Translations under genes and position numbers: made by a program
Source of the DNA: Streptosporangiales bacterium
GTDB lineage: Bacteria; Actinomycetota; Actinomycetes; Streptosporangiales; WHST01
Length of the DNA stretch: 64,000 nucleotides
Direction of reading: 5' to 3'
Assembly: GCA_009379955.1 (NCBI GenBank)
Contig: WHST01000006.1
Location: 3,163-67,162, forward strand
Notes under the pieces: generated by a model
The model's database searches: none
The model's input: only the letters and a program-made list of their open reading frames with translations
Told to the model about the DNA's origin: nothing
In this document: positions 1-64,000 of the stretch, one piece after another
How positions within the stretch are numbered: the first letter of the stretch is position 1
Layout: each line of letters starts with the position of its first letter

Positions 1-1793
1 GCGTACGCGACGACGAGCGGTGGCGATGCGAGGAAGTTCATCTTGCAGTCGGGGTTGATGCGGCCCTCGAAGTTCCGGTTGCCCGACAGCACCGACGCGA
101 CCGCGAGGTCGCCGTCGTTGACCGCCTGGCTGATCTCGTCCTGCAGCGGACCGGAGTTGCCGATGCACGTCGTGCAGCCGTAGCCGACGAGGTTGAAGCC
201 GAGCTTGTCGAGGTACGGCGTGAGGCCCGCACGGTCGTAGTAGTCCATGACGACCTTCGACCCGGGTGCCAGTGTCGTCTTGACCCACGGCTTGCGGGAG
301 AGGCCGTACTCGACGGCCTTCTTCGCGATCAGGGCGGCCGACACCATCACCTGCGGGTTCGAGGTGTTGGTGCACGAGGTGATGGCGGCGATGACCACGG
401 CTCCGTGGTCGAGCTCGAACTCCCCGCCGTCGTCCAGGCGCACCCGCACAGGGTTGCTCGGGCGGCCGTCGGCGGTCGCCGCGGCCGAGACGGTCTCGCG
501 CGGTGCGCCCTTGCCGTTCTCGTGCTCGGCGTGCGCGGTCGGGTCGGACGCGGGGAACGTCTCCTCCACCGCCTCGTCGACCGCGGACTGCGCCGGCCCG
601 TTGGTGACGGAGCCGTCGGTGTAGTCGGTCAGCACGTTGCGGAAGGTCGCCTTCGCGTCGGACAGCGAGATGCGGTCCTGCGGACGCTTCGGGCCGGCGA
701 TGCTCGGCACCACGGAGCCGAGGTCGAGCTCCAGGGTCTCGGAGAACCTGGGTGTGCGGTCGGGCCGGTGCCAGATGCCCTGCTCCTTGGCGTACGCCTC
801 GACGAGGGCGAGCTGCTCGGCGGATCGGCCGGTGAGCCTGAGGTACTCGATGGTCTCCTGGTCGATCGGGAAGATCGCGCAGGTGGAGCCGTACTCGGGG
901 CTCATGTTGCCGATCGTGGCGCGGTTGGCGAGCGGGACGTTGCCGACGCCGGGACCGTAGAACTCCACGAACTTGCCGACCACGCCGTGGCGGCGCAGCA
1001 TCTCGGTGATCGTGAGGACGAGGTCGGTCGCCGTCGCGCCCTCGGGCAGCTCACCGGTGAGCTTGAAGCCGACGACACGCGGGATCAGCATGCTGACCGG
1101 CTGGCCGAGCATCGCGGCCTCGGCCTCGATACCGCCGACACCCCAGCCGAGCACGCCGAGGCCGTTGACCATCGTGGTGTGGGAGTCGGTGCCGACGAGG
1201 GTGTCGGGGTACGCGACGCCGTCGCGCTCGAACACCACGCGGGCGAGGTACTCGATGTTGACCTGGTGCACGATGCCGGTGTTCGGGGGCACGACGCGGA
1301 AGTTGTCGAACGCCTGCTGGCCCCACTTGAGGAACTGGTAGCGCTCCTCGTTGCGCTCGAACTCCAGCGCGATGTTGCGGTCGATCGCGTCGTGCACGCC
1401 GAAGAAGTCGGCGACGACGGAGTGGTCGATCACCAGTTCCACGGGAGCGAGCGGGTTGATCCTGGCCGGGTCGCCGCCGAGCTCGGTCATCGCCTGGCGC
1501 ATGGCCGCCAGGTCGACGATCGCGGGCACTCCGGTGAAGTCCTGCAGCAGCACCCGGGCGGGGGTGTACTGGATCTCGCGACTCGGCGTGCTCGCCGGGT
1601 CCCAGGCGGCGAGCGCCGCGATGTCGTCCGCGGTGACGTTGGCCCCGTCCTCGGTGCGCAGCAGGTTCTCGAGCAGGACCTTGAGGCTGTACGGGAGGTC
1701 GTCCGCCCCCGACACGGCGTCGAGGCGGTAGATCTCGAGGTCGCGCTCACCTACTCGAAGCGTGCTCCGGGCCCCGTAGCTGTTGACCGCCAT
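1..1793 (-). CDS. acnA: aconitate hydratase (aconitase A), N-terminal ~597 codons; 3' end lies beyond the left window edge
   Basis: Absent from the ORF track because it has no stop inside the window. My own minus-strand translation from ATG (complement of 1793-1791) reads [27 protein letters not shown]...[19 protein letters not shown]...[27 protein letters not shown]...[12 protein letters not shown]...[14 protein letters not shown]...[10 protein letters not shown] with no stop down to base 1. These are classic aconitase Fe-S/substrate motifs. Plus-strand ORF 405..1937 is its antisense shadow. Confidence 0.92.
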
Positions 1794-1976
1794 GTCGTGC
1801 ACCAACCCTCTCGGCCTCGAGTCCTGTGCTCCCCGCCAGGGTCGTACCCGGCGGGAGCACCCGGCAAACTTGTCTCGACATCAAGATACCAGCGCGGGTC
1901 GGGTGTCCGTGCGCGCGGGGGTGCGGGTTGTCGATAGTCTCCTGATCGCAGACCCTGTGAGGACGTGGGAGAGCCG

Positions 1977-2525
1977 ATGACTCCGAAGAAGGCCCCGGGC
2001 ACGACGGGACACAGCTTCCTGCCGGCCCCGCGAGTCCTCGCCCTCATCATGGGCGTGTCGCTGCTCGTGCTCGGCATCGCCGGCCTCGCGTTCCACCAGC
2101 TCGACCTGCCCGGATGGATCCTCGGCGAGCACATCGGCATCGACGTGTTCCACCTCGTGATGGCCGTGCTCGCCATCGGCGCCGCCCGGTCACCGCGCTC
2201 CGCCAAGGGCTTCGGCGGCTTCGCCCTCGTCGTGTTCATCGTCGCCGCGGTCGTCGCCGCGGCCGCCCCGATGCTCGCGCACGAGGAGCAGGCCGTGGCG
2301 GGCCTGCCGACCTGGCTCACCGAGAACACGATCGGCTTCTCCGGGGTCAACTACATCGTCTTCTTCCTGATGGCGCTGTGGGGACTCCTGCTCGCACTGA
2401 CCTCCGTCGACGTCGACCCCTGGGGCAGCGGCGACGCTCACGCCTCGCTGCGCGCCATGCCCGACCGGGAGATCCTCATCGAGTCCGACCGGCGCGCCGT
2501 CGGCCAGGCCGCGTCGGCCGACTAG
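1977..2525 (+). CDS. small integral membrane protein (DUF4383-like; family name from memory only)
   Basis: ORF 1965..2525. The internal ATG at 1977 is preceded by GGAGAG. It has about 4 hydrophobic helices and GC3-rich codons. Confidence 0.55.
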   Translation: MTPKKAPGTTGHSFLPAPRVLALIMGVSLLVLGIAGLAFHQLDLPGWILGEHIGIDVFHLVMAVLAIGAARSPRSAKGFGGFALVVFIVAAVVAAAAPMLAHEEQAVAGLPTWLTENTIGFSGVNYIVFFLMALWGLLLALTSVDVDPWGSGDAHASLRAMPDREILIESDRRAVGQAASAD

Positions 2526-2545
2526 CCGCACCAGCCCGGGGCGCT

Positions 2546-2606
2546 CCCTGCTGATCACGTCAACGTGATCAGCAGGGGCTTCACCTCGTGCAGGGACGAG
2601 GTGAAG
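2546..2606. terminator. two adjacent GC-rich hairpins between convergent genes
   Basis: CCCTGCTGATCACG-tcaa-CGTGATCAGCAGGG (2546-2577, perfect 14-bp stem) and CTTCACCTCGT-gcaggg-ACGAGGTGAAG (2579-2606, perfect 11-bp stem). Confidence 0.55.
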
Positions 2607-2645
2607 TCCACGTCCGTGAGGTGAAGCGCTGCCCACACCGACGTG

Positions 2646-3818
2646 TCAGCTCGGCTCCAGCAGGGCGACGCATTCGACGTGGTGGGTCATCGGGAACAGG
2701 TCGAACGCGCGCAGTCCGGTCAGCCGCCAGCCGCGGTCCTGGTAGTACCGCACGTCCCTGGCGAGGGCGGCCGGATCGCAGGCCACGTACGCGACTCGCC
2801 TGGTCTCGATGCGCGCGAGGAGGTCCACCACGGCCCGCCCCGCACCCCGCCGCGGCGGGTCGAGCACGACGAGGTCGGCGCGTCGCAGCCGGAGTCGCCG
2901 CAGCACCTGCTCGACGTCCCCCGCGCGCACCGTCACCGTCGGCACGTCGGCGAGGTTGGCCCGAGCGTCGCGGACGGCGGCACGGCCCGACTCCACCGCG
3001 GTGACCCGGCCGCCGGGTCCGAGGCGTGCCGCGAGAGCGCCGGCGAACAGGCCGACCCCCGCGTACAGGTCGAGCGCGGACTCTCCGTCACGCGGGTCGA
3101 GCGCGGCGAGCACCGCGTCGACGAGGACGTCGGAGGCGCCGGGGTGCACCTGCCAGAAGCCGGTCCCCGTCACCTGCCAGGTACGGCCCGCCGCCTGCTC
3201 GTGCACGAGATCGCGCGGCGCCGGGCCCGGCGTCGGACGGACGACCGACTCCCCCGACGTCGCCGACGCCGCGACCTCGACCTGCCGGACACCCGGCCAC
3301 GAGCGACCCTCGACGCCGAGGGCCTCGACCGCGGGGTGGGCGATGACGCAGCGGTCGACCGGCACCACGTCGTGCGACCGGTGCGCGAGAAAACCGGCGT
3401 GTCCCATGTGGTCGACACCGAACGTCACCCGCGTGCGCCAGCCGAGGCCGTCTGGTGCGCCCGGCACCTCCTCGACCTCGACCGGCAGCTCGACGCCGGC
3501 GAGCCTGCGCAGCTGCTCCTCGACGACCGCGGCCTTGAGCGCGCGCTGCTCGGCGGGCGTCACGTGCTGCCAGTCGCAGCCGCCGCACCGTCGTGCGTAC
3601 GCACACGGCGGCTCGACCCGGTCGGGAGACGCGGCGAGCACCTCGACGCAGTCCGCGCGCAGGAAGGCCTTACGCCGGTCCGTGACCCGCGCCCGGACAC
3701 GTTCCCCGGGCAGCGCGTGCCTGACGAACACGACCATGCCGTCATGCCTGGCGACGCACCAACCGCCGTGCGCGACGGTGTCGACCGCCAGCTCGAGGAC
3801 GTCACCGACCTCACTCAC
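2646..3818 (-). CDS. TRAM-domain class I SAM-dependent RNA (uracil-5) methyltransferase, RumA/RlmD-like
   Basis: 390-aa ORF. It has an N-terminal TRAM-like segment (GDVLELAVDTVAHGGWCVARHDG), a Cys cluster (CAYARRCGGCDWQH), a SAM motif (LDLYAGVGLFAG) and a C-terminal AYVACDPAALARD. The GTG start overlaps the upstream permease stop by 8 nt. Confidence 0.85.
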   Translation of the reverse strand: MSEVGDVLELAVDTVAHGGWCVARHDGMVVFVRHALPGERVRARVTDRRKAFLRADCVEVLAASPDRVEPPCAYARRCGGCDWQHVTPAEQRALKAAVVEEQLRRLAGVELPVEVEEVPGAPDGLGWRTRVTFGVDHMGHAGFLAHRSHDVVPVDRCVIAHPAVEALGVEGRSWPGVRQVEVAASATSGESVVRPTPGPAPRDLVHEQAAGRTWQVTGTGFWQVHPGASDVLVDAVLAALDPRDGESALDLYAGVGLFAGALAARLGPGGRVTAVESGRAAVRDARANLADVPTVTVRAGDVEQVLRRLRLRRADLVVLDPPRRGAGRAVVDLLARIETRRVAYVACDPAALARDVRYYQDRGWRLTGLRAFDLFPMTHHVECVALLEPS

Positions 3819-5859
3819 GGGTGTCCGCAGGATGATGCTCCGTCGCCGCGAGCTCGGCCTCGCGCTCGAGGCGACCGACGATGCGGTGGGACGAGCTGAG
3901 CTGCCACGGCACGTTGGTGACCATGATGCCGGGCTCGAACAGCAGTCGCGCCTTCAGCCGCAGCGCGCTCTGGTTGTGCAGCACCTGCTCCCACCAGTGA
4001 CCCACGACGTACTCGGGCAGGAACACCGTGACGACGTCGCGCGGGCTGGACCGCCTGATCGTCCTGAGGTAGTCGACGAACGGACGCGTCATCTCGCGGT
4101 AGGGGGAGTCGAGCACCTTGAGCCGCACCGGCAGGCCGAGCCGGTCCCACTCCTCCTGCAACCGCCGGGTCTCCTCGGGGTCGACCTGGACCGACACGGC
4201 CTCGAGGACGTCCGGCCGCGTCGCGCGGGCGTACGACACGGCGCGCAGCGCGGGACGGTGGATGCGCGAGACCAGCACGATCGCGTGGACCCGCGAGGGC
4301 AGCGTCGTGTCCTCGTCCTCGTCGGGAGTCAGCTCCGCATTGACCCGCCCGTAGTGCCGTTGGATGCCGCTCATCAGCAGGTACAGCACGAACATCGCGG
4401 CGATCGCGATCCACGCGCCGTGGGTGAACTTGGTGACCAGCACGATCACCAGGACCGTGCCGGTCATGCACAGGCCGAACGCGTTGATCGCCCGCGACCG
4501 CTGCATGCGCCGCCGGACGTCCGGCGACCGTTCGGTGCGTAGCAGCCGGGTCCAGTGCCGCACCATGCCGGTCTGGCTCACCGTGAACGACACGAACACC
4601 CCGACGATGTACAGCTGGATGAGCCGGGTCACCTCGGCGTCGAACGCGACGATCAGGACGATCGCGGCGCCGGCGAGGAGCACGATGCCGTTGCTGAACG
4701 CGAGCCTGTCACCCCTGGTGTGCAGCTGCTTGGGCAGGTATCCGTCGCGCGCCAGGATCGAGCCCAGCACCGGGAACCCGCTGAACGCGGTGTTCGCGGC
4801 GAGGATCAGGATCACGCCCGTGGCGGCGATGAGGAAGTAGAAGCCCGGCGGGAAGTTGTCGAACACGGCATGGCCGAGTTGCCCCATCACGGTGGTCTGG
4901 GTGTAGCCGTCGCCCACCGGCTCTCCGCCGAGCAGCAGTTTGTGTGCGGCGTCTTCGGGGTCCACGTACCGGAGGTTGGTGAGGTTGGCGAGGCCGAGGA
5001 TGCCCATCTCCATCGTGACGGCGATGACACCCATCAGCAGCAGCGTGGTCGCCGCGTTGCGGCTCTTCGGCTTGCGAAAGGCAGGCACACCGTTGCTGAT
5101 CGCCTCGACGCCGGTCAGGGCCGCCGACCCCGACGAGAAGGTGCGCAGGATCAGGAAGACGGCGGCGAGGCCCGTGAAGCCCTCGACGAACCCCGGATCG
5201 GGCGCCACGGTGAACCTGGCGCTCTCGGCCTGCGGCAGGTCACCCAGGAGATACCGGCCGAACCCCCACGCGATCATGCCCATGACCGCGGTGACGAAGA
5301 GGTACGTCGGGACGGCGAACGCCGTTCCCGCCTCCTTGATGCCCCGCAGGTTCATCGCCATGAGCAGCACGACGAGCCCGACGGCCACCCATGTCTCGTG
5401 ACCGCGTATGAACGGCATCGCCGCGGCCGCGTTCTGCACACCGGAGGAGATCGACACCGCGACCGTCAGGACGTAGTCGACCAGCAGCGCACTGGCGACG
5501 ACCTTCCCGAACCGGTTACCGAGGTTCGTCCCCGCGACCTCGTAGTCGCCGCCGCCGCTCGGGTACGCGTGCACGTTCTGCCGGTACGACGCGACGACCG
5601 TGAACATGACGACGACGACCGCGAGGCCGACCTTCCAGGAGTACGAGTAGGCGGTCAGCCCGGCGATCGAGAGCATGATGAAGATCTCGTCCGGGGCGTA
5701 GGCAACCGACGAGAGTGGGTCGCTCGCGAACACCGGAAGTGCGATGCGCTTCGACAGGAGGGTCTCGTGTAGCTGCTCGGAGCGGCGTGGTCGACCGACC
5801 ACCAGCCTCTTCAGGGCATGGACAGCGCTGGGCACAACACCCCAGGCTAGCGGTACCAC
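3811..5859 (-). CDS. APC-superfamily permease with long cytoplasmic C-terminal domain
   Basis: 682-aa ORF with about 12 hydrophobic helices, then a ~230-aa soluble tail. It is divergent from the trkA pair, as is typical in actinobacteria. Confidence 0.8.
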   Translation of the reverse strand: MVPLAWGVVPSAVHALKRLVVGRPRRSEQLHETLLSKRIALPVFASDPLSSVAYAPDEIFIMLSIAGLTAYSYSWKVGLAVVVVMFTVVASYRQNVHAYPSGGGDYEVAGTNLGNRFGKVVASALLVDYVLTVAVSISSGVQNAAAAMPFIRGHETWVAVGLVVLLMAMNLRGIKEAGTAFAVPTYLFVTAVMGMIAWGFGRYLLGDLPQAESARFTVAPDPGFVEGFTGLAAVFLILRTFSSGSAALTGVEAISNGVPAFRKPKSRNAATTLLLMGVIAVTMEMGILGLANLTNLRYVDPEDAAHKLLLGGEPVGDGYTQTTVMGQLGHAVFDNFPPGFYFLIAATGVILILAANTAFSGFPVLGSILARDGYLPKQLHTRGDRLAFSNGIVLLAGAAIVLIVAFDAEVTRLIQLYIVGVFVSFTVSQTGMVRHWTRLLRTERSPDVRRRMQRSRAINAFGLCMTGTVLVIVLVTKFTHGAWIAIAAMFVLYLLMSGIQRHYGRVNAELTPDEDEDTTLPSRVHAIVLVSRIHRPALRAVSYARATRPDVLEAVSVQVDPEETRRLQEEWDRLGLPVRLKVLDSPYREMTRPFVDYLRTIRRSSPRDVVTVFLPEYVVGHWWEQVLHNQSALRLKARLLFEPGIMVTNVPWQLSSSHRIVGRLEREAELAATEHHPADTRE

Positions 5860-5924
5860 CGGAGGCCGCTCGGGCGGCCGAGCGTGTAGCGTCTGGAGCC
5901 AGCACCGGAGGCGAAGGGACAGTC

Positions 5925-6590
5925 GTGCACTGCGTCATCCTCGGCTGCGGCCGCGTGGGTTCCTTGCTCGCCCAGACCCTCGAGCAACGTGGTCACTCGG
6001 TGGCCATCATCGACATGAACACCACCGCGTTCCGCCGGTTGGGCAGCCATTTCGAGGGCAAGCGAGTGGAGGGGTACGGCTTCGACCGCCACGTCCTGGT
6101 GGAGGCCGGGATCGAGCAGGCACATGCCTTCGCGGCCGTGAGCAGCGGCGACAACTCGAACATCATCACCGCCAGGATCGCGCGCGAGACCTTCAACGTC
6201 GAGAACGTCGTCGCCCGCATCTACGACCCCCGCCGCGCCGAGGTGTACCAGCGGCTCGGCATCCCCACCGTCGCCACGGTGCAGTGGACCACCGACCGCA
6301 TCCTGCGCCGGCTCGTACCGGAGGGCAACGAGCCCGAGTGGCAGGAGGCTCACGGCCACGTGGTCATGGTCGAGATCCCCGTCCACCCCGGCTGGGTCGG
6401 CTCGACCGTGGCCTCGCTCGAGGACACCGTCGGCTGCCGCGTCGCGTGCATCAGCAGGATGGGCGAGGCCGTGGTGCCGACGGGCGGGACCACTATCCAG
6501 GAGGACGACATGGTGCACGCGGTCGTGGCCGGCACGGCTCAGGCCGACGTCACGGGTGCTCTCGGCAAGCCGCCGGCGGGAGGCGAGTGA
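5925..6590 (+). CDS. trkA: TrkA-family K+ uptake NAD-binding protein (first of pair)
   Basis: In-frame part of ORF 5715..6590. GTG at 5925 follows GAAGGG. Rossmann motif ILGCGRVGS and a C-terminal TrkA-C segment are present. Confidence 0.85.
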   Translation: MHCVILGCGRVGSLLAQTLEQRGHSVAIIDMNTTAFRRLGSHFEGKRVEGYGFDRHVLVEAGIEQAHAFAAVSSGDNSNIITARIARETFNVENVVARIYDPRRAEVYQRLGIPTVATVQWTTDRILRRLVPEGNEPEWQEAHGHVVMVEIPVHPGWVGSTVASLEDTVGCRVACISRMGEAVVPTGGTTIQEDDMVHAVVAGTAQADVTGALGKPPAGGE

Positions 6591-6592
6591 GC

Positions 6593-7261
6593 ATGCGGGT
6601 CGCGATCGCCGGAGCGGGAGCCGTCGGCAGGTCGATCGCCACGGAGCTGCTCGAGAACGGCCACGAGGTCCTGCTCATCGACAAGGACCCCCGCGCCATC
6701 CGGGTCGACTCGGTCCCCCGCGCCGAGTGGCTGCTGGCGGACGCCTGCGAGATCTCCTCGCTCGACGAGGCTGCCTTCAACCGGTGCCACGTGGTCGTCG
6801 CCGCGAGCGGAGACGACAAGGTCAACCTCGTCGTCTCCCTCCTCGCACGCACCGAGTTCGGCGTGCCCCGCACGGTCGCGCGGGTCAACCACCCCGACAA
6901 CGAGTGGCTCTTCAACGACTCCTGGGGTGTCGACGTCGCGGTCTCCACGCCCCGCATGCTCTGCGCCCTCGTCGAGGAGGCCGTGTCGGTCGGCGACCTC
7001 GTCCGGCTGATGACCTTCCGGCAGAGCAACGCCAACCTCGTCGAGACCACCCTCGCCGAGAGCTCCGGCCTGGTCGGCGAGAAGGTCAGCACCGTCGACT
7101 GGCCGTCCGACACCGCCCTGGTCGCCATCCTCCGTGGCGGACGCGTGCTCGTCCCGAGCGGGGACGACACGCTCGAAGCCGGTGACGAGCTGCTGCTCGT
7201 GACGACGGAGGAGGTCGAGGAGCAGCTCGACGAGCTCCTCCACCGCAACCAGCGCGACTAG
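6593..7261 (+). CDS. trkA: TrkA-family K+ uptake NAD-binding protein (second of pair)
   Basis: ATG at 6593, 2 nt after the previous stop. Sequence reads MRVAIAGAGAVGRSIA... and a TrkA-C segment is present. Confidence 0.85.
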   Translation: MRVAIAGAGAVGRSIATELLENGHEVLLIDKDPRAIRVDSVPRAEWLLADACEISSLDEAAFNRCHVVVAASGDDKVNLVVSLLARTEFGVPRTVARVNHPDNEWLFNDSWGVDVAVSTPRMLCALVEEAVSVGDLVRLMTFRQSNANLVETTLAESSGLVGEKVSTVDWPSDTALVAILRGGRVLVPSGDDTLEAGDELLLVTTEEVEEQLDELLHRNQRD

Positions 7262-7272
7262 CGTCCTGGGCG

Positions 7273-7989
7273 CTAGGAGGCGGTCGCCGGGGGGACGACC
7301 GGCGGAACGCGCCTGATCAGCATCCAGGTGAGCCACGCGACCACCGCGAACACCGGCCAGCCGAGTGCGACGCCGGCGACGCCGAGGGCGACGGTCTGGT
7401 CGAGCAGGAACAGCGGCAGCATCACGCCGAGGCGCAGCACGAACATGGCCGCCCAGACGAGGGTGGCCTGGGCGTAGACACGCCGCCGCGCCGGGTGCTG
7501 CCGCCAGGCGAAGTTCTCCTTCAACAGCGGGCCGATCAGGACCCCGAGCAACGGCCACTTGACCAGCACCGAGGCGCCGTACAGGACGGCGAAGCCGAGG
7601 TTCTTGAGGATGCTGGGCAGGAAGTAGTTCGTCGCGTCGCCCGTGCTCGCCGCGAACAGACCGGCGATCAGGACGCCGGCGAAGCCGCCTACCGCGTACT
7701 GGACGGTCTCCCTGCGCACCAGCCTGATGAGCAGCAGGACGACGCCGAGGCCCGCGGCGACGACCGCGGCGAGCCTGATCTCGTTCCAGATCGCGAAGAT
7801 GGTGACGAACGCCAGGCCGGGCACGCTGGTCTCGAGCGCGCCGCGCCCGCCACCCACGGCGTTGAGCAACGACCTGCGCTGCTGCTCCGCAGACGACGGG
7901 GAGTCGGCGTCCGGCGCGGTGTCGTCGCGCTCGTCGCCGGCGACGGCGGTCTCGGCGTCGGGCTCGCGACCCGTGTGCTGTCCGGTCAT
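7273..7989 (-). CDS. DUF3159-like membrane protein
   Basis: Internal start MTGQHTG... of ORF 7273..8250. An ATGA overlap links it to the upstream OB-fold gene. It has an acidic N-terminus followed by about 6 TM helices. Confidence 0.72.
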   Translation of the reverse strand: MTGQHTGREPDAETAVAGDERDDTAPDADSPSSAEQQRRSLLNAVGGGRGALETSVPGLAFVTIFAIWNEIRLAAVVAAGLGVVLLLIRLVRRETVQYAVGGFAGVLIAGLFAASTGDATNYFLPSILKNLGFAVLYGASVLVKWPLLGVLIGPLLKENFAWRQHPARRRVYAQATLVWAAMFVLRLGVMLPLFLLDQTVALGVAGVALGWPVFAVVAWLTWMLIRRVPPVVPPATAS

Positions 7990-8381
7990 CAGCTCGGTCG
8001 TCCCACCATCAGCTCGTATTTGGGGTTGTACATGACAAGCCGCCCGTCGGTGGTGGTCGCCACCAGGCCGTCGACCCGCAGCCGGCGCCCGGGTTCGATG
8101 CCGTGGATGCGTCGCCGGCCGAGCCAGACCACGGTCAGGACGTCCGACCCGTCGTAGAGCTCGGCCTCGAGAGACGGCGCACCGCCGCGCGGCTGCATCG
8201 TCACCGTACGCACGGTGCCCGCCACGACGTAACGGCACCTGTCCGAGCACTGGCGGACCGGGGTGGCGCCGAGCTCCTCCGTGGTCTCCTTGAGCTCCTC
8301 GGCGTCGAGCTCGGCCGTCGGGGAGAACAGGCGCCTCAGTCGTCCCGCGAACCCCGGTCGACGTGCCTCACGGCGTGACAT
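7989..8381 (-). CDS. OB-fold nucleic-acid-binding domain protein
   Basis: 130-aa ORF. Its position between DUF3710 and DUF3159 matches the conserved actinobacterial block. Confidence 0.72.
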   Translation of the reverse strand: MSRREARRPGFAGRLRRLFSPTAELDAEELKETTEELGATPVRQCSDRCRYVVAGTVRTVTMQPRGGAPSLEAELYDGSDVLTVVWLGRRRIHGIEPGRRLRVDGLVATTTDGRLVMYNPKYELMVGRPS

Positions 8382-8454
8382 CAGGCTCCCCGAGAAACGT
8401 GCAGCGGGCCCGGTGACGCATTCCTGTCACCGCGTCGAGCCCGCGTCGTCCATG

Positions 8455-9294
8455 CTACCCAGCCACGCCTGGACGGCGAGCCGCCGACTTGAACCTGTTG
8501 GTGGGCTCCTCCTCGGTGCTCGTGGAGAGACCGAGGGCCTCGCGCGCCTCGCGCGGCAGCTCCAGCGGGATCAGCTCCCTGGGCGCCATCGCCTGCTGGC
8601 CCCTGCTCACGACGCAACCGCGGAGGATGTCCTCGAGCGGCTTGGCCTGCCGCGGCTCGTCCACCGCGCGCCCGGAGAACGCCCCGCGCAGGAACCAGCG
8701 CGGCCCGTCGATCCCGACGAACCTGATGTGCTGCGTGCCCTGCTGGCCGTCAGGCCCGGTGACCGGCACCTCGGCGAGGAGCTCGCGTCCGAAGGTCCCG
8801 TCGACCACGACCACCCGGCCACCCGAGCCCTTGAGTCCCTTGATCATCTCCGTGCGCAGGTCGTCCCAGAGGCCGCCGGTCTTCGGCGCCGCGCACGCCA
8901 TGATCTCCAGCCCGCTCTCCCCGTGCAGCACGGTCGCCGCGACGACCTCGTCGTCCTCCATGCGCACCTGGATCTCGAACCCGTCGACGACCGGCACCCG
9001 GATCGCCCCGAGGTCGAGGCGCTCGACCTCGGGGAAGTCGTCGTGGATGTCCCAGGGGCCGGTCTCCGAGCTCGGCGACGCGTCCTCGTCCGCGGCGTCG
9101 TCGTCATCGTCGGAATCGTCGCGCGTCTCGCCCGCGTCGTCCTCGTCAGGCGTCGAGTCGTCGGCGTCGGCGGTGACCTCGCCGGCGTCGTCGTCCGCAG
9201 CGTCGGTGTCATCGGTCAGCTCGTCGTCGACGGGACCGTTCGCGGCTGCCTCTTCGGCACGCTCTCGCCGAGCGCGACGGCGTCGGAAGATCAC
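8455..9294 (-). CDS. DUF3710-like protein with highly acidic N-terminal region
   Basis: 279-aa ORF with a GTG start. It has a D/E-rich N-terminus followed by a conserved globular part (GPWDIHD...IRFVGIDGPRWFLRG). Confidence 0.75.
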   Translation of the reverse strand: MIFRRRRARRERAEEAAANGPVDDELTDDTDAADDDAGEVTADADDSTPDEDDAGETRDDSDDDDDAADEDASPSSETGPWDIHDDFPEVERLDLGAIRVPVVDGFEIQVRMEDDEVVAATVLHGESGLEIMACAAPKTGGLWDDLRTEMIKGLKGSGGRVVVVDGTFGRELLAEVPVTGPDGQQGTQHIRFVGIDGPRWFLRGAFSGRAVDEPRQAKPLEDILRGCVVSRGQQAMAPRELIPLELPREAREALGLSTSTEEEPTNRFKSAARRPGVAG

Positions 9295-9348
9295 GTTGCC
9301 CTTTCCGTTGGTACGGCCGTGCGGTTGGTACGGCTCGCGTGCCGCAGG

Positions 9349-9816
9349 CTATCGCGCGACCGGTGCCGCCGGATCGGTGAACCCACCCGTCGACCCGTGG
9401 CCGCCGTCGCCGCGGTCGCTCCCGGGCAACCGCTCGACCTCGTGCAGGCGGATCCGTTCCACCTGTTGGACGACGAGCTGCGCGATCCTGTCACCGCGAC
9501 GGAAGCGTGCGGTCTCGTGCCCGTCGGTGTTGATGAGCGTCACCCGGATCTCCCCACGGTAACCCGCGTCGACCGTGCCCGGTGCATTGACCAGCGTGAT
9601 CCCGAGCCTGGCGGCAAGTCCCGACCGGGGATGGACGAAGGCGGCGTAGCCGTCCGGCAGGGCCAGGGCGATCCCCGTGCCGACGGTGGCGCGCTCGCCG
9701 GGGGCGAGGGTGACGTCCTCGTTGGTGGTCAGGTCGGCACCGGCGTCGCCGGGATGCGCGTACGCGGGCAGCGGGACGTCGGGCTGGAGGCGGCGGATCA
9801 GGACGTCGACGGTCAC
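9349..9816 (-). CDS. dut: dUTP diphosphatase
   Basis: 155 aa with dUTPase motifs AGADL, GTVDAGYRGE, RGDRIAQLV and a C-terminal GGHGSTG. Confidence 0.95.
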   Translation of the reverse strand: MTVDVLIRRLQPDVPLPAYAHPGDAGADLTTNEDVTLAPGERATVGTGIALALPDGYAAFVHPRSGLAARLGITLVNAPGTVDAGYRGEIRVTLINTDGHETARFRRGDRIAQLVVQQVERIRLHEVERLPGSDRGDGGHGSTGGFTDPAAPVAR

Positions 9817-9870
9817 CGTGCCTGTCTACCCGACGCGGGACCGCACCCGCCCACCTGACACGCTGACGCG

Positions 9871-10329
9871 GTGGAGAAGGAACAGCGGGCCTTCGACGAA
9901 CGCCTGTGGGTCCCGTGGTGGTGGTGGCCGATCGCCGCGGCCGTCATCGCGGTGCTCGGCGCCGAGCTGCACCTCGGCTTCGGCCCGATGGTCGCCGTCG
10001 TCATCTACGCCGCGCTCGGCGGACTCGTCGCCTCCCTCCTGATCCGCTGGGCGGTACCGATCCGGATCGACGGCGACGTCCTGCGCGTCGGCGTCCACCG
10101 GATACCGCTCGACCACGTCACCGGCGTCCGCGTGCTCGACCGCGCCGACGCGCGACGCGTGCTCGTCGACCGACCCGACGGGTCGGCGGTGATGATCGTC
10201 CGCGGCTACGTGGCCCGCGTCGTGCACGTCACGACCGACGCCGACGGCGACCTCCCCGGCTACCTTCTCGTCTCCAGCCGCCGCGCTGACGACCTCGCGG
10301 CCGCAGTGGGTTGCCGTACCGACCGGTGA
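9871..10329 (+). CDS. DUF3093-like membrane protein
   Basis: 152-aa ORF divergent from dut. Its N-terminus reads WVPWWWWPIAAAVIAVLG (2 TM). Confidence 0.7.
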   Translation: MEKEQRAFDERLWVPWWWWPIAAAVIAVLGAELHLGFGPMVAVVIYAALGGLVASLLIRWAVPIRIDGDVLRVGVHRIPLDHVTGVRVLDRADARRVLVDRPDGSAVMIVRGYVARVVHVTTDADGDLPGYLLVSSRRADDLAAAVGCRTDR

Positions 10330-10384
10330 GGCCTCTGCCACACTGGACGGACAGCTGACTCAGACGTCGGGAGGCGACCAGCGT

Positions 10385-10684
10385 ATGGCGGGCAAGTCCG
10401 ACATCGGATGGAAAGTCGTCAGCGGGCTCGCCGCCCTCGGGGCCGGCGTCGCGGCCCGCAAGATCCTCGAGCTCGCCTGGACCAAGTCGACCGGCAACGC
10501 GCCGCCGGAGAACCCCGACTCCCCCGAGGTCGCGATGCGTGAGGCGGTCCTCTGGGCCGTCGCCACCGGCGTCACCATGGGCCTCGCGCGCCTCTTCGCC
10601 ACCCGCGAGGCGGCCAAGGCATGGCGCCGGGTCACCGGCGACCTGCCGGCGGTCTTCCGCGAGATCAAGGAAGAGCTCGACTGA
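10385..10684 (+). CDS. DUF4235-like small protein
   Basis: 99-aa ORF reading MAGKSDIGWKVVSGLAALGAGVAARKILELAW... Confidence 0.68.
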   Translation: MAGKSDIGWKVVSGLAALGAGVAARKILELAWTKSTGNAPPENPDSPEVAMREAVLWAVATGVTMGLARLFATREAAKAWRRVTGDLPAVFREIKEELD

Positions 10685-10693
10685 CGAGACCCG

Positions 10694-11491
10694 TCAGTCG
10701 ACGTCCAGCGTGCGACCCCTGAGGTCGTCGCGGATCGCGTCGGCCAAGCGCTTGGTGCCACGGCGGTTCAGGTACGCACCGGCGACCGCGCCGGTCAGCA
10801 GGGGGCCCAGGGTCGTCAGGTTGCGGCCGAGGCGGGCGAGCAGGCGCTGCCGCAGCTCGCGGCGCGCACCGGCACCGAGGACGGCCGTGACGGAGCCGGG
10901 CTGCAGCGGGCTCACGCCGCGCTGACGTCCCCAGGCCTGCAGGTAGGCGAGGCCGCGCTGACGCCCCGTGCCGTGCACCCGCACGCCGTAGACCTCGTGC
11001 AGCTCGGCGATGAGCTTGATCTCGATCGCCGAGATGATCACCGTCTCGGCGACGATCTGGACCGGAGCGGTGAGCAGGGTGGGCGGGGCGGCGTACTCGA
11101 CGGCCGCCACGGCGCCGCCGGCCGCTCCGACGACGGCCGAGCCGCGCGAGGCGTTCTCGACGAGGGAGTCGGCGAGTGCCTCGCCGGTCAGCCCGTGGTG
11201 GTGCGCGCGCAGGGTGTCGAGGTCACGGACGCGCAGCCGCGGGGAGACACCCTCGAGCACGCCGATCATCCAGCCGACCACGCCGCCCTTGGCACGCGCC
11301 GAGCGCGCACCCCTGCCGACGGACGAGACCACGGTGCCGATGAGCTTGCGACGCTGCTTCGGCTCGAGCGGCTGATCGGGGTCGGTCAGCCGCTCGACGG
11401 CCTCGGCGAGGTCGTCGTGCGCATCGGCGCCGGACGCCGCGGCGGTGATGCCGCGGTCGTCGCCGCCGTCGGTGGGCTGCTTGGCCGTCAT
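10694..11491 (-). CDS. hypothetical protein (Gly/Ala-rich, amphipathic C-terminal half)
   Basis: Internal ATG (MTAKQPTDGG...) of ORF 10694..11911. Upstream of that ATG the frame overlaps the DUF4193 gene. Confidence 0.5.
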   Translation of the reverse strand: MTAKQPTDGGDDRGITAAASGADAHDDLAEAVERLTDPDQPLEPKQRRKLIGTVVSSVGRGARSARAKGGVVGWMIGVLEGVSPRLRVRDLDTLRAHHHGLTGEALADSLVENASRGSAVVGAAGGAVAAVEYAAPPTLLTAPVQIVAETVIISAIEIKLIAELHEVYGVRVHGTGRQRGLAYLQAWGRQRGVSPLQPGSVTAVLGAGARRELRQRLLARLGRNLTTLGPLLTGAVAGAYLNRRGTKRLADAIRDDLRGRTLDVD

Positions 11492-11499
11492 GGTGTAGG

Positions 11500-11796
11500 T
11501 CAGGCCGCGCAGTCGCGGCAGACGAGCTGCCCCTTCTTCGCCTGCGCGAGCTGGCTGCGGTGGTGGACGAGGAAGCAGCGGGAGCAGGTGAACTCGTCTG
11601 CCTGCCGAGGAAGAACGCGAACGCTCAGCTCCTCGTTGGACAGGTCGGCACCCGGCAGCTCGAAGCTCTCGGCCAGTTCGGCCTCGTCTTCGACGGCGAC
11701 CGCGGACTTCTCGCGGCGCCGAGCCTTGAGCTCCTCGATACTGTCTTCGTTCATCTCCTCGTCGGACTTGCGTGGTGCGTCGTAGTCGGTGGCCAT
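11500..11796 (-). CDS. DUF4193-like small protein with C-terminal CxxC...CxxC
   Basis: Internal ATG (MATDYDAPRKSDEEMNEDSIEELK...FTCSRCFLVHHRSQLA...LVCRDCAA) of ORF 11500..12075. Confidence 0.8.
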   Translation of the reverse strand: MATDYDAPRKSDEEMNEDSIEELKARRREKSAVAVEDEAELAESFELPGADLSNEELSVRVLPRQADEFTCSRCFLVHHRSQLAQAKKGQLVCRDCAA

Positions 11797-12078
11797 ATCT
11801 CGTCTCCCCGAATGTCGTCGGAAACCCCAGCGCGGAGGGTGTAACGCGTGGCGGCGGCGGTTTGTGCCCAGCCCGGCGCAGAGATTGTGCACCATGCGCC
11901 CGCTCCGGCACAGCCAGGTATCGACTCGTGGACGTCTACCCGTAGTGCTTTGCCTCACACCACCGAATCGGCCAGCGGCGTGATCAGGAACGACGCCCTC
12001 GGCCAGCGCGGACGTCCTGCGCGAAACGCGACGGGAAGGCATGTGACCAACGCCACGCAGTAGTTCCGCGATCACCGG

Positions 12079-14109
12079 TCAGAGGGAGGCGGGGCGACGC
12101 CACTCCTCGCCGAGCACGTGGTGGGCGAGGAAGGCGAAGACGGTGTCGTACCAGACCGCCGCGTTGCCCGGCTTCAGGATCCAGTGGTTCTCGTCGGGGT
12201 AGTAGAGGAACGTGGCGTCGACGCCGTGGTGGACCAGGTCGGAGTACAACCGCAGCCCCTCACCGATCGGCACCCGGTAGTCCTTGTCACCGTGGATCAC
12301 CAGCATCGGCGTGGTGATCCGGCCGGCGTGCCGGTGCGGCGAGTTGCGCTCGTAGCGATCAGGCTGTTCGAGCGGGTCGCCGAACTGGCTCCGCCAGTAC
12401 GCGGGCAGGTCGGTCGTGCCGCAGAACTCGTCCAGCGCCCACAGGCTCGCGTGCGTGACGATCGCCGTGAAGCGGTCGGTCTGCGTCGCGATCCAGTTGG
12501 CCATGTACCCGCCGAACGACCCGCCCATCGCCGCCGTCCGGCCGGCATCGATGTCGGGGCGCGCGACGACCGCGTCGGTGACCGCCATGAGGTCGGTGTA
12601 GGGACGCTCGCCCCACGTGCCCCAGCCGCGCCGGTGGAAGTCGATGCCGTAACCCGTCGACAGCGCCGGGTCGGGGAGCAGGACGGCGTAGCCGCGGGCC
12701 ACCATCAGCCAGGGGTTCCACCGCCACTGCCACTGGTTCCAGGACGCCGCGGGACCGCCGTGCACCCAGAGCAGCATCGGCGCCGGCCGCTCGGGACCCG
12801 CGCCGTGCGGCAGCGCCAGCCAGGCGCGCAGCGGGCACCCATCGTCCGCGGTGGTCTCGACCTCGGTCAGCGTGCCGGGCAGCGCCGGACGCTCGGCCGG
12901 GCCGCGCAGCCGCTCCGGACGCTGGTCGGGCAGCGCCGGGTCGAGACGCACCGGCGTCGCGGGCTCGTCGACAGTGGTGCGGAGGGCGTAGAGATCGCTG
13001 CCGTCGGGTGACGGTTGCAGCGCGGCGTAGACGCCGTCGTCGCCGGTGAGCGCGGTGACGGCCCCCGACCCGAGGTCGACCCGGACGATCCGCCCGCGGC
13101 CGGTCTCGTCGGTGGTGGTGAGCACCGCCGCTCCGTCGTGCGACCACACCGGGCCGCCCGGCCAGCGGTCGAGGTCGGGCAACAGGTCGCGTTCCTGTCC
13201 CCCGTCGGCCGGCACCACCACCAGCGTCAGGTCGGCCGGCTCGTCGTAGGTGGGCCGGGTCTCGCGCACGGCGGCCACCCACCGGCCGTCGGGCGAGATC
13301 GCGGGGTGCTCGTAGCTGAACCTCTCGTCGTCGAGCAGCACGCGCGTCTCGCCCGTGACCAGGTCGGCCGTGCGCAGTTGGACGCGCACCTCGTCGTGAC
13401 CGTGCGGCACCTTCCACGAGGTCACCAGCCACCGACCGTCCCTCGCGACGTCGAACGACGCCTCGTCGAGGGCGCGGCCGGGCTCCGCCGTGAGATCGCG
13501 CAGGCCGACTGCCAGGTCGGGCGACGTGAGGCCGTCGACCGCGAGGAGATGCGGCTCGTCGGGCCCGAGGTCGTGGTCCCAGTACCTGACCCGCGCCGAG
13601 GTGTGCAGGATCGCGCTGACGCTCCTGTCCCTGCGCTCCCTGCGGCGTTCGGTGTCGTCGCCGTCCACGGCGCCGGGGAGGACGCCGGCCGCGACCACGA
13701 CGGTGCCGGCCTCCGCCGCCACGCCCACCCCGGAGACCCCACCGGCACGGGTGACGAGCCGCTCGGCCTCTCCGCCGCCGGCGGGCAGCCGCCACAGCCC
13801 CGCCGCCTGCTCGGCGCCGTCGGCGTCGCCCGGGTCCGGCCGGTCACTCACGAACAGCAGCCCACCGTCCGGCGAGAACGCCGGTGCCGACTCCCCCTTC
13901 GTCGACCGCGTCAACCGGGTCGCGGGCCGCTCGCCGGCGACGTCGACCTCCCAGAGCGAGCTCACGTAGCTCTTCTCGTCGGTGGACAGCACCGACACCG
14001 TCGCCACGAGCCTGGCGCCGTCGGGCGAGAGGACGAGCGACGAGACGCGCGGGAGCGCGGCGTACGCCGACAGGTCGTGAAACGGCGTGGACACGGCGTC
14101 GTCGGCCAC
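12079..14109 (-). CDS. S9 family serine peptidase (prolyl oligopeptidase / acylaminoacyl-peptidase type)
   Basis: 676 aa with an N-terminal beta-propeller-like region. The C-terminal alpha/beta hydrolase has the nucleophile elbow GGSFGG, then HGDKDYRVP and DENHW. Confidence 0.85.
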   Translation of the reverse strand: MADDAVSTPFHDLSAYAALPRVSSLVLSPDGARLVATVSVLSTDEKSYVSSLWEVDVAGERPATRLTRSTKGESAPAFSPDGGLLFVSDRPDPGDADGAEQAAGLWRLPAGGGEAERLVTRAGGVSGVGVAAEAGTVVVAAGVLPGAVDGDDTERRRERRDRSVSAILHTSARVRYWDHDLGPDEPHLLAVDGLTSPDLAVGLRDLTAEPGRALDEASFDVARDGRWLVTSWKVPHGHDEVRVQLRTADLVTGETRVLLDDERFSYEHPAISPDGRWVAAVRETRPTYDEPADLTLVVVPADGGQERDLLPDLDRWPGGPVWSHDGAAVLTTTDETGRGRIVRVDLGSGAVTALTGDDGVYAALQPSPDGSDLYALRTTVDEPATPVRLDPALPDQRPERLRGPAERPALPGTLTEVETTADDGCPLRAWLALPHGAGPERPAPMLLWVHGGPAASWNQWQWRWNPWLMVARGYAVLLPDPALSTGYGIDFHRRGWGTWGERPYTDLMAVTDAVVARPDIDAGRTAAMGGSFGGYMANWIATQTDRFTAIVTHASLWALDEFCGTTDLPAYWRSQFGDPLEQPDRYERNSPHRHAGRITTPMLVIHGDKDYRVPIGEGLRLYSDLVHHGVDATFLYYPDENHWILKPGNAAVWYDTVFAFLAHHVLGEEWRRPASL

Positions 14110-14266
14110 CGTCGGGCTCCTCGTGTCGGGGTCTCACGGACGTCGGCGACGCTACCGCGTCGGGCGCCGACCACGCTTCGTGTCGGACGTTCCCGACTTT
14201 GGTAACGAGTTGATAACGAGCGTCACCGGCCCGTTGCCCCGCGTAGCCGGGACGCGCAACCTTGGT

Positions 14267-14293
14267 GCAACTCGTGTTGTCAACACGAGTTGC
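14267..14293. promoter_or_regulatory. 27-bp near-perfect palindrome upstream of the nucleoside hydrolase gene
   Basis: GCAACTCGTGTTG-T-CAACACGAGTTGC (13+1+13) ends 36 nt before ATG 14329. A related direct repeat TAACGAG-ttga-TAACGAG lies at 14203-14220. Confidence 0.4.
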
Positions 14294-14328
14294 CCCGGTT
14301 GCGACGTCCTGCCCAAAGGAGCGCGGTC

Positions 14329-15486
14329 ATGCGGATCGGTCGGTTCTCGGCACTCGTCCTCGCGATCCTCGTCGCGGTGCCAGGAGCGGCGCACGCCGCC
14401 ACCGCCCCCACGGCCCCTGACGTCCGACCGGTCGCCGCCCCGACCGGGGACACCACCGGGGCGAAGACCAAGAAGGTCATCGTCGACGCCGACATGGGTG
14501 AGCTGAACGACGACGCCGTCGCCCTGTTCATGCTCGCGAACTCCCCCTCGGTCGACGTGCTCGGCGTGACAATCGTCGCGGGCAACACCTGGGCCGAGGA
14601 GGGCACCGCGTACGGCCTCCGGCAGCTCGAGCTGATCAAGCGCACCGACATCCCGGTCATTGTCGGTGCCGGCGAGCCGCTCAACGCGTCCCGCCAGCAG
14701 CAACTGGCTGCCGAGCAGGATCTCTTCGGCAACATCGAGTACACCGGCGCGTTCTCCCGGGAGCGGCCGCGCTCGTACCGCGACCTCGCCGAACCTCCGT
14801 ACGGCGGCTACCCGAAGACCAGGCCCGCCAAGGGCACCGCGGTGAAGTTCATCGTCGACCAGGTGAAGAAGCACCCGCACCAGGTCACGCTGTTCGCGCT
14901 CGGCCCCGCCGCCAACGTCACGCTGGCGATGAAGGAGCACCCGGAGATCGTCCCGCTCGTCAAGGACGTCATCTACATGGGCGGCGCCTTCGACGTGCCG
15001 GGCAACACCTCGCCCGCGGCCGAGTTCAACTGGTGGTTCGACCCCGAGGCGGCGAAGATGGCCGTCCGCACCCCGTTCGAGAAGCAGACGATCGTGCCGC
15101 TCGACGTGTGCGAGACCGTCACCTACTCGAAGGCGGAGTACGACCGCATCGTCGCCGGCCGCGAGACGCCGATCAAGAAGATGTTCAAGGACTTGCACGG
15201 TCCCGGCTTCGCCGAGGACCCGGAGGACACGAGCTTCGTCTGGGACGCCCTGACCGCCGCGATCTTCCTCGAGCCGGACCTCGCGACCAAGGTCGAGAAG
15301 CGCTACGTCGACGTCGACTCCACCTACGGTCCGAACTACGGGCGTTCGATGGGCTACGGCCCGAGCCGCAACCGCTCGCTCGACAACCCCGACGACTTCC
15401 CCGTCGGCACGCAGCAGGCCGACATTCTCCTCGAGATCGACCAGAAGAGGTTCTGGGATCTCTACATCAGCCTGATGCGCCGCTGA
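14329..15486 (+). CDS. secreted nucleoside hydrolase (IU-NH family)
   Basis: ATG 14329 lies 7 nt after AAAGGAG. The signal peptide reads MRIGRFSALVLAILVAVPGAAHA. An N-terminal Asp cluster VIVDADMGELNDDAVAL resembles the DxDxxxDD Ca-binding motif. Confidence 0.78.
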   Translation: MRIGRFSALVLAILVAVPGAAHAATAPTAPDVRPVAAPTGDTTGAKTKKVIVDADMGELNDDAVALFMLANSPSVDVLGVTIVAGNTWAEEGTAYGLRQLELIKRTDIPVIVGAGEPLNASRQQQLAAEQDLFGNIEYTGAFSRERPRSYRDLAEPPYGGYPKTRPAKGTAVKFIVDQVKKHPHQVTLFALGPAANVTLAMKEHPEIVPLVKDVIYMGGAFDVPGNTSPAAEFNWWFDPEAAKMAVRTPFEKQTIVPLDVCETVTYSKAEYDRIVAGRETPIKKMFKDLHGPGFAEDPEDTSFVWDALTAAIFLEPDLATKVEKRYVDVDSTYGPNYGRSMGYGPSRNRSLDNPDDFPVGTQQADILLEIDQKRFWDLYISLMRR

Positions 15487-15556
15487 GCCACCCCCGGTCC
15501 GCGGGCGTCCCCCCGCCGCGGATCGGGGGTTCCACCTCGCGGCCGCGGCGGCGCCG

Positions 15557-16585
15557 TCAGGAGCGGCAGCAGTCGGGCGCGCAGCGGTCCCAGGAAGGGC
15601 CGAGCCGACCGAGTGCCCGCCGTGGCGTCGCCGGGTGGGTCCGTTCGAGCACCAGCTCGCGCACCATCGAGACGAACTCGGGAGCCGTGCCGACGGCGGG
15701 GACGCGCACGGCGTGCATGCCGAGCTTCCGGGCCTCGCCGAGGGCCTCGGTGTCGAGGTCGAAGACGACCTCCATGTGGTCGGAGACGAACCCGACCGGG
15801 ATGATCGCGACCGCGCGCACACCCTTGTCATGGAGTGTCACGAGGTGGTCGCAGACGTCGGGCTCGAGCCACGGCTGGCTCGGCGGGCCGCTGCGGCTGC
15901 ACCACGCGACGTCCCAGTCGTACTGCCCGACGGCCTGCGCGACGAGCCTGGCCGTCTCGGTCACCTGCGCCGGGTACGCGCCTCCGGTGGGGCCGCTGGC
16001 GTCGGACATCGCGATCGGGATGCTGTGGGCGACGAACACCAGCCGCGCGCCGGCCCTCTCGTCCGCCGGCAGCTCGAGCAGCGAGTCACGGGTCGCGCGG
16101 ACCATCGGCTCGACGAATCCCGGGTGGTCGTAGAACGGGCGGATCTTGTCGACGACGGGCGCGCCGGGACCCACCTCCGCCCTGGCCGCCTCGATGTCCT
16201 CGCGGTAGACGCGGCACGACGAGTACGAGGAGTAGGCCGACGTGACGAACGCGAGCGCCCTGCCGACGCCGTCGTCGGCCATCTGCCGCATCGTGTCGGT
16301 GAGCAGCGGGTCCCAGTTGCGGTTGCCCCAGTAGAGCGGGAGGTCGATGCCGTTGGTCTCGAAGTCGGCTCCGACGGCCGCGAGCAGCTCGCGGCACTGC
16401 CCGTTGATGGGGCTGACCCCGCCGAAGTGGTGGTAGTGCTCGGCGACCTCGAGCAGCCGCTCGCGCGGTACGTCGCGTCCGCGCGTGACGTTCTCCAGGA
16501 ACGGCATCACGTCGTCGGGACCCTCGGGCCCGCCGAAGGAGACGAGGAGGACGGCGTCGTAGCCGTGGGAGCTCATGTGCTCCAT
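15557..16585 (-). CDS. hemH: ferrochelatase (actinobacterial coproporphyrin type with C-terminal Cys cluster)
   Basis: Part of ORF 15557..16630, starting at MEHM/MSSHGY. Sequence reads AVLLVSFGGPEGPDDVMPFL...GVSPING...VAHSIP...GFVSDHMEVVFDLD and has a C-terminal CAPDCC. Confidence 0.9.
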   Translation of the reverse strand: MEHMSSHGYDAVLLVSFGGPEGPDDVMPFLENVTRGRDVPRERLLEVAEHYHHFGGVSPINGQCRELLAAVGADFETNGIDLPLYWGNRNWDPLLTDTMRQMADDGVGRALAFVTSAYSSYSSCRVYREDIEAARAEVGPGAPVVDKIRPFYDHPGFVEPMVRATRDSLLELPADERAGARLVFVAHSIPIAMSDASGPTGGAYPAQVTETARLVAQAVGQYDWDVAWCSRSGPPSQPWLEPDVCDHLVTLHDKGVRAVAIIPVGFVSDHMEVVFDLDTEALGEARKLGMHAVRVPAVGTAPEFVSMVRELVLERTHPATPRRALGRLGPSWDRCAPDCCRS

Positions 16586-16638
16586 GAAAGCACCGTGTGC
16601 GCGGTCACTGCGAAGTGACGTGTACCGCACGGCCCGCG

Positions 16639-17757
16639 TCAGCTCGATCCGGCGTACGCCTCGGCGAGGTCGAGCACCTGCCGCACGTAGCTGTCGGAGT
16701 GGTTGTAGGCGAAGACCGCGGTGGACAGTCCCGCCCCGCCGCGGCCCGCGCCGTGCTCGCAGAGGTAGTCGGCGGCGGCCGGCACCGCGTCGTACGGGTC
16801 CCAGATGTCGCGCCGGCCGTCGCCGTTGCCGTCGACGCCGAACGACCGCCAGGTCGAGGGCAGGAACTGCATCGGACCGAGCGCGCCCGCGGTCGACGGG
16901 CCCATGTTGCGTCCGTGGTCACTCTCGACCTGCCCGATCGCGGCGAGGACCGCCCAGGACAGCCCGGGACAACGCGATGCCGCCCGCTCGTACAGCTCGC
17001 GGTAGGTGCCGGGCTCACCGGTGGGCGTCGGCTCCGCCGGCTCGGACCGCGGCGCGCGGACGGCCGTCACCCGGGCGCGGGGGCCGAGAGCCTTGCGCAC
17101 GGCGCTCGGAGTGCCCGCGGTGGCGGCCGGGGCGTTGACGAGGACCGCCCCACCGTCGGTCAGCCCGAGCCCGCGTGCCGTGGAGGAGGTCACGAGCCCG
17201 CCCACGCGGGGCAGGTCGAGCGCGGCGAGTGCGCCGAGCCGCAGCGGCAGCGCCCGCTCGGCCGTCACCGCATAGGTGTCGCCGAGCGTGAGGCCGCGGG
17301 CCTCGCGGGCCTCGAAGGTCAGCACGAGCTGCTCCTCGGCGAGCGCACGCCAGAGCGCGTCCGACTTGGCCGACGCGAGCGGTGTCCAGGCCCGGAAGGT
17401 GGACGGCTCGACGCCGAGCACGACGGCGCTGCCCGACCCGACGCCGACCGTTCCCGCGGCGACGCGGAGGGTCTCGGTGACCCCGGCGACACGTCCCAGC
17501 CGGCGCATCGCGGGGGCATCGATCGGCGCCGGTGAGGTAACGAGCAGGTCGGGCGCGACGACCCGGTTCAGCGGCGCAACTCCCCCGTTCCCCGGTGCCC
17601 CGGTCGTGGGCATCGGCGACGGCGACGGTGACGGCGGGCCGGGCGACGCGACGCGAGACGGCATGGTGCCGGTGACGGCGACGGCGGTGCCGACGGCCAG
17701 CGTCGCGACACACGCGACGGCGACCACCACGCTCACCGTCGCCCGCGTCGCGCTCAT
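16639..17757 (-). CDS. lytic transglycosylase domain protein (membrane-anchored or secreted)
   Basis: 372 aa with an N-terminal hydrophobic anchor and a Pro-rich linker. The C-terminal SLT-like region reads LAAIGQVESDHGRN...GPMQFLPSTW...YNHSDSYV. Confidence 0.75.
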   Translation of the reverse strand: MSATRATVSVVVAVACVATLAVGTAVAVTGTMPSRVASPGPPSPSPSPMPTTGAPGNGGVAPLNRVVAPDLLVTSPAPIDAPAMRRLGRVAGVTETLRVAAGTVGVGSGSAVVLGVEPSTFRAWTPLASAKSDALWRALAEEQLVLTFEAREARGLTLGDTYAVTAERALPLRLGALAALDLPRVGGLVTSSTARGLGLTDGGAVLVNAPAATAGTPSAVRKALGPRARVTAVRAPRSEPAEPTPTGEPGTYRELYERAASRCPGLSWAVLAAIGQVESDHGRNMGPSTAGALGPMQFLPSTWRSFGVDGNGDGRRDIWDPYDAVPAAADYLCEHGAGRGGAGLSTAVFAYNHSDSYVRQVLDLAEAYAGSS

Positions 17758-17959
17758 GTACGCTCACTCCCGGTCACCGTCGATTCGGCCGCCCATGGAG
17801 GCGACACCACCACCTCCCGACACCGGCGTCAGCCGCCGAAGGCAGTCAATACTGTGGCAGTCGCCGACCGACTTCGCGACTCGCCGGGCGTGGTCGTAGC
17901 ACCCGCCTCCCCGTGCGAGGAGACTGCCTGTGTTGTCGACTGCCGCCCGGAGGCCGAGC

Positions 17960-18769
17960 ATGCAGGAATTGCGCCTCGTCGGGATCAGTGACGAGGGCGA
18001 CCACCTGCTCCTCGCCGCTCCCGATGCCACAGGTGCGCATTTCCGTGTGCCACTCGACGGGCGGATCCGCGCCGCCGTCCAGGGCGCGGCGGCGCGTCCC
18101 GGGCAGCTCGAGAAGCAGATGGAGAGCACGGTGCGACCAAAAGAGATCCAGACCCGCATCCGCGCCGGTCAGAGCCCGGAAGAGGTCGCCAGTGCCGCCG
18201 GGCTCCCGCTGGAGCGCATCGAGGCGTTCGCCACCCCGGTGATCAGGGAACGCATGCACATCACCGAGCTCGCGCAGAAGACGGCGGTGCGCCGTCCCGG
18301 CGAGTCGCAGCCCAACGCCGAGCTCGGCGAGCTGGTCCGCCAGCGACTGCAGGCCAGGGGCGTCGACCCCGACGACCTCGACTGGGACTCCTGGCGGCGC
18401 GAGGACGGCACCTGGAAGGTGCGGCTGCAGTACAAGCTCGCCAACCGCAGCGGCGTCGCGGAGTGGATCTACGACGTGTCCGCGCGCCACGTCCGCCCGG
18501 TCGACGACGAGGCCGCGTCCCTGGTGAGCGCCAACGGCACGGTGCGTCCCGAGCCTCCGGTCGAGGAGGTCGTCGAGCGGCCCCGGTTGGCCGCGGTGGG
18601 TGGCGGCGTGGAGCCGGCTTCCTCGATCGTCGAGCCGCAGGAACCCCTCGCCGACGACAACGACACCCAGCCGCTGCGCATCGCCCGCCAACCAGCCAAG
18701 GCCAACAAGCGCGCGTCGGTGCCGTCCTGGGACGAGATCATCTTCGGCACCCGCCGACAGAAGGACTGA
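17960..18769 (+). CDS. sepH: septation protein SepH-like (DUF3071)
   Basis: Internal ATG of ORF 17930..18769. Sequence reads MQELRLVGISDEGDHLLL...TVRPKEIQTRIRAGQSPEEVASAAGLPLERIEAF and ends in a basic C-terminal tail. Confidence 0.75.
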   Translation: MQELRLVGISDEGDHLLLAAPDATGAHFRVPLDGRIRAAVQGAAARPGQLEKQMESTVRPKEIQTRIRAGQSPEEVASAAGLPLERIEAFATPVIRERMHITELAQKTAVRRPGESQPNAELGELVRQRLQARGVDPDDLDWDSWRREDGTWKVRLQYKLANRSGVAEWIYDVSARHVRPVDDEAASLVSANGTVRPEPPVEEVVERPRLAAVGGGVEPASSIVEPQEPLADDNDTQPLRIARQPAKANKRASVPSWDEIIFGTRRQKD

Positions 18770-18775
18770 GGCCGC

Positions 18776-20428
18776 CTAGCGCGTCGGCTCCGCCGGGGTC
18801 GCCTCCTCGGACACGAACGGTGCGAGCCAGCGCGGGGTGACCTCGTGCGCGAACGTGGCGACCGAGTCGGCGTCCATATCGGTCGCCGCGTAGCCGCCGC
18901 TCCCTGCGCCCACGCCGACGACGAGGGTGGCCACCTGTTGCCGCCGCTGGAAGATCGTCTGCCGCACCTGCCAGCCCACGACCGCGCGCCGCTGCAGCAC
19001 CACGGTGCGCCGTGACCACGAGCCGCCGCGGACGCTCACCAGCTCGCCGTCGTACGCGTGACCGAGCGACCGGTACCTGTCCACGCCGAGCGGGATGCCG
19101 AGCAGCGCGAGCGCGAGCAGCGGCACGCCCGCCTCGGGCGCCCCGGTGGCGAACGCGGCGATCGCCAGGACCGTCCACGGCACGATCGCGCGGAACAGCC
19201 GGCGGCGAAGGGCGGCGCGCGGATGGGCGGTCAGCGTCTCCGGCCGCGCGCCGACCGTCGTGACCGCGAGCGCGTAGGCCCGCTCGACGGGGGCGACCGG
19301 CAGCAGCTCGGCGCGCGAGTGGTGCGACTCCGCACCGATCCCGGTGACGAGCGCGCGCAGCCGACCCGCACGCACCATGCGCGCGGGCAGTGCCTCGACG
19401 AGCTCCCACCCGCGCAGCCGCCGCCGTTCCAGCGTGACGTGACGCCGGGTGAGCAGGCCGCGTTCGAGCTCCAGCGCGTCGGGAGTACCGCGAACAGTGA
19501 AGTCCCAGTTGAGCAGGGCGGTCATGGCGACGGACGCGATCGGGAAGCCGAGCACGAGGAACGCGAGCGCCGCGAATCCGACGAGCCAGGGGTCGGCGAC
19601 GAGCCAGGCCGCCGCGCCCTGCACCTGGCGCTGGCCGATGGTGTCGCTCTGCGCCACCCAGCCCCAGATCGTGCCCAGCAGCGCGAGCGGGGCGAACAGG
19701 TAGGCGCCGGTGAGCGGCGACATCAGGAACCAGGATCGCCTGACGCGGGCGAGCACCGTCCGCGGCTGGTCGTCTCGGCCGGGCACCTGCGCGACCTCCG
19801 GTGCCTCGGCGTCCGCCGCGGGCGCGGCGGACCGGCGCGCGAGCAGCAGCCGCCGCAGGCGCGCGCCCTCGGCTGCCGTGACCGCGTCGAGAACGCCTTC
19901 GTCCGCACGCCCCGTGCCGCCCGCGGCGGCGTCGACGCGTACCACGACGAGCCGCATCAGGCGGTGCATCGGCGAGGCCGTCAGGTCGACTCCCCTGATC
20001 CGATCGAGCGGGATCGACCGCGACTTCCTGGCCAGCAGGCCCGAGGTGATGTCGAGCCGGTTGTCGTGCAGGGCGTAGCGGAACGTCGCCCAGCGGATCA
20101 GCGAGTACGCGATGGACAGCAGGCCGCCGGCGAGCCCGTAGTACGCGGCCCGGTCGACGGTGAAGTGCCCGGAGATGACGAACGCCGCGGCCAGCGGCAG
20201 CGCGAACGTGCCGAGCCGCTTGATCGGGTCGACGACGAGGCTCCGCGCGCTCAACCGCTGCACGGTGCCCGGCGCGGCGATGGCAGGCGCCGCCAATGAC
20301 ACGTCGTCGGCTCGGTACTGGTCCGTCACGAGGCGTCCTCCAAAGCGAGCATCGCAGCGGTCCGGAGCACACATCGCGCCCACGCACTCGCCGAGCGAGG
20401 AGCGGAGCGGCGGAGGACGCCGGGGCAC
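18776..20428 (-). CDS. YdbT-like membrane protein with repeated bacterial PH (bPH_2) domains
   Basis: 550-aa ORF. The start is uncertain (GTG 20428, ATG 20374 or GTG 20329). TM hairpins alternate with PH-like segments (SIPLDRIRGVDLTASPMHRLM...). Confidence 0.72.
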   Translation of the reverse strand: MPRRPPPLRSSLGECVGAMCAPDRCDARFGGRLVTDQYRADDVSLAAPAIAAPGTVQRLSARSLVVDPIKRLGTFALPLAAAFVISGHFTVDRAAYYGLAGGLLSIAYSLIRWATFRYALHDNRLDITSGLLARKSRSIPLDRIRGVDLTASPMHRLMRLVVVRVDAAAGGTGRADEGVLDAVTAAEGARLRRLLLARRSAAPAADAEAPEVAQVPGRDDQPRTVLARVRRSWFLMSPLTGAYLFAPLALLGTIWGWVAQSDTIGQRQVQGAAAWLVADPWLVGFAALAFLVLGFPIASVAMTALLNWDFTVRGTPDALELERGLLTRRHVTLERRRLRGWELVEALPARMVRAGRLRALVTGIGAESHHSRAELLPVAPVERAYALAVTTVGARPETLTAHPRAALRRRLFRAIVPWTVLAIAAFATGAPEAGVPLLALALLGIPLGVDRYRSLGHAYDGELVSVRGGSWSRRTVVLQRRAVVGWQVRQTIFQRRQQVATLVVGVGAGSGGYAATDMDADSVATFAHEVTPRWLAPFVSEEATPAEPTR

Positions 20429-20432
20429 ACCG

Positions 20433-20936
20433 TCATGTGGCGTCGTCCTCGAGCAGGTTGGCCTGCTGGGCGAGGTCGAACGAGAGCCGGACGGCGACGT
20501 CGGCGGGCAGCCCGACGATCTGGCTCGACCCGGCGTGCGAGGCGGTCTGCACGACGAGCGTCGCCAGGCCGAACATCCGCTGGAGCACTCCCCGCTGGGT
20601 GTCGACCGACTGGATGCGGCTCACCGGCACCACCCGCCACTCGCGGCTGAGCCATCCGGCCCGGGTGAACACGACGCCTGCGGTCACCTCCCAGCGGTGC
20701 ACGCGGTAGCGCCACACCGGCTCCACCACCACGAAGAGCAGACCGAACAGCCCGAGCGCGATCGGCAGGATCCACCGCCAGCGCGACGCCGCGTCGGGGA
20801 GGAAGTCGGGGTTCCACCACGTGATCAGCAACCCGATCGCGAGCAGGATCGCGAACTGCACGAATCCCTCGACGACCCACTGGTAGACGGCTCGCCGGGA
20901 GACGGTGTGCGCGGGAGCGCGCAGCGGTGCGGACAC
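20433..20936 (-). CDS. YdbS-like membrane protein with single bPH_2 domain
   Basis: 167 aa with 2 TM helices, then RVVPVSRIQSVDTQRGVLQRMFGLATLVV. Confidence 0.78.
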   Translation of the reverse strand: MSAPLRAPAHTVSRRAVYQWVVEGFVQFAILLAIGLLITWWNPDFLPDAASRWRWILPIALGLFGLLFVVVEPVWRYRVHRWEVTAGVVFTRAGWLSREWRVVPVSRIQSVDTQRGVLQRMFGLATLVVQTASHAGSSQIVGLPADVAVRLSFDLAQQANLLEDDAT

Positions 20937-21007
20937 GCTTCGAGCTTAGAGCGTCCGTCCCCACATCCGGCATTCGTCAGTCGTCGGCCGAGCGGGCGTC
21001 CTGGAGC

Positions 21008-21316
21008 GGGGCGCGGTGAGCGGCACCCTCACCGCGCCCCGACACGGTCGGGGTGCCCCTCACGTGTCCGGTCCCGAGAGGCGTCACGGCGCGGCAGTGT
21101 GCCGTGACGGATCGTCGTAGTCGCGGACCGGGGTCAGTCGGCAGGTATCTGAGCCGGGGCTTCGCACTCTGGCCCCGTGACACGGTCATCCCACTGACAC
21201 CGACTGACCGTGTCCGCCGGCCGGGGGTTGGTGTGCACGTGATCGCGCCGAGCGCGAGCGTGTCACAAGGGCCGGCACACGAGGGGCCGTGCCAGCGGGG
21301 GCGCACGGCCCCTCGT
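21008..21316 (+). promoter_or_regulatory. hairpin-dense leader upstream of the S8 protease operon (four perfect inverted repeats)
   Basis: Four hairpins: 21008-21040 (13-bp stem, 7-nt loop), 21082-21109 (9-bp stem), 21179-21214 (10-bp stem) and 21279-21316 (14-bp stem). All lie in the 420-bp divergent gap between the ydbS-like gene and the S8 gene. The four stem sequences are unrelated to each other. Confidence 0.45.
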
Positions 21317-21357
21317 ACCCTTCGGGCCGACGCACCAACGAGGACGGAGACCCCGGC

Positions 21358-22539
21358 ATGAACGCCGAGCACGAGGACAGAGCGAGCCGTATCTGCCGCC
21401 GGCACGACGCGGTGGTGCTCGACGACGTCGGCCAGGCCATGGCGCGCAGCCACGAGATCCTCTGCACCCGCCGGCACGCCGACGTCGTCAGCGACCGGCT
21501 GCGCAAGTGGGTCGACGGCAGCGAGCAGGTCAGAGGCGCCGGTATCGTCAGGGTGCGGCTCCGCAGACGTGCCAAGGTCGACCTCCGCGCCGTCACCGCC
21601 GACCTCGAGCCGTACGCACGCGTCGCGCCGAACAGCCTCTACTCCGGAGAGCCCCTCTGGAACGGCGGTCCTGCCAGCCCGCCGACCCAGCCCGCCCATC
21701 GCCCTCGACCGCCCCGGGCACCGGCACCCGGCACGCGCTCCACCGTCACCGCGGTCCTCGACACCGGCATCTCGGCGCATCCGTGGTTCACCGGGCGCTC
21801 CTGGTTCGCCGACTGCGGCCCGCAGCATGCCGAGGAGGTCGACCGCGACCAGGACTTCCTCCTCGACAGCCAGGCCGGGCACGGCACGTTCGTCACCGGC
21901 CTCCTTCTCACGCAGGGGCCGAGCACCGACATCCGCCCGGTGCGGGTCCTCAACAGTGACGGCGTCTGCGACGAGGCCGCTCTCATCCGCGCCCTGATGG
22001 CGTTGCGTCCCTCCGTGACCGGAGCGACGGACGTCGTGAACCTCTCCCTCGGCGCCTACACGCATGACGACCGCCCGTCGCCACTCCTCCTCGACGCGCT
22101 CCACGCGCTCGGTCCTGACACCGTCGTCGTCGCGGCCGCCGGCAATCGCGGCTCGTCCAGACCGTTCTGGCCTGCGGCCCTCAAGTCGGTCGTCGCGGTC
22201 GGCGCACTGGAGTCGGCCGGCGGTGGGCGCGCGCCGTTCAGCAACCACGGATGGTGGGTCGACGCGTGTGCGCCCGGCCACCAGGTGGCGAGCAGCTTCG
22301 TCTGGTTCAACGGTCCCGGCGGCGGCGGAGACGTGACGGACGCCGACCTGTTCCTCGGGTACGCCCAGTGGAGCGGCACCTCGTTCGCCACGGCACAGGT
22401 GTCGGGCGCGGTCGCGAATCTCTGCGCCACGAAGGGCATGGACGCGCCGCAGGCCACCCGTACGCTGCTGGACCCGGCCAAGCACCGGTTGGTGCCGGAT
22501 CTCGGCCTCGCCGTGCTCGAGCGGCGCCGTGCCCGGTAA
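21358..22539 (+). CDS. S8 (subtilisin-like) serine peptidase, no signal peptide
   Basis: ATG 21358 follows GAGGACGGAGA. The catalytic triad contexts are AVLDTGI (Asp), AGHGTFVTG (His) and WSGTSFATAQVSG (Ser). A ~125-aa N-terminal region and a Pro-rich linker precede the catalytic domain. Confidence 0.85.
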   Translation: MNAEHEDRASRICRRHDAVVLDDVGQAMARSHEILCTRRHADVVSDRLRKWVDGSEQVRGAGIVRVRLRRRAKVDLRAVTADLEPYARVAPNSLYSGEPLWNGGPASPPTQPAHRPRPPRAPAPGTRSTVTAVLDTGISAHPWFTGRSWFADCGPQHAEEVDRDQDFLLDSQAGHGTFVTGLLLTQGPSTDIRPVRVLNSDGVCDEAALIRALMALRPSVTGATDVVNLSLGAYTHDDRPSPLLLDALHALGPDTVVVAAAGNRGSSRPFWPAALKSVVAVGALESAGGGRAPFSNHGWWVDACAPGHQVASSFVWFNGPGGGGDVTDADLFLGYAQWSGTSFATAQVSGAVANLCATKGMDAPQATRTLLDPAKHRLVPDLGLAVLERRRAR

Positions 22540-22572
22540 CCTCACGGATGTCGTCGGTGCATCCGTCTGGAG

Positions 22573-23151
22573 GTGGGCGTGGAGACGGTCCGCACGCACA
22601 CCGAGGAGCCGGACAACGCCACCCTCGTCAAGCGCGCCGCGGAGGGCGACGACGAGGCATGGCATCAGATCGTGCACCGGTTCTCCACCCTGGTCTGGGC
22701 TGTCCCCCGCTCGCAGGGTCTCGGCCGGGTCGACGCCGCGGACGTCTACCAGACCACCTGGCTGCGCCTCGTCGAGCATCTCGGCAGCCTTCGCGAGCCG
22801 GCCGCACTCGCCGGCTGGCTCGCGGCGACCGCACGCAACGAGGCGATCCGCGTGTCGAAGCACAGATCTCGCGAGCAGCCCGCCGAGGGTCACGGCGCCG
22901 ACCTTCCCGCGCCCGACCGCGATACCCCCGAGGTCGCACTGCTCCTCGACGAGGAGCGCCGCCGGGTGCTCCGCGCCTTCGCGCAACTCTCCGAACGTTG
23001 TCAACGCGTCCTCCGGGTCGTTGCCGCCGGTCCGGTGTCGAACTACGACGACGTCGCGGCGGCGCTCGACATGCCGGTCGGCAGCCTGGGCCCGACCCGG
23101 GGGCGTTGCCTGAACCATCTGCGCCAGCTGCTGGAGGGGGATGACAGATGA
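22573..23151 (+). CDS. ECF-type RNA polymerase sigma-70 family factor
   Basis: 192-aa ORF; the start may be the second GTG at 22579. Sigma2 region: AWHQIVHRFSTLVWAV...DVYQTTWLRLVEHL. Sigma4 region: LSERCQRVLRVV...DDVAAALDMPVGSLGPTRGRCLNHLR. Confidence 0.85.
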   Translation: MGVETVRTHTEEPDNATLVKRAAEGDDEAWHQIVHRFSTLVWAVPRSQGLGRVDAADVYQTTWLRLVEHLGSLREPAALAGWLAATARNEAIRVSKHRSREQPAEGHGADLPAPDRDTPEVALLLDEERRRVLRAFAQLSERCQRVLRVVAAGPVSNYDDVAAALDMPVGSLGPTRGRCLNHLRQLLEGDDR

Positions 23152-23600
23152 ACGCAGAGGACGCTGTAGTGACGCGGCTGCGCTCCGCCTTCGGGGCCGC
23201 CGATCCCGTTCCGCACCATGCGCTCGACGCAGCCCTGGCGAGCCTGTCGTGGCGCGACCCGGACAGCGCACTGGCCGAGCTCGTCGGCGACTCCCTCACG
23301 GATCCGGCGGGGGTGCGCAACCGATCCGACACCGGCCCCCGACTGCTGACGTTCGAGGGCGACCACCTGGTCGTCGAGGTCGAGGTGTCCGACCTGGGCG
23401 GCGCGCACCGGCTGCTCGGTCAGCTCGTCCCACCCCAGCCCGCCGAGGTCGAGGTGCGCTGGCGCGGCGGGAGCCTGCGTGCCGCCGCCGATCAGCTCGG
23501 GCGGTTCAGGGCGGCGTCGGTCCCACCGGGGCCGATCAGCATCTCCTGCCGGCTGACTGAGCCGTCGCGGTTGGTGTCGACGAGCTGGGTCACGGTGTAG
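23148..23600 (+). CDS. hypothetical 150-aa soluble protein translationally coupled to the ECF sigma factor
   Basis: An ATGA overlap links it to the sigma stop. It has GC3-rich codon usage, no TM helix and no HxxxCxxC motif. Confidence 0.6.
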   Translation: MNAEDAVVTRLRSAFGAADPVPHHALDAALASLSWRDPDSALAELVGDSLTDPAGVRNRSDTGPRLLTFEGDHLVVEVEVSDLGGAHRLLGQLVPPQPAEVEVRWRGGSLRAAADQLGRFRAASVPPGPISISCRLTEPSRLVSTSWVTV

Positions 23601-23648
23601 GAGAACCCCCTGGACCTCGTCCTCCGAGCCGAGCGGGCGCGCCGAACC

Positions 23649-26216
23649 GTGGCCGTGGACCCGCGACGCGCACGCGACGAAGCCTTCGCGGTCCTGCGGT
23701 CGGCTGACGCCAACGCAGAAGCCCGGGCAGTGGCGTTGCGCGCACTCGGTCTCACCCAGAAACTCGCCGGTGACGCCCGACGGGCCGAACGCACGTTGCG
23801 ACGATCTGTCGCAACCGCCGCGGACGCACGACTGAGGCAACGCGCCGCGGAGGCGAGGCTGAGTCTCGTCGTGGTCCTCGCTGATCGTGGCGAGTTCCGC
23901 GCGGCACTGGCCGAGGCAGACGTGGCGGCGCGCGCCCTGCGCGGAGTCGACCTCGGTTACCTGCACACTCAGCGTGCGCTCGTGCTGAGCCGAGCCGGCC
24001 GCTACGACGAGGCCCTGTCGACATTCGCACGAGCATTGACCCATCTGCAACGGTTCGCCGAACCAGAGTGGATCTGCCGCGTGCTGTCCAATCGGGGCGC
24101 CCTGCTCGGCTACACGGGTGGCTACCGCGCGGCGGAACGTGATCTGCGTCGCACGATCGAACTCGCGGACCGGCACGGGCTCGAAGTCTTCTCCGGCCAG
24201 GCGCGACACAACCTCGGTTTCATCTCGTTGCGGACGGGCGACGTTCCCACCGCACTGCGCCTGTTCGCCGAGGCCGAGCCCTTCTTCCCCGCCCAGGGGC
24301 ACAACCAGGCCGCTCGGCTGCTGGACGTCGCGGACGCCTACCTCTCGGTCCGGCTGTTCCGCGACGCCCGCGAGCACCTCGAGCACGCCGTCGACGTCCT
24401 CGCCGAGGGCGGGTTCGCGGTCGACGTCGCCGAGGCGCAGGTGCTGCTCGCGCGCACCCACCTGCTCGACCACGCCGCCGGTGCGGCGGCGCGGACGGCC
24501 TCCGAGGCGGCGGCGGAGTTCCGGCGACAGCGGCGACCCGGGTGGACCGCTCTCGCCGACCACCTCGCCCTGTACGCCAGGGTCGAGGCGGGCGAGAGCG
24601 GTGGGGAGCTGCTCGGGGACCTGCGGTCCTCGGCGCGCCGGCTCGGCAGGCGGGGCTGGGCGCACGCCGCGGTCCACAGTCACGTCCTCGCCGGGGCGAT
24701 GGCGCACGAGCTCGGCGACCGCCGGGTCGCCCGCGTCGAGCTCGACCACGCGAGCCGGGCCCGCCATCGCGGACCGATCGCCGTCCGCGCGCCCGCCTGG
24801 TACGCGACCGCCCTGCGTCGCCTCGTCGACGCCGACGAACGGGGCGCGCTGCGCGCCGCTCGAGCCGGGCTGGGCGTGGTCGATGACTACGCCGCCACCC
24901 TCGGCGCCACCGACCTGCGGGTCAGGGCGAGCGGATGGGGCGAGGACCTCGCGACCCTCGGCGTCAGGCTCACCAAGGAGTCCGGAGACGGATGGCGCTA
25001 CCTCACATGGGTCGAACGCTGGCGGGCCAATGCGCTTCGCCGCCCCCCGGTCCGGCCGCCGCACGATCCGCGGCTCGCGCGCGACCTCGCCCAGCTGCGC
25101 CGGGTGACGGCCGACCTCGCGACCTGCTCGGCGCGCGGCGACGACACCCGCCCGTTGACGGCGGAGCAGGTGCGACTCGAGCGCGCGGTGCGCGACCGTA
25201 GCCGCGTCGTCACCGGCCCGTCCGGACGCTCGACGGGTGGCGCGCTCGACCGTGCCGAGCTCCGCGAACTGCTGGGCGACCGCGCACTCGTGGAGCTCGC
25301 CGACCACGACGGAACGCTCGTGGCCGTCACCTTCGCCGCCGGTCGGTGCCGGTTGCACGAGCTCGGCCCGTTCGGCGCGGCGGCGACCGAGATGGACTCG
25401 TTGCGGTTCTCGCTCCACCGGCTGGCACGACGCCACGGCTCGGCCGCGAGCCTCGCCGCCGCCGAGGCGGGCGTCGCGTACTCCGGACGACAGCTCGACG
25501 CGATGCTCCTCGCCCCCCTGCGCGAGGCGATCGGTGACCGTGAGCTGGTCATCGCGCCGAGCGACGCGTTGCACGCCCTCCCCTGGTCCGCCCTCCCGTC
25601 GTTGCGCGACACGACGGTGAGCGTGGTGCCGTCGGTGACGATGTGGGTCTCGGCCACCCGGCGCCTACGGTCGCCCTCGCGCGGTCGTGGCGTCGTCGTC
25701 GTGGCGGGTCCGGGCCTCGACCATTCGGCCGCCGAGGTGCGCGCGGTCGCCAGGCACCATCGCGGGGTGCGGCGCCTGACCGGACGCCGGGCGACCGTCG
25801 CCGCCACCCTCGACGCCATCGACGGTGCGTCGACCGTTCACATCGCGGCCCACGGACGCTTCCGCTTCGACAACCCGCAGTTCTCCGCGCTCGACCTCGA
25901 TGATGGGCCACTCACCGTCTACGACCTGGAACGGATCAGCCGCGCCCCGCGACGACTGGTGCTGTCCGCATGTGACACCGCACTCTCCGCAGTGCATCCG
26001 GGAGACGAGCTCCAAGGAGTCGCAGCGGCTTTCCTGTCGTTGGGAACCTCGACCCTCGTCGCGAGTGTCACACCCGTCGCCGACAACGAGACGAGGACAC
26101 TCATGGGCAGCTTCCACCGCCGGCTGGCCGCGGGCGCATCGCCGGGACGCGCACTCGCCGAGGCCGAAACGACCACGGGCACGCTGGGATTCGTCTGTTT
26201 CGGGGCGAGCGAATAG
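23649..26216 (+). CDS. TPR-repeat / CHAT-domain (caspase-fold) peptidase
   Basis: 855 aa. The N-terminal ~560 aa are helical TPR-like repeats (e.g. LSNRGALLGYTGGYRAAERDLRRTIEL, ARHNLGFISLRTGDVPTALRLF). The C-terminal CHAT domain has the His/Cys dyad contexts TVHIAAHGRF and RLVLSACDTA. Confidence 0.85.
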   Translation: MAVDPRRARDEAFAVLRSADANAEARAVALRALGLTQKLAGDARRAERTLRRSVATAADARLRQRAAEARLSLVVVLADRGEFRAALAEADVAARALRGVDLGYLHTQRALVLSRAGRYDEALSTFARALTHLQRFAEPEWICRVLSNRGALLGYTGGYRAAERDLRRTIELADRHGLEVFSGQARHNLGFISLRTGDVPTALRLFAEAEPFFPAQGHNQAARLLDVADAYLSVRLFRDAREHLEHAVDVLAEGGFAVDVAEAQVLLARTHLLDHAAGAAARTASEAAAEFRRQRRPGWTALADHLALYARVEAGESGGELLGDLRSSARRLGRRGWAHAAVHSHVLAGAMAHELGDRRVARVELDHASRARHRGPIAVRAPAWYATALRRLVDADERGALRAARAGLGVVDDYAATLGATDLRVRASGWGEDLATLGVRLTKESGDGWRYLTWVERWRANALRRPPVRPPHDPRLARDLAQLRRVTADLATCSARGDDTRPLTAEQVRLERAVRDRSRVVTGPSGRSTGGALDRAELRELLGDRALVELADHDGTLVAVTFAAGRCRLHELGPFGAAATEMDSLRFSLHRLARRHGSAASLAAAEAGVAYSGRQLDAMLLAPLREAIGDRELVIAPSDALHALPWSALPSLRDTTVSVVPSVTMWVSATRRLRSPSRGRGVVVVAGPGLDHSAAEVRAVARHHRGVRRLTGRRATVAATLDAIDGASTVHIAAHGRFRFDNPQFSALDLDDGPLTVYDLERISRAPRRLVLSACDTALSAVHPGDELQGVAAAFLSLGTSTLVASVTPVADNETRTLMGSFHRRLAAGASPGRALAEAETTTGTLGFVCFGASE

Positions 26217-26360
26217 AAGGCGCCGCGATGACGGCGTCCAGGATCGTCCGGCCGGCGGCCCCTGCCGCCCCGCGAGCGGGTAACATCGGCTCGCCGTTAC
26301 CGGTACTTGACCGGAAGCACCTGATCCGAAAGCATGCGGCGTGGCAGCCGAGGGGAGCAC

Positions 26361-26783
26361 ATGGCCACAATCCGCGAATTGGCACGCGGTTCGCGGCGTC
26401 CCTGGGAGGGCTCGCTGCGGTCGGCCTTGTGGCGCACCGGTGTGCGGATCGGTGTGATGGGCGTCGTCGCTGTGGTCCTGGCCAACATCAACCTTCCGTG
26501 GCGACCGGAGACCCTGTGCGCGCTGCGGCAGTTCACCGGCATCCCGTGTCCTCTGTGTGGCACGACGACGGCTGCCGTCCACGCCGGAAACCTGGACATC
26601 GTCGGGGCGTTGGCGGCCAACCCGGTCACGGTCGTCATCATCGCGCTCCTCGCGACGTCACCGCTCACCGGCGTCGGCCGGTGGTGGGAGACGATGTCGA
26701 ACCGGCCGCGCGTACTACTATGCATCGCCTTGTTCGCAGCGGCCGAGATCTGGCAGCTCTTCAGGTACGGGCTCCTCCCGTAA
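26361..26783 (+). CDS. DUF2752-like membrane protein
   Basis: Part of ORF 26334..26783, starting at MATIREL. The hallmark motif GIPCPLCGTT is present, followed by TM helices. Confidence 0.72.
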   Translation: MATIRELARGSRRPWEGSLRSALWRTGVRIGVMGVVAVVLANINLPWRPETLCALRQFTGIPCPLCGTTTAAVHAGNLDIVGALAANPVTVVIIALLATSPLTGVGRWWETMSNRPRVLLCIALFAAAEIWQLFRYGLLP

Positions 26784-26836
26784 CGGCGGGAGTGCATCAC
26801 CGACGGCGTAACACCCAACCAAGGAGGAAGAACTCA

Positions 26837-27112
26837 ATGACCACCCCACCGCCGCAGGACCCCTCTGGCGGCTACGGTGCCCCGCAGCCGGCGAACGAAT
26901 CGTCGAAGACCCTGGGCATCATCGGCGTCGTCTGTGCCGTCATCTGCTGGCCGGCCGGCCTGATCATCGCGATCATCGGCCTGAACAAGGTGAAGCAGAC
27001 CGGTGAGTCGGACAGCCTCTTCAAGGCTGCGCTGATCGTCAGCATCATCGTGGGTGTCCTCGGCATCATCGGCTCCATCGCGAACTTCTCGATGGCCGCC
27101 GGCATGAGCTGA
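26837..27112 (+). CDS. DUF4190-like small membrane protein
   Basis: ATG 26837 lies 9 nt after AAGGAGG. It has a Pro/Gly-rich N-terminus followed by 2 TM helices (LGIIGVVCAVICWPAGLIIAIIGL...). Confidence 0.7.
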   Translation: MTTPPPQDPSGGYGAPQPANESSKTLGIIGVVCAVICWPAGLIIAIIGLNKVKQTGESDSLFKAALIVSIIVGVLGIIGSIANFSMAAGMS

Positions 27113-27121
27113 GACTCCGAG

Positions 27122-27153
27122 GAAGGCGCCGGACGCGGACGTCCGGCGCCTTC
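27122..27153 (+). terminator. hairpin after first DUF4190 gene
   Basis: GAAGGCGCCGGACG-cgga-CGTCCGGCGCCTTC, a perfect 14-bp stem. Confidence 0.55.
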
Positions 27154-27186
27154 GTCATCTCCGCCCCCGACAAAGGACACGAGCGC

Positions 27187-27462
27187 ATGAACAACCCCCA
27201 GCCCCTCGCGGGCCGCGGCCATGGACCGGTGCGGCAGGAGAACAACACGCCGCTGATCCTCGGCATCCTCGGCATCGTCGGGTGGTTCGTCTGCGCCGGC
27301 ATCCCCGGGATCGTGCTGGGCCTCGTCGGCCAGTCGAAGGCCCGCGAGCTCGGTCAGTCGGAGACGCTGCCGAGGATCGCGTGGATCGGTGGGCTCGTCG
27401 CGCTGGCTCTCGTCGTCATCGGCACGATCCTGCTGCAGGGCACGCGCCCGGACGGCTCGTAG
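27187..27462 (+). CDS. DUF4190-like small membrane protein (paralogue)
   Basis: 91-aa ORF reading LILGILGIVGWFVCAGIPGIVLGLVG... Confidence 0.7.
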   Translation: MNNPQPLAGRGHGPVRQENNTPLILGILGIVGWFVCAGIPGIVLGLVGQSKARELGQSETLPRIAWIGGLVALALVVIGTILLQGTRPDGS

Positions 27463-27464
27463 GG

Positions 27465-28304
27465 CTACCCGGCCTGCGGTCCCGTGGCGACCGGCCTCGT
27501 CTCGTCGCTCACCCAGTCCGACCACGAGCCGACGTAGAGTGCCGCGTCGTATCCCGCGAGCCGCAGCGCCAGCACCGCGTGCGCGGCGCTCACACCCGAA
27601 CCGCAGTAGGCTCCGACCGGCTCCGTCGGGGTCGCGCCGAGGCCGGCGAACCGCTCGCGCAGCACCGAGGGCTCGAAGAATCCCCCGTCACCGTGACTGT
27701 TCGCGGCCGTCGGGGCGCTGACCGCCCCTGGGATGTGGCCGGCGACGGGGTCGATCGGCTCTGTCTCGCCGCGGTACCGCTCCGACGCCCGCACGTCGAA
27801 CAGCACGCCGGTGCGCGCGAGCACCGCGGCGCCGTCGGCGTCGAGGAGTGGGAGGTGCCCCGCCCCGGCCGTGAAGTCGCCGGCCTCGGGGGTCGGCGAC
27901 GCCGTCGTCACGGGCAGGCCGGCGGCAAGCCACGCCCCGTATCCGCCGTCGAGCACGCGTACGTCGTCGTGCCCGAAGTACGTGAGGCACCACCAGGCCC
28001 GGGCGGCGGGCTGCCCGTCGCCGGCGTCGTACACCACCACGGCGCGGCCGTGGGACACCCCGAGGCGGCGCATCGCCGTGGTGAACGCGTCGGCGGTCGG
28101 CAGCGGATGGCGACCACCGGCACCAGGGGGACCCGACAGGTCGGTGTCGAGGTCGGCGAAGACCGCGCCCGCGAGGTGCCCTCTGTCGTAGGCCTCGACA
28201 CCGGGCGGGCCGCCGAGCGACCAACGTACGTCGAGGAGAGCAGGCGGGTCATCGCCCGCGAGCCGCTCGGCCAGCTCGGCGACACCGATCAATGGGTCCC
28301 TCAT
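27465..28304 (-). CDS. sulfurtransferase (tandem rhodanese domains)
   Basis: Internal ATG (MRDPLIGVAELAERL...) of ORF 27465..28784, with an ATGA overlap to the upstream gene. The active-site loop reads AYCGSGVSAAH. Confidence 0.85.
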   Translation of the reverse strand: MRDPLIGVAELAERLAGDDPPALLDVRWSLGGPPGVEAYDRGHLAGAVFADLDTDLSGPPGAGGRHPLPTADAFTTAMRRLGVSHGRAVVVYDAGDGQPAARAWWCLTYFGHDDVRVLDGGYGAWLAAGLPVTTASPTPEAGDFTAGAGHLPLLDADGAAVLARTGVLFDVRASERYRGETEPIDPVAGHIPGAVSAPTAANSHGDGGFFEPSVLRERFAGLGATPTEPVGAYCGSGVSAAHAVLALRLAGYDAALYVGSWSDWVSDETRPVATGPQAG

Positions 28305-29428
28305 GCGCGTCCTTCCAGGAGTGGCACGTCGAGCTCGGCCCTGGTGAGCGAGCCGTGGTAGCCGATGAGCGCCGTCGCCTGCGGCTCCGCACGCGGGGCC
28401 ACGACCGCCCACCGGGCGTACGGCACCGCGAGCACGTCGCCGATGCGGGCCAGCATCGACCGCTCCACCCTGGGCCCGAACCAGCCGGACTCGACCGCCT
28501 CGTCGCGCGAGACCACCCAGGCGCGGCCGGCGAGGACCTCGTGCCAGGACCGCAGGACGTCGGCCGCGGCACCGCTGCGCGCGTACACGTGCCGGAACCT
28601 CGGCTCCCCGCCCAGCAGGAGCACGCCGTCCACGAGTCCCGGCGTGGCCTCCGCGTCGATCTTGCCCTCGGCACCGATGTCGACCATGCCGTGGTCGGAG
28701 GTCACCCAGAGCAGGGTGCCGGACGGCAGGCGTTCGCACAACCGCAGCACCATCGCGTCGACCGCGGCGACGGCGTCGCGCCACTCCTGCGACGCGGTGC
28801 CGTACACGTGGCCGGCAAGGTCGACCTCGCCCCAGTAGACGTACGCGAAGCCACGGTCGACCCGGGCGAGCGCGGCCGCCGCGGCGTCGACCCGCTCGTC
28901 CGCGGTCTCCGCGTTGAGGTACGACGCGCCACGCGTGGCGGCGACCGTGAGTCCGCTGTCGCGGAACGACTCCGGCCCCACGAAGAACGCCGGCATGCCC
29001 GCGGCCGTCGCGCGACCGAAGACGGTCGGCTCGGGCTGCCAGACGACCGGGTCGACCCGGTCGGACCAGTGCAGGTGGTTGAGCATGCGCGCCTCGCCGG
29101 GGACCCGCACCTTGAACCCCAGCACGCCGTGGGCTCCCGGCGGCCGGCCGGTGCCGAACGACACGATGCTCGTCGCCGTCGTCGACGGGGCGCAGGACGT
29201 GAGCTGCGCCGGCTCGCGGAGCGACGTCAGGTACGACGCGGTGTCGGTATGGGCGCGCAACTGCGCGCGCCCGAGACCGTCGACGAGGAGCAGGCAGCCG
29301 CGGTCGGCGCTGCCGAGCCGCAGGTTCGGGCCACCGACCGGGACGCCGAGAGCGCCCAGGATCGCGGGGAAGAGCTCCGCGAGGGTCGTCTCGCCGTAGC
29401 GAGGGAGCACCGGCGCGGGAACGGTCAC
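28301..29428 (-). CDS. alkaline phosphatase / nucleotide pyrophosphatase family protein
   Basis: 375 aa with metal-ligand contexts LLLVDGLG, STTATS and WVTSDHGMV. Confidence 0.72.
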   Translation of the reverse strand: MTVPAPVLPRYGETTLAELFPAILGALGVPVGGPNLRLGSADRGCLLLVDGLGRAQLRAHTDTASYLTSLREPAQLTSCAPSTTATSIVSFGTGRPPGAHGVLGFKVRVPGEARMLNHLHWSDRVDPVVWQPEPTVFGRATAAGMPAFFVGPESFRDSGLTVAATRGASYLNAETADERVDAAAAALARVDRGFAYVYWGEVDLAGHVYGTASQEWRDAVAAVDAMVLRLCERLPSGTLLWVTSDHGMVDIGAEGKIDAEATPGLVDGVLLLGGEPRFRHVYARSGAAADVLRSWHEVLAGRAWVVSRDEAVESGWFGPRVERSMLARIGDVLAVPYARWAVVAPRAEPQATALIGYHGSLTRAELDVPLLEGRA

Positions 29429-29438
29429 GTGCCAGCTA

Positions 29439-30020
29439 TCACGCGGGACGGCTCGTCGCCACCGACAGGGCGGCGGCGAAGTCGATCAGCCGCTGCACGG
29501 CGCTGTCGCCCTCGGCCGTGCCGCTCACCCTGAGGGTCAGGTCGTCGGAGGTGACCTGACCGGTGTACCCGTGGTCTGCGTCGCAGTTCTCGTCGGCGCA
29601 TCCGGCCGGCTCGAGGTCGACCCGGCCGACGATCCCCCAGCCGACCGTGAGCGTCGCCTCGGTGGGCACCTGCGCGGTGCGGTAGCGCGCGGGCTCGGGG
29701 ATGACCGAGCTCAGCAGCACGGACTGGATGCTGCGCAGCGGCACGGCCTCGACGCTGGTCGTGGCGTGCGGCTGCGCCTTGGGGTCGGCCGGCGGATGGT
29801 CGTCGGTGTGCAGGACGATCAGCCGGGTGTCGGTCAGCACCAGCACCGAGACGTGGCGGCGTACCTCCATCTCCGCGTCGAACGTCGCCTCGTGGTGGAC
29901 GATCCAGTCCCTCGCCGACTCCGTCGCCAGCGCGCCCTCGACGCCGTGCACCACCAGCTCGGGGAAGTAGCCGCAGCGTTCGATCTCCGACCGGAGGTCG
30001 TCCAACGTGCTTGTCGTCAT
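29439..30020 (-). CDS. DUF5998-like protein
   Basis: Part of ORF 29439..30062, with internal start MTTSTLDDLRSEIERCGYFPELV. It is conserved as the partner of the AP-family gene. Confidence 0.62.
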   Translation of the reverse strand: MTTSTLDDLRSEIERCGYFPELVVHGVEGALATESARDWIVHHEATFDAEMEVRRHVSVLVLTDTRLIVLHTDDHPPADPKAQPHATTSVEAVPLRSIQSVLLSSVIPEPARYRTAQVPTEATLTVGWGIVGRVDLEPAGCADENCDADHGYTGQVTSDDLTLRVSGTAEGDSAVQRLIDFAAALSVATSRPA

Positions 30021-30109
30021 GGGCCCATCCTGACACCTCCGACCTACCCGGTCGCGAGACACTCGTCAAGACGGTGGACGGGGACGGCTCGTGACCCGGG
30101 GAGGCACAG

Positions 30110-30751
30110 ATCGAGATCCCGCTGGCGCGGTTCTCCGCGCTCCTCGACCGGTCGTGGCGCCTCGCCTCCGCGAGACGCCGGATCCTCGGCATCACCGGCG
30201 CGCCCGCCGCGGGCAAGTCGACGCTCGCAGAGCGGCTCGTCGCGGAGCTCAACGACGCGCGGCCGGGCACCGCCGCGCTCGTCGGCATGGACGGCTTCCA
30301 CCTCGCCCAGGCCGAGCTCGAACGCCTCGGCATCGCCGAGCGCAAGGGCGCGCCGCACACGTTCGACGGCCACGGCTACGTCGCCCTGCTGCAGCGGCTC
30401 CGCGCGAACGACGACCCCGTGGTCTATGCGCCGCTGTTCCGGCGCGAGATCGAGGAGCCCGTCGCGTGCGCCGTCCCGGTCGGCCGCGACGTCCCGCTCG
30501 TCGTGACCGAGGGCAACTACCTGCTCGGCGCCGAGGGCGTCTGGGCGGGCATCCGTCCGCTGCTCGACGAGGTCTGGTACGTCGACCTCCCCGACACCGT
30601 TCGCAGGGAACGGCTCGCGAGACGCCACGAGGACTTCGGCCGGACCAGGGAGCAGGCCTGGGCACGGGCGCTCGGCAGCGACGAGCGCAACGCCGAGGTC
30701 GTCCGGTCGACCCGCGATCGCGCCGACGTCGTCGTCACGTCCCCGGCATGA
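30110..30751 (+). CDS. P-loop nucleoside/nucleotide kinase family protein; start codon unresolved (non-canonical?)
   Basis: The ORF track starts at ATG 30287. However, the same frame is open from the TGA at 30092 and encodes the Walker A motif ILGITGAPAAGKSTLAERL at 30182-30238, with no ATG/GTG/TTG before it. GGGAGG at 30098-30103 is followed 6 nt later by ATC 30110. CTG 30122 is an alternative start. Confidence 0.65.
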   Translation: MEIPLARFSALLDRSWRLASARRRILGITGAPAAGKSTLAERLVAELNDARPGTAALVGMDGFHLAQAELERLGIAERKGAPHTFDGHGYVALLQRLRANDDPVVYAPLFRREIEEPVACAVPVGRDVPLVVTEGNYLLGAEGVWAGIRPLLDEVWYVDLPDTVRRERLARRHEDFGRTREQAWARALGSDERNAEVVRSTRDRADVVVTSPA

Positions 30752-31310
30752 GCGCCGTGACGATCTCCTCGACCACGTCCTCCGGCGCGCGGGGGGCGAG
30801 CATGCCGGGCAGGGTGAGGTGTTCGACGACGAGTCCGCTGATCGCGAGGTACAGCAACAGCACGGTGGTGCGATCGCCCGGCATGCCGGACTCGGCATGG
30901 CCCCGGACGTCGCGCTCATGGTTGGCGCGGATCGTCGCGGTGAGCGTCTCGCGCAGCTCCGGGCGCCTGGTCGCCTCCAGCCGCAGCTCGAGCAGCGCGA
31001 GGTAGCCGTCGCGGTCGCCGACGACCCGGCCGAACAGCGCCTGCAGCTGCGCGACGGCCGCGGCTCTCGTCGGGCCCGCCCGCTCGGCGGCCTCGGCCTC
31101 GGCGGTGCTCGGCATCATCCGGACGTGGATCCTGCGACCGACGTGGTTGAACAGGTCGTCGCGCGTGGAGAAGTAGTTCGACGCCGTGCCCACCGGCACG
31201 CCCGCCCCGGTGTCGACCGCGCGGAAGGTGAGGCCGCGAGCCCCCTCCCGCGCGAGCACCTCGATCGCCGCGTCGACGAGCGCCGTCCGCCGCTCCGGGT
31301 TCCGTGCCAT
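30735..31310 (-). CDS. TetR/AcrR family transcriptional regulator
   Basis: 191 aa with N-terminal HTH region RTALVDAAIEVLAREGARGLTFRAVDTGAGVPVGTASNYF. Confidence 0.85.
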   Translation of the reverse strand: MARNPERRTALVDAAIEVLAREGARGLTFRAVDTGAGVPVGTASNYFSTRDDLFNHVGRRIHVRMMPSTAEAEAAERAGPTRAAAVAQLQALFGRVVGDRDGYLALLELRLEATRRPELRETLTATIRANHERDVRGHAESGMPGDRTTVLLLYLAISGLVVEHLTLPGMLAPRAPEDVVEEIVTALMPGT

Positions 31311-31343
31311 CGCCGTCCTCCGAGGATCTCGCCCTGGACATCG

Positions 31344-31383
31344 TTAACCACTACATCTAGAGTACAACACTCATAGTGGTTAA
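31344..31383. promoter_or_regulatory. candidate TetR operator in divergent promoter
   Basis: TTAACCACTA-N20-TAGTGGTTAA, perfect 10-bp inverted arms. It lies in an AT-richer patch between the TetR gene (start 31310) and the DHFR-like gene (start 31413). Confidence 0.5.
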
Positions 31384-31412
31384 GCCAGGCACGAATCTCG
31401 ACAGGAGCCCCC

Positions 31413-32000
31413 ATGCGAAAGCTCGTCTACCTCGTCGCGTCGACGCTCGACGGCTTCGTCGCCGACCCCACCAGGAAGGACCCGTCCGACACGGTCTTCC
31501 TGCTCGCCGGCGACCACGCGGAGCCGCTGATGCGGGAGTACCCCGAGATGGTCCCGCACCACATCCGGCCGATGGTGGGCCTCGAGGGCGCGGAGAACCG
31601 CCACTTCGACACCGTCCTCGAGGGCCGGGTGTCGTACGTCATGGGGCTGGGCATGGGGGTCGAGAACGCGTACCCGCACATGCGGCACCTCGTGTTCTCC
31701 TCGACCCTCACCGAGGTGCCCGACCCACGGATCGAGCTCGTCGCCGGCGATCCCGTCGAGAAGGTGCGCGACCTCAAGAAGGAGGACGGCAAGGACATCT
31801 GGCTCTGTGGTGGCGGTGCGCTCGCCGGCGCCGTGCGCGACGAGGTCGACGAGATCCACCTCAAGCTCAACCCCGTCGTCATCGGGTCGGGCACGCCGCT
31901 CTTCGACGCCGGCTTCGGGATCGACAGGTACGCGCTCGCGTCGAGCCGTGTCTTCGACGGCAGCGGCGTCGTCCTGCTGCGCTACGTCCGGGAGCGGTGA
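31413..32000 (+). CDS. dihydrofolate reductase-like (RibD C-terminal domain) family protein
   Basis: 195 aa reading MRKLVYLVASTLDGFVAD...DIWLCGGGALAGAV... Confidence 0.78.
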   Translation: MRKLVYLVASTLDGFVADPTRKDPSDTVFLLAGDHAEPLMREYPEMVPHHIRPMVGLEGAENRHFDTVLEGRVSYVMGLGMGVENAYPHMRHLVFSSTLTEVPDPRIELVAGDPVEKVRDLKKEDGKDIWLCGGGALAGAVRDEVDEIHLKLNPVVIGSGTPLFDAGFGIDRYALASSRVFDGSGVVLLRYVRER

Positions 32001-32017
32001 CCGGCCGGCACACCGCC

Positions 32018-32662
32018 TCAGGAGTCGAGGAAGCGCAGCACCGCCAGCACTCGCCGGTGGTCGTGCTCGCTGCCCGGTGGCAGGCCGAGCTTGGTGAAGA
32101 TGCTGCTGATGTGCTTCTCGATCGCCCCCTGGCTCAGCACGAGGTGGTCGGCGATGCCGGTGTTGGAGCGGCCCTCCGCCATCAGCCCGAGCACCTCGCG
32201 CTCGCGGGTCGACAGCTCCGACAGCGGGTCGCGCCGGCGGCTGCGGACGAGGAGCTGGGCGACCACCTCGGAGTCGAGTGCCGTGCCGCCGTCGATGACG
32301 CGACGCAGCGCGTCGAGGAACTCGGCGACGTCGGCGACCCGGTCCTTGAGCAGGTACCCGACACCGCGGGTGTCACCGGCGATGAGGTCGACGGCGTACC
32401 GCTCCTCGACGTACTGCGAGAGCACGAGCACCGCGACATCGGGGTGGTTGCGCCGGATCACGAGCGAGGCGCGCAACCCCTCGTCGGTGTGGGTCGGCGG
32501 CATGCGGACGTCGGCGACGACGGCGTCCGGCGGGTCCTTCTCGACGGCCCGGAGCAGCTGGTCGGCGTCCGGCACCGCCGTGACGTCGTAGCCCGCGCTC
32601 TCGATCAGGCGGACGAGGCCTTCTCGCAGCAGCACGGAGTCCTCGGCGATCACGACGCGCAC
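32018..32662 (-). CDS. NarL/LuxR-family response regulator
   Basis: Receiver domain (MRVVIAEDS...VVADVRMPP) plus a LuxR HTH (REREVLGLMAEGRSNTGIADHLVLSQGAIEKHISSIFTKLG). Confidence 0.9.
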   Translation of the reverse strand: MRVVIAEDSVLLREGLVRLIESAGYDVTAVPDADQLLRAVEKDPPDAVVADVRMPPTHTDEGLRASLVIRRNHPDVAVLVLSQYVEERYAVDLIAGDTRGVGYLLKDRVADVAEFLDALRRVIDGGTALDSEVVAQLLVRSRRRDPLSELSTREREVLGLMAEGRSNTGIADHLVLSQGAIEKHISSIFTKLGLPPGSEHDHRRVLAVLRFLDS

Positions 32663-33930
32663 GGCAGCTCCATGACGACTCGGGTGGGCCCGCCTCGCGG
32701 GCTCTCGACCTGGAACGTCCCGTCCAGTGCGGCCACCCTACGTTCCAGCCCGGCCAGCCCGGTGCCGGTGGTGGGGTCGGCACCGCCCACGCCGTCGTCC
32801 TCGACCTCGACCCGCAGGATGTCGGCGGCGCGCGTGACCGTGACCTGCGCGCGCTCCGCCTGGGCGTGCCGGGAGATGTTCGTGAGGGCCTCGGCGACGA
32901 CGAAGTAGGCGGCGGCCTCGATGGTGACGTCGGCGCGTTCGCCCGGCTCGACCTTCACGTCGACCGGTACGGCGCATCTGGCGGCCAGCGCCGAGAGCGC
33001 CGCGTCGAGACCGCGGTCGGTGAGCACGGCGGGATGGATGCCGCGGACCAGCTCGCGCAGGTCGGCGAGGGCGGCTTTGGCCTCCTCGTGCGCCTTGACG
33101 ATGAGCCCACGGACGGCGGCCGGATCCTCGTCGTACGTCGCCCGCGCCACCCCGAGATCCATCGCCAGTGCCACCAGCCGCTGCTGCGCGCCGTCATGCA
33201 GGTCGCGTTCGATGCGCCTGCGCTCCGCGTCGGCCGCGTCGACGACGCCCGCCCGGCTCGTGCGCAGCGTGCTCACCTCGGCGGTGAGCTGTTCCTTCTC
33301 GCTCGGCCCGAGCAACGCGCGGACGAGTGCCGTGTCCACGATGACCGTGCCGCGCGCCAACCAGGGCGCGGTGACGAGCAGCACCGCGCCACCCAGGGAC
33401 ATGACGCCGGTGAGGAGGAACTCCATCCGCTCGCCGAACATGTAGAAGGGCGCGCACAGCAGGACCAGGCCCACCACCCAGCTGCCTGCGACGAGGCCTG
33501 CGGTGACCGCACTCACCGGCAGCCGGAGGACGCAGTACGCGATCTCGCGCCAGCGGTCCCTCGAGCGCAGCAGGAAGAACGGCGAACGGATGACCCGGCG
33601 ACGACCCTCCAGCGGGCTCGCCGCCACGGAGACCCCGGTGAACCCGCGCAGCCGCAACCGTTCGAGGTTCGCGAACGTGCGGGCGAGGCCCATGGTCAAC
33701 CACAGCAGGGGCGTGCCGAGGAAGAGGAACGGGATCGTGATGAGCGCAGCCAGGATGAGCGGCAGGACGAGCGCGAAGTAGACCGCACCGAGGAGCAGGC
33801 CCAGGACGGCGTAGAGCGTGTAGAGCCACGGCTCGGCGGTGACCGGTGCCCGCAGCCAGGACGGGATGCGCTCCCATCTGGTGGCCTCGGCGGCGCCCGG
33901 CTCAGGTGCCGCCATCTCCCACCTCACCAT
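32650..33930 (-). CDS. sensor histidine kinase (HisKA_3 type, polytopic N-terminal sensor)
   Basis: Part of ORF 32650..34014; the start is guessed at MVRWEM. H-box: ERDLHDGAQQRLVAL. N-box: EALTNISRHA. G-boxes: DDGVGGA and GTGLAGLERRV. It overlaps the RR start by 13 nt. Confidence 0.85.
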   Translation of the reverse strand: MVRWEMAAPEPGAAEATRWERIPSWLRAPVTAEPWLYTLYAVLGLLLGAVYFALVLPLILAALITIPFLFLGTPLLWLTMGLARTFANLERLRLRGFTGVSVAASPLEGRRRVIRSPFFLLRSRDRWREIAYCVLRLPVSAVTAGLVAGSWVVGLVLLCAPFYMFGERMEFLLTGVMSLGGAVLLVTAPWLARGTVIVDTALVRALLGPSEKEQLTAEVSTLRTSRAGVVDAADAERRRIERDLHDGAQQRLVALAMDLGVARATYDEDPAAVRGLIVKAHEEAKAALADLRELVRGIHPAVLTDRGLDAALSALAARCAVPVDVKVEPGERADVTIEAAAYFVVAEALTNISRHAQAERAQVTVTRAADILRVEVEDDGVGGADPTTGTGLAGLERRVAALDGTFQVESPRGGPTRVVMELPCAS

Positions 33931-34192
33931 CGACTCGGTTGTCGCTCGGCTCCCGTGAGCCCGACCTGCACAGACAGCTACTTGCGGGTCGGGTTGGTGA
34001 CATCTGCACAGCATGTCGTCGACGCGTCGCCTTCACCTTAGGGCGACAGCCTGGGAGCAGACAGCAGGCAAGCCCCCAACCACGGGTGGGGAATTCCCCC
34101 GTACCGATTCGGGAGCCCGCGCCATAGTTGTCCGGGCTCGACGCGACAAGTCTGTAGGCGACAGGCATCCACGTTCGCGAAAGGGCCCATCC

Positions 34193-36268
34193 ATGACTGC
34201 GCTCGCGATGGTTCTGGCCTTGGCCGGGGCCGCATGCTATGCGGTCGGCGCGGCACTCCAACACCAGCAGGCCACGAAGACCAGTGCTCACGGTCTTCAC
34301 CCGCGACTGCTCGCGCGACTCGCTCGCCGACCCCGCTGGCTCGCCGGGATCGTCGCCAACCTGGCCGGAGCCGGGCTGCACGTTCTCGCTCTGTCCCTCG
34401 CGCCGCTCGCGTTGATCCAGCCGATCGGCGTGATGACCGTCGCCTTCGCGGTACCGGCGGGCGCGCTGCTCCGCCGCCGCAGGCCGCAGGCGGGCGAGCT
34501 CGTCGCCGCCGGGGCCGTCTCCGCCGGTCTCGCCCTGCTCATGACCACCCTGCGCGCACCCACCGAGGTGCCCGCCCTGCAGTTCCTCGACGTCGTCCCG
34601 CTCGCAGGTGCCGTCGTCGCCGTCCTCGGCATCACCTCGCTCGTCGTGCGTCGCATCGACGGACCCGTACGGACCATCGTGCTGGCCTCGGGAGCCGGCC
34701 TCGCGTTCGGCGTGACGTCCGCGATGCTGCGCCCGATCATGTTCACCTTCACGGCGTCGGGCCTCTCCTTCACCCTCGGCTGGTTCGTGCTCGCGGCGGT
34801 CTCGGTGGCGGGCATCGGCATGCTGCTCCAGCAGACGTCGTTCCAGACCGGACGGCTCGGCCTCGCCATCGCCGTCATCACGGTCGTGGACCCGCTCGCC
34901 GCGATCGGCGTCGGCGCGGGCCTGCTCCACCAGCCGGTGCACGTCGGCAGCGTCACCGCCACCGGCACGGCCGTCCTCCTCGTGCTGGGTGGAGTGGCGC
35001 TGCTGTGCCGCCGGTTTCGCCGGCCCTACCCCACCGGCACCGACGGAACGGCGTCCCTACGCTCGTCGTCGCGCGGACTCCGCGTCCTGATCGGCGCCGA
35101 CACCTACCCGCCGCACGTCAACGGGGCCGCGTACTTCTCGCACCGGCTGGCCCACGGACTGGCGGCGCGCGGACACGAGGTGCACGTGTGCTGCCCGTCG
35201 GCCGACGGCGACGCGACGGTCGAGCGGGACGGACCCGTGTACGTCCACCGGGTGCGGTCGATGCGCACGCCGTTCCACCACTCGTTCCAGGTGGGCTCGC
35301 CGCTGTACGTCCGTACCGATGTCGGACGGGTGCTCGCCGAGGTGCGGCCCGACGTCGTCCACGTGCAGAACCACTTCCTCGTGGGACGGGCGCTGTCGTC
35401 GCTCGCCGGGCGCCGGGACCTGCCGCTTGTGGCGACCAACCACTTCATGCCGGAGAACCTGCTGCCGTACCTCCCGCTGCCCGGTCCGCTCGCCCGCCTG
35501 GTGACCAGGGTCGCGTGGCTCGACCTCGCCCGGGTGTTCGGTCCCGCCCACGCGGTGACGACACCGACTCCCACGGCCGCGCGACTGGTGCGCGCGTCCG
35601 GCATCGGGATGGAGGTGGAGGCCGTCTCGTGCGGCATCGACCTCAGCAGGTTCCACGAGTCGGACACGAGCGGCACCGCGACGGACACGAAGAGGCTCCT
35701 GTTCGTGGGGCGGCTCGACGTCGAGAAGCACATCGACGACATCATCGACGCCCTCCCCACCGTGCGGCGCTCCGTCGACGCCGAGCTGCTGGTCGCCGGC
35801 ATCGGCAACCTCCAGGAGCCGCTCGAACGGCGGGCCCGCGAACGCGGCGTCGCCGAGCACGTGACGTTCCTCGGCTTCGTGCCCGACGAGGACCTGCCGG
35901 CGCTGTACTCGTCCGCCGACGTGTTCTGCATGCCGGGGACGGCGGAGCTGCAGAGCCTCGTGACGCTCGAGGCGATGGCGACGGGCCGCCCGGTGGTGGC
36001 CGCCGACGCGATGGCGCTCCCCCACCTGTGCCAGGACGGCAGGAACGGGTACCTGCACACGCCCAGAGACGTGGCGGAGCTGGCGGAGCACGTGACGACG
36101 ATCCTCACCGACGACGCCCTGCGCGCCCGGATGGGCAAGGAGAGCCTCGCCATCGCCGCGGAGCACGACGAGTCGGCGTCGCTGCGCCGTTTCGAGGAGA
36201 TCTACGCCCGGGTCACCGGGTTCGAGCTGCCTGCGCAGCGCAGCGTACGGGAGCCTGTCGCCGCGTAA
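34193..36268 (+). CDS. fusion protein: ~300-aa polytopic membrane domain (DMT/NIPA-like) + GT4 glycosyltransferase
   Basis: Internal ATG (MTALAMVLALAGAACYAVG...) of ORF 34013..36268. About 9-10 hydrophobic helices are followed by RVLIGADTYPPHVNGAAYF...FVGRLDVEKHIDD...CMPGTAELQSLVTLEAMATGRPVVA, a GT4 E-x7-E type signature. Confidence 0.75.
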   Translation: MTALAMVLALAGAACYAVGAALQHQQATKTSAHGLHPRLLARLARRPRWLAGIVANLAGAGLHVLALSLAPLALIQPIGVMTVAFAVPAGALLRRRRPQAGELVAAGAVSAGLALLMTTLRAPTEVPALQFLDVVPLAGAVVAVLGITSLVVRRIDGPVRTIVLASGAGLAFGVTSAMLRPIMFTFTASGLSFTLGWFVLAAVSVAGIGMLLQQTSFQTGRLGLAIAVITVVDPLAAIGVGAGLLHQPVHVGSVTATGTAVLLVLGGVALLCRRFRRPYPTGTDGTASLRSSSRGLRVLIGADTYPPHVNGAAYFSHRLAHGLAARGHEVHVCCPSADGDATVERDGPVYVHRVRSMRTPFHHSFQVGSPLYVRTDVGRVLAEVRPDVVHVQNHFLVGRALSSLAGRRDLPLVATNHFMPENLLPYLPLPGPLARLVTRVAWLDLARVFGPAHAVTTPTPTAARLVRASGIGMEVEAVSCGIDLSRFHESDTSGTATDTKRLLFVGRLDVEKHIDDIIDALPTVRRSVDAELLVAGIGNLQEPLERRARERGVAEHVTFLGFVPDEDLPALYSSADVFCMPGTAELQSLVTLEAMATGRPVVAADAMALPHLCQDGRNGYLHTPRDVAELAEHVTTILTDDALRARMGKESLAIAAEHDESASLRRFEEIYARVTGFELPAQRSVREPVAA

Positions 36269-36292
36269 CCGGCCCTGCCGCGCAGGTACACG

Positions 36293-36327
36293 GCGAACCC
36301 CACCGGTCGAGCAGCGGTGGGGTTCGC
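36293..36327 (+). terminator. hairpin after the GT4 fusion gene
   Basis: GCGAACCCCACCG-gtcgagcag-CGGTGGGGTTCGC, a perfect 13-bp stem. Confidence 0.55.
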
Positions 36328-36445
36328 TACGTTCGGGGGCGGTAACCGGTGGGCGCGCCGGTCACGCAGGGTCGGCGACGCGTCACCGGGCGCCTTGTAC
36401 GGTAGGCGGACACGAGACGACCACGCTGCCGAGACGGAGCTATGC

Positions 36446-37333
36446 ATGAGCAGGTTTGTCGTCGTCGGGGACCTGATGACCGACGTGGTGGCCATGGTCA
36501 TGGGCCCGGTCACGCTCGGCATGGACACCCCCGCGTGGATCGAGAGCTACGGCGGCGGCTCGGGCGCCAACGTGGCCGCCTGGCTCGGCGTCCAGGGCGA
36601 GACCGTCACCTACGTCGCGCGCCGCGGCCCGGACGTGGTCGGGCGCACCAGGGAGATGGAGCTGCTCGGGTACGGCATCGACGCCAGGGTCGTCATGGAC
36701 CAGAGCCGCCCCACGGGCACCTGCATCGTGATCGTCAGCGAGCGCGGTGAGCGCAGCCAGTTCCCCGACCCGGGGGCCAACGCGGCGCTCGCGCCCGAGG
36801 ACATCCCGAGGGACGTCTTCGACCGCGACACCCACCTGCACCTGTCCGGGTACCCGCTCGCCCACGAGGGCGGCCGCGACGGGGCTCTCACCGCCCTCCG
36901 GTACGCGGTCGACGTCGGCGCGACCATCTCGGTCGACACGCCGTCGACCCTCCTGCTCGAGCGCATCGGCGGCGACACCTTCCTCGGCCACGTCGCGGGC
37001 GCGAGCATGCTGCTCGCCAACCACGAGGAGGCGAGTCACCTCTCCGGCGAGCACGACTCGTACGGCGCGGCACGCACCCTGACCAAGCACTTCCCCCACG
37101 TCGTGGTCACCGACGGCGCCGACGGCGCGGTCTGGTGCTCGGCCGGCGAGAACCCCGTGCACGCCCCGGCCGAACGCGTCCGCGTGACCGACCCCACCGG
37201 TGCGGGCGACGCGTTCTGCGCCGGTCTGCTCCCCCGCTGGCTCGCGGGCGCCCACCCCGCCGAGGCCCTGGCCGCCGGAGCGACCGTCGCCGCGCGTGCC
37301 CTCACCCAGGCCGGCGCCCGCCCCGTCGACTGA
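36446..37333 (+). CDS. PfkB-family carbohydrate kinase
   Basis: Internal ATG (MSRFVVVGDLMTD...) of ORF 36317..37333. Motifs GGGSGANVA and DPTGAGDAFCAG are present. Confidence 0.85.
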   Translation: MSRFVVVGDLMTDVVAMVMGPVTLGMDTPAWIESYGGGSGANVAAWLGVQGETVTYVARRGPDVVGRTREMELLGYGIDARVVMDQSRPTGTCIVIVSERGERSQFPDPGANAALAPEDIPRDVFDRDTHLHLSGYPLAHEGGRDGALTALRYAVDVGATISVDTPSTLLLERIGGDTFLGHVAGASMLLANHEEASHLSGEHDSYGAARTLTKHFPHVVVTDGADGAVWCSAGENPVHAPAERVRVTDPTGAGDAFCAGLLPRWLAGAHPAEALAAGATVAARALTQAGARPVD

Positions 37334-37445
37334 GCCGCCCGCCACGCCGGCGTCGGGCGCAGCCGAACCCGTGAGGGCACCCCGGCCGGGTCAGGGCACG
37401 GTGAGGGTGCCCCTCACCTGCCGGCACTGCGTGACGGCATCCCCC

Positions 37446-40328
37446 TCAGCGCCAGGACGTGCGCATCGCGGTAGTCACCGCGAACGGGTCGGCACCGGAC
37501 TGCGAGCGCAGGATGCCCTCGCCCTCGGGGCTGCCGGTGTAGACGGGGTCGCCGCCGCTCACCCAGCGCTGCCACGCCTTCCCGTACGCCTTGGCCCGGC
37601 CCGCGTTCGCGCCGAGCTCGTCGGGGACGCCGTGCCACACCACGGCGGTCGGTCGCAGCGTGCCGCGCAGCAGGCGCACGCCCGCCACGAAGCGGGTGGC
37701 ATCGCCCGTCGGCGCGTCGAGCAGGTAGCGAGGGATGACGTACCTGGGTGTCGCGATCGGGCCGAGCGCCTCGTCGAGTGCCGTGGCGAACCGCGCGGAC
37801 TCCGTCGAGGTCACGCCGTCGAGTGAGAACTGATAGCTGCCGTCGGGCTCGACGTCCCAACGCACCGACTCCGCGCCGCGCGCCGCCAGCTCCGCGGCGC
37901 ACAACCCGTCGGCGACCGCGTAGGCGATGCGGAGGCTGTCGACGGGGCGCGCGGCGGCCGCGACGAGCCCGCCGGCGCGCCATGCTCGGACGATGAGGGC
38001 GATCAGCGAGCCGACCATCGCGAGGACGAGCGCCGCGGCCACCCAGATCAGGCGGAACCGCAGCATCGCCAACGACGCCACGAGCGACACCGCCGCCGCT
38101 ACGGGCGCGCGCCCCGCGCCACGCGGCGGCGAGCCCTTCGCCAGCTGGACCCCCTGCTCGGCCGGGAGCGCCGCGGGGAGGACCGCACTCGACTCCCCCG
38201 ACACCAGGCTGCTCGCGCGCCTGGTCGCGGCCGGCTGCCGAGCGGACCGCACGCGAAGCGTGTGGACGAAGCGGTCGTCGTACGGTTCGCCGACCCGCCA
38301 CAGGTCGGACACCCGCCGCCGGTCGCCGGCGCGGACCAGCATCGCGGCGTTGACCGCCTCGAACTCGATGACGGGCGGCGGTGCGTACGGCGACAGCGCG
38401 ACGTCGACGTGTGCGACCCCGCCGACCACCTCGCCGTGGTCGTCGACAGCGTAGTAACCGTGGTGCTTGCGCACGAACCGACCCCAGTCGGCCGTTCCCT
38501 TCGGGTGGTCTTCGGTCACGCAGACCACGGTCCAGGTGAGCGCGACCTTGTCGGGCCAGGAGGGATCGGTACGCAGCGCGCGGCCGCGGGTCTGCACCAC
38601 CGCGGTCGGCGTCGTCGCCGTCGTGAGGTCGATGACACCGCTCACGCCCCTGGCGTCCCAGCCCTCACCGAGCAGCGCTCTCGTGCCGACGAGCACTCGG
38701 CAGCCGCCGGCCTCGAAGAACGCCGTCACCAGACGCACCCACTGACGGCTCTGCCACCTGCCGGTGACCTCGACCACGCCCACCGCGTCGACCGGCACCG
38801 GATCGAGCTCGATCAACGGCGCGTGCTCGGCGACGTAGGCGTGCAACGCGCGCGCCGTCGCCGCCTCCGCGACGACGGACCTGCCGGTCACCAGCACCGG
38901 ATGGAGGCCGGCGGTCTCCTCGGAGCCGACGAGCCCATCGAGCACCAGGCGCGCGGACCCCGCATCGGTGGCGAGCACGCCGCGGAGCCCGGCCGGCAGC
39001 GTCGCGGTCGCCCGTTCGTGGTCGCACAGCACGAGCATGCGGAAGCGGTCGCCGAGGTTGGTCGACTCCGCGTGGACGATCTGCGCCACCGCGTCGGTCT
39101 TGGCGGCGCTGCGGGCGAGCACCCGGTCGACCGGTGAGCGTCCCGTCCTGATCCCCGCACGGGTCAACCGGTAGCCGATGCTGGGCAACGCCTCCCTGAT
39201 CCGCCCGCAGGCCTCGAGATCGCCCTCGGCGTCGGACTTCGTGAGGCAGCGGCGCACCCAGTCGTCGATGAGGCGTACCCAGTCCTCCGCGGTCGGGCGG
39301 GTGCGGTGCTCCTCGCGTATGCGGGCGCCTTCGGGCAACGCCAGGAGGCCCGCGTGGTACATGCGCAGCGCCGCGCGGGCGGCGTCCGGCGCCTCCTTCT
39401 CGATGCGGTACCACGGCAGCACCGTGCCCTCGCCGGTCGCCCGGCGGACGAACCGCTCGTCGAGCCACCGCAGGAACGGCACCGAACCGAACGACGGATC
39501 GGTGAGGTCGGTGACGAGCTCCACGAACCGCTCGTTCTCCCCCGCCAGCCAGTCGGTCTCCGACGGCGTCGGCGTGGTCAGCCAGACCAGCTCGCCGAAC
39601 GGGGCGAGGCTGCCCTCGCGTACCGCCGCGGGGACCGAGGCGGCGTAGACCGGTGCACCGAACAGCTCCCTGACGAGGCCGGCCTGGTCGGGCGTCAACG
39701 TGTCGGGCGGTGTCGCCGTCAGCCCCAGCACGCGGGCCTGCGGCAGCTCCGCGAGCAGCTCGGCCAGCAGCCGGCCCCAGACCTCGAGCAGGTGGTGGCA
39801 CTCGTCGAGCACGAGGGTCAGCTCGGGCTGTGCCCGAAGTGCCTCGACCAGCGCGCGCCCGTTCGGATGCAGGCGGTCGACGAGCGACTCGGGCTCGCCC
39901 GACGTGACGCCGGGTGCCAGCGCACCCTCCTCGTCGACCTCGTCGTCCGGCTCGAACGTCGCGAGCGACTGGTACGTGAGCACCGTGACGGGCCGGCTCA
40001 GGTCACGGTCGGTGCCCACCTCGGCGGTGGCCGGGGTGAACCGCCGCCACTCCTTCACCCACTGCGCCTGGATCGCGGTGTTGGGCCCGAAGACCACGGT
40101 CGGACACGCCATCCGGCGGGCGTACTCGAGCCCGACGAGCGTCTTGCCCGCACCGGGCGGCAGCACCACCCAGCCGCGCCGACGTCCAGCCGACGTCGCC
40201 GCCGCCAGGGCCTCCAGCGCCTCGCGCTGGTGCCGGCGCAGCGGGACGGCGGGCGCGGTCCTCGCGAACGCCGTGGCCACCGTGAGGTCCGCCGGCGGCG
40301 CCGGGTCAGCGGACAACGGCGCTCTCAC
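37446..40328 (-). CDS. SF2 DEAD/DEAH-box helicase family protein with internal TM hairpin and ~180-aa C-terminal domain
   Basis: 960 aa. Motif I: LPPGAGKTLVG. Motif II: LVLDECHHL. Motif III: LGLTATPP. Motif VI: VQTRGRALR. Hydrophobic segments APVAAAVSLVASLAML and LIWVAAALVLAMVGSLIALIV are encoded at about 37989-38108. Confidence 0.8.
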   Translation of the reverse strand: MRAPLSADPAPPADLTVATAFARTAPAVPLRRHQREALEALAAATSAGRRRGWVVLPPGAGKTLVGLEYARRMACPTVVFGPNTAIQAQWVKEWRRFTPATAEVGTDRDLSRPVTVLTYQSLATFEPDDEVDEEGALAPGVTSGEPESLVDRLHPNGRALVEALRAQPELTLVLDECHHLLEVWGRLLAELLAELPQARVLGLTATPPDTLTPDQAGLVRELFGAPVYAASVPAAVREGSLAPFGELVWLTTPTPSETDWLAGENERFVELVTDLTDPSFGSVPFLRWLDERFVRRATGEGTVLPWYRIEKEAPDAARAALRMYHAGLLALPEGARIREEHRTRPTAEDWVRLIDDWVRRCLTKSDAEGDLEACGRIREALPSIGYRLTRAGIRTGRSPVDRVLARSAAKTDAVAQIVHAESTNLGDRFRMLVLCDHERATATLPAGLRGVLATDAGSARLVLDGLVGSEETAGLHPVLVTGRSVVAEAATARALHAYVAEHAPLIELDPVPVDAVGVVEVTGRWQSRQWVRLVTAFFEAGGCRVLVGTRALLGEGWDARGVSGVIDLTTATTPTAVVQTRGRALRTDPSWPDKVALTWTVVCVTEDHPKGTADWGRFVRKHHGYYAVDDHGEVVGGVAHVDVALSPYAPPPVIEFEAVNAAMLVRAGDRRRVSDLWRVGEPYDDRFVHTLRVRSARQPAATRRASSLVSGESSAVLPAALPAEQGVQLAKGSPPRGAGRAPVAAAVSLVASLAMLRFRLIWVAAALVLAMVGSLIALIVRAWRAGGLVAAAARPVDSLRIAYAVADGLCAAELAARGAESVRWDVEPDGSYQFSLDGVTSTESARFATALDEALGPIATPRYVIPRYLLDAPTGDATRFVAGVRLLRGTLRPTAVVWHGVPDELGANAGRAKAYGKAWQRWVSGGDPVYTGSPEGEGILRSQSGADPFAVTTAMRTSWR

Positions 40329-40923
40329 GGCTGCGGCGCCGCATCAGCCACGCGGCGAGCACCCCACCGAGGAAGCCGAACAGGTGCCCCTGCCACGAGA
40401 CGTACGGCATGCCCGGCAGGACGCCGCTGAGCATGCCGCCGTACAGCAGGAGCACGACGACGCTCACGGCGATCGACCCGACGCTGCGGACGAACAGCCC
40501 GCGGACGAGGAGGAAGCCGAGCAGGCCGAAGATGACCCCGCTCGCACCGACCACCACGGTGCCCGGACTACCCAGGAACCACGCACCGAGGCCACTGGTG
40601 AGGGCGGTGATCACGACGACCCCGAGGAAGCGTGCCGCGTTGACGACGAGGTACGTGGCGAACGCGAGCACCGCGTACGACGTGCTGTTGGCGATGAGGT
40701 GCTCGAACCCGGCGTGCAGGAACGGGGCGAAGAGCAGGCCGTCGAGCCCGCCCAGGTCGCGGGGGTGGATGCCGTAGCCGTCCAGCCTGCCCCCGAGCAC
40801 GGTGTCGACGATCTCCAGCGCCCAGAGCAGGCCGAGCGAGACGCCGACGACCAGCAGGGCACCCGGGGCGCGGTCCGTCCAGTGCTGACTGAGACGGGTG
40901 CGACGAGCGGTGCCGTGGTCCAT
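40306..40923 (-). CDS. rhomboid family intramembrane serine protease
   Basis: Internal ATG (MDHGTARRT...) of ORF 40306..41403. It has 6 TM helices, the catalytic Ser context VVGASGVIFGLLG and the His context WQGHLFGFLGG. Its 3' end overlaps the helicase start by 23 nt. Confidence 0.85.
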   Translation of the reverse strand: MDHGTARRTRLSQHWTDRAPGALLVVGVSLGLLWALEIVDTVLGGRLDGYGIHPRDLGGLDGLLFAPFLHAGFEHLIANSTSYAVLAFATYLVVNAARFLGVVVITALTSGLGAWFLGSPGTVVVGASGVIFGLLGFLLVRGLFVRSVGSIAVSVVVLLLYGGMLSGVLPGMPYVSWQGHLFGFLGGVLAAWLMRRRSRESAVVR

Positions 40924-41052
40924 CGCCCCATTGTCCCCCTCAGGCGGCCGGGTGGGCTCCCCGGACCCCGCGCACAGCACTGTCTCAGCTCTCCGTGACC
41001 TCCTCGGCGGGTCACGTTCGGCGAACGCGCGCCCACCGGCGACAATCTGTGC

Positions 41053-43488
41053 ATGCCACGTCGTCGTTCGAGCACCCCACCCCCACCGGAGGACTTCGAG
41101 GAGCGGATCGTCGACATCGACGTCTCCTCGGAGATGCGCGAGAGCTACCTCGAGTACGCGTACTCGGTGATCTACTCCCGCGCGCTCCCCGACGCCCGCG
41201 ACGGTCTCAAGCCGGTGCAGCGGCGCATCCTCTACCAGATGCGCGAGATGGGCCTGCGTCCCGACCGCGGCCACGTCAAGTGCGGACGCGTCGTCGGCGA
41301 CGTCATGGGCAAGCTGCACCCGCACGGCGACTCCGCCATCTACGACACCCTCGTCCGCATGGCGCAGGCGTTCACGATGCGGCTGCCGCTGGTCGACGGG
41401 CACGGCAACTTCGGCTCACTCGACGACGGACCCGCGGCGTACAGGTACACGGAGTGCCGCCCGGCCGAGCCCGCGGCCGCCATGACCGACGACCTCGACG
41501 AGGACGTCGTCGACTTCCGGCCGAACTACGACGGCCAGCTCACCGAGCCCGAGGTACTGCCCGCGGCCATCCCCAACCTGCTCGTCAACGGCGCCGCCGG
41601 GATCGCGGTCGGCATGGCCACGAACATGCCGCCGCACAACCTCGGCGAGGTCGTCGCCGCGTGCCGGCACCTGATCGACCATCCCGACGCCACCCTCGAC
41701 GACCTGATGCGTTTCGTGCCGGGACCCGACCTGCCGTCCGGCGGCAAGATCGTCGGGCTCGACGGCATCCGCGAAGCGTACGAGTCCGGCCGCGGCACGT
41801 TCCGCATGCGCGCGACGGCACGGGTCGACAACGTCACGCCACGACGGAAGGGCATCGTCGTGACCGAGCTGCCGCTGTCGGTCGGACCGGAGAAGGTCAA
41901 GGAACGCATCGGCGACCTCGTCCGCTCCAAGCGACTGGCCGGCATCCACGACGTGCAGGACTACACCGACCGCACGCAGGGGATGCGCCTGGTCATCGAG
42001 ATCAAGGGCGGCTTCAACCCCGACGCGGTGCTCGAGCAGCTCTACCGGCACACCCAGCTCGAGGACTCGTACGGCATCAACAACGTCACGCTCGTCGACG
42101 GCCAGCCGCGCACCCTCGGGCTGCGCGACATGATCCAGGTGTTCGTCGAGCACCGCTTCGACGTCGTCCGCAGGCGCACCGCGTTCCGGCGCACCAAGCG
42201 CGAGGAACGGCTGCACCTCGTCGACGGCCTGCTCGTCGCACTGCTCGACATCGACGAGGTCATCCAGGTGATCCGCGGCAGCGACAACACCGCGGCCGCC
42301 AAGGAGCGCCTGATGCAGATCTTCGACCTCTCCGAGATCCAGGTGCAGTACATCCTCGACACGCCGCTGCGCCGGCTCACCAGGTTCGACCGACTGGAGC
42401 TGGAGAAGGAGGGCGAGGACCTCAGGCGCGAGATTGCCGAGCTGACCGCCATCCTCGAGTCCGAGGACGAGCTGCGACGCGTGGTCTCGACCGAGCTCGC
42501 CGACGTCGCCAAGCGGTACGCCACCCCCCGGCGCACGGTGCTCCTCGAGTCGGCGGGCCAGCCGGCCGCGACCACCCCGCTCGAGGTCACCGACGACCCG
42601 TGCCTGGTCCTGCTGTCGTCCACGGGCCTGCTCGCCCGCACCACCACCACCGACCCGCTGCCCCGCGAGGGTGGGCGCGCGAAGCACGACGTGCTCACCT
42701 CGTGCGTCACCGCGACCGCACGCGGCGAGGTGGGCGCGGTGACCAACGACGGCCGCCTGGTCAGGATCTCGGTCGTCGACCTGCCCGCGCTGCCTCCGTC
42801 GGCGAGCACCCCCAGCCTGTCCGGCGGGGCACCGCTGCGCGAGTTCGTGTCCCTCGAACGCCGCGAGCGCGTCGTCGGTCTCACGTCACTCGTCGGCGGA
42901 GGCGCGGGGCTCGCCGTCGGCACGGCGCAGGGCATCGTCAAGCGGGTCTCCCCCGACTACCCCGGCAACCGCGACGGATTCGACGTGATCTCGCTCAAGG
43001 ACGGCGACCACGTCGTCGGCGTCGTCGATCTCGCGAGTGACGACGCCGAGCTGTGCTTCGTCACCAGCGACGCGCAGGTCCTCCACTTCCCCGCGTCCGG
43101 TGTCCGTCCGCAGGGACGCGCGGCCGGCGGCATCGCGGGCGTCCGCCTTTCCCCGTCGGCGAAGGTCAGCTGGTTCGGCGCGATCGAGCCGGGCACCGAC
43201 GCCGTCGTGGTGACCATCGCCGGTCCGTCCGACGCCCTGCCGGGCACGGTTCCAGGCGCGGCGAAGGTGACGCCGTTCGACGAGTACCCCGCCAAGGGGC
43301 GCGGCACCGGAGGCGTCCGGTGCCACCGCTTCCTCAAGGGCGAGGACACGCTGCTCGTGGGGTGGGCGGGTGCTGCGCCGCCACGCGCGGCCGCCGCGTC
43401 GGGCGTCGCGGTCGACCTCCCCACCGAGCACGGCCGCCGCGACGGCTCCGGCACGGCGCTGAAGAACGCCGTCGCCGCCATCGGCTGA
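41053..43488 (+). CDS. parC: type IIA topoisomerase subunit A (topoisomerase IV ParC-like / GyrA paralogue)
   Basis: 811 aa reading [30 protein letters not shown]...[17 protein letters not shown], with the catalytic Tyr context AAYRYTECR. The symbol is inferred from the actinobacterial parE-sigma neighbourhood and is not proven. Confidence 0.88.
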
Positions 43489-43500
43489 CCGGCTCCGTAC

Positions 43501-43530
43501 CGCGTTCACCCATCCCGATGGGTGAACGCG
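43501..43530 (+). terminator. hairpin after parC-like gene
   Basis: CGCGTTCACCCAT-cccg-ATGGGTGAACGCG, a perfect 13-bp stem. Confidence 0.6.
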
Positions 43531-43584
43531 TGTGGCCCGTGAATCACGATGTGGCATCCGTCTCTGGGTCGGGCACGGAAGGCC

Positions 43585-43635
43585 TTGACACAGAGCCGTC
43601 GACGGGCGAGAGTCCACCGTGATGACAACGTTGTC
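43585..43635 (+). promoter_or_regulatory. candidate promoter (TTGACA-17-GAGAGT) and LacI-type operator palindrome
   Basis: TTGACA at 43585-43590 and GAGAGT at 43608-43613. A perfect 12-bp palindrome GACAACGTTGTC lies at 43624-43635, 35 nt before ATG 43670. Confidence 0.45.
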
Positions 43636-43669
43636 TACGCGTCGGTCAGTCGAGCGTGTACGGGCCACC

Positions 43670-44674
43670 ATGGCCGACGTGGCGCGCCTCGCCGGTGTGT
43701 CGCTCAAGACCGTGTCCCGGGTCGTCAACGACGAGGCCGGCGTGCACACGGCGACCACGACCCGCGTACGCGAGGCGATCGACGAGCTCAACTACCGGCG
43801 CAACCACGGGGCCAGCCTGCTGCGCCGCGGCGCGGGCACGACGAGCATCGGGCTCGTCGTCGAAGACCTCGCCGACCCCTTCTACTCGGCAGTGGCGGCC
43901 GGCGTCGAGCAGACGGCGCGGCTGCGCGGCCACCTGCTGTTCACCGGGTCGGGCGAGGCCGACGAGACGCGTGCCCGCGACATCGCGCTGACGTTCTGCG
44001 CGCGCCAGGTCGACGGCCTCATCGTCGTCCCGGCGAAGGACGACCACAGCTGGCTGCAGCCCGAGGTCGACCGCGGCATCCCCGTGGTCTTCGTCGACCG
44101 GCCCGTCACGGGCTGCACCGGTGACGAGGTCGTCGTCGACAACCGCGGCGGTATCAGGGCCGCCGTCTCGCACCTCGTCGGTCACGGCCATCGGCGGATC
44201 GCGTTCCTCGGTGACGACCCCGAGTTCTGGACCGCCCAGCAGCGGTGCGACGCGTACCGCAAGGCCATGGCGTCCCGCCGCCTGTCCGTACGCGACCTCG
44301 TCGCCATGGGACCCCACGAGCACTTCGCGCTCGCCGACCGCATGCGCACCTGGCTGGACCAGGACGATCCGGTCACCGCGCTCATCGCGGGGAACAACAG
44401 GATCAGCACGGTGCTGCTCCGCGTGCTCGCCACCCTCGGCCGCCGCGACCTCGCGCTGGTGAGCTTCGACGACTTCGAGCTCGCGGATATCCTCGACCCG
44501 CCCGTCACGGTCATCGCGCAGGATCCGCAGAAGATCGGCCAGGAGGCCGCCACCGCGCTCTTCGCCCGCATCGAGGGCGCGCACGGCGCGCCCCGCCAGC
44601 TGGTGCTGCCCACCCGCCTCGTCCCGCGCGGCTCGGGTGAGCTCCCACCATGGAACCGGCACGACCTCAGGTAA
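43670..44674 (+). CDS. LacI family transcriptional regulator
   Basis: Part of ORF 43619..44674; ATG 43670 gives the typical N-terminus MADVARLAGVSLKTVSRVVN. A periplasmic-binding-fold core follows. GTG 43619 or ATG 43622 are possible upstream starts. Confidence 0.85.
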   Translation: MADVARLAGVSLKTVSRVVNDEAGVHTATTTRVREAIDELNYRRNHGASLLRRGAGTTSIGLVVEDLADPFYSAVAAGVEQTARLRGHLLFTGSGEADETRARDIALTFCARQVDGLIVVPAKDDHSWLQPEVDRGIPVVFVDRPVTGCTGDEVVVDNRGGIRAAVSHLVGHGHRRIAFLGDDPEFWTAQQRCDAYRKAMASRRLSVRDLVAMGPHEHFALADRMRTWLDQDDPVTALIAGNNRISTVLLRVLATLGRRDLALVSFDDFELADILDPPVTVIAQDPQKIGQEAATALFARIEGAHGAPRQLVLPTRLVPRGSGELPPWNRHDLR

Positions 44675-44699
44675 CGGAAACATCGATCAGGAGGACGGT

Positions 44700-45830
44700 A
44701 TGGCCACATCGAAGGGCCGCCTACGCGCGTTCCTCGCACTCGTCGTGGGCGCGACACTCGCGCTGAGCGCGTGCGGCGGGGCGACACAGAGCGGTGAGGA
44801 GGCGAACAAGAGCCAGACCAAGGAGGCGAAGACCTCCGGCAAGATCGCGTTCCTCCTCCCCGAGAACAAGACGGCGCGCTACGAGGCCGCCGACCGTCCT
44901 GGCTTCGTCAACCGGATGAAGGAGATCTGCCCCGACTGCACGATCGACTACAAGAACGCCAACCAGCAGGCCGACCTCCAGCAGCAGCAGGCTGACGCCG
45001 CGCTGACCAACGGCGCCGACGTCCTCGTCATCGACCCCGTCGACAGCGAGGCCGCCGCGAAGATCGTCGACAAGGCCAAGGGCCAGAACGTCCCGGTGCT
45101 GTCGTACGAGCGCCTCATCCTCAACTCCGAGCCGGACTGGTACATCTCGTTCGACAACGTCAAGGTCGGCGAGGAGCAGGCCACGTCGTTGCTGGCCAAG
45201 CTCGATGACCTCGGCACGACGAAGAAGGGCGAGATCGTGATGATCAACGGCTCGCCCACCGACAACAACGCCAAGCTGTTCAAGCAGGGCGCGCACTCCG
45301 TCCTCGACGGCAAGGTGAAGATCGGCAAGGAGTACGACACGCCCGAGTGGAGCCCGGACAACGCCCAGAAGCAGATGGACCAGGCGATCACCGCGCTCGG
45401 CAAGGACAAGATCGTCGGCGTCTACGCCGCCAACGACGGCACCGCGGGTGGTGCGATCGCCGCCATGAAGAAGGCGGGCTTCGACCTGGGCCAGGTGCCG
45501 GTCACCGGCCAGGACGCCGAGGTCGCCGGGCTGCAGCGCGTCGTCGCGGGCGAGCAGTACATGACGATCTACAAGCCGATCATGGACGAGGCCGCGAAGG
45601 CCGCCGACATCGCGTACGACCTGCTCCAGCAGAAGACGCCGGAGAAGCAGGCCGACACCGAGAACGGCGGCAAGGCCAAGATCCCGTCGACGTTCCTGCC
45701 GGTGAAGGCCGTCACGGTCGACAACCTGCAGGACACCGTCCTCGCGGACAAGTGGATCAGCTACAAGGACCTGTGCGCAGGCCAGTACGCAGCGGACTGC
45801 AAGAAGGCCGGTATCAAGGACGCGGCCTGA
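44700..45830 (+). CDS. sugar ABC transporter substrate-binding lipoprotein (XylF/RbsB-like)
   Basis: ATG 44700 follows CAGGAGGA. The lipobox signal reads MATSKGRLRAFLALVVGATLALSAC|GG. Confidence 0.85.
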   Translation: MATSKGRLRAFLALVVGATLALSACGGATQSGEEANKSQTKEAKTSGKIAFLLPENKTARYEAADRPGFVNRMKEICPDCTIDYKNANQQADLQQQQADAALTNGADVLVIDPVDSEAAAKIVDKAKGQNVPVLSYERLILNSEPDWYISFDNVKVGEEQATSLLAKLDDLGTTKKGEIVMINGSPTDNNAKLFKQGAHSVLDGKVKIGKEYDTPEWSPDNAQKQMDQAITALGKDKIVGVYAANDGTAGGAIAAMKKAGFDLGQVPVTGQDAEVAGLQRVVAGEQYMTIYKPIMDEAAKAADIAYDLLQQKTPEKQADTENGGKAKIPSTFLPVKAVTVDNLQDTVLADKWISYKDLCAGQYAADCKKAGIKDAA

Positions 45831-45835
45831 CCGTC

Positions 45836-45874
45836 GCGGCCGGTGCGTCCGCCCTCGGTGGACGCACCGGCCGC
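45836..45874 (+). other. intercistronic hairpin between binding-protein and ATPase genes
   Basis: GCGGCCGGTGCGTCC-gccctcggt-GGACGCACCGGCCGC, a perfect 15-bp stem starting 6 nt after the stop codon. Confidence 0.5.
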
Positions 45875-45914
45875 GCGGGTCACCGTGTATCCGACGACGA
45901 GAGGGAGTAGGCAG

Positions 45915-46730
45915 GTGGACGAACCCGTCTTGCGGCTGCGAGGCGCCAGCAAGCGCTTCGGCGCCGTCCAGGCGTTGCAGGGTGTCGATCTCGACGTCCA
46001 TGCCGGCGAGGTGATCGCGCTCGTGGGCGACAACGGTGCCGGCAAGTCCACCCTGATCAAGGGGATCGCCGGCGTCCAGCCGTTCGACGGCGGCACGATC
46101 GAGGTGGGCGGCCGGGCCGCGCGGATCACCAGCCCGCAGCAGGCGACCGCGCTCGGCGTCGCCACGATCTACCAGGACCTCGCGTTGTGCGACAACCTCG
46201 ACGTCGTCGCCAACCTCTTCCTCGGGCACGAACCACTCCACCTGGCCAGGCTCGACGAGACGTCGATGGAGAAGCGGGCCCACGGCCTGCTGGCCCAGCT
46301 GTCCGTCCGCATCCCCTCGGTACGCACCCGCGTCGCGTCGCTCTCCGGAGGTCAGCGGCAGTCGGTCGCGATCGCGAGGTCGCTCATCGGCGAGCCCACG
46401 GTCGTCCTGCTCGACGAGCCCACCGCGGCACTCGGTGTCGAGCAGACGGCGCAGGTGCTGCAGCTCGTCACGCGGCTGCGCGAGCGCGGTCTCGCCGTGC
46501 TGCTGATCAGCCACAACCTCGCCGACGTGTTCGCCGTCTCCGACCGCATCGAGGTGCTGCGGCTGGGCGCCAACGGCGGCTCGTTCCGTACGGCCGAGGC
46601 GCGCAACGAGGACGTCGTCGCCGCGATCACCGGCGCCACCGAGGAACGGCTGGGCCAGGCGCTCGCCGAGGCCAAGGCCGCGCATGCCGAGACCGCGCAT
46701 GCCGAGACCGTGGGAGAGGCGGACCGATGA
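45915..46730 (+). CDS. sugar ABC transporter ATP-binding protein (single NBD)
   Basis: GTG 45915 follows GAGGGAG. Walker A: GDNGAGKST. Signature: LSGGQRQ. Walker B: VVLLDEPTAAL. An in-frame 15-bp tandem duplication lies at 46680-46709 (AHAET x2). Confidence 0.85.
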   Translation: MDEPVLRLRGASKRFGAVQALQGVDLDVHAGEVIALVGDNGAGKSTLIKGIAGVQPFDGGTIEVGGRAARITSPQQATALGVATIYQDLALCDNLDVVANLFLGHEPLHLARLDETSMEKRAHGLLAQLSVRIPSVRTRVASLSGGQRQSVAIARSLIGEPTVVLLDEPTAALGVEQTAQVLQLVTRLRERGLAVLLISHNLADVFAVSDRIEVLRLGANGGSFRTAEARNEDVVAAITGATEERLGQALAEAKAAHAETAHAETVGEADR

Positions 46731-47941
46731 GCACCGTCGAGCGCGACCCCAGACTCGTGAAGCCCGACAACAGCCTCGGCGGCCACCTGTCGGCGACCGG
46801 GCGACGCATCGCCGGCGGCGAGCTCGGCTCGCTGCCCGTGATCATCGGCCTGATCCTCACCTGGATCGTGTTCATGATCCTCAACGACCGCTTCCTCTCC
46901 GCGCTCAACCTCACCAACCTGATGCTGCAGATCGCGGCCACCGGCACGATCGCCGTCGGCGTGACGTTCGTCCTGCTGCTCGGCGAGATCGACCTGTCGG
47001 TCGGCTCGGTGAGCGGTGTCACGTCCGCGGTGCTCGCCGTGCTCGTCACCCGCGCGGGCTGGGGCGACTGGGCGGCCGTGGCGTTCGCGGTGCTCGTGGG
47101 AGTCGTCATCGGGCTCCTGCACGGCACGATGTTCACGAAGCTGCGCATGCCCGCGTTCGTCGTGACGCTGGCCGGCCTCATCGGCTGGCAGGGCCTGCAG
47201 CTGTACGTGCTCGGTCAGGGCGGGTCGATCAACCTCCCCGACGGCCCGGTCACCAACCTCACCGACCAGTTCTTCGTGCCGTCGTACGGCTGGGGCTTCG
47301 CTGCGCTGTGCGTCGCGGGCTTCGCCGCCGTGCAGTTCACCCGCCGCCACGCGCGCACGAGAGCGGGACTGCCCACCTCGAGCATCGCCCTCCCGATCCT
47401 GCAGGTGGTGGGGCTCGCCGTCGTCCTCGCGGTCATCGTGGCCGTGCTCAACGCCGACCGCGGCGTGCCGATGGTGATCATCGTCTACCTCGTCATCATC
47501 GCGGTCTGTGCCTTCATCCTGCGCCGCACGACGTTCGGCCGGCACCTGTTCGCGGTCGGCGGCAACATCGAGGCCGCGCGACGTGCCGGCATCAGGGTCG
47601 ACGGCATCCGCATCGCCGCCTTCACGATCTCGTCGGGACTCGCGGCCGTCGGCGGCATCTTCGCGGCGAGCCGCCTCACCGCCGTGACGCAGAGCACCGG
47701 CAGCGGCGAGGTGCTGCTCTACGCGATCGCCGCCGCCGTCATCGGCGGCACCAGCCTGTTCGGCGGCCGTGGCAGCGTCTGGTCGGCGCTGCTGGGCATG
47801 CTCGTCATCGGCTCGATCAGCAACGGGCTCGACCTGCTGAGCGTCAGCGCGGCGGTGAAGTTCATGGTCACTGGCCTGGTGCTCGTGGTGGCCGTCCTCC
47901 TCGACTCCCTGTCCCGCCGAGGCCAACCGCTGCGCCGCTAG
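46727..47941 (+). CDS. sugar ABC transporter permease (XylH/RbsC-like)
   Basis: ATGA overlap with the ATPase stop. Sequence starts MSTVERDPRLV... and has about 10 TM helices. Confidence 0.85.
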   Translation: MSTVERDPRLVKPDNSLGGHLSATGRRIAGGELGSLPVIIGLILTWIVFMILNDRFLSALNLTNLMLQIAATGTIAVGVTFVLLLGEIDLSVGSVSGVTSAVLAVLVTRAGWGDWAAVAFAVLVGVVIGLLHGTMFTKLRMPAFVVTLAGLIGWQGLQLYVLGQGGSINLPDGPVTNLTDQFFVPSYGWGFAALCVAGFAAVQFTRRHARTRAGLPTSSIALPILQVVGLAVVLAVIVAVLNADRGVPMVIIVYLVIIAVCAFILRRTTFGRHLFAVGGNIEAARRAGIRVDGIRIAAFTISSGLAAVGGIFAASRLTAVTQSTGSGEVLLYAIAAAVIGGTSLFGGRGSVWSALLGMLVIGSISNGLDLLSVSAAVKFMVTGLVLVVAVLLDSLSRRGQPLRR

Positions 47942-48525
47942 CGGCCGCCCGGCGTGTCAGAGCGCCACTTCGTGACGTTCGGCGGCGGCTCGTACGTCGC
48001 CAGGCGGTCGAGCAGCGCGTGCGGGTCGTCGTCGAACAGCAGCATGTCGCGGTGCTGCGGGCGCAGGAATCCCTCGCCGACCATGTGCTCGGTGAGCCGC
48101 TGCAGCGGCTCGTAGTAACCGTTCACGTCGAGCACGCCGACGGGCTTGGCGTGCAGGCCGAGCTGCGCCCACGTCCAGATCTCGAACAGCTCCTCCAGCG
48201 TGCCCGCACCGCCGGGTAGCGCGACGAACGCCTCGGACCGCGCGGCCATGCCCGCCTTGCGCTCGTGCATGTCCGCCACGACGTGCAGCTCGGTGATGTC
48301 GTGGTGGGCGACCTCGAGGTCGACGAGCTGCTGCGGGATCACGCCGACCACCTCGCCGCCGGCCTCGAGCGCGGCGTCGGCGATCGCGCCCATGGTGCCC
48401 ACGTGGGCCCCGCCGTAGACGAGGACGATGCCGCGTTCGGCCATCGCGCGCCCGAGCTTGCGGGCCTGTTCGGCGTAGACGTCGTGGTTGCCGGGAGAGG
48501 AACCGCAGAAGACACAGATGCGCAC
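47938..48525 (-). CDS. LOG family protein (lysine-decarboxylase-like / nucleotide phosphoribohydrolase)
   Basis: 195 aa reading MRICVFCGSS...LVYGGAHVGTMG...ALPGGAGTLEE (PGGxGTxxE motif). Confidence 0.85.
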   Translation of the reverse strand: MRICVFCGSSPGNHDVYAEQARKLGRAMAERGIVLVYGGAHVGTMGAIADAALEAGGEVVGVIPQQLVDLEVAHHDITELHVVADMHERKAGMAARSEAFVALPGGAGTLEELFEIWTWAQLGLHAKPVGVLDVNGYYEPLQRLTEHMVGEGFLRPQHRDMLLFDDDPHALLDRLATYEPPPNVTKWRSDTPGGR

Positions 48526-48725
48526 GGGGAAACCCTACGCGGCCGGCGCCCCGGGTGACGCGTCGCCTCAGCGGATCTATACGCGACCTATGACGCCCGT
48601 CGATAGCGTCCGGCGCTCTCACAACGGCACGGACCTACTCACCTGAGACAGCGCGGAAGGCTATCCGTCGACGAGGTCGGTGTCGCCATGTATCTCGAGA
48701 AGATCGCTCAACTGACGCTTGGTCT

Positions 48726-49489
48726 TCAGGTGCGCCAGAATGACGCCGGGAGGGCCTGGATCCCGGTGGCGGCCTGCTCCAGCTCTTCGGCGAAGGGTTG
48801 CAACGTCGCCTGGCCGCCTTCGACCAGGCGGCGGACGATGGCCGCCTGGCGCCGGGCCCGTCCGATGATGACGTCTGCGAAAGCGCTGCGGTCGCCGTCG
48901 TAACCGTAGGCGTCCAACAGGACGTGCAGGCGCTGTGACCGGTCCTCGAACGCCGTGAACCCTGGAACTCGGCGACGTGCCGGGCATGCAGCGGTACCCA
49001 GGTCAGTGCCAGATGAGCCAGGTCGAACTCGCGCGACGAAGGCCCGGTGGTGTCCCAGTCGACGAACCCGACGAGACCGTCGTCGTCGTTCCACACCACG
49101 TTGTACGGCGAGGCGTCGTGATGACCGATGATCAGGTCGGGCTGCCAGGTCCCGGCGAACCAGGTCGCATCATCCGGCGGGACGAAGGTCGCCGTGGCGT
49201 CGTGCAGCCGCCGCATCCACGCGGCTGCCTGACGCAGCGCCTGGTCCGAATGCGGCCACGCCGGCCAGGGATGGTGTTCGCCGATGGTGTTGCCATGCAG
49301 AAAGGTCAGGACCTCGCGACCCTGCTCATCAAAGCCCAGCACCCGGGGAGCGCCCTCGAACCCGGCCGCCTCCAAATGGCGCAGCACCGCGTGCACGGTG
49401 GAGGTCCACGGATTCGCCGGTCGGTGGACGGTGTCGTCGATACGGACCCCGCCCACGTGCCTGCCACCGGGCAGCCGTTGCTCATCCAC
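48726..49489 (-). pseudogene. aminoglycoside/choline-kinase-type phosphotransferase, frameshifted
   Basis: The N-terminal 170 aa of ORF 48635..49489 look native (HHDASPYNVVW...FVDWDTTGPSSREFDLAH). After ...PLHARHVAEF the frame degenerates to Arg/Ser-rich sequence. The plausible C-terminus (FTAFEDRSQRLHVLLDAYGYDGDR...) continues in ORF 48726..49094. The shift lies near 48957-48973. Confidence 0.6.
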
Positions 49490-49974
49490 CCCGGCGTTAT
49501 ATCCCGTGGCCCCGCACCGCGCATCCGGTTTGTTGGGTGCCTCGCGCAGAGCAACCTCCGATTCGGGCCGGATTCATTGAGAACGGGCCGGAATCCGTGA
49601 GACCGGACAGCACGCTGTCCGGGGCCGTCGACTTCGGCACCGGCCTCGCCTCGACCGAGTGCCGCGACTCGTCCCAGCTCCCGCTCGACGCCATCGGCAC
49701 ATTCGGTCGATGAAATCCCTTGCTCGCGTGGGTCCCTTTGGCCCTAGTGCATCGCGTCGTCACGGAGGACCGTGCGAAAGCAGGGGGAAGCGACGAGCGG
49801 GCCTTGGCCCAAGGGGAACGTGAGTACACACCACTGCGACGTGGCCGGTCACCACCGGCCACAGGAGTTGACGCCATGACGCGATCCGGCGCATCACAAC
49901 CGGCCTTCCTGTCCACCTGGCTGGTGTGGGTCGCGGGGTTCCTCGTCTTCCCGCTCGCGGGTCTGGCCGGCACC

Positions 49975-50278
49975 GGCCAGGTGTGGCATCCGCCCAACGA
50001 CCCCGACACCCGCACCACCCGACAGCTCGTCGACATCGTCTACCGGCTCGGGACAGCCACGCGCCAGGCTTCGCTCCCTCCCCCCGGTGGTGCGGCGCGC
50101 CCTCAGCCTGGTCAACCCGGGCATGCGCGAGCTCCTCGAGATGCGGTACCTGTTCGAACGGCCATTCATCGTCGACAGCAGCAAGATCGCGGCCAAGCTC
50201 GGCGTGCACGCCACCCCGATCGACCAGGCCCTCGAAGGCACGCTCACCTCGGTCAGGAGTGACGGTCATGGAATCTGA
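49975..50278 (+). pseudogene. C-terminal remnant of an NAD-dependent epimerase/SDR-like gene, truncated and frameshifted
   Basis: ...GQVWHPPNDPDTRTTRQLVDIVYRLG... (frame of ORF 49720..50262) continues as ...VVRRALSLVNPGMRELLEMRYLFERPFIVDSSKIAAKLG... (ORF 50087..50278). The join is at a C6 run, 50080-50085. No Rossmann N-terminus lies upstream. Confidence 0.4.
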
Positions 50279-51275
50279 GGGACGGCTCACAACGATCGAC
50301 GCGATGCCCGCCATCGTGCAGGACAGGTACGGCGACGCCGGCGTCCTGCGCCATGAACGCATCGCCCGTCCTGAGATCGCCAATGACGAGATTCTGGTCC
50401 GCGTGCGGGCGGCCGGTCTGGACCGCGGCACCTGGCACCTGATGACCGGAAAGCCCTACCTGATGCGGATCACAGGACTGGGCTTTCGCCGGCCGAAGGA
50501 CCGGGTACCCGGGCGTGATCTCGCCGGCACGGTCGCCGCCGTCGGCGCGTCGGTGACCCGGTTCGCCGTCGGCGACGACGTGTACGGCGTCGGGCGGGGC
50601 TCGTTCGCGGAGTACGCAGTCGCGAGCCAGGACAAGCTCGCTCGCAAGCCGGTGAACCTGTCCTTCGAGCAGGCCGCGGTGGTCCCGATCTCGGCAGCGA
50701 CCGCCCTGCACGCCCTGACGGCGGCCGGCCAGGTCGAGTCAGGTCAGCAGGTGCTGGTGACCGGAGCATCCGGCGGCGTCGGCAGCTACGCCGTACAGCT
50801 CGCCAAGGCGTTCGGGGGCCAGGTGACCGGAGTGGCCAGCACCGCGAAGCTCGACCTGGTGCGCTCACTCGGCGCCGACCAGGTCCTCGACTACACCCGG
50901 GACGACTACGCCGACGGCACCCGCCGCTACGACCTCGTGCTCGACATCGCGGGCAACCCGAGACTGTCCCGGCTGCGCAGCGCGCTCACGTCCACGGGGA
51001 CCGCCGTACTTGTCGGCGGCGAGAACGGCGGCAACCTCACCGGCGGTATGAACCGGACGCTGCGCGCCCTGATGATGTCGCCGTTCGTGGGCCAACGGTT
51101 CACCGCTTTCGTCAACAAGGAGCGGGCCAGCGACCTCGACCGACTCACCGACCTCATCGAGGCCGGCCAGGTGACACCCAGCATCGACCAGACCTACCCG
51201 CTGGACCGGGTCCCGGAGGCGATGCGCCAGCTCGAGGCCGGCACGGTCCGCGGCAAGGTCGCCATCACCATCTGA
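50268..51275 (+). CDS. zinc-type/quinone oxidoreductase (MDR superfamily, NADP-dependent)
   Basis: In-frame part of ORF 49926..51275; the start is ATG 50268 or ATG 50304 (MPAIVQDRYGD). The cofactor motif reads VLVTGASGGVGSYAVQLAK. Confidence 0.85.
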   Translation: MESEGRLTTIDAMPAIVQDRYGDAGVLRHERIARPEIANDEILVRVRAAGLDRGTWHLMTGKPYLMRITGLGFRRPKDRVPGRDLAGTVAAVGASVTRFAVGDDVYGVGRGSFAEYAVASQDKLARKPVNLSFEQAAVVPISAATALHALTAAGQVESGQQVLVTGASGGVGSYAVQLAKAFGGQVTGVASTAKLDLVRSLGADQVLDYTRDDYADGTRRYDLVLDIAGNPRLSRLRSALTSTGTAVLVGGENGGNLTGGMNRTLRALMMSPFVGQRFTAFVNKERASDLDRLTDLIEAGQVTPSIDQTYPLDRVPEAMRQLEAGTVRGKVAITI

Positions 51276-51353
51276 GCACCACCCGCACGACCCGGCGCTG
51301 CGCCCGCACCTGCCGACGCGAACAGGCCACGAATAGACAACGAGGCAGGACAC

Positions 51354-52121
51354 ATGACCACGAGTGCAACACCATCGGTCCCAGCGGAGCGCGAGCAGGA
51401 CGTAGGAGCCATCGAGACCGGGACCGCCCGGACGTCCTCCCGGATGTGGACGTCACGGCTGATCGGGTGTCTGTTCCTGGCCGGGTTCCTCCTCTACGGA
51501 ACCGGCTCGATCCTGGTGAACTCGGTCGTCGGCGCCCCCGACCTTCTCGCAGGCGTCGCCGCGCAGCAGACCGTCCTGCTCGTCGGGGCTTTCCTGATGA
51601 TCTCGACCACCGCGGTAGACATCGGCAAGGCGGTGCTGTTCTTCCCCGTCCTGGAACGCCACGGCAAGCGCACCGCGGTGACCTACCTGGCCACCATGGT
51701 CTTCGAGATGGCGCTGATGACGGTCGGGGCGCTCGCCCTGCTGATGCTCGTCCCCCTGGCCGACCAGGCTGGCGCCGGGCAGCTCGGCCCAGGCGCTGCC
51801 CAGGCGCTGGGGGCGCTGGCGGTCGACGCGAACGAGACGGCGTACCAGATCGGCCAGCTCGCGCTCGGGTTCGGCTGCCTCTTCCTGTGTGCACTGCTGT
51901 TCCGGACCAGGCTGATCCCGAAGTGGCTGGCGGGCTGGGGCCTGGTCGGCTACGCGCTCCACATGGCGGGCGCGGCCGCCGAGATCTTCGGGGCACCCAT
52001 CAGCCTCGTGCTGTTGATCCCCGGCGGCATCTTCGAGGTGACTCTCGCGATCTGGCTGCTCGTCAAGGGATTCACCCCAGCGGCATACGACCGAGCACGC
52101 CTCACCCCCGCCGCCGCGTAA
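51354..52121 (+). CDS. DUF4386-like membrane protein
   Basis: 255-aa ORF with about 6 TM helices. The family name is from memory. Confidence 0.65.
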   Translation: MTTSATPSVPAEREQDVGAIETGTARTSSRMWTSRLIGCLFLAGFLLYGTGSILVNSVVGAPDLLAGVAAQQTVLLVGAFLMISTTAVDIGKAVLFFPVLERHGKRTAVTYLATMVFEMALMTVGALALLMLVPLADQAGAGQLGPGAAQALGALAVDANETAYQIGQLALGFGCLFLCALLFRTRLIPKWLAGWGLVGYALHMAGAAAEIFGAPISLVLLIPGGIFEVTLAIWLLVKGFTPAAYDRARLTPAAA

Positions 52122-52189
52122 GGACCTCCAGGGCCAACGGTCCTTCTCCGGTGCGCGGGCCTACAACCAGTCGCCCCGACCTCGATGCC

Positions 52190-52300
52190 GTGACGGGCCG
52201 CTACTTCGCCAACGGCAAACAGAAGCCACCCGCGCCGCGCTCTCGCGACGAGGTCGTCGCGAGACGGCTGTGGCCGGCCGGCACAGACCGGGCAGCGACG
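52190..52300 (+). pseudogene. possible C-terminal fragment of a short-chain dehydrogenase
   Basis: VTGRYFANGKQKPPAPRSRDEVVARRLW resembles the conserved SDR tail (TGxYF...S..A.D...A.RLW). There is no upstream body. Confidence 0.3.
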
Positions 52301-52323
52301 GTAGGGCGTCGACGCGGGTGGGG

Positions 52324-53939
52324 TCAGGTTCGGTGGGTGCCGCCTATCAGGCGGCCGCCTACCACCGTGCGGAGCACCCGGGCATCCAGCAGCGACTCTG
52401 GGCCTTCGGCGAATGGGTCGCGGTCGATGACCACCAGGTCGGCGAGCAAGCCGGTGGCCAGGTGGCCCCGGTCGGTGTCGGCGAGGCAGGACCAGGCCGC
52501 GTCGTATGTGGCGTGGCGGACGGCGTTCGCCAGCGGGAGGGCGTAGCGGGGGACGTTCGCCGGCAGGGTCGGGTCGATGGCCGAGCGTCTGGTCGCCGCG
52601 ACGTACATGTTGCGCAGGGGCTGGTACGGCGCCGTCGGGGTGTCGGTGCCGAGCGCCAGTCGCGCGCCCGCGTCGACGAACTCCGGCCACGGGTAGCCGC
52701 GCTCCACTCGGTGGTCGCCGAGCATGGCGCGCCAGTTCTGCTGCACCGCGGGATCGGCGTGCACCGGTTGCATCGACGCCGTGACACCTAGGCTGGCCAG
52801 GCGCGGGACGTCGGCGGGGTCGACGTACTCCAGGTGCTCGATGCGGTGCCTGCGCGGCCGCGGGCCGTTCACCTCGACGGCGTGCTCCAGCGCGTCGAGC
52901 GCGACCCTGATCGCCCTGTCGCCGATCGCGTGCAACGCCACCTGCAGGCCCGCCGCGTCGGCCGCGGTCACCGCAGGAGCCAATGCGTCGTAGTCCCAGA
53001 TCGGCTCGGCGTTAGCGCCGTCCGCGTACGGCTCGAGCAGCGCTGCCGTACAACCGTCGATGACGCCGTCGACGATGAACTTCACGCCGGTGACGCGCAG
53101 CCACGGCGAACTGTGCCGCTCGGCGAGCCTGGCCACCTCCGCTATCTGCTCCCTGTGCTCCGCGGGCGTGCCGCGCCTGGGCAGCAGCCAGTGCCCGACG
53201 ACGCGCGCCGTCGCCGTGCCGGCGCGTTCCGCGCGCGCCATCGCGGCGAGGGCGTCCTCGTCCAGGGCCATGTCGACCGCACCCGTCACGCCGCACGACG
53301 CGTACGCCGCCAGTGCCGCCGCCAGGTGCGCGTCGCGGTCGGCGTCGGTGGCGACGCCGGCGAGGAACGGCCAGACCAGCTCCTGCAGCGCCGTCTCGAC
53401 CAGGTGTCCCGTCGCCTCCCCCGTCTCGTCGCGGACGATCGCGCCGCCGACAGGGTTCGGCGTGTCCGCGGTGACCCCGAGCTCACGCAACGCGGCCGTG
53501 TTGACCCACACCGAGTGGTAGTCGTTGGCGTCCAGGTACCCGGACGTTCAGGGACGACGGCGTCGAGCAGCTGCCTGGTCGGCGCGCCACCCGGCACGGC
53601 GGGGAACAACCAGCCGTGGCCGAGTACTCGCGGCGCGTCCGGCTGCTCCGCTGCCCACGTACGCAGCCTGCACGCGATCTCGTCGAAGTCGCCGGCGGTA
53701 CGCAGGTTGGCGCGCAGCTCCGCCTCGCCGCTCATCAGCAGGTGCGCGTGCCCGTCGACGAAGCCGGGCAGCACGACGCCGCCGTCCAGGTCGATGACAT
53801 CGGCCTCAGGTCCGACCGCCGCGCCGGCGGCCGACTCCGTACCGACGTGGACGATGCGATCGCCGACGACCGCCACCGCGTCCGCCCATGCCGGCTCGGT
53901 CGCGGTGAACACGCGCGCGCCCGTGTAGACGGTGCTCAT
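52324..53939 (-). pseudogene. amidohydrolase (Amidohydro_3-like metal-dependent hydrolase) interrupted by a 1-nt frameshift
   Basis: The N-terminus MSTVYTGARVF...LPGFVDGHAHLL...QLLDAVVPERPG is in the frame of ORF 53286..54977. The continuation YLDANDYHSVWVNTAALRELG... is in the frame of ORF 52324..53511. The join is at a CCC/GGG run, 53539-53541. The start has an ATGA overlap with the permease stop. Confidence 0.7.
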
Positions 53940-55369
53940 CGGTAGCCACCCTTCCCCGCGGGGATGATCACCAGTCGGGTGAACGCGTAATGCAGCACAC
54001 CCGCGACGACGAACGCGGGCACCGACGCGCTGGTGTAGCGGAACAGCGCCGCGGACTCGTACGTCACCGGGTTGAGCAGCAGGTAGTAGCACAAGGCGCC
54101 CGCACCGACGGCGACGAACGCGAACGGGTTCACGCCCCACCAGTACGAGTACCGCGACAGCCCCTCGGGCTCGTACAGGCCGCGCAGATGCAGGGTGCGT
54201 CTGCGCAGCAGGAAGAAGTCGACGAAGTACACGCCGCAGAGCGGTGCGAGCACCAGCGAGACCCAGGCGAGGAACTTGAAGTAGTTGTCGTAGAGCGCGC
54301 CGGGCCAGAACACGACGATCGCTCCCGGTATGAACAGCAGGCCGGCCAGCACCGACCACGGCAGTCGATGTGCGGGACGCCCGCCGGCACGCCTGATCGC
54401 GAGGCTGCCCGAGTACGTCTGCCCGACCATGCTGGTGAGGTTCGCGAACCCGACGAACAGCAGCGCCAGGACGCCGAGCACGGCACCGCCGAGCGGCACC
54501 ATCCACACCGTCGGATCCGCGTTGCCGAGGACGAGCGCGGCGAACGTACCGACCATGCTGGCGACGACGCTCGCAAGGAACAGGCCGATCAGGTTGGGCC
54601 AGAACGCGACGCGCGGCGTCGTGGTGAGCCTGGCGAGGTTGCCCATGATGGTCCACCAGGAGAAGCCGGCGCCGAGGCTGAGCTCGACGGCGATCATCCA
54701 GTCGAGCCTGGCGTCGCCGAACGGTTCGAGCGGCTTCGCGGCGGCGAGCTCGCTCCAGGAGTGCTGCACCAGGATCACCACGAGCATCACGACGGACATC
54801 ACGACGAGCGCCGGCGCGACGATCTTGTTCACCCACTCGATCGAGACCGGCCCCTTCACCAGCAGCAGCCAGGACGCGACGATCGCGACCAGCGCCGCGG
54901 CGATGACCAGCGCGCCGTTGGCGCCGAAGTTGGTACCGGCGATCGCGTTCACCACGTTGACGATCGCGCGGCCGCACATGACGGCGAGGATCGCGTTCCA
55001 GCCCGCCGCCGCGAGCGGGAACATCACCAGCACCAGCGCCCTGGTGCCGTTCAGCCCGAACACGCCGCGCAGCGCCGTGTACTGCTCCACACCGTACTTG
55101 GCCGAGGGGATGCAGGTGGTCAGCGCGACCAGGACGACGCCGACCAGGTTGCCGATGATCCCCGCGGCGATGGCGGTCTTCGCCCCGACGAACAGCGCGA
55201 GCGTGCCGCCGGTGAGGAACGCCCAGGTCGCGATCGCGAGCCCGACGTTGACCGAGGTGAACGACCAGAACCCCCAGATCCGCTCCGACCGCAGCGTGGG
55301 CAGCTCACTGAGCGCACCGTCCTCCGCCGGGGTGACCTGCGATGACGCGGTGGCGTCCGGCGCGCTCAT
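53936..55369 (-). CDS. NCS1-family (cytosine/purine/uracil/thiamine/allantoin) permease
   Basis: Part of ORF 53936..55390. I prefer the start MSAPDATA at 55369 because of its ATGA coupling to the upstream small ORF. It has 12 TM helices. Confidence 0.8.
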   Translation of the reverse strand: MSAPDATASSQVTPAEDGALSELPTLRSERIWGFWSFTSVNVGLAIATWAFLTGGTLALFVGAKTAIAAGIIGNLVGVVLVALTTCIPSAKYGVEQYTALRGVFGLNGTRALVLVMFPLAAAGWNAILAVMCGRAIVNVVNAIAGTNFGANGALVIAAALVAIVASWLLLVKGPVSIEWVNKIVAPALVVMSVVMLVVILVQHSWSELAAAKPLEPFGDARLDWMIAVELSLGAGFSWWTIMGNLARLTTTPRVAFWPNLIGLFLASVVASMVGTFAALVLGNADPTVWMVPLGGAVLGVLALLFVGFANLTSMVGQTYSGSLAIRRAGGRPAHRLPWSVLAGLLFIPGAIVVFWPGALYDNYFKFLAWVSLVLAPLCGVYFVDFFLLRRRTLHLRGLYEPEGLSRYSYWWGVNPFAFVAVGAGALCYYLLLNPVTYESAALFRYTSASVPAFVVAGVLHYAFTRLVIIPAGKGGYR

Positions 55370-55536
55370 CCTGGGTATCCCCACAGCCACGCCGCGACCA
55401 CCACGACGACCACGCCGACGGCGAGGACGATCAGGTCGGTACGTGGCAGGTCCTTGCGTGCGGGGTCGTCGTAGTGGGGGTCCTCGACCGTGGCGAGCCG
55501 CCGACGCAGCTCCGCCTCGTACCTGTCGGTGTCCAT
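55366..55536 (-). CDS. 56-aa single-pass membrane protein upstream of the permease
   Basis: Internal ATG of ORF 55366..55677, reading MDTDRYEAELRRRLATVEDPHYDDPARKDLPRTDLIVLAVGVVVVVVAAWLWGYPG. Its stop overlaps the permease ATG. Confidence 0.5.
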   Translation of the reverse strand: MDTDRYEAELRRRLATVEDPHYDDPARKDLPRTDLIVLAVGVVVVVVAAWLWGYPG

Positions 55537-55652
55537 CCGCGACCTGCCCGTCGCTAAACTATCTTTGCTAGTCAGCAGACTGTAGCGGCCGCCGGTGCAC
55601 GCGGGGAAGACCCGAACACGCACCTGTGGACGACGGGCAGGAGGATCGTGCC

Positions 55653-56279
55653 GTGGGACGCAGACCCGACCGCGCACTCAGCCGCGAGAGCATCGCGCGC
55701 ACGGCGCTGGCGATCTTCGATGGTGACGGCGGCGCCGCCGTCACCGTCAGGAACATCGCCGCCAGGCTCGGGGTGCAGTCGCCTTCCCTGTACAACCACG
55801 TCGCTTCCAAGGACGAGATCCTGGACGCGGTCACCGAGCTGATCGACCAGCAGATCGACCACTCCCCTCTGGACGACCCCGACTGGCGCCGAGGGCTCGC
55901 CGCGTTCGCCCGTTCGTACCGGCACGCGTTCAGGCAGCACCCGGAGGCGCTCGCCGTCATCGCCAGGCGCGCCGTCGAGACCGACGCCGCGTTGAGCGCG
56001 TACGACGCCGCGCTCGCGGCGCTGCAGCGCGCCGGCTGGAGCCCGGCTGCAGCACTCCGGGTGTTCGCGGCGCTGGAGTACCTGGTGCTGGGATCCGCGC
56101 TGGTGCCGTTCACGAGCGGCTTCGTCAGGCAGCCGGCCGAGTACGCAGGGCAGTTCCCCGCGCTGGCTCGGTCGCTCGCCGGCACCGACCTGGACACGGT
56201 GGACGATGCCGGCTTCGAGTTCGGCCTCGAGCTGATCCTCGACGGGCTCGCCAGGGACCCGACACGGAGCTGCATCTGA
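55653..56279 (+). CDS. TetR family transcriptional regulator
   Basis: Part of ORF 55626..56279. GTG 55653 lies 7 nt after AGGAGGA. The HTH region reads ESIARTALAIFDGDGGAAVTVRNIAARLGVQSPSLYNHV. Confidence 0.8.
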   Translation: MGRRPDRALSRESIARTALAIFDGDGGAAVTVRNIAARLGVQSPSLYNHVASKDEILDAVTELIDQQIDHSPLDDPDWRRGLAAFARSYRHAFRQHPEALAVIARRAVETDAALSAYDAALAALQRAGWSPAAALRVFAALEYLVLGSALVPFTSGFVRQPAEYAGQFPALARSLAGTDLDTVDDAGFEFGLELILDGLARDPTRSCI

Positions 56280-56404
56280 TGACTGACTCTTGCGTTCGTT
56301 GAGCCGGCGCGGGACCAGGCACCGACGCAGACCTTCGGCATGCTGGGCTCGACACCCTCGTAGCGTCTGTTGAATGGCCGCTCTCACTCCGCACGAGATC
56401 GCCG

Positions 56405-56989
56405 ATGCTTGACCCGCGTTTCGTGTTCCTCGGCGCCGCGATCGGGCTCGTCGGCAGCGTCCGGTACGCAGTTGCCACGGTTCGAGGTCGCGCCGAGCCG
56501 AACCGGGTCACCTGGTTCCTGTGGGCGGCCGCGCCACTCATCGGTTTCTTCGCCCAACTCGATAGCGACGTCGGCCTGCCGTCGGTACTGACGCTCTCAG
56601 CCGGTCTCGGGCCGCTCGTTGTCTTGCTCGCTTCATTCATCAACCGACGCAGCACCGCTCGGGTCTCTGTCTTCGATCTCGCATGTGGCATCGTTTCGGG
56701 GACCGCCATTGTCGTCTGGCTCGCCGTCGGAGATGCTCCCCTGGCCGTCCTGTTCGCCGTGGCCGCCGACGCGGTCGGTGCTGTCCCAACGGTTCGCAAG
56801 GCTTGGCGCGACCCTGACTCCGAGAACGCCATCTTCTACGTCCTCGTCGGTGTCAACGCGAGCATCACCATGTTGACCCTCGTCCACTGGAGGCCGGAGA
56901 CCTGGGCCTTCGCCGCCTACATGCTTACGATCAGTCTCACCCTGACAACGATCATCGGCCTGCGCCGCGCACGGCACCGCCACCGATAG
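56405..56989 (+). CDS. hypothetical polytopic membrane protein with atypical (T-ending) codon usage
   Basis: 194-aa ORF with about 6 TM helices. Third-codon GC is visibly lower than in neighbouring genes. Confidence 0.55.
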   Translation: MLDPRFVFLGAAIGLVGSVRYAVATVRGRAEPNRVTWFLWAAAPLIGFFAQLDSDVGLPSVLTLSAGLGPLVVLLASFINRRSTARVSVFDLACGIVSGTAIVVWLAVGDAPLAVLFAVAADAVGAVPTVRKAWRDPDSENAIFYVLVGVNASITMLTLVHWRPETWAFAAYMLTISLTLTTIIGLRRARHRHR

Positions 56990-57149
56990 AGCACCACGAA
57001 TCGCGCCGCGCGATCGGCGACGTCGACATCGAGGCTCGCGGCGGCACGTCGCCATGGTGGTACGCGGCCGGCGGCCTGCTGCTCCTGGCCCGGTGGCGGT
57101 ACTGGTGCTCCTCGCGACGCGACGCCGCCGCGCCCGACCACCCGTCGCG

Positions 57150-57998
57150 TCAGGCGTCGGCGCGCTGGCGCAGGCGGCCACGCAGCCATGCCGCGGGCGC
57201 GACTCTGGGCAGCGCGCGGGTGAGCGGACGGCTCAGCGCCCGCGCGATCGCGGCGGCGACGAGCGCGACGCCGCAGGCCGACAGGATCCCCAGTGGGCCC
57301 GCGGTCGCCGCGACGACGAAGACGAACGTGCCGCCGCACCACATGCCGGCGAGCATGCTCTCGATCAGCTGGACCGACGCCACCGAGCCCATCGACCGCT
57401 GGGTGAAGGCAGCGAGTACCAGGTTCACGGTCGGGAAGGTGACGAGGGCACCGGCGACGTGCGGTCCGAACGGACCCGACACCGACGTCGCCACGACGAC
57501 GCAGGCGGTCGCCGCCCCCGTACGGACGAGGACGTCGCGCACCCAGCCGCGGGCCGGGTCCGCCGCCGACCCGGCCTGCCGCGGCGCGCGGGGCCACAGC
57601 GCCAGCGCACCGGCGAGGACCAGCCCGAGCAGCGGCACCACCACCCACAGCGGTGCGTGCAGCGCGACCATCGTGCCGCTCGCCACGACCGCGACGCCCG
57701 CGGCGACCGCGGTGGCGGCCGGCCAGCGACGCTTCCGCGCCACGTACGCGTAGGCGGCACAGCACGCGACCACCGTGGTCTGCCCGACGATGATCCCGGC
57801 GGCCGTCGACCGCGCGATCCACGGACCCTGCTGCAGGCCGACGAGCAGCAGGAACGGCAACGAGGTGAGCGGGAGGCCCAGCAGCCAGCCGGTGGCCCTG
57901 GGCCCGCAACGGATCTGGACGGTGCTGGTGAGGGCGACGATGACGGCGGTCAGGACGACACGGACGAGGAGGAGTTCCACGTACCATGACTCTTCCAT
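57150..57998 (-). CDS. hypothetical polytopic membrane protein
   Basis: 282-aa ORF with about 8 hydrophobic helices. It is divergent from an Lrp/AsnC regulator. Confidence 0.55.
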   Translation of the reverse strand: MEESWYVELLLVRVVLTAVIVALTSTVQIRCGPRATGWLLGLPLTSLPFLLLVGLQQGPWIARSTAAGIIVGQTTVVACCAAYAYVARKRRWPAATAVAAGVAVVASGTMVALHAPLWVVVPLLGLVLAGALALWPRAPRQAGSAADPARGWVRDVLVRTGAATACVVVATSVSGPFGPHVAGALVTFPTVNLVLAAFTQRSMGSVASVQLIESMLAGMWCGGTFVFVVAATAGPLGILSACGVALVAAAIARALSRPLTRALPRVAPAAWLRGRLRQRADA

Positions 57999-58099
57999 GA
58001 CCTTCGCCTAGTTTGGGTCGGGATTCGGGCGCATGGTCGACTGAAGACCGCGCTATGCTCGGTATTCCAGCAGATCCACCGCGAATGTCTCGAGGAGTC

Positions 58100-58564
58100 A
58101 TGGACGACATCGACCGCGAGCTGCTCGGGCTGCTCCTGGCGGACGGGCGCGCGACCTACCAGGAGCTCGCCGCGAAGGTCCGCCTGTCCGCGAACACCAC
58201 GGCCGAACGCGTCCGGCGGCTGCGCCGCTCGGGCGTCATCAGCGGCTACCACGCCGAGCTCGACCTCGCCGCCCTCGACCGCTCGCTCGTCATGATCACC
58301 GACATCAGGCTTCGCGACGACGTCCTGAGCGAGGAGTTCCAGCGAGGGCTGACTCGTGTCCCGCAGGTCATCGCCGCGGCGCACACCACCGGTGAGTACG
58401 ACTACCAGTTGCGCATCGCCTGCCGCGACGCCGCGGAGTTCGAGCGGGTCGCCGACCAGCTCAAGCGCCACCACGGCGTGCGCGAGTCACGCAGCCGCCT
58501 GCTGCTGCGTGAGCTGCCCCTCGGCGTCGACCGGGTGCTCGGACTCAACTCCGTCGACCGCTGA
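58100..58564 (+). CDS. Lrp/AsnC family transcriptional regulator
   Basis: ATG 58100 follows GAGGAG. Sequence reads MDDIDRELLGLLLADGRATYQELAAKVRLSANTTAERVRRL. Confidence 0.85.
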   Translation: MDDIDRELLGLLLADGRATYQELAAKVRLSANTTAERVRRLRRSGVISGYHAELDLAALDRSLVMITDIRLRDDVLSEEFQRGLTRVPQVIAAAHTTGEYDYQLRIACRDAAEFERVADQLKRHHGVRESRSRLLLRELPLGVDRVLGLNSVDR

Positions 58565-58576
58565 GCGACCGGCGGA

Positions 58577-60655
58577 TCAGACGTCGATGCGTGCGCGGTC
58601 GAGCTCGTAGGCGCCCGCGACGATGAACTCGCGACGCGGGGCGACCTCGTTGCCCATCAGCAGCGAGAAGACCTCGTCGGCGGCCGCGGTGTCCTCGACC
58701 TGCACCCGCCGCAGCATGCGGTGCCGCGGGTCCATCGTGGTCTCCGACAGCTGGTCGGCGTCCATCTCGCCGAGGCCCTTGTAGCGCTGGATGGGCTCCT
58801 TCCAGCGGCGGTTCTTCTTCTTGAGCTCGGCCAGCCTGCGGTTCAACTCCGCGTCGGAGTACGTGTAGACGTACTTGTCCTCGCCCTTCTTCGGGCTGGT
58901 GAGCTCGATCCGATGCAGCGGCGGCACGGCCGAGAACACCCGGCCCGCGGACACCAGCGGGGCCATGTACCTGTACAGCAGGGTCAGCAGCAGGGTGCGG
59001 ATGTGCGAGCCGTCGACGTCGGCGTCGCTCATCAGGATCACCCGGCCGTAGCGCGCGGCGTCGAGCTCGAACGTGCGGCCCGAGCCGGCGCCGAGCACCT
59101 GGATGATCGCGGCGCACTCGGCGTTCTTCAGCATGTCGGACATGCTGGCCTTCTGCACGTTCAGGATCTTGCCCCTGATCGGCAGCAGGGCCTGGAACTC
59201 GGAGTTGCGCGCGAGCTTGGCGGTGCCGAGCGCGGAGTCACCCTCGACGATGAACAGCTCGGTGCGGTCGACGTCGGTCGACCGGCAGTCGACGAGCTTC
59301 GCCGGCAGGGCCGAGCTCTCCAGCGCGTTCTTGCGCCGCTGGTTCTCCCGGTGGACGCGGGCGGCGATCCTCGTGCGCGACGCCGACGCGACCTTGTCGA
59401 GGACCGCCTTCGCCTGTGCCTTCTGCCCGCGCTTCGGCGCGACGAAGAACTGCTTGAGCTCCCTGCCCACGACATTGGCCACCACGCGGCTGACGGCGGG
59501 GGTGCCGAGGACCTCCTTCGTCTGCCCCTCGAACTGCGGCTCGGGCAGCCGCACGGTGACGACCGCGGTCAGTCCCTCGAGGATGTCGTCCTTCTGCACG
59601 GCGTCCTCGGACGCGCGCAGCACCTTGGCCGCCCGCAACTGCTCGTTGACGGTCTTGGTGAGCGCACGGTCGAAGCCCTGGAGGTGGGTGCCGCCCTTGG
59701 GTGTCGCCACGATGTTGACGAACGAGCGCACGCAGGTGTCGTAGCCGACGCCCCAGCGCAAGGCGACGTCGACGGTCACCTCGCGCTCGACGTCCTGCGG
59801 GCTCATGTGCCCCTTGTCGTCGAGGACGGGCACGGTCTCGGTGAAGTGACCCATGCCGGACAGCCGCAGCGTGTCGCAGACGCGTTCGTCGCCCGCGAGG
59901 TACTCGCAGTACTCCGCGATACCACCGTCGTGCCGGAACGTCTCCTCGACCGGCTCGGTTCCACGCTCGTCGCGCAGCGTCAGCGTGAGACCGGGCACGA
60001 GGTACGACGTCTGGCGCAGCCTCGTCGACAGGTCGTCGAGGATGACCTCGGAGCCCTTGACGAACACCTGGTGGTCGAACCACCAGCGCACCCGGGTGCC
60101 GGTGGTCTTGCGCGACACCTTGCCCGCCGTCCGCAGGCCCGACCTGGGCGCGAACCCCGCGTCGGGTCCCGGGCCGTCGAACACGCCGGGCACGCCGCGG
60201 TGGAAGCTCAGCGCGTGCGTCCGGCCGCTGCGGTCGACCTCGACGTCGAGGCGCGAGGACAGCGCGTTGACGACCGACGCGCCCACGCCGTGCAGGCCGC
60301 CGGTCGCGGTGTACGAGCCGCCGCCGAACTTGCCGCCGGCGTGGAGGCGGGTGTAGACGAGCTCGAGGCCGGGCAGTTTGGTGCGCGGCTCGATGTCGAC
60401 GGGGATGCCGCGACCGTCGTCGCGCACCTCGATCGACTGGTCGGCATGGAGGACGACGTCGACGCGCGAGCACACGCCCGTCAGCGCCTCGTCGACCGAG
60501 TTGTCGATGATCTCCCACAGGCAGTGCATCAGGCCCCGACCGTCGGTGGAGCCGATGTACATGCCGGGGCGCTTCCGGACCGCCTCGAGGCCCTCGAGCA
60601 CAGAGAGGTGCCGGGCCGTGTACCCGTGGCCACTTTCCTGTGGCAACGCGCTCAC
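58577..60655 (-). CDS. parE: type IIA topoisomerase subunit B (topoisomerase IV ParE-like / GyrB paralogue)
   Basis: Part of ORF 58577..60835. GTG 60655 lies 9 nt after GGGAGG. GHKL ATPase: LEGLEAVRKRPGMYIGST and EIIDNSVDEA. Toprim: ELFIVEGDSALGTAK and LPIRGKILNV. Confidence 0.9.
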   Translation of the reverse strand: MSALPQESGHGYTARHLSVLEGLEAVRKRPGMYIGSTDGRGLMHCLWEIIDNSVDEALTGVCSRVDVVLHADQSIEVRDDGRGIPVDIEPRTKLPGLELVYTRLHAGGKFGGGSYTATGGLHGVGASVVNALSSRLDVEVDRSGRTHALSFHRGVPGVFDGPGPDAGFAPRSGLRTAGKVSRKTTGTRVRWWFDHQVFVKGSEVILDDLSTRLRQTSYLVPGLTLTLRDERGTEPVEETFRHDGGIAEYCEYLAGDERVCDTLRLSGMGHFTETVPVLDDKGHMSPQDVEREVTVDVALRWGVGYDTCVRSFVNIVATPKGGTHLQGFDRALTKTVNEQLRAAKVLRASEDAVQKDDILEGLTAVVTVRLPEPQFEGQTKEVLGTPAVSRVVANVVGRELKQFFVAPKRGQKAQAKAVLDKVASASRTRIAARVHRENQRRKNALESSALPAKLVDCRSTDVDRTELFIVEGDSALGTAKLARNSEFQALLPIRGKILNVQKASMSDMLKNAECAAIIQVLGAGSGRTFELDAARYGRVILMSDADVDGSHIRTLLLTLLYRYMAPLVSAGRVFSAVPPLHRIELTSPKKGEDKYVYTYSDAELNRRLAELKKKNRRWKEPIQRYKGLGEMDADQLSETTMDPRHRMLRRVQVEDTAAADEVFSLLMGNEVAPRREFIVAGAYELDRARIDV

Positions 60656-60853
60656 GCTTCGCAACCTCCCTCGATCAATCCGGTACCGGCAGGGTAGCGT
60701 CACAGCTCGGTGGGTCAGTGTCGCCTCGCCGCACCGCCAGGAACCGACCCGGATCCCGTGGCGTCGGTCATACCCGGGAACGAATCCCTGTGATGGGATG
60801 TTGGAACCGGTGATGGCAAACGCAAGCAGGGACACCAGTGCAAGGGGGACCGC

Positions 60854-61054
60854 GTGACCACGACTCTCCTCCAGAACTCACTCACCGCCGCCGAGCGCTG
60901 TGACAGGTGCGGCGCCCAGGCGTACGTCCGAGTGGTTCTCGAGAACGGCGGCGAGCTCCTCTTCTGCGGCCACCACGCGAAGCAGTACGAGGACGCACTC
61001 CGCAAGGTCGCGATCGAATTCCAGGACGAACGCGAGCGGATCACCGAGAGTTAG
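60854..61054 (+). CDS. 66-aa conserved-looking small protein with CxxC ... CGHH motif
   Basis: ORF reading MTTTLLQNSLTAAERCDRCGAQAYVRVVLENGGELLFCGHHAKQYEDAL... with GC3-rich codons. Confidence 0.62.
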   Translation: MTTTLLQNSLTAAERCDRCGAQAYVRVVLENGGELLFCGHHAKQYEDALRKVAIEFQDERERITES

Positions 61055-61063
61055 ACCGCCGCT

Positions 61064-61120
61064 CCATAGCGAGATCGTCAGGGTGGGAGTCCATTGGGGA
61101 TTCCCACCCTTTCGCTATGG
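61064..61120 (+). terminator. compound two-tier hairpin immediately after the 66-aa gene
   Basis: The outer stem is CCATAGCGA/TCGCTATGG (61064-61072 / 61112-61120). The inner stem is AGGGTGGGA/TCCCACCCT (61080-61088 / 61102-61110). No U-tract follows. Confidence 0.45.
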
Positions 61121-61261
61121 GTGCGTGTCCGGATCCCACAACGTGGGCCCGATCGACCGGTGGGTCTACCCAACGTAGCGGGTACAGTGCATTCTGGTAC
61201 CGCTCGGGAGGAGTTGGACGCAGCACCAGTCGACGGAGCATCACCAGGGGGGAGCCTGACG

Positions 61262-61507
61262 ATGACCGAGGAACAGGGTCGGGGGACTCAGCCGCCGGAG
61301 CACGGCCGGCCCGATGCCGAGGCGGACGACGCCGACACCGGGCACACGGCGAGAGACGTACCGGGCGCGGAGCGCTCCCGCAGACGGCGGTCGAACGAGG
61401 CGCCCTTCGAGAAGGACGGCAGGTGCTCCCGCTGCGGCGGCCGCTGGCCGTGCCTGCACTGCCTCACCAGCACGCCCCCCTACGTGCGGGTGATGAACAA
61501 CCTCTGA
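61262..61507 (+). CDS. hypothetical 81-aa Cys-rich protein (weak call)
   Basis: Internal ATG of ORF 61094..61507, preceded by GGGGGGAG. The C-terminus has CSRCGGRWPCLHC. It is convergent with the principal sigma factor gene. Confidence 0.35.
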   Translation: MTEEQGRGTQPPEHGRPDAEADDADTGHTARDVPGAERSRRRRSNEAPFEKDGRCSRCGGRWPCLHCLTSTPPYVRVMNNL

Positions 61508-61564
61508 GGCGTCTCGCGCACCGACCACCCGAGCACGGCGGTCCCCCGGCCGCGTCGCGTCCGA

Positions 61565-62965
61565 TCAGTCGAGGTAGTCGCGCAGCACCTGCGAGCGCGA
61601 CGGGTGCCGCAGCTTCGACATGGTCTTCGACTCGATCTGCCTGATCCGCTCGCGGGTGACGCCGTAGACCTTGCCGATCTCGTCGAGGGTCTTGGGCTGG
61701 CCGTCGGTGAGGCCGAAGCGCATCGACACCACGCCCGCCTCCCGCTCCGACAGCGTGTCGAGCACCGAGTGCAGCTGCTCCTGGAGCAGCGTGTGGCTCA
61801 CCGCCTCGGCGGGCTGCACGGCCTCGGAGTCCTCGATCAGGTCACCGAACTCGCTGTCGCCGTCCTCACCGAGCGGGGTGTGCAGCGAGATCGGCTCGCG
61901 GCCGTACTTCTGCACCTCGACGACCTTCTCCGGGGTCATGTCGAGCTCGATCGCCAGCTCTTCCGGGCTCGGCTCGCGACCGAGGTCCTGCAGCATCTGC
62001 CGCTGGACACGTGCCAGCTTGTTGATGACCTCGACCATGTGCACCGGGATGCGGATGGTGCGTGCCTGGTCGGCCATGGCCCGGGTGATGGCCTGCCTGA
62101 TCCACCACGTGGCGTACGTCGAGAACTTGTAGCCCTTGGTGTAGTCGAACTTCTCGACCGCCCTGATCAGGCCGAGGTTGCCCTCCTGGATCAGGTCGAG
62201 GAAGAGCATGCCGCGACCGGTGTAGCGCTTGGCGAGCGACACCACCAGCCGCAGGTTGGCCTCGAGGAGGTGGTTCTTCGCCCGATGGCCGTCCTCGGCG
62301 ATCCACTCCATCTCGCGGCGCGGCTTCGCGGTGAGGCGGCCGTCCGCGCCCAGCTTCTCCTCGGCGAACAGGCCCGCCTCGATGCGCTTGGCGAGCTCGA
62401 CCTCCTGCTCGGCGTTGAGCAGGGAGACCTTGCCGATCTGCTTGAGGTAGTCCTTGACCGGGTCGGCCGTCGCACCCGCGACGACGACCTGCGCCGCCGG
62501 TGCGTCGTCGTCGGTGTCGCTCAGGACGAAGGAGTCCTCGCCCTCGCCCGCCTTCGGGTCGGCGCGCTTGGCCTTGGGTGCGTCGACGACCGACTCGTCG
62601 TCGGTGGCGTCGTCGGCCTCGACCTCGGCGGGGGCGTCGTCGGTCGCTTCGGCGTTCGCGTCGTCACCGCTGAGCTCGACGTCGTCTGTCGGCTCGCCGT
62701 CGTCGAGATCGGTCGCATCGGGCTCCTCGGCCGAGTCGTCGGTGCCCTTGGCCGCCTTCGTCGTGTCCTTCGTCTTCTTGCCCTTCGACTGGCCGCGTAC
62801 TGACCCTTCCCCCGTGGGCTTCGTGCCGGCCTTCGACCTGCCGTTGGACGCGCCGTTCGCCTTCGCCCGCGGCGTGGCGGCCGCCGGCTTCGTCGCGGAC
62901 TCGGACTCCTCTGCCTGCGTGGACGCCGTGGCCGTGCGCTTCGATGTGGACGCGGCGCTTGGCAT
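61565..62965 (-). CDS. rpoD: principal (group 1) RNA polymerase sigma factor, SigA/HrdB/RpoD
   Basis: Internal ATG of ORF 61565..63118, preceded by GAGGAGGAAG. It has a Lys/Asp/Glu-rich N-terminal extension. Conserved regions: [70 protein letters not shown] and [30 protein letters not shown]. Confidence 0.95.
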
Positions 62966-63211
62966 GGTGGTCACTTCCTCCTCATTGGCGGCATGGGCGC
63001 CCGCACAGGTGAGCCCCCTGAGCGGGTGACGATCGCCCAGTCGCCCTGGGCAAGGCAGGCCTCTGAGAGGCAAGAGCAGGCCGCACTGGGCGCTGCACAT
63101 AGATCTCCATTGTGTCACGCCCTCTCCAGGACCGGGGGGTGCGGGGGAACACGAACCGGGCGATCGAAGTCACCAGCGGACTCCCCGATCACCTCCCCCG
63201 TCGTGCCTCGA

Positions 63212-63814
63212 TCAGCCCTCCGGGCCTTTCGCTGCAGACGCGGCGCGCTTCTGCTCCTTCTTGTGCTCGCGGACGGCCGCGAGCGAGGCCTCGTCACGGA
63301 TGTCCGCGACGGACCGGTGGACACCGTCCTCGCCGTACGGCCCGGCGGCCTCGCGCCAGCCCTCCGGCCGGACGTCGAGCTGCTTGCCGAGCAGAGCGGC
63401 GAAGATCTGTGCCTTCTGCTTGCCGAAGCCGGGCAGGGCGGTGAGACGCTTCTGCAGGTCGCGCCCCGACTCGGCCGAGGTCCACACCGCGGACGCGTCG
63501 CCGTCGTACTGCTCGACGAGGAACGTGCACAGCTGCTGGATGCGCTTCGCCATCGAGCCGGGGAAGCGGTGGATCGCGGGCGTGGTCGACGCCAGGCTCG
63601 CGAACTTGTCCGGATCGTAGGTGGCGATCTCGGCGGCGTCGAGCCGGTCTCCGCCGAGTCGTTCGGCGAGGATCCGCGGAGCACCGAACGCCCACTCCAT
63701 GGGCACCTGCTGATCGAGCAGCATGCCCACGAGGAGCGCGAGTGGATCGCGGGAGAGCAGCGCGTCTGCGGCGGAGTCCTGTGCGAGGTGCAGGTCATAC
63801 GTCCCACGAGCCAT
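63212..63814 (-). CDS. HhH-GPD-type base-excision DNA repair family protein
   Basis: Part of ORF 63212..63853, with internal start MARGTYDLHLAQD. The helix-hairpin-helix context reads LTALPGFGKQKAQIFAALLG. Confidence 0.75.
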   Translation of the reverse strand: MARGTYDLHLAQDSAADALLSRDPLALLVGMLLDQQVPMEWAFGAPRILAERLGGDRLDAAEIATYDPDKFASLASTTPAIHRFPGSMAKRIQQLCTFLVEQYDGDASAVWTSAESGRDLQKRLTALPGFGKQKAQIFAALLGKQLDVRPEGWREAAGPYGEDGVHRSVADIRDEASLAAVREHKKEQKRAASAAKGPEG

Positions 63815-64000
63815 GGAACCAGCTTCCCACGTCGGCGGCGTCGTGACGAGCATCCCCGCGAGATTGGAGCGCGCGAGCCGACGAGTGAATGTGACGAATC
63901 GGTGAGCAAAGTCCCGGCAGCCTTCCCATCCATGCGAACGCGCGCTCGAATGGGGGTATGCGGGAACACGAGGACCGGGGCACGCCGGTCGGGCGCCGGG

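Follow-up and report, generated by a model that had tools for sequence, protein, structure and literature searches.

Organization and Chromosomal Setting of the Locus

The locus lies in a 64-kb window, the whole stretch of DNA analyzed here, and is composed of four genes on the forward strand at positions 21358-26216: a subtilase gene (21358-22539, with an ATG start and an alternative GTG further 5' at 21289), an ECF sigma factor gene (22573-23151, 192 aa), a gene encoding a 150-aa protein (23148-23600) and a TPR-CHAT protease gene (23649-26216, 855 aa). The open reading frame calls confirmed the arrangement described in the original prediction, in which the successive genes are separated by 33 nt, a 4-nt ATGA overlap and 48 nt, and the translations carry the catalytic motifs that it had listed: VLDTGI, GHGTFV and GTSFATA in the subtilase, and HIAAHG and LSACDT in the CHAT protein. 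Neither a signal peptide nor a transmembrane segment was detected in any of the four proteins (the highest Kyte-Doolittle mean over 19 residues is 1.51), and all four are predicted to be cytoplasmic.

Regarding the neighborhood, the flanking genes were found as first described, with DUF3071/SepH and two bPH_2 (YdbS/T-like) genes on the 5' side and DUF2752 (26334-26783) followed by a rhodanese gene on the 3' side. The search for CRISPR-like tandem arrays in the window and the scan of approximately 45 of its ORFs for cas domains were both negative, also bearing out the earlier account. The proposal that the block is an accessory insertion did not hold, nor can the locus be regarded as a defence island, because the synteny from SepH to rhodanese/Phosphodiest/DUF5998 recurs in Carbonactinospora and in one metagenome contig, and the window has the gene content of the core chromosome, with dut, ferrochelatase, topo IV-like genes and an hrdB-like sigma factor. 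The locus appears to be vertically inherited across four actinobacterial classes.

Co-Conservation of the Four Genes

In a gene-neighborhood census of 50 genome loci that were fully flanked, with 6 kb or more of sequence to either side, all four genes were present in 29, arranged in no fewer than 10 different orders, and the 150-aa gene was located directly 3' of the sigma factor gene in 43. The census thus supports the claim that the four genes genuinely form one functional unit and are conserved together, and that within it the 150-aa protein is, as judged from gene order, the near-constant and often translationally coupled partner of the sigma factor. Five of these loci, including three from Jiangellales, have the pair of sigma factor and 150-aa genes but lack any protease within 8 kb, indicating that the proteases are not obligatory neighbors. 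Adjacency by chance, in whose favor one could cite no more than the abundance of sigma factors and proteases in actinobacterial genomes generally, is refuted by the recurrence of the four genes in different classes and orders, and by a promoter motif that they share (described below), so that its probability is considered negligible.

The ECF Sigma Factor

The sigma factor comprises only the sigma2 and sigma4 regions, without sigma3, as seen by the matches to TIGR02937 (E = 9.6e-17) and PF04542 (Sigma70_r2) covering residues 28-186. Its relatives number 2998 at E <= 1e-10, occur in at least 581 GTDB species genomes and are distributed among Actinomycetes, Thermoleophilia, Acidimicrobiia and Nitriliruptoria. 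Two cysteines of sigma4 are conserved among 88 sequences (Cys143 in 95% and Cys179 in 100%); meanwhile, the N-terminal extension differs in length among the aligned relatives and shows no conservation, making a conserved pro-sequence unlikely.

By its gene context and its sigma2/sigma4 architecture, this protein looks like an ordinary member of ECF54: the host belongs to Streptosporangiales and is therefore of actinobacterial origin, carboxypeptidase(-regulatory), subtilase and CHAT domains all adjoin the sigma factor gene in the window, and no neighbor matches a canonical anti-sigma factor in Pfam or NCBIfam. The combination of S8 protease, ECF sigma factor, 150-aa protein and TPR-CHAT protease had been taken as newly seen, but the same context, with a CarboxypepD_reg-like protein, CHAT and subtilase, no known anti-sigma factor and a proposed control by proteolysis, is already described for ECF54 (PMC8999054; Casas-Pastor et al. 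2021, PMC7826278), and it was noticed in a 2015 genome survey, Huang 2015, according to its citation in PMC8999054. No difference from ECF54 was found at the level compared; the locus is a typical copy of it rather than a system of a new type. The literature consulted reports no experiments on any ECF54 member, leaves the CarboxypepD_reg protein without a role and mentions neither a zymogen nor the promoter wiring. What is new here is the architecture of the 150-aa protein and its coupling to the sigma factor gene, the zymogen nature of the subtilase and the placement of the promoter motif.

The 150-aa Partner Protein

The AF2 model of the 150-aa protein (pLDDT 84) presents three N-terminal helices (aa 3-51), a disordered, low-confidence linker (aa 52-64) and a CarboxypepD_reg-like β-sandwich (aa 65-144). 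An arginine of the linker (R57/R59) is invariant in 107 of 107 sequences. The protein itself matches CarboxypepD_reg only faintly (E = 0.086); among its family, which holds 4224 representatives at 50% identity, weak matches to this domain (PF13620) were obtained for 28 of 36 members, the best with E = 4.6e-6. No sequence relative was found in the PDB, the fold search returned generic β-sandwiches only, and the N-domain did not match any known anti-sigma family in profile and PDB sequence searches. As first described, it has no HxxxCxxC zinc motif, which its single cysteine could not form, and the hydropathy scan revealed no hydrophobic helix.

The 150-aa gene directly follows the sigma factor gene in 73 loci, overlapping it in 27 and separated from it by 0-30 nt in 25, so that 52 of the 73 pairs are overlapping or at most 30 nt apart. 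Such overlapping or tight spacing is the usual layout of sigma/anti-sigma pairs. This position makes the protein a plausible candidate for a new soluble anti-sigma factor, and its modeled fold, with a helical N-domain, a cleavable-looking linker and a β-sandwich, fits an anti-sigma factor gated by proteases.

It could also be supposed that there is no anti-sigma factor at all, the proteases processing or degrading the sigma factor itself and the 150-aa protein acting as an adaptor, a substrate or a PCi-like protease inhibitor. CarboxypepD_reg domains usually accompany peptidases, as this reading would expect, whereas the variable N-terminal extension of the sigma factor and its tight gene coupling to the 150-aa protein argue against it, and we consider it quite improbable. 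Reviews do describe ECF54 as lacking an anti-sigma factor and controlled by proteolytic enzymes (PMC8999054), and in a type III-B system the protease PCaspase cleaves the sigma factor while PCi inhibits the protease (10.1101/2023.06.23.546230).

The Two Proteases

In the subtilase (393 aa), an N-terminal propeptide (aa 1-96) is joined by a Pro-rich linker (aa 97-128) to the S8 catalytic domain (Peptidase_S8, PF00082, E = 2.7e-25), whose catalytic residues are Asp135, His175, Asn263 and Ser342. In the AF2 model (pLDDT 87, pTM 0.90), the propeptide adopts the β-α-β-β-α-β arrangement and packs on the S8 domain, whose triad is intact, as in pro-subtilisins. The top fold match in the PDB is indeed unautoprocessed pro-subtilisin E (3whi; E = 1.9e-16 over 400 aligned columns), with ProN-Tk-SP and pro-Tk-subtilisin also among the best. 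The secretion signal of classical secreted subtilisins is absent, and the N-terminus is hydrophilic (MNAEHEDRASR...), with a top hydropathy mean of 1.46 and without a hydrophobic segment, from which an intracellular location is predicted. The enzyme is thus, by its fold, a pro-subtilisin zymogen of predicted intracellular location. In one contig a trypsin-like protease occupies the place of the subtilase, which suggests that the requirement may be for a serine protease as such and not for a subtilase specifically.

The TPR-CHAT protein consists of a TPR/MalT-like superhelix of approximately 590 aa (TPR_12, E = 3.3e-11) followed by the CHAT domain at aa 612-841 (PF12770, E = 4.4e-40), and no sequence relative of it was found in the PDB. 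Its dyad, His735/Cys775, is kept in 50 of 50 orthologs, and the triad and oxyanion Asn of the subtilase are kept in 47-48 of 48; both proteases, as read from the alignments, retain their catalytic residues throughout the family. The apparent gene fusions in two loci (L023 and L037) are frameshift artefacts.

Promoter Motif and Leader Hairpin

A predicted promoter for the cluster's own sigma factor is located at 21145-21172 on the forward strand, 213 nt 5' of the subtilase ATG, with GTATCT (21145-21150), a spacer of 16 nt and CTCTGG (21167-21172). It is the only match of at least 12 bits to the position weight matrix in the window, scoring 13.1 and being intergenic, where about 0.6 matches at this threshold would be expected by chance anywhere in a window. 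In the closest relative (L010), GTATCT likewise occurs, 227 nt 5' of the subtilase gene. In 1.2 Mb of related loci, GTATC[AC]-N16/17-CTCT occurs 67 times compared to 1.35 in shuffles, an enrichment of approximately 50-fold, and the spacer is of 16 or 17 nt in 66 of 74 instances. The motif GTATCA-N16/17-GCTCT precedes the subtilase gene most often (27 matches), then the sigma factor gene (17) and the 150-aa gene (14). By position and enrichment, it is predicted to be the promoter of this sigma factor. Meanwhile, at a score of at least 13, it was absent from the 400 nt upstream of CHAT in all 25 loci in which this gene is transcribed as a unit of its own.

Between the predicted promoter and the subtilase gene, the predicted 5' leader of the operon contains a hairpin with a G-rich loop at 21281-21314 on the forward strand (GAGGGGCCGTGC / CAGCGGGGGC / GCACGGCCCCTC). 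This hairpin is present in seven loci, where the stem sequences differ and the ACGGGGGT-type loop is conserved, and its consensus fold has compensatory changes at 6 of 11 pairs. The leader has a folding z of -2.68, and the hairpin had no match in Rfam.

As the motif also precedes the subtilase gene, the subtilase might be a target of the switch and not one of its regulators. By extension, both proteases would be outputs of the sigma factor in an induced intracellular protease programme, and the 150-aa protein an ordinary anti-sigma factor whose release follows some non-proteolytic signal, for instance a ligand, a redox change or a partner switch. The leading position of the subtilase gene among the motif-bearing genes agrees with this, as do the sigma and 150-aa pairs without adjacent proteases, and the two conserved sigma4 cysteines could sense redox. 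Nevertheless, CHAT stays linked to the sigma factor gene without being under the motif in any of the 25 loci that transcribe it separately, this linkage is kept through many rearrangements, and the 150-aa protein has an invariant arginine in a disordered linker; on balance, the explanation is held to be unlikely.

Comparison with Known Protease-Sigma Systems

The original prediction had set the locus beside the type III-E craspase circuit, composed of Cas7-11/gRAMP, Csx29 TPR-CHAT, Csx30, Csx31 and RpoE/CASP-sigma (PMC10028731), as the sole dissected wiring of such a protease to an ECF sigma factor, which is not so, as seen below. Both pair a cytoplasmic TPR-CHAT protein genetically with an ECF sigma factor, and in both a small protein may restrain that factor until cleavage of the small protein. 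However, Cas7-11 and a CRISPR array are lacking at the locus, and thus there is no RNA trigger; the CHAT protein reaches only 17.5 bits against the Csx29 model NF041237 (cutoff 300), along about 90 residues only; a second protease, the pro-subtilisin, is present; and the setting is the core chromosome, not a defence island. No likeness to Csx30/Csx31 was detected for the 150-aa protein or for the subtilase N-terminal region, the latter being an ordinary subtilisin propeptide according to the fold search.

[quoted passage not shown] Nonetheless, that system is tied to CRISPR/CBASS, its sensor domain is SAVED, binding cA3, where here it is TPR/MalT-like, its second protease is a C14 caspase instead of an S8 enzyme, and PCi is CI-2-like and inhibits the protease; by Pfam, neither a SAVED domain on the CHAT protease nor a C14 caspase as second protease was found here. 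In the CalpL/CalpT/CalpS system, as outlined in the same source, a soluble protease also cleaves a soluble anti-sigma-like protein, releasing an ECF sigma factor, but the protease is a Lon-SAVED enzyme triggered by cyclic oligoadenylate, and that outline includes neither CHAT nor subtilase (10.1101/2023.06.23.546230). Moreover, DdvA/DdvS of Myxococcus xanthus functionally links an anti-sigma domain of three helices with a TPR-CHAT module controlling an ECF sigma factor. There, one membrane-spanning polypeptide, DdvA, carries both the N-terminal, zinc-binding CHCC anti-sigma domain and the TPR-CHAT, the latter in the periplasm, and RseP performs the last step of release (PMC11506125). Here, these elements are not united in one polypeptide; the parts are separate, soluble, cytoplasmic and without a zinc-binding motif.

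A rival reading gives the locus a role in defence against phages or in abortive infection, as a relative of craspase, Borvo or the CBASS protease effectors that works without CRISPR. Domain-level PADLOC matches to a defence subtilase (E = 6.6e-17) and to BovA (PDLC03831, E = 3.3e-8) point in this direction, and in some loci the motif also lies 5' of STAND-like AAA_16 genes and of a contractile-injection sheath gene. The BovA match, though, covers only aa 735-827, about 90 residues around the catalytic Cys, of a profile of 720 positions, and thus does not amount to a full-length Borvo protein. Added to the distance from Csx29, the core housekeeping synteny, the apparent vertical inheritance across four classes and the absence of cas genes and arrays in the window, this makes a defence function very improbable.

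Proposed Mode of Action

The preferred reading, to which we give an even chance of being right, is that the block is a standard ECF54 locus working as a cytoplasmic, protease-gated sigma switch. The domain identities, zymogen fold, co-conservation and promoter motif with its position were computed, and to them we add, by inference, that the sigma factor is bound, where the cuts fall, which protease acts first and what kind of signal starts the process. At rest, the three-helix N-domain of the 150-aa protein would keep the sigma factor inactive. The TPR-CHAT protein would be the sensor, produced independently of the sigma factor, although at this locus the CHAT gene lies downstream on the same strand and may be co-transcribed. 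Its TPR superhelix would detect a cytoplasmic signal, and the caspase-like domain would then cut at the invariant arginine in the disordered stretch of the 150-aa protein, in the propeptide/linker of the pro-subtilisin, or in both. The freed sigma factor would direct transcription of the subtilase, sigma factor and 150-aa genes from the GTATCA-N16/17-GCTCT promoters. More sigma factor and more subtilase, the latter finishing off the inhibitor or serving as an effector protease, would provide positive feedback, and fresh 150-aa inhibitor would reset the switch as negative feedback.

A further proposal, advanced tentatively and with some doubt, is that the 150-aa protein founds a new and large class of soluble anti-sigma factors, embracing the 4224 representatives, which would be opened at the linker arginine by a two-step cascade of CHAT and pro-subtilisin. 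If true, many Actinomycetota would possess a chromosomal, non-defence 'caspase to sigma' switch, which would have an origin separate from that of the CRISPR-linked craspase and SAVED-CHAT circuits and which, in some lineages, might feed cell-fate outputs such as contractile injection systems.

Genomic Organization of the Four-Gene Block

The block consists of four genes on the plus strand, which encode a subtilase (393 aa, 21358-22539; Peptidase_S8 at 2.7e-25), an ECF-type sigma factor (192 aa, 22573-23151; TIGR02937 at 9.6e-17), a 150-aa protein (23148-23600) with only a faint CarboxypepD_reg match, and a TPR-CHAT protease (855 aa, 23649-26216; CHAT domain at 4.4e-40, plus TPR_12), as assigned by Pfam and NCBIfam. 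The genes are spaced by 33 nt, an ATGA overlap of 4 nt and 48 nt, and no hydrophobic segment was found in any of the four proteins (maximum 19-residue hydropathy mean of 1.51). Upstream of the block lie an SLT transglycosylase, DUF3071/SepH and two bPH_2 genes, and downstream DUF2752, rhodanese, Phosphodiest and DUF5998, while the remainder of the window is core chromosome, including dUTPase, DUF3710, ferrochelatase, topoisomerase IV-like subunits and an hrdB-like principal sigma factor. A Streptosporangiales MAG matches the window. Neither cas domains nor a CRISPR-like array were found within the 64-kb window by a domain scan of the ORFs and an array search. These results bear out the original prediction as to the four reading frames, their gaps and overlap and the quoted motifs, as well as the flanking genes (SepH and bPH_2 on one side, DUF2752 and rhodanese on the other) and the absence of CRISPR components. 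A scan of the block for sigma-70 consensus promoters and terminators gave nothing useful. Just past the CHAT gene (26217-27500), the G+C content dips to about 0.68, compared to 0.72-0.75 elsewhere; this patch encodes a DUF2752 membrane protein (26334-26783) and a small DUF4190-like protein (27187-27462), and its remaining ORFs have no family match.

Probable ECF54 Membership and Conservation of the Locus

Regarding its classification, the window locus is probably an ordinary member of ECF54, judging from context, taxonomy and domain make-up, and it matches exactly all three neighbour types of this group (CarboxypepD_reg-like, CHAT and subtilase), a set already catalogued in 2015 and by Casas-Pastor et al. 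2021. ECF54 is one of 16 ECF groups without a known regulator; Casas-Pastor et al. 2021 (PMC7826278) class it with the groups that have no canonical regulator and do not name it among those with members studied by experiment. No experimental work on an ECF54 system was found in the literature searched.

For the census, one genome per GTDB species was scanned with the sigma alignment, and 80 loci were fetched. At least 581 stretches encoding sigma relatives were obtained at this sampling, the family comprising 2998 matches at E <= 1e-10 and spanning four actinobacterial classes, including the cultivable Actinomadura, Amycolatopsis, Catenulispora, Dactylosporangium and Pseudonocardia. Neighbours were called by profile and phmmer searches of six-frame ORFs and counted in the 50 loci flanked by 6 kb or more in both directions. 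The 150-aa gene lies immediately 3' of the sigma gene in 43 of these, CHAT is present in 38 and subtilase in 34, and the gene-neighbourhood census that the original prediction had proposed finds the four genes together in 29 of the 50, all three partners accompanying the sigma gene. Metagenome and genome contexts called with Pfam agree with this census. The spacing between the sigma stop and 150-aa start codons, measured in 73 loci, is negative in 27 (-4 in 17 of those) and 0-30 nt in 25. Meanwhile, at least 10 kinds of gene order occur, the commonest (CHAT< S8> sigma> 150-aa>) differing from that of the window.

The window order recurs in Carbonactinospora (L001/L002) and in contig L004, both of which have rhodanese, Phosphodiest and DUF5998 on the downstream side; in Carbonactinospora, DUF3071/SepH also lies upstream. 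In L011 (Jiangellales) and L042, the sigma-plus-150-aa pair is located directly between SepH (DUF3071), upstream, and thymidine kinase. Because these surroundings recur in other loci, the unit has long resided in a conserved chromosomal neighbourhood, and its previous reading as an accessory insertion is wrong. The original interpretation is supported in part; its novelty was also overstated, the gene context having already been described for ECF54.

Departures from the usual composition were observed as well. Five loci (L011, L012, L013, L024 and L042, with L011 and L024 from Jiangellales) have only the sigma and 150-aa genes and no CHAT or subtilase within 8 kb, so that the proteases may be located elsewhere in the genome or be dispensable, and L044 and L077 have the sigma gene without any of the usual three neighbours. 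In L034 (8581), L054 (8568) and L063 (8541), a large AAA_16 STAND-like gene behind the GTATCA-N16-GCTCT motif (see below) comes right after sigma, replacing the 150-aa gene, of which a homologue is found about 2.5 kb beyond it in L054 and L063; in L063, the STAND-like protein also carries a fused adenylate/guanylate cyclase domain. A JGI metagenome contig encoding the protein P0119 carries a 509-aa Trypsin_2 protease upstream of the sigma gene, at the usual place of the subtilase, with a NAL1_N-like protein near, and the serine protease partner looks to have been swapped for an unrelated one. Apparent 150-aa/TPR-CHAT fusions in L023 and L037 were rejected as frameshift artefacts of long-read MAGs.

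The 150-aa Protein and the Sigma Factor

The model of the 150-aa protein (pLDDT 84, from a 36-sequence alignment) comprises three helices (residues 3-17, 23-34 and 38-51), a linker modelled with low confidence (52-64) and a beta-sandwich of eight strands. Conservation in the family is centred on a DPxP turn, helix 3 and the linker Arg, the latter (R57/R59) being invariant across all 107 sequences. At 50% identity, the family comprises 4224 representatives; Pfam has no dedicated entry for it, and 28 of 36 members give sub-threshold CarboxypepD_reg matches (best 4.6e-6). A Foldseek search of the model against the PDB gave generic beta-sandwiches only (best 8.4e-4); the original prediction had pointed to Csx30, Csx31 and known anti-sigma folds for comparison, and no such chain is among the best 50 matches. 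In addition, the family profile has no match among PDB sequences. In the sigma4 region of the sigma factor, Cys143 (22999-23001, ERCQ) is kept in 95% and Cys179 (23107-23109, GRCL) in 100% of 88 family members, and they could be a redox-sensitive or metal-binding pair.

The Subtilase and CHAT Proteases

The catalytic residues of both proteases are well-conserved: all 50 CHAT sequences keep the His/Cys pair, and 47-48 of the 48 subtilases keep Asp/His/Asn/Ser. The subtilase model (pLDDT 87, pTM 0.90) shows an N-terminal beta-alpha-beta-beta-alpha-beta domain (aa 1-96), a Pro-rich linker and then the catalytic domain, and in the PDB it is matched best by unautoprocessed pro-subtilisin E, ProN-Tk-SP and pro-Tk-subtilisin, with alignments spanning about 400 columns. 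This propeptide-type fold and these matches mark the modelled enzyme as a pro-subtilisin zymogen lacking a signal peptide. A PNH[VL]..GEP...GGP motif at the end of the propeptide is kept across lineages. The CHAT protein has no sequence relative in the PDB; it scored far under the Csx29 model, and its match to the Borvo BovA model is confined to the surroundings of the catalytic Cys.

Promoter Motif and Leader RNA

Bipartite words were enumerated upstream of sigma genes preceded by non-coding sequence, resulting in the motif GTATCA-N-GCTCT. Its two halves are separated by 16 or 17 nt in 66 of the 74 instances, and the 1.2 Mb of loci contain the pattern 67 times, compared with 1.35 for shuffled sequence. 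Another motif, TGGGC...CGTTCG, was rejected because it reflects the codons of the subtilase Ser motif (W.GTSFA), lying 5' of the sigma gene. Scanning the loci with the PWM gave 110 matches: 27 precede the subtilase gene, 17 the sigma gene and 14 the 150-aa gene, at 46-110 nt from its start, while 2 lie roughly 500 nt 5' of CHAT and the remaining 50 ahead of other genes nearby. Among the 25 loci that have CHAT as a transcription unit of its own, none shows a match (score >= 13) in the 400 nt preceding it. The single match in the window, GTATCT-N16-CTCTGG (21145-21172), is a predicted promoter within the 420-nt intergenic stretch that precedes the subtilase gene, and the closest relative of the locus carries the same GTATCT variant. 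We infer that it is probably the sigma factor's own target promoter, in which case the sigma factor would induce its own gene along with those for the subtilase and the 150-aa protein, but not CHAT.

In further loci (L030 (-3707), L046 (-3875); L051, L057, L080; L044, L077), the motif was also seen before a second ECF sigma gene (Gaiellales loci), LuxR/GerE regulators and an animal-haem-peroxidase-like gene. In the Catellatospora loci L043 (-4046), L047 (-4039) and L061 (-4070), GTATCA-N16-GCTCT also precedes, by about 400 nt, a gene beside CHAT for a phage-tail sheath (contractile injection system), which hints that the regulon extends to a cell-fate device in these species.

Between the predicted promoter of the window and the subtilase start, the predicted 5' leader contains a conserved hairpin with a G-rich loop (consensus ACGGGGGT; 21281-21314, plus strand), also found upstream of the subtilase genes in L010, L025, L026, L029, L001 and L067, where the stems differ, with compensatory changes at 6 of 11 pairs. 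A conserved TCACAA/CGCACAAC block lies 5' of it. The 186-nt leader has a folding energy of -96.9 kcal/mol (z = -2.68) and no credible match in Rfam, and the intergenic region (20937-21357) is dense in strong hairpins, such as those at 21013-21045, 21081-21110 and 21180-21213. Small ORFs called upstream of the subtilase in L001 and L004 are not conserved and were rejected.

Proposed Mechanism and Comparison with Known Systems

The locus best fits a cytoplasmic protease-gated sigma switch, whose binding and cleavage steps are proposed. The role of the missing anti-sigma factor would fall to the 150-aa protein. TPR-CHAT, whose production would not depend on sigma, would act as the sensor protease, and the pro-subtilisin, induced by sigma, as a second protease that amplifies the response or serves as effector; the switch would be reset through induction of the 150-aa gene. 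Separase and many metacaspase-type clan CD enzymes cleave after Arg, so the invariant Arg in the disordered linker of the 150-aa protein is a natural candidate for the P1 cleavage site. Of the main rival explanations, one has the proteases as outputs only, a second has them acting on the sigma factor itself, and the third regards the locus as a defence module.

ECF54 is the closest catalogued kind to this locus. The original prediction took Craspase as its reference; however, the nearest dissected functional analogue is the type III-B SAVED-CHAT -> PCaspase -> PCc-sigma/PCi cascade (10.1101/2023.06.23.546230), having the same four roles, although the window locus lacks a SAVED domain, as it lacks the Cas7-11 and array of craspase. 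In DdvA/DdvS (PMC11506125), an anti-sigma domain is fused to a TPR-CHAT module, whereas no transmembrane or zinc anti-sigma domain is present here. CalpL/T/S (summarised in 10.1101/2023.06.23.546230) has a sigma factor released by a soluble protease, but the window locus has no Lon protease.

What is new for ECF54 is the candidate anti-sigma fold with its candidate cleavage site, the predicted zymogen protease, the promoter motif and wiring, and the proposed order of action, and these added parts render the group directly testable. If the switch is true, protease-released sigma factors would be not just a CRISPR/CBASS speciality but also an ordinary signalling device of actinobacteria.

Follow-up and report, generated by a model that had tools for sequence, protein, structure and literature searches.

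The closest described group of sigma factors, judged by gene context, is ECF54. The passage on this group in PMC8999054, which cites Huang et al. 2015 and Casas-Pastor et al. 2021, states no anti-sigma factor and gives carboxypeptidase, subtilase and CHAT genes as conserved neighbours. Casas-Pastor et al. 2021 place ECF54 and ECF58 among the groups without a clear regulator. A sigma factor controlled through a cleaved partner is known from CRISPR-associated systems, where Csx30 binds and inhibits CASP-sigma and the TPR-CHAT protease Csx29 cuts Csx30 in a flexible loop (PMC10028731). For the DdvA/DdvS pair of Myxococcus xanthus, the N-terminal three-helix bundle suffices for sigma2/sigma4 binding (PMC11506125). 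As outlined in 10.1101/2023.06.23.546230, CalpL cuts CalpT and the CalpT fragment bound to CalpS is released; the same source describes a SAVED-CHAT cascade in which PCaspase cleaves PCc-sigma.

The locus analysed here lies in a 64,000-nt window from Streptosporangiales bacterium WHST01 (GCA_009379955.1, contig WHST01000006.1, positions 3,163-67,162, forward strand), and all positions below refer to this window. Four genes, all co-directional on the + strand, follow one another: an S8 subtilase (21358-22539 when read from the likely start ATG 21358, with the longest ORF opening at GTG 21289), an ECF-type sigma factor of 192 aa (22573-23151) that is ECF54-like by gene context, an ORF with a 150-aa product that we named X150 (23148-23600), and a TPR-CHAT protease of 855 aa (23649-26216). 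None of the four proteins has a signal peptide or a membrane segment. All four genes may form one operon; a scan of 20900-26500 for sigma-70 promoters and terminators gave nothing informative. The sigma ORF ends in ...GAT GAC AGA TGA, with the stop TGA at 23149-23151, and the X150 ATG occupies 23148-23150; the ATGA overlap at 23148-23151 reported in the preliminary description is exact. A Shine-Dalgarno-like GGAGGGGG, as read from the sequence, is located inside the 3' end of the sigma gene (23133-23140, +), 7 nt before the X150 ATG.

Judged by its homologues, X150 is a real gene and is widely conserved. A word-indexed search returned 232 homologues, one of which is identical to X150 (GenBank GEV10_03035, annotated as a hypothetical protein of a Streptosporangiales MAG). 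When 1.84 billion cluster representatives were searched exhaustively with HMMER, the family grew to 1913 proteins at E<=1e-3, of which 769 remained at E<=1e-10. Among the 150 matches listed, nearly all were 140-170 aa long and aligned end to end. Named carriers were all Actinomycetota, save one MAG labelled Gemmatimonadales, and were distributed over the Streptosporangiales, Acidothermales, Acidimicrobiia, Ilumatobacteraceae, Solirubrobacteraceae and Egibacteraceae. The gene is present in the isolates Carbonactinospora thermoautotrophica, Spongiactinospora sp., Desertimonas flava and Egicoccus halophilus and also in a Pseudonocardia sp. MAG. A literature search for the family gave no experimental work.

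The fold of X150 was modelled with AlphaFold2 using a 37-sequence alignment (mean pLDDT 81.9). Residues 1-50 (23148-23297) form an acidic module of three helices at 3-17, 23-33 and 38-49 (pLDDT 58-85), recognised from the model, conservation and a net charge of about -5. Residues 51-64 (23298-23339) are a flexible linker, defined by pLDDT and motif conservation, in which residues 51-60 were modelled as a loop with pLDDT <50. Residues 65-150 (23340-23597) make up a beta-sandwich, assigned from the model and from Pfam matches in relatives. Since eight confident strands (pLDDT 90-97) span 65-144, the early impression that the C-terminal two-thirds of the protein are beta-rich was correct. Near-invariant residues of the helical part are D19, P20, P22, A29, W35, R36, D39, L42, A43, L45, D48 and S49, and the conserved residues of the sandwich core are G91, Q92, P95, D115, G118, F120, G128, T145 and W147. 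Searched as a profile on their own, the N-terminal 60 residues recovered only truncated or frameshifted copies of the X150 family, and the helical module was found in no other architecture.

The sandwich resembles CarboxypepD_reg. Against Pfam, X150 itself reached CarboxypepD_reg (PF13620) with 13.6 bits and E 0.086, where the gathering threshold is 32.3 bits, and the same family matched 93 of 140 X150 relatives at E<=1, with a best E of 1e-5. The sandwich as modelled by AlphaFold is compatible with this assignment. Foldseek searches against the PDB returned only generic Ig-like, CrdA or SOD-like sandwiches, and PDB sequence and profile searches with X150 gave nothing below E 0.5. Apart from the three helices and the 85-residue sandwich, Pfam and the AlphaFold model revealed no peptidase domain and no catalytic residues.

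According to the preliminary description, X150 has no transmembrane segment and, with a single Cys, no possible ZAS motif. Both points held: the highest 19-residue Kyte-Doolittle mean is 0.62, far under transmembrane values, and the one Cys, C134, sits in the beta-sandwich, leaving the helical region without Cys and X150 without a ZAS or HxxxCxxC motif. The remote-homology comparison that it proposed likewise matched X150 to no known anti-sigma family. Pfam and NCBIfam searches with X150 gave no anti-sigma family (zf-HC2, RskA, RseA_N and similar) at E<=1, NCBIfam giving zero matches altogether; 140 diverse family members searched against Pfam gave an anti-sigma family in none (0/140); and two X150 profiles searched against the PDB gave no anti-sigma chain at E<=10.

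The sigma factor matches Sigma70_r2 in Pfam (E 1.8e-8) and TIGR02937 sigma70-ECF in NCBIfam (E 9.6e-17, residues 28-186), and has 2998 homologues at E<=1e-10. Natural sigma-X150 fusions were found in none of 120 sigma matches; the longer ones (216-239 aa) carry N-terminal extensions only. The TPR-CHAT protein (pI about 10.5) matches Pfam CHAT at E 4e-40 and TPR_12 at E 3e-11, with TPRs covering roughly residues 1-560 and the CHAT domain residues 612-841. Its catalytic pair is intact (His735 in HIAAHG, Cys775 in LSACDT), and a faint match to the NCBIfam Csx29 model was seen (E 0.0015). The S8 subtilase (Pfam Peptidase_S8, E 3e-25) consists of a non-catalytic N-terminal region of ~125 aa followed by the catalytic domain, in which the triad is intact: Asp (VLDTG), His (GHGT) and Ser (SGTS). 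Alignments with its homologues start at residue 24 of the long ORF that opens at GTG 21289, and from its sequence the subtilase is cytoplasmic, with ATG 21358 as the likely start.

Gene context was examined in 53 loci found via an X150 relative and in three found via a sigma homologue, the latter picked solely for their long contigs. A sigma homologue was directly upstream of X150 on the same strand in all 53 loci. In the reciprocal test, an X150-family gene was immediately 3' of the sigma gene in 3/3 (hmmsearch E 1e-45 to 1e-56); each of these pairs also has CHAT and S8 genes nearby. With starts assigned heuristically, 46 loci could be scored for an overlap between the sigma and X150 genes, and 25 of them showed one of 1-11 nt. 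X150 and its sigma gene are adjacent, co-directional and often overlapping at stop and start, the arrangement by which sigma/anti-sigma pairs are operationally recognised. Because of this position, coupling and invariance, we take X150 to be the cognate partner of the sigma factor.

The placement of the proteases is much freer. A TPR-CHAT gene was found within about 6 kb of the pair in 47/53 loci, on either side and on either strand, and an S8 gene within about 6 kb in 33/53. The sigma-X150 pair itself is fixed, and CHAT and S8 are arranged around it in at least 10 orders or orientations. A few loci contain the pair with neither CHAT nor S8 within 6 kb, and X150 is therefore tied to the sigma factor, not to the proteases. 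A mirror-tree comparison showed the divergence of X150 following that of the sigma factor, with partial r of 0.54 for the helices and 0.69 for the sandwich; for X150 and CHAT, with sigma controlled for, the values were -0.20 to 0.06. The result agrees with X150 being a regulator of the sigma factor, but the mirror-tree signal can be explained by shared linkage history alone.

In the window, the module is flanked by genes for DUF3071, two bPH_2 proteins, DUF2752, DUF4190, rhodanese, Phosphodiest and DUF5998. Several of these flank genes recur around the module in Carbonactinospora and on an Acidothermaceae contig, which places the module in conserved core-genome synteny. The 12 kb around the locus contain only housekeeping genes and DUF families, with no CRISPR or CBASS genes, and PADLOC gave no match for X150 or the sigma factor. 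A defence-island reading was ruled out by the PADLOC result for these two proteins together with the syntenic core flanks.

A conserved exposed loop, which the preliminary description had suggested looking for among orthologues, does exist. Within the low-pLDDT and otherwise variable linker, X150 sequences carry a near-invariant L-A-G-V-R followed by G/S, the best-conserved short motif of the family. The Arg is present in 136/140 sequences, Val occupies P2 in 105/135 and G/S occupies P1' in 118/135, and the spacers on the two sides of the motif vary over 8-14 and 6-16 residues. In the window, the motif reads A54-G55-V56-R57-N58 (23307-23321), with the R57 codon at 23316-23318. The conservation pattern marks the R57 region as a candidate protease cleavage site. 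Arg at P1 is the commonest specificity in non-caspase clan CD peptidases such as metacaspases, orthocaspases, separase and gingipain R, and for this reason the proposal of cleavage after Arg is favoured. Both proteases also retain their catalytic residues, the His/Cys pair in CHAT and the triad in S8, and this likewise favours a cleavage role.

A bipartite promoter-like consensus, (T/G)GTATCA-N15/16-(C)GCTCT, emerged when upstream regions were analysed for enriched motifs. The window copy, GTATCT-N15-ACTCT at 21145-21169 (+), precedes S8, the first gene of the cluster, at a distance of 120 nt from GTG 21289 and 188 nt from ATG 21358. A strict pattern, GTATC-N15-17-RCTC, was present in 48 of 56 loci. 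It occurred 70 times in 641 kb, for a chance expectation of about 1.3 per 64 kb; the sole other match in the window (1107-1132, minus strand) is within that expectation. Of the 70 matches, 46 are located at most 320 nt upstream of, and on the same strand as, an S8 (21), sigma (19) or X150 (6) gene, and some further matches lead into S8 genes cut by locus ends. CHAT genes were preceded by none of the 70. A small ORF of 60-71 aa between the motif and S8 (loci L001, L003, L008 and L055) was considered as a component of the family and set aside; its conservation is limited to close relatives, and the window lacks it.

From this distribution we infer that GTATCA-N15-GCTCT is the cognate ECF promoter, and the sigma factor would be autoregulated, with the subtilase as a direct target and CHAT expressed independently. 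That CHAT genes have no motif when separately transcribed would fit a role for CHAT as an upstream sensor. The statement that CHAT is not under sigma control applies to the other loci, because the window genes may be one operon.

Taken together, these observations lead us to propose that X150 is a dedicated cytoplasmic regulator of the sigma factor with which it is co-transcribed, namely a non-canonical, protease-cleaved soluble anti-sigma factor. We give this reading a probability of about 0.5; sigma binding, inhibition, cleavage at R57 and the identity of the protease are predictions for X150. The sigma factor and X150 would be made together from their overlapping or closely spaced genes, and the acidic three-helix module would keep the sigma factor inactive. 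The C-terminal beta-sandwich may act as a docking or recognition handle for the protease or proteases. On a cytoplasmic signal, the caspase-like TPR-CHAT protease would cut the linker after the Arg of L-A-G-V-R|G/S, that is, after R57 in the window. The freed sigma factor would then transcribe from GTATCA-N15-GCTCT, the motif found ahead of sigma and S8 genes, and so boost its own operon and S8. The induced subtilase could be an output of the response or a feedback protease.

Both roles suggested in the preliminary description, a sigma-binding adaptor and a protease substrate, find indirect support. A protease-gated inhibitor fits X150 because of its two-domain build and its exposed, near-invariant Arg motif. 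By analogy, the experimental precedent of proteases that free ECF sigma factors by cutting a soluble inhibitor also favours the proposal. Several observations argue against it. Neither sequence nor profile comparisons link X150 to an anti-sigma domain, and its N-terminal module is short (~50 aa) and has no zinc ligands. In the mirror-tree comparison, the helices gave a weaker signal than the beta-sandwich. In published classifications this sigma group has no anti-sigma factor and is proposed to be under direct control by proteolysis, and S8 genes are missing near 20/53 loci. By comparison with Csx29, which cuts after Met or Leu, a cut after Arg might not be expected.

Direct proteolytic control, the published idea for ECF54, would do without an anti-sigma factor: the sigma factor itself would be degraded or matured by CHAT and/or S8, and X150 would be a protease adaptor, an exosite decoy or an inhibitor, like PCi for PCaspase. 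This has a parallel in PCaspase, which cleaves PCc-sigma directly and is damped by the small inhibitor PCi, and CarboxypepD_reg domains are non-catalytic accessory domains; moreover, the acidic N-terminus of X150 (about -5) could bind the basic TPR-CHAT protein (pI 10.5). However, the adjacency of X150 follows the sigma factor in 53/53 loci while the placement of CHAT is variable, the pair at times occurs without the proteases, and the divergence of X150 does not track that of CHAT with sigma controlled for. An unsystematic look at the sigma factor, furthermore, noted no conserved exposed motif in it. We regard direct proteolysis of the sigma factor as unlikely.

Strict co-occurrence and translational coupling would suit any obligate partner, and X150 could equally be imagined as a positive one, a stabilising chaperone or co-activator like RsoA for SigO or PorX for SigP (SigP requires PorX for stability), with the proteases ending the response by destroying X150. 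Yet the sigma factor has equivalents of both region 2 and region 4 (TIGR02937, residues 28-186), so nothing hints at a missing sigma function, and by precedent a cleavable linker would better fit release from inhibition; a positive partner therefore appears quite improbable. We consider it very improbable that X150 is a mere output of the sigma regulon, a small cytoplasmic protein whose sandwich binds a ligand, metal or glycan and which has no regulatory role. The best Foldseek matches, to copper-binding CrdA and SOD-like sandwiches (E 6e-4), and weak profile matches to carbohydrate-binding modules speak for such a function. Nevertheless, X150 is cytoplasmic, without a signal peptide, and the family lacks a conserved cluster of His, Cys or Met (His occupies position 105 in only 79/140 sequences and Cys position 134 in only 92/140); a metal- or carbohydrate-binding sandwich was rated unlikely. 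An output role would also leave the conserved helices, the linker motif and the invariant position after the sigma gene unexplained.

The gene context is not new, since the ECF54 neighbourhood is published. Few ECF groups lack a known regulator, and ECF54 and its sister ECF58 belong to them. Should X150 prove to be the inhibitor, with TPR-CHAT as its protease, this would fill the regulatory gap for an actinobacterial sigma group that is widespread, and caspase-like control of sigma factors, so far linked to CRISPR/CBASS defence islands, would have a housekeeping relative in the core genome. The system would also offer a transcription switch that is compact, fully cytoplasmic and gated by a protease. 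The analysis supplies handles in the candidate cleavage site R57, the catalytic residues His735/Cys775 and the candidate promoter GTATCA-N15-GCTCT. Going further, and more tentatively than for the anti-sigma role as such, X150 may represent a new structural class of soluble anti-sigma factor, in which a three-helix module without zinc is joined through a cleavable L-A-G-V-R|G linker to a CarboxypepD_reg-like handle and a stand-alone, caspase-like TPR-CHAT protease acts as the gate. The system would then be a CRISPR-independent, core-genome counterpart of Craspase across Actinomycetota, with a sigma-induced cytoplasmic subtilase as output or amplifier.

Compared with known systems, the locus most closely resembles ECF54, which is actinobacterial, has no recognisable anti-sigma factor and has the same set of neighbours, and to which the window sigma factor is provisionally assigned by context. 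The 4Fe-4S neighbour mentioned by Casas-Pastor et al. has no counterpart near the window locus. The literature counts the 'carboxypeptidase' neighbour of ECF54 as a proteolytic enzyme, whereas X150 is non-catalytic and 150 aa long; it has no catalytic zinc-peptidase domain of the kind that M14 carboxypeptidases possess. The ECF54 'carboxypeptidase' is evidently X150, mislabelled after its weak CarboxypepD_reg match, and its role has been overlooked. [quoted passage not shown]

The CalpL/CalpT/CalpS and SAVED-CHAT/PCaspase systems either use a protease to cut a soluble protein associated with the sigma factor or run through two proteases to a sigma factor itself; the window locus likewise encodes two proteases. 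The CalpL and SAVED-CHAT systems, however, are driven by cyclic oligoadenylates via SAVED, and the locus has no SAVED or CARF domain and no CRISPR or CBASS genes. DdvA also joins an anti-sigma function with a TPR-CHAT architecture and uses a short N-terminal three-helix bundle. It is a single transmembrane protein whose zinc site is of the CHCC type and whose CHAT site is periplasmic and incomplete, whereas in the window system the helices have no zinc ligands, all components are cytoplasmic, and a separate CHAT protein has an intact His/Cys pair.

The comparison with Csx30/Csx31 had been offered in the preliminary description as one of role, with homology not asserted, and rightly so: X150 showed no similarity to either in NCBIfam or PADLOC. 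Csx30 is about 565 aa long, against 150 aa for X150, and the two have no sequence similarity; the site used by Csx29 follows Met/Leu, and the candidate site in X150 follows Arg. The locus differs from the Craspase module further in having no CRISPR effector and no Csx31, and in its core-genome synteny in place of a defence island. The likeness lies in the composition of the module: in both cases a TPR-CHAT protein, an ECF-type sigma factor and a soluble two-domain protein are encoded together.

A conserved bipartite sequence, GTATCA-N15/16-GCTCT, was found 5' of the sigma and S8 subtilase (S8) genes in 48 of the 56 related loci compared, and in none of the 56 was it found 5' of the CHAT protease gene. 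We consider this motif to be probably the cognate ECF promoter. The copy in the window lies at 21145-21169 (+), and the sole other match in the 64 kb, at 1107-1132 (-), is within chance expectation. In six loci, the motif falls within the 3'-terminal part of the sigma gene, 50 to 110 nt ahead of the gene for X150, the sigma-coupled 150-aa protein (locus positions: L009, 5918-5942; L011, 4488-4512; L020, 5917-5942; L022, 5915-5939; L054, 6545-6569; L056, 6544-6568). There the GTATCA half also encodes a conserved G-I-T tripeptide, and the intragenic copy could either drive X150 as an internal promoter or simply follow from what the DNA encodes.

Four loci contain ORFs of 59 to 71 aa in the interval from the promoter-like motif to S8 (L003, 5837-6019; L008, about 3815-3997; L001, 5655-5870; L055, 4530-4709). 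Conservation of these small ORFs is limited to the two Acidothermaceae loci, and the window has no counterpart in this interval. The longest S8 ORF in the window starts at GTG 21289, while alignments with homologues begin at Met24 (ATG 21358); the stretches in question are 21289-21357 and 21358-21730. Ahead of the catalytic Asp lie approximately 125 residues of non-catalytic sequence plus a Pro-rich linker. This N-terminal part lacks a signal peptide and may be either a pro-domain or a regulatory domain. In the S8 orthologues of Egicoccus halophilus and a JGI contig (L054, 1762-3162 (-); L056, 1797-3227 (-)), which the precomputed Pfam annotation overlooked, the linker N-terminal to the catalytic domain carries seven to eight tandem NPGYQG or NPAYQG hexapeptide repeats.

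Many metagenomic X150 copies stop early or carry frameshifts, and their C-termini are junk; examples are L041, 5356-6436, L053, 5355-6642, and the short proteins recovered by a profile search with the N-terminal 60 residues. These are probably indel errors of long-read assemblies that swell the apparent count of short X150 'variants'. Very long ORFs also overlap the module, antisense or in other frames, at 20977-23271 (-), 23043-25574 (-) and 22251-23144 (+); at 764, 843 and 297 aa, they are of a kind typical for high-GC DNA, and nothing observed pointed to their being coding. A sequence similar to the X150 linker motif (L-A-G-V-R, then G or S), S-L-V-G-V-R-G, occurs in the annotated N-terminal extensions of the sigma homologues P0327, P0339 and P0374 (239 aa) and is missing from the related P0380, which has LVDTRWEG instead. 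Its occurrence there may reflect chance or translation of a non-coding upstream region.

Small membrane proteins are encoded just 3' of the CHAT gene, at 26334-26783 (+) and 27187-27462 (+); one is a DUF2752 protein with a CxxC-type motif and the other a weak DUF4190 match. Directly 5' of the module is a pair of genes for bacterial PH-domain (bPH_2) proteins, at 18776-20428 (-) and 20433-20936 (-). A DUF3071 protein is encoded on the same side, at 17930-18769 (+), and Carbonactinospora (L001) likewise has DUF3071 5' of its module.

Follow-up and report, generated by a model that had tools for sequence, protein, structure and literature searches.

A rhomboid intramembrane protease and an SF2 helicase are encoded side by side in the window, the whole 64,000-nucleotide stretch of DNA that was analysed. 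We consider them best explained, with a probability of roughly 0.7, as two functionally independent genes in tandem, the helicase being a permanently membrane-tethered motor with a presumed nucleic-acid substrate. The tandem, probably co-transcribed, would be confined to the lineage of the window (Acidothermales/Streptosporangiales-like actinomycetes). Within the helicase, a hydrophobic hairpin that separates the motor from a C-terminal domain specific to the family would enter the membrane from the cytoplasmic side and turn back after a very short outer loop. The motor and the C-terminal domain would both remain in the cytoplasm, packed together, and an anchor of this kind would hold the enzyme at the membrane permanently.

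Gene order at the rhomboid-helicase junction

The two genes share the minus strand and lie between a convergent sugar kinase gene and a divergent topoisomerase gene:

36317..37333, plus strand: PfkB-family sugar kinase gene, convergent downstream neighbour (Pfam PfkB, E 8.9e-42)
37446..40328, minus strand: SF2 (ResIII/XPB-like) helicase gene, its longest ORF coding for 960 aa (Pfam matches to ResIII, DEAD and Helicase_C)
40280..40328, minus strand: rhomboid/helicase junction, with the rhomboid stop TGA at 40306-40308 and candidate helicase starts GTG 40328, TTG 40316 and GTG 40280
40306..40923, minus strand: rhomboid intramembrane serine protease gene, 205 aa from ATG 40923 (Pfam PF01694, E 4.4e-23)
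41053..43488, plus strand: gyrA/parC-like type IIA topoisomerase subunit A gene, divergent neighbour (Pfam DNA_topoisoIV, E 1.7e-152; NCBIfam NF004044, 862.9 bits against a cutoff of 654)
58577..60835, minus strand: parE/gyrB-like gene

The 23-nt overlap described in the original prediction holds for the longest helicase ORF and is not fixed. The 94%-identical sequence P0001 starts at the equivalent of TTG 40316, which would give an overlap of 11 nt, and a start at GTG 40280 would leave a gap of 25 nt; a 72% relative has a gap of 46 nt. Every candidate start is compatible with co-transcription. No terminator-like site was found in 37200-41150, where promoter and terminator scans are uninformative at a GC content of 73-76%. 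Because the same-strand genes are tightly packed and no terminator-like site lies between them, the rhomboid and the helicase are probably co-transcribed in the lineage of the window. Operon partners are often functionally linked. The pair had also been placed next to parC/parE-like genes: the parC/gyrA-like gene is indeed adjacent, in divergent orientation, whereas the parE/gyrB-like gene is 17.6 kb away. The hint of a chromosome-segregation role was not borne out, as it rests on the parC-like adjacency, which is not conserved.

The rhomboid and the conservation of the pairing

Judged by its motifs, the protease is a short rhomboid of ordinary type and competent for catalysis. Three sites carry this assignment:

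40384..40386, minus strand: catalytic His180 (TM6) in WQGHLFGFLGG, nearly invariant, aligned with GlpG AHIAG
40537..40548, minus strand: GASG motif with catalytic Ser128 (TM4), G126, S128 and G129 invariant and A127 nearly so, aligned with GlpG GLSG
40687..40701, minus strand: TM2 H75-x3-N79 motif, oxyanion-hole region, H75 and N79 invariant, aligned with GlpG HILFN

Conservation was judged over 23 homologues, and the GlpG motifs were aligned in a profile-versus-PDB search. The catalytic Ser and His noted originally are thus intact and are accompanied by the TM2 motif. The Pfam match to PF01694 (82.5 bits, cutoff 22.6) spans residues 63-196 and places the protein in the Rhomboid family; it has more than 6000 homologues with lengths of ~200 aa. 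Upstream of ATG 40923 the reading frame stays open, and the length of 205 aa is counted from this ATG. Hydropathy segments were located at residues 18-44, 84-118, 117-149 and 137-173; the GlpG-aligned part (profile positions 65-197) holds the TM2, TM4 and TM6 motifs, and one further hydrophobic segment lies N-terminal to it. The sole exception at His180, P0363, diverges completely over its last ~30 C-terminal residues, possibly owing to a frameshift. Like GlpG of E. coli and AarA of Providencia stuartii (MEROPS S54), the window rhomboid has the GxSG Ser, the TM6 His and the TM2 HxxxN, and at ~200 aa it is free of extra domains; its sequence is distant from that of GlpG (profile E 0.002, no phmmer match). 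A rhombosortase identity was rejected, TIGR03902 scoring 27.3 bits against its equivalog cutoff of 84.

Mycobacterium smegmatis provides a published but unexplained case in which a rhomboid is tied to type II topoisomerase biology: a strain deleted for the rhomboid MSMEG_4904 (the Rv1337 orthologue) is hypersensitive to ciprofloxacin and novobiocin, both gyrase inhibitors (PMC3448690). Both rhomboids are actinobacterial, a likeness drawn irrespective of orthology, with MSMEG_4904 belonging to the 6-TM class; that of the window lies divergent from a parC-like gene. The genomic settings differ, in that the mycobacterial MSMEG_4904/Rv1337-type rhomboid adjoins murI (PMC2989971), and the rhomboid-parC adjacency of the window was not conserved in the loci compared here.

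Rhomboid control over the helicase, as originally proposed, was not supported by the comparison of helicase loci. A rhomboid was found within 8 kb of a helicase homologue at one of 80 loci, that of a 71%-identical Acidothermales MAG, and tblastn (E<=1e-5) and phmmer (E<=10) gave the same outcome. Counting only the 75 loci whose upstream sequence reached 1 kb or more, the figure was again one. Other cases of adjacency were seen only in relatives of at least 70% identity with the whole block collinear: the order LacI-topoIV-rhomboid-helicase-PfkB-GT-kinase was kept in the 72% relative L081 and in L001. As the entire block is collinear wherever the pair is kept, retention of the pair likely reflects short divergence and not selection on the pair. 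At ~60% identity, in the next-closest genomes (Tenggerimyces, Flindersiella and Solicola), the rhomboid was absent from the neighbourhood of the helicase. Four rhomboid orthologues on large contigs (47-63% identity) had neither a helicase nor a topoisomerase beside them. Adjacency conserved across lineages, the mark of a protease-substrate gene pair, was therefore lacking outside the close clade (1/80 helicase loci, 0/4 rhomboid loci). Synteny in related genomes had been set beforehand as a test able to refute the coupling, and the loss of the pairing goes against it. An all-versus-all comparison of 5259 flank ORFs from the 80 loci recovered no ORF family present at more than 16 of them. Flank ORFs that were shared reflected lineage-level synteny only, for example rpe and riboflavin genes in Nocardioides.

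Helicase motor, hairpin and C-terminal domain

The helicase is composed of the following parts:

38529..40244, minus strand: motor region, aa 29-600, comprising RecA1, a helical insertion (~aa 255-430) and RecA2, with motifs I-VI
39795..39806, minus strand: DECH, motif II/Walker B, aa 175-178, with D175, E176 and H178 invariant and C177 at least 90% conserved in 121 sequences
38124..38528, minus strand: family-specific domain after RecA2, aa 601-735 (HPKG..DW.RFVRKH..GVAHVD..SPYAPPP), no Pfam match
37953..38108, minus strand: hydrophobic hairpin, aa 741-792, of two helices (742-755 and 760-792) joined by an RFR turn, predicted from hydropathy and conservation to be a membrane anchor
37449..37937, minus strand: C-terminal alpha/beta domain, aa 798-960, family-specific, no recognisable fold (isolated model pLDDT 89.3)

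Two RecA-like lobes, with motifs I, Ia, II (DExH), III, V and VI invariant across the 121 sequences, place the enzyme in SF2 (ResIII 66 bits, Helicase_C 24.9 bits). Its motifs read PPGAGKT (57-63), PNTAI (82-86), DECHH (175-179), TATPP (204-208), GTRALLGEGWDA (548-559) and QTRGRALR (579-586). The AlphaFold2 model of the full-length protein had a pLDDT of 90.9 and a pTM of 0.89. The best Foldseek matches in the PDB were XPB, Hef, RIG-I-like helicases and FANCM (E 2e-14 to 1e-10), and XPB/Hef-type proteins were also the top sequence matches for the N-terminal lobe. The two-RecA motor, the inter-lobe helical insertion and the DExH motif II are all as in XPB/Rad25 and the Hef/FANCM/RIG-I-like translocases, and by this analogy the helicase is most likely a dsDNA translocase. 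To this motor it adds a 135-aa post-motor domain (invariant at H608, P609, G611, R617, K621, H622, G637, V638 and S646), the membrane hairpin and a 160-aa C-terminal domain, all absent from XPB, Hef, FANCM and the RIG-I-like helicases. None of these three non-motor regions gave a Pfam match at E<=10. Orthology to XPB was rejected, the match to NF045503 reaching 56.5 bits against a cutoff of 610 over residues 25-126 only.

With 1313 homologues, the helicase is, on sequence grounds, a member of a large, widespread and uncharacterised XPB/Hef-like SF2 family. The family occurs in at least four phyla (Actinomycetota, Chloroflexota, Bacteroidota and Bacillota), in core chromosomal contexts. Searches of the literature returned no published function for the hairpin-helicase family and nothing relevant on membrane-anchored helicases or on a rhomboid with a helicase. 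PADLOC models aligned only to short parts of the ATPase lobes (PbeA scored best, with 44.7 bits over residues 25-245, and a weaker match lay at 553-603), and PHROGs returned only the generic "DNA helicase". An origin in mobile elements was rejected: searches of 72,556 plasmids and 50,697 phage records yielded no close relatives, only chromosomal-type homologues of 24-26% identity. Membership in an anti-phage defence system was rejected because the PADLOC matches cover the ATPase core only, and conserved neighbours and close plasmid or phage relatives are both absent. Regulation by DNA damage was likewise rejected, as no recurrence was seen, upstream of 77 helicase genes or in the window, of the SOS box of actinobacteria (TCGAAC-N4-GTTCGA, allowing 2 mismatches; two loci) or of the RecA-independent promoter motif (one locus).

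The two consecutive hydrophobic helices noticed originally (nt 37989-38108, corresponding to aa 741-780) are present at aa 741-792 and in ~90% of 121 homologues. At a Kyte-Doolittle threshold of 1.6, the hairpin forms the single hydrophobic segment of the whole helicase (aa 743-793, peak 2.64 at residue 761). Strongly apolar 17-aa windows occurred in the 82-aa linker of 111 of the 121 homologues (two in 76, one in 35 and none in 10), compared to 7 of 121 with such a window anywhere in the preceding 718 aa, a difference that puts the hairpin far from chance. In three of the 10 homologues without a window, the hairpin was removed by a clean 45-aa deletion that kept both flanking domains. The hairpin is the least conserved stretch of the helicase, its sequence being unconstrained apart from hydrophobicity, and its helices had the lowest AlphaFold confidence (~58-61, compared to >90 elsewhere). 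These properties, together with the clean deletions, argue that it is not a buried core element; burial in the core had been named in advance as counting against the original proposal. We consider the helicase very likely to be membrane-tethered, as first proposed. The same architecture was found in Chondrinema (Bacteroidota), Paenibacillus (Bacillota) and a Chloroflexia MAG, and no rhomboid was present among the annotated neighbouring genes at the Chondrinema and Paenibacillus loci; as judged from such homologues, the hairpin is a family trait independent of any rhomboid.

Positive charge was concentrated outside the predicted helices, with 2.19 K+R per 12 residues in the N flank and 3.06 in the C flank compared to 0.19 in the loop, which has a median length of 3 aa and is almost uncharged. 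The positive flanks, the short uncharged loop and the clean deletion in three members fit an N-in/C-in hairpin with both soluble parts cytoplasmic. The C-terminal domain (~160 aa) escaped recognition, as originally noted, with no Pfam match even at E<=10 and no significant Foldseek match (best E 0.28 in the PDB and 0.11 in BFVD). Its profile matched 966 cluster representatives and, among the matches listed, nearly always lay at the C-terminus or only a few residues short of it, a few lying up to ~45 residues upstream. The last strand (951-959) was modelled at a pLDDT of 86-93 with the motor and below 50 in the isolated domain, which suggests that the C-terminal domain contacts the core. This likely cytoplasmic domain thus appears packed on the motor, and so does not resemble a releasable module.

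Alternative readings and significance

The helix pair might not be a membrane anchor and might serve instead as a protein-protein interface (e.g. a bundle for oligomerisation) or lie buried within a soluble enzyme. Helix 1 of the window helicase, at ~16 residues, is short, and its hydrophobicity is only marginal (summed apolar energy +3.4 kcal/mol compared to -2.3 for helix 2). In several Streptomyces members the pair is Ala/Gly-rich and weakly hydrophobic, and in three members the region is missing; the weak versions and the hairpin-less members indicate that a strong anchor is not essential to the enzyme. We nevertheless regard a soluble enzyme as unlikely, given that helix 2 has 21 unbroken apolar residues (19-residue mean hydropathy 2.64), that hydrophobicity is all the region conserves, that its Arg/Lys-rich flanks and uncharged loop follow the positive-inside pattern, and that its low model confidence is unlike that of a packed core. 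A single pass, in which only helix 2 spans the membrane (N-in/C-out) and an extracytoplasmic C-terminal domain acts as a sensor coupled to the motor, is the least probable reading of those weighed. By a crude apolar-energy threshold, one clear window is present in 35 of the 121 homologues, including the window helicase. Against such a sensor, the hairpin-less members keep a well-conserved C-terminal domain that is there necessarily cytoplasmic, the full-length pTM is high with the terminal strand ordered only alongside the motor, and positive charge is found on both flanks.

Cleavage of the hairpin by the rhomboid in this lineage alone, freeing the motor or the C-terminal domain in a recently evolved, operon-based form of regulated intramembrane proteolysis, draws support from a same-strand pair whose genes overlap or lie no more than 46 nt apart in the window, L001 and L081, from a likely operon, and from a rhomboid with all catalytic residues next to a genuinely hydrophobic hairpin. 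Rhomboids can cleave polytopic proteins, as B. subtilis YqgP does MgtE. Their recognition motif (small P1, hydrophobic P4 and P2') is so permissive that nearly every Ala-rich helix would carry it. We judge this reading improbable, because the pairing is missing at 79 of the 80 loci and is gone at ~60% identity while the hairpin persists, nothing in the collinear seven-gene block points to selection for the pair itself, the outer loop has ~3 residues with the C-terminal domain apparently docked on the motor, and orthologous rhomboids occur without an adjacent helicase. An operon-captured helicase switched between tethered and free states by such a cut, again in this lineage only, is no more probable. 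The precedent implicitly invoked by the original prediction is SREBP, a hairpin-tethered nucleic-acid-binding protein that is released by proteases and shares the architecture of two helices with both soluble domains cytoplasmic. SREBP requires a luminal loop long enough for the site-1 cut that precedes the intramembrane cut. The helicase, by contrast, has a loop of ~3 residues, and its loci hold no conserved protease partner.

A coupled rhomboid-helicase system is thus not upheld, which removes a tempting but unsupported story. Two independent housekeeping genes in tandem remain the preferred reading, and attention shifts to the helicase, as ~1000 clusters (50% identity) of SF2 ATPases share the motor, the hairpin and the C-terminal domain without a Pfam family or a Foldseek neighbour for that domain. 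We believe it more probable that this family performs an undescribed membrane-proximal DNA transaction than that the motor is switched by a rhomboid. Since SF2 helicases integral to the membrane are uncommon, it would be reasonable to study the family by localisation and deletion.

The rhomboid gene and its surroundings

The window contains an intact rhomboid gene directly upstream of a hairpin-bearing helicase gene on the same strand, as originally predicted and confirmed here by the ORFs, Pfam matches, motifs and hydropathy.

37446-40328, minus: helicase, 960-aa ORF with ResIII/DEAD and Helicase_C domains, directly downstream of the rhomboid gene
40306-40923, minus: rhomboid protein, 205 aa, Pfam Rhomboid domain (82.5 bits versus a cutoff of 22.6)
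41053-43488, plus: gyrA/parC-type subunit, divergent upstream neighbour of the rhomboid gene
58577-60835, minus: parE/gyrB-like subunit, adjoining the hrdB-like sigma factor gene
61565-63118, minus: hrdB-like principal sigma factor

When PDB sequences were searched with a profile, the rhomboid motifs G126-A-S128-G, H180 inside WQGHLFGFLGG, and H75-x3-N79 paired with the E. coli GlpG segments GLSG, AHIAG and HILFN, respectively, and the motif residues are invariant or nearly so across 23 homologues of 46–77% identity. The protein appears from its sequence to be an ordinary rhomboid of the predicted active type. Assignment as a rhombosortase was rejected (27 bits versus a cutoff of 84).

The predicted 23-nt overlap of the two genes exists in the longest helicase ORF, within which the rhomboid stop codon (40306-40308) lies, but shorter starts shrink or abolish it. 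The start called in P0001, a 94%-identical helicase homologue, corresponds to TTG 40316, and the alternative GTG 40280 leaves a 25-nt gap; in a 72% relative the gap is 46 nt. Placement of the real start is uncertain. No terminator-like site was found between the genes, so they are likely co-transcribed.

The rhomboid start is only about 130 bp from the opposite-strand parC-like start (40923-41053), so the two genes probably share a regulatory region. The pair had been described as lying next to parC/parE-like genes; the parC-like gene does adjoin it, but the subunits are separated, with the parE/gyrB-like gene 17.6 kb away; it and the hrdB-like gene lie at 17–23 kb from the parC-like gene. Deletion of the M. 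smegmatis rhomboid MSMEG_4904 renders cells hypersensitive to gyrase inhibitors (PMC3448690). By comparison, the window rhomboid gene is divergent from the parC-like gene, but beyond the close clade the two are no longer neighbours, and the chromosome-segregation role drawn from their adjacency is not supported. Elsewhere in the window, the product of 23649-26216 (plus), 855 aa long, combines TPR repeats with a CHAT (caspase-like) domain at its C-terminus.

Synteny of the pair

One genome per species was scanned for helicase relatives, and the best 80 of 568 relative-encoding loci were kept (75 have 1 kb or more of upstream sequence, and 60 have 5 kb or more on each flank). Among these 80, tblastn with the window rhomboid, topoisomerase and PfkB proteins gave matches only in L001, an Acidothermales MAG locus encoding a helicase with 71% identity to the window's; the glycosyltransferase was not matched there, and the contig stops inside the PfkB gene. 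The L001 rhomboid was also the only one detected by phmmer (E ≤ 10) among all 5259 flank ORFs of the 80 loci, and clustering of flank ORFs yielded no conserved helicase neighbour, no family occurring in more than 16 loci. In L081, a locus of a Streptosporangiales MAG encoding the 72% relative, the entire block, from LacI through topo IV-A, rhomboid, helicase, PfkB and glycosyltransferase to a sensor kinase, is collinear with that of the window. The pair may also be kept in two further close relatives with about 71% identity, for which the helicase and rhomboid matches list equally long longest contigs.

Within this block, window 34013-36268 (plus) is one 751-aa ORF with two parts: aa 65-325 form a DMT/EamA-like membrane domain (49.6 bits to NCBIfam NF038012, cutoff 50), and aa 369-734 a GT4 glycosyltransferase. 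At its L081 counterpart only a 423-aa glycosyltransferase is called, with about 1 kb lacking a gene call. The ORF is either a transporter–glycosyltransferase fusion or a start-codon artefact.

At about 60% helicase identity, no rhomboid lies near the helicase gene in Tenggerimyces, Flindersiella or Solicola. Conversely, neither a helicase nor a topoisomerase gene is found beside rhomboid orthologues of 47–63% identity at four loci (Nocardioides korecus, Bailinhaonella and two large MAG contigs). The synteny in related genomes to which the original prediction had tied its fate is therefore lost at about 60% identity, being found in 1 of the 80 loci, and the pair persists only where the entire region is still unrearranged. 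A CHAT protein also occurs near the rhomboid orthologue in L088 (1523-2431), probably by coincidence.

Motor, hairpin and C-terminal domain of the helicase

The helicase motifs (PPGAGKT, PNTAI, DECHH, TATPP, GTRALLGEGWDA and QTRGRALR) are invariant at almost every position across 121 aligned family members. The AlphaFold2 model built from this alignment is very confident (pLDDT 90.9, pTM 0.89), and its closest PDB folds are XPB, Hef, FANCM and RIG-I-like helicases (Foldseek, E 2e-14 to 1e-10). Sequence profiles of XPB/Rad25 and RadD match over the N-terminal lobe only. The protein is not XPB, because it scores 56.5 bits against an equivalog cutoff of 610; none of the NCBIfam models matched it at cutoff. 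Residues 601-735 form a conserved domain specific to the family.

Residues 743-793 are the only segment above 1.6 on the Kyte–Doolittle scale (peak 2.64), in agreement with the position originally given for a hydrophobic helix pair. We surveyed the 82-aa linker between motor and C-terminal domain in the 121 homologues with 17-residue apolar windows, using an apolar-energy scale with crude thresholds. Two strongly apolar windows were present in 76 homologues, one in 35 and none in 10; only 7 had such a window within the preceding 718 residues. Among 77 two-window sequences, the median loop is 3 residues, and Lys+Arg per 12 residues is 2.19 and 3.06 in the flanks versus 0.19 in the loop. The model places helices at 742-755 and 760-792, and its confidence dips to about 58–61 only there. 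These properties support a predicted N-in/C-in membrane hairpin rather than buried core helices. Burial in the core would sit poorly with this low confidence, with the region being the least conserved stretch of the helicase sequence, and with its clean deletion (~45 aa; linker 37 versus 82 aa) from P0055, P0062 (Solicola gregarius) and P0113, homologues that retain both flanking domains. The proposed membrane tethering thus gains support from hydropathy, linker windows, charged flanks, low local model confidence and clean deletions. In a Streptomyces subgroup (P0066, P0081, P0095 and P0117) the hairpin is degenerate, Ala/Gly-rich and weakly hydrophobic, and on several occasions in the family membrane anchoring appears to have weakened or disappeared.

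The C-terminal domain (aa 798-960), modelled alone, is a confident alpha/beta domain (pLDDT 89.3). As first noted, it carries no recognised motif: Foldseek returned no significant neighbour (best E 0.28 in PDB, 0.11 in BFVD) and Pfam no match even at E ≤ 10. A search of 1.84 billion proteins with its profile gave 966 representatives. Of the 150 matches listed, nearly all have the domain at or a few residues from the C-terminus and a few have it up to ~45 residues upstream; full-length matching proteins are 730–1070 aa, sizes that point to the same helicase family. The last strand (aa 951-959) is confident only in the full-length model (pLDDT 86–93, versus <50 in the isolated domain), which we take to mean that the domain packs onto the motor; such docking would put both on the same membrane side.

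Breadth of the family and proposed working

The family is abundant in Actinomycetota (1313 matches among the candidates scored), and tblastn of plasmid records found distant homologues. The Chondrinema litorale (Bacteroidota) protein (896 aa; L086:5896-8586, plasmid NZ_CP111050.1) aligns end to end with window aa 31-960 (24% identity, E 8e-61). In the Paenibacillus cellulositrophicus (Bacillota) protein (940 aa; L090:3924-6746, megaplasmid), VKAVLIFALVLGLETFF and WFKFGIAAVLAAVCASPWIY make up the hydrophobic helix pair after the motor, and the C-terminal domain matches the window-domain profile at E 1e-14. A Chloroflexia MAG (L080) encodes a 41% homologue. Full-length homologues built of motor, two-helix hydrophobic hairpin and C-terminal domain thus occur in Bacteroidota, Bacillota and Chloroflexota at 24–41% identity, and the family spans several bacterial phyla rather than being actinomycete-specific. 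Around the Chondrinema and Paenibacillus genes, the 5–6 kb examined in each direction contain no annotated rhomboid. Because distant-phylum homologues keep the hairpin with no rhomboid nearby, the architecture is probably old and independent of rhomboids. Two short unannotated phage-labelled contigs from human faecal samples (MT836806.1 and MT838455.1, 'Bacteriophage sp.'; H3/H4) encode homologues 24–26% identical to the helicase core (aa 54-678); they may be misassigned bacterial fragments.

Control of helicase release by rhomboid proteolysis, as originally proposed, finds no backing in a pair that is not conserved and a hairpin that is family-wide without a rhomboid. A substrate relation confined to the window's lineage is very improbable. 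Instead, the helicase would be an SF2 motor held permanently at the membrane by a hairpin entering from the cytoplasm, with motor and C-terminal domain forming a single cytoplasmic assembly that, by analogy with XPB and Hef, most likely translocates along double-stranded DNA. SOS or RecA-independent damage promoters were not recurrent upstream of 77 helicase genes or present in the window, PADLOC matches and neighbours across 80 loci gave no defence-island context, and no association with mobile elements was found, there being no close relatives in 72,556 plasmids or 50,697 phage records.

Database names are generic ('DEAD/DEAH box helicase family protein', 'superfamily II DNA or RNA helicase'), and a literature search found no paper on the family. 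Rhomboid and helicase both belong to familiar kinds of protein, though the helicase family, as yet uncharacterised, has some interest of its own.
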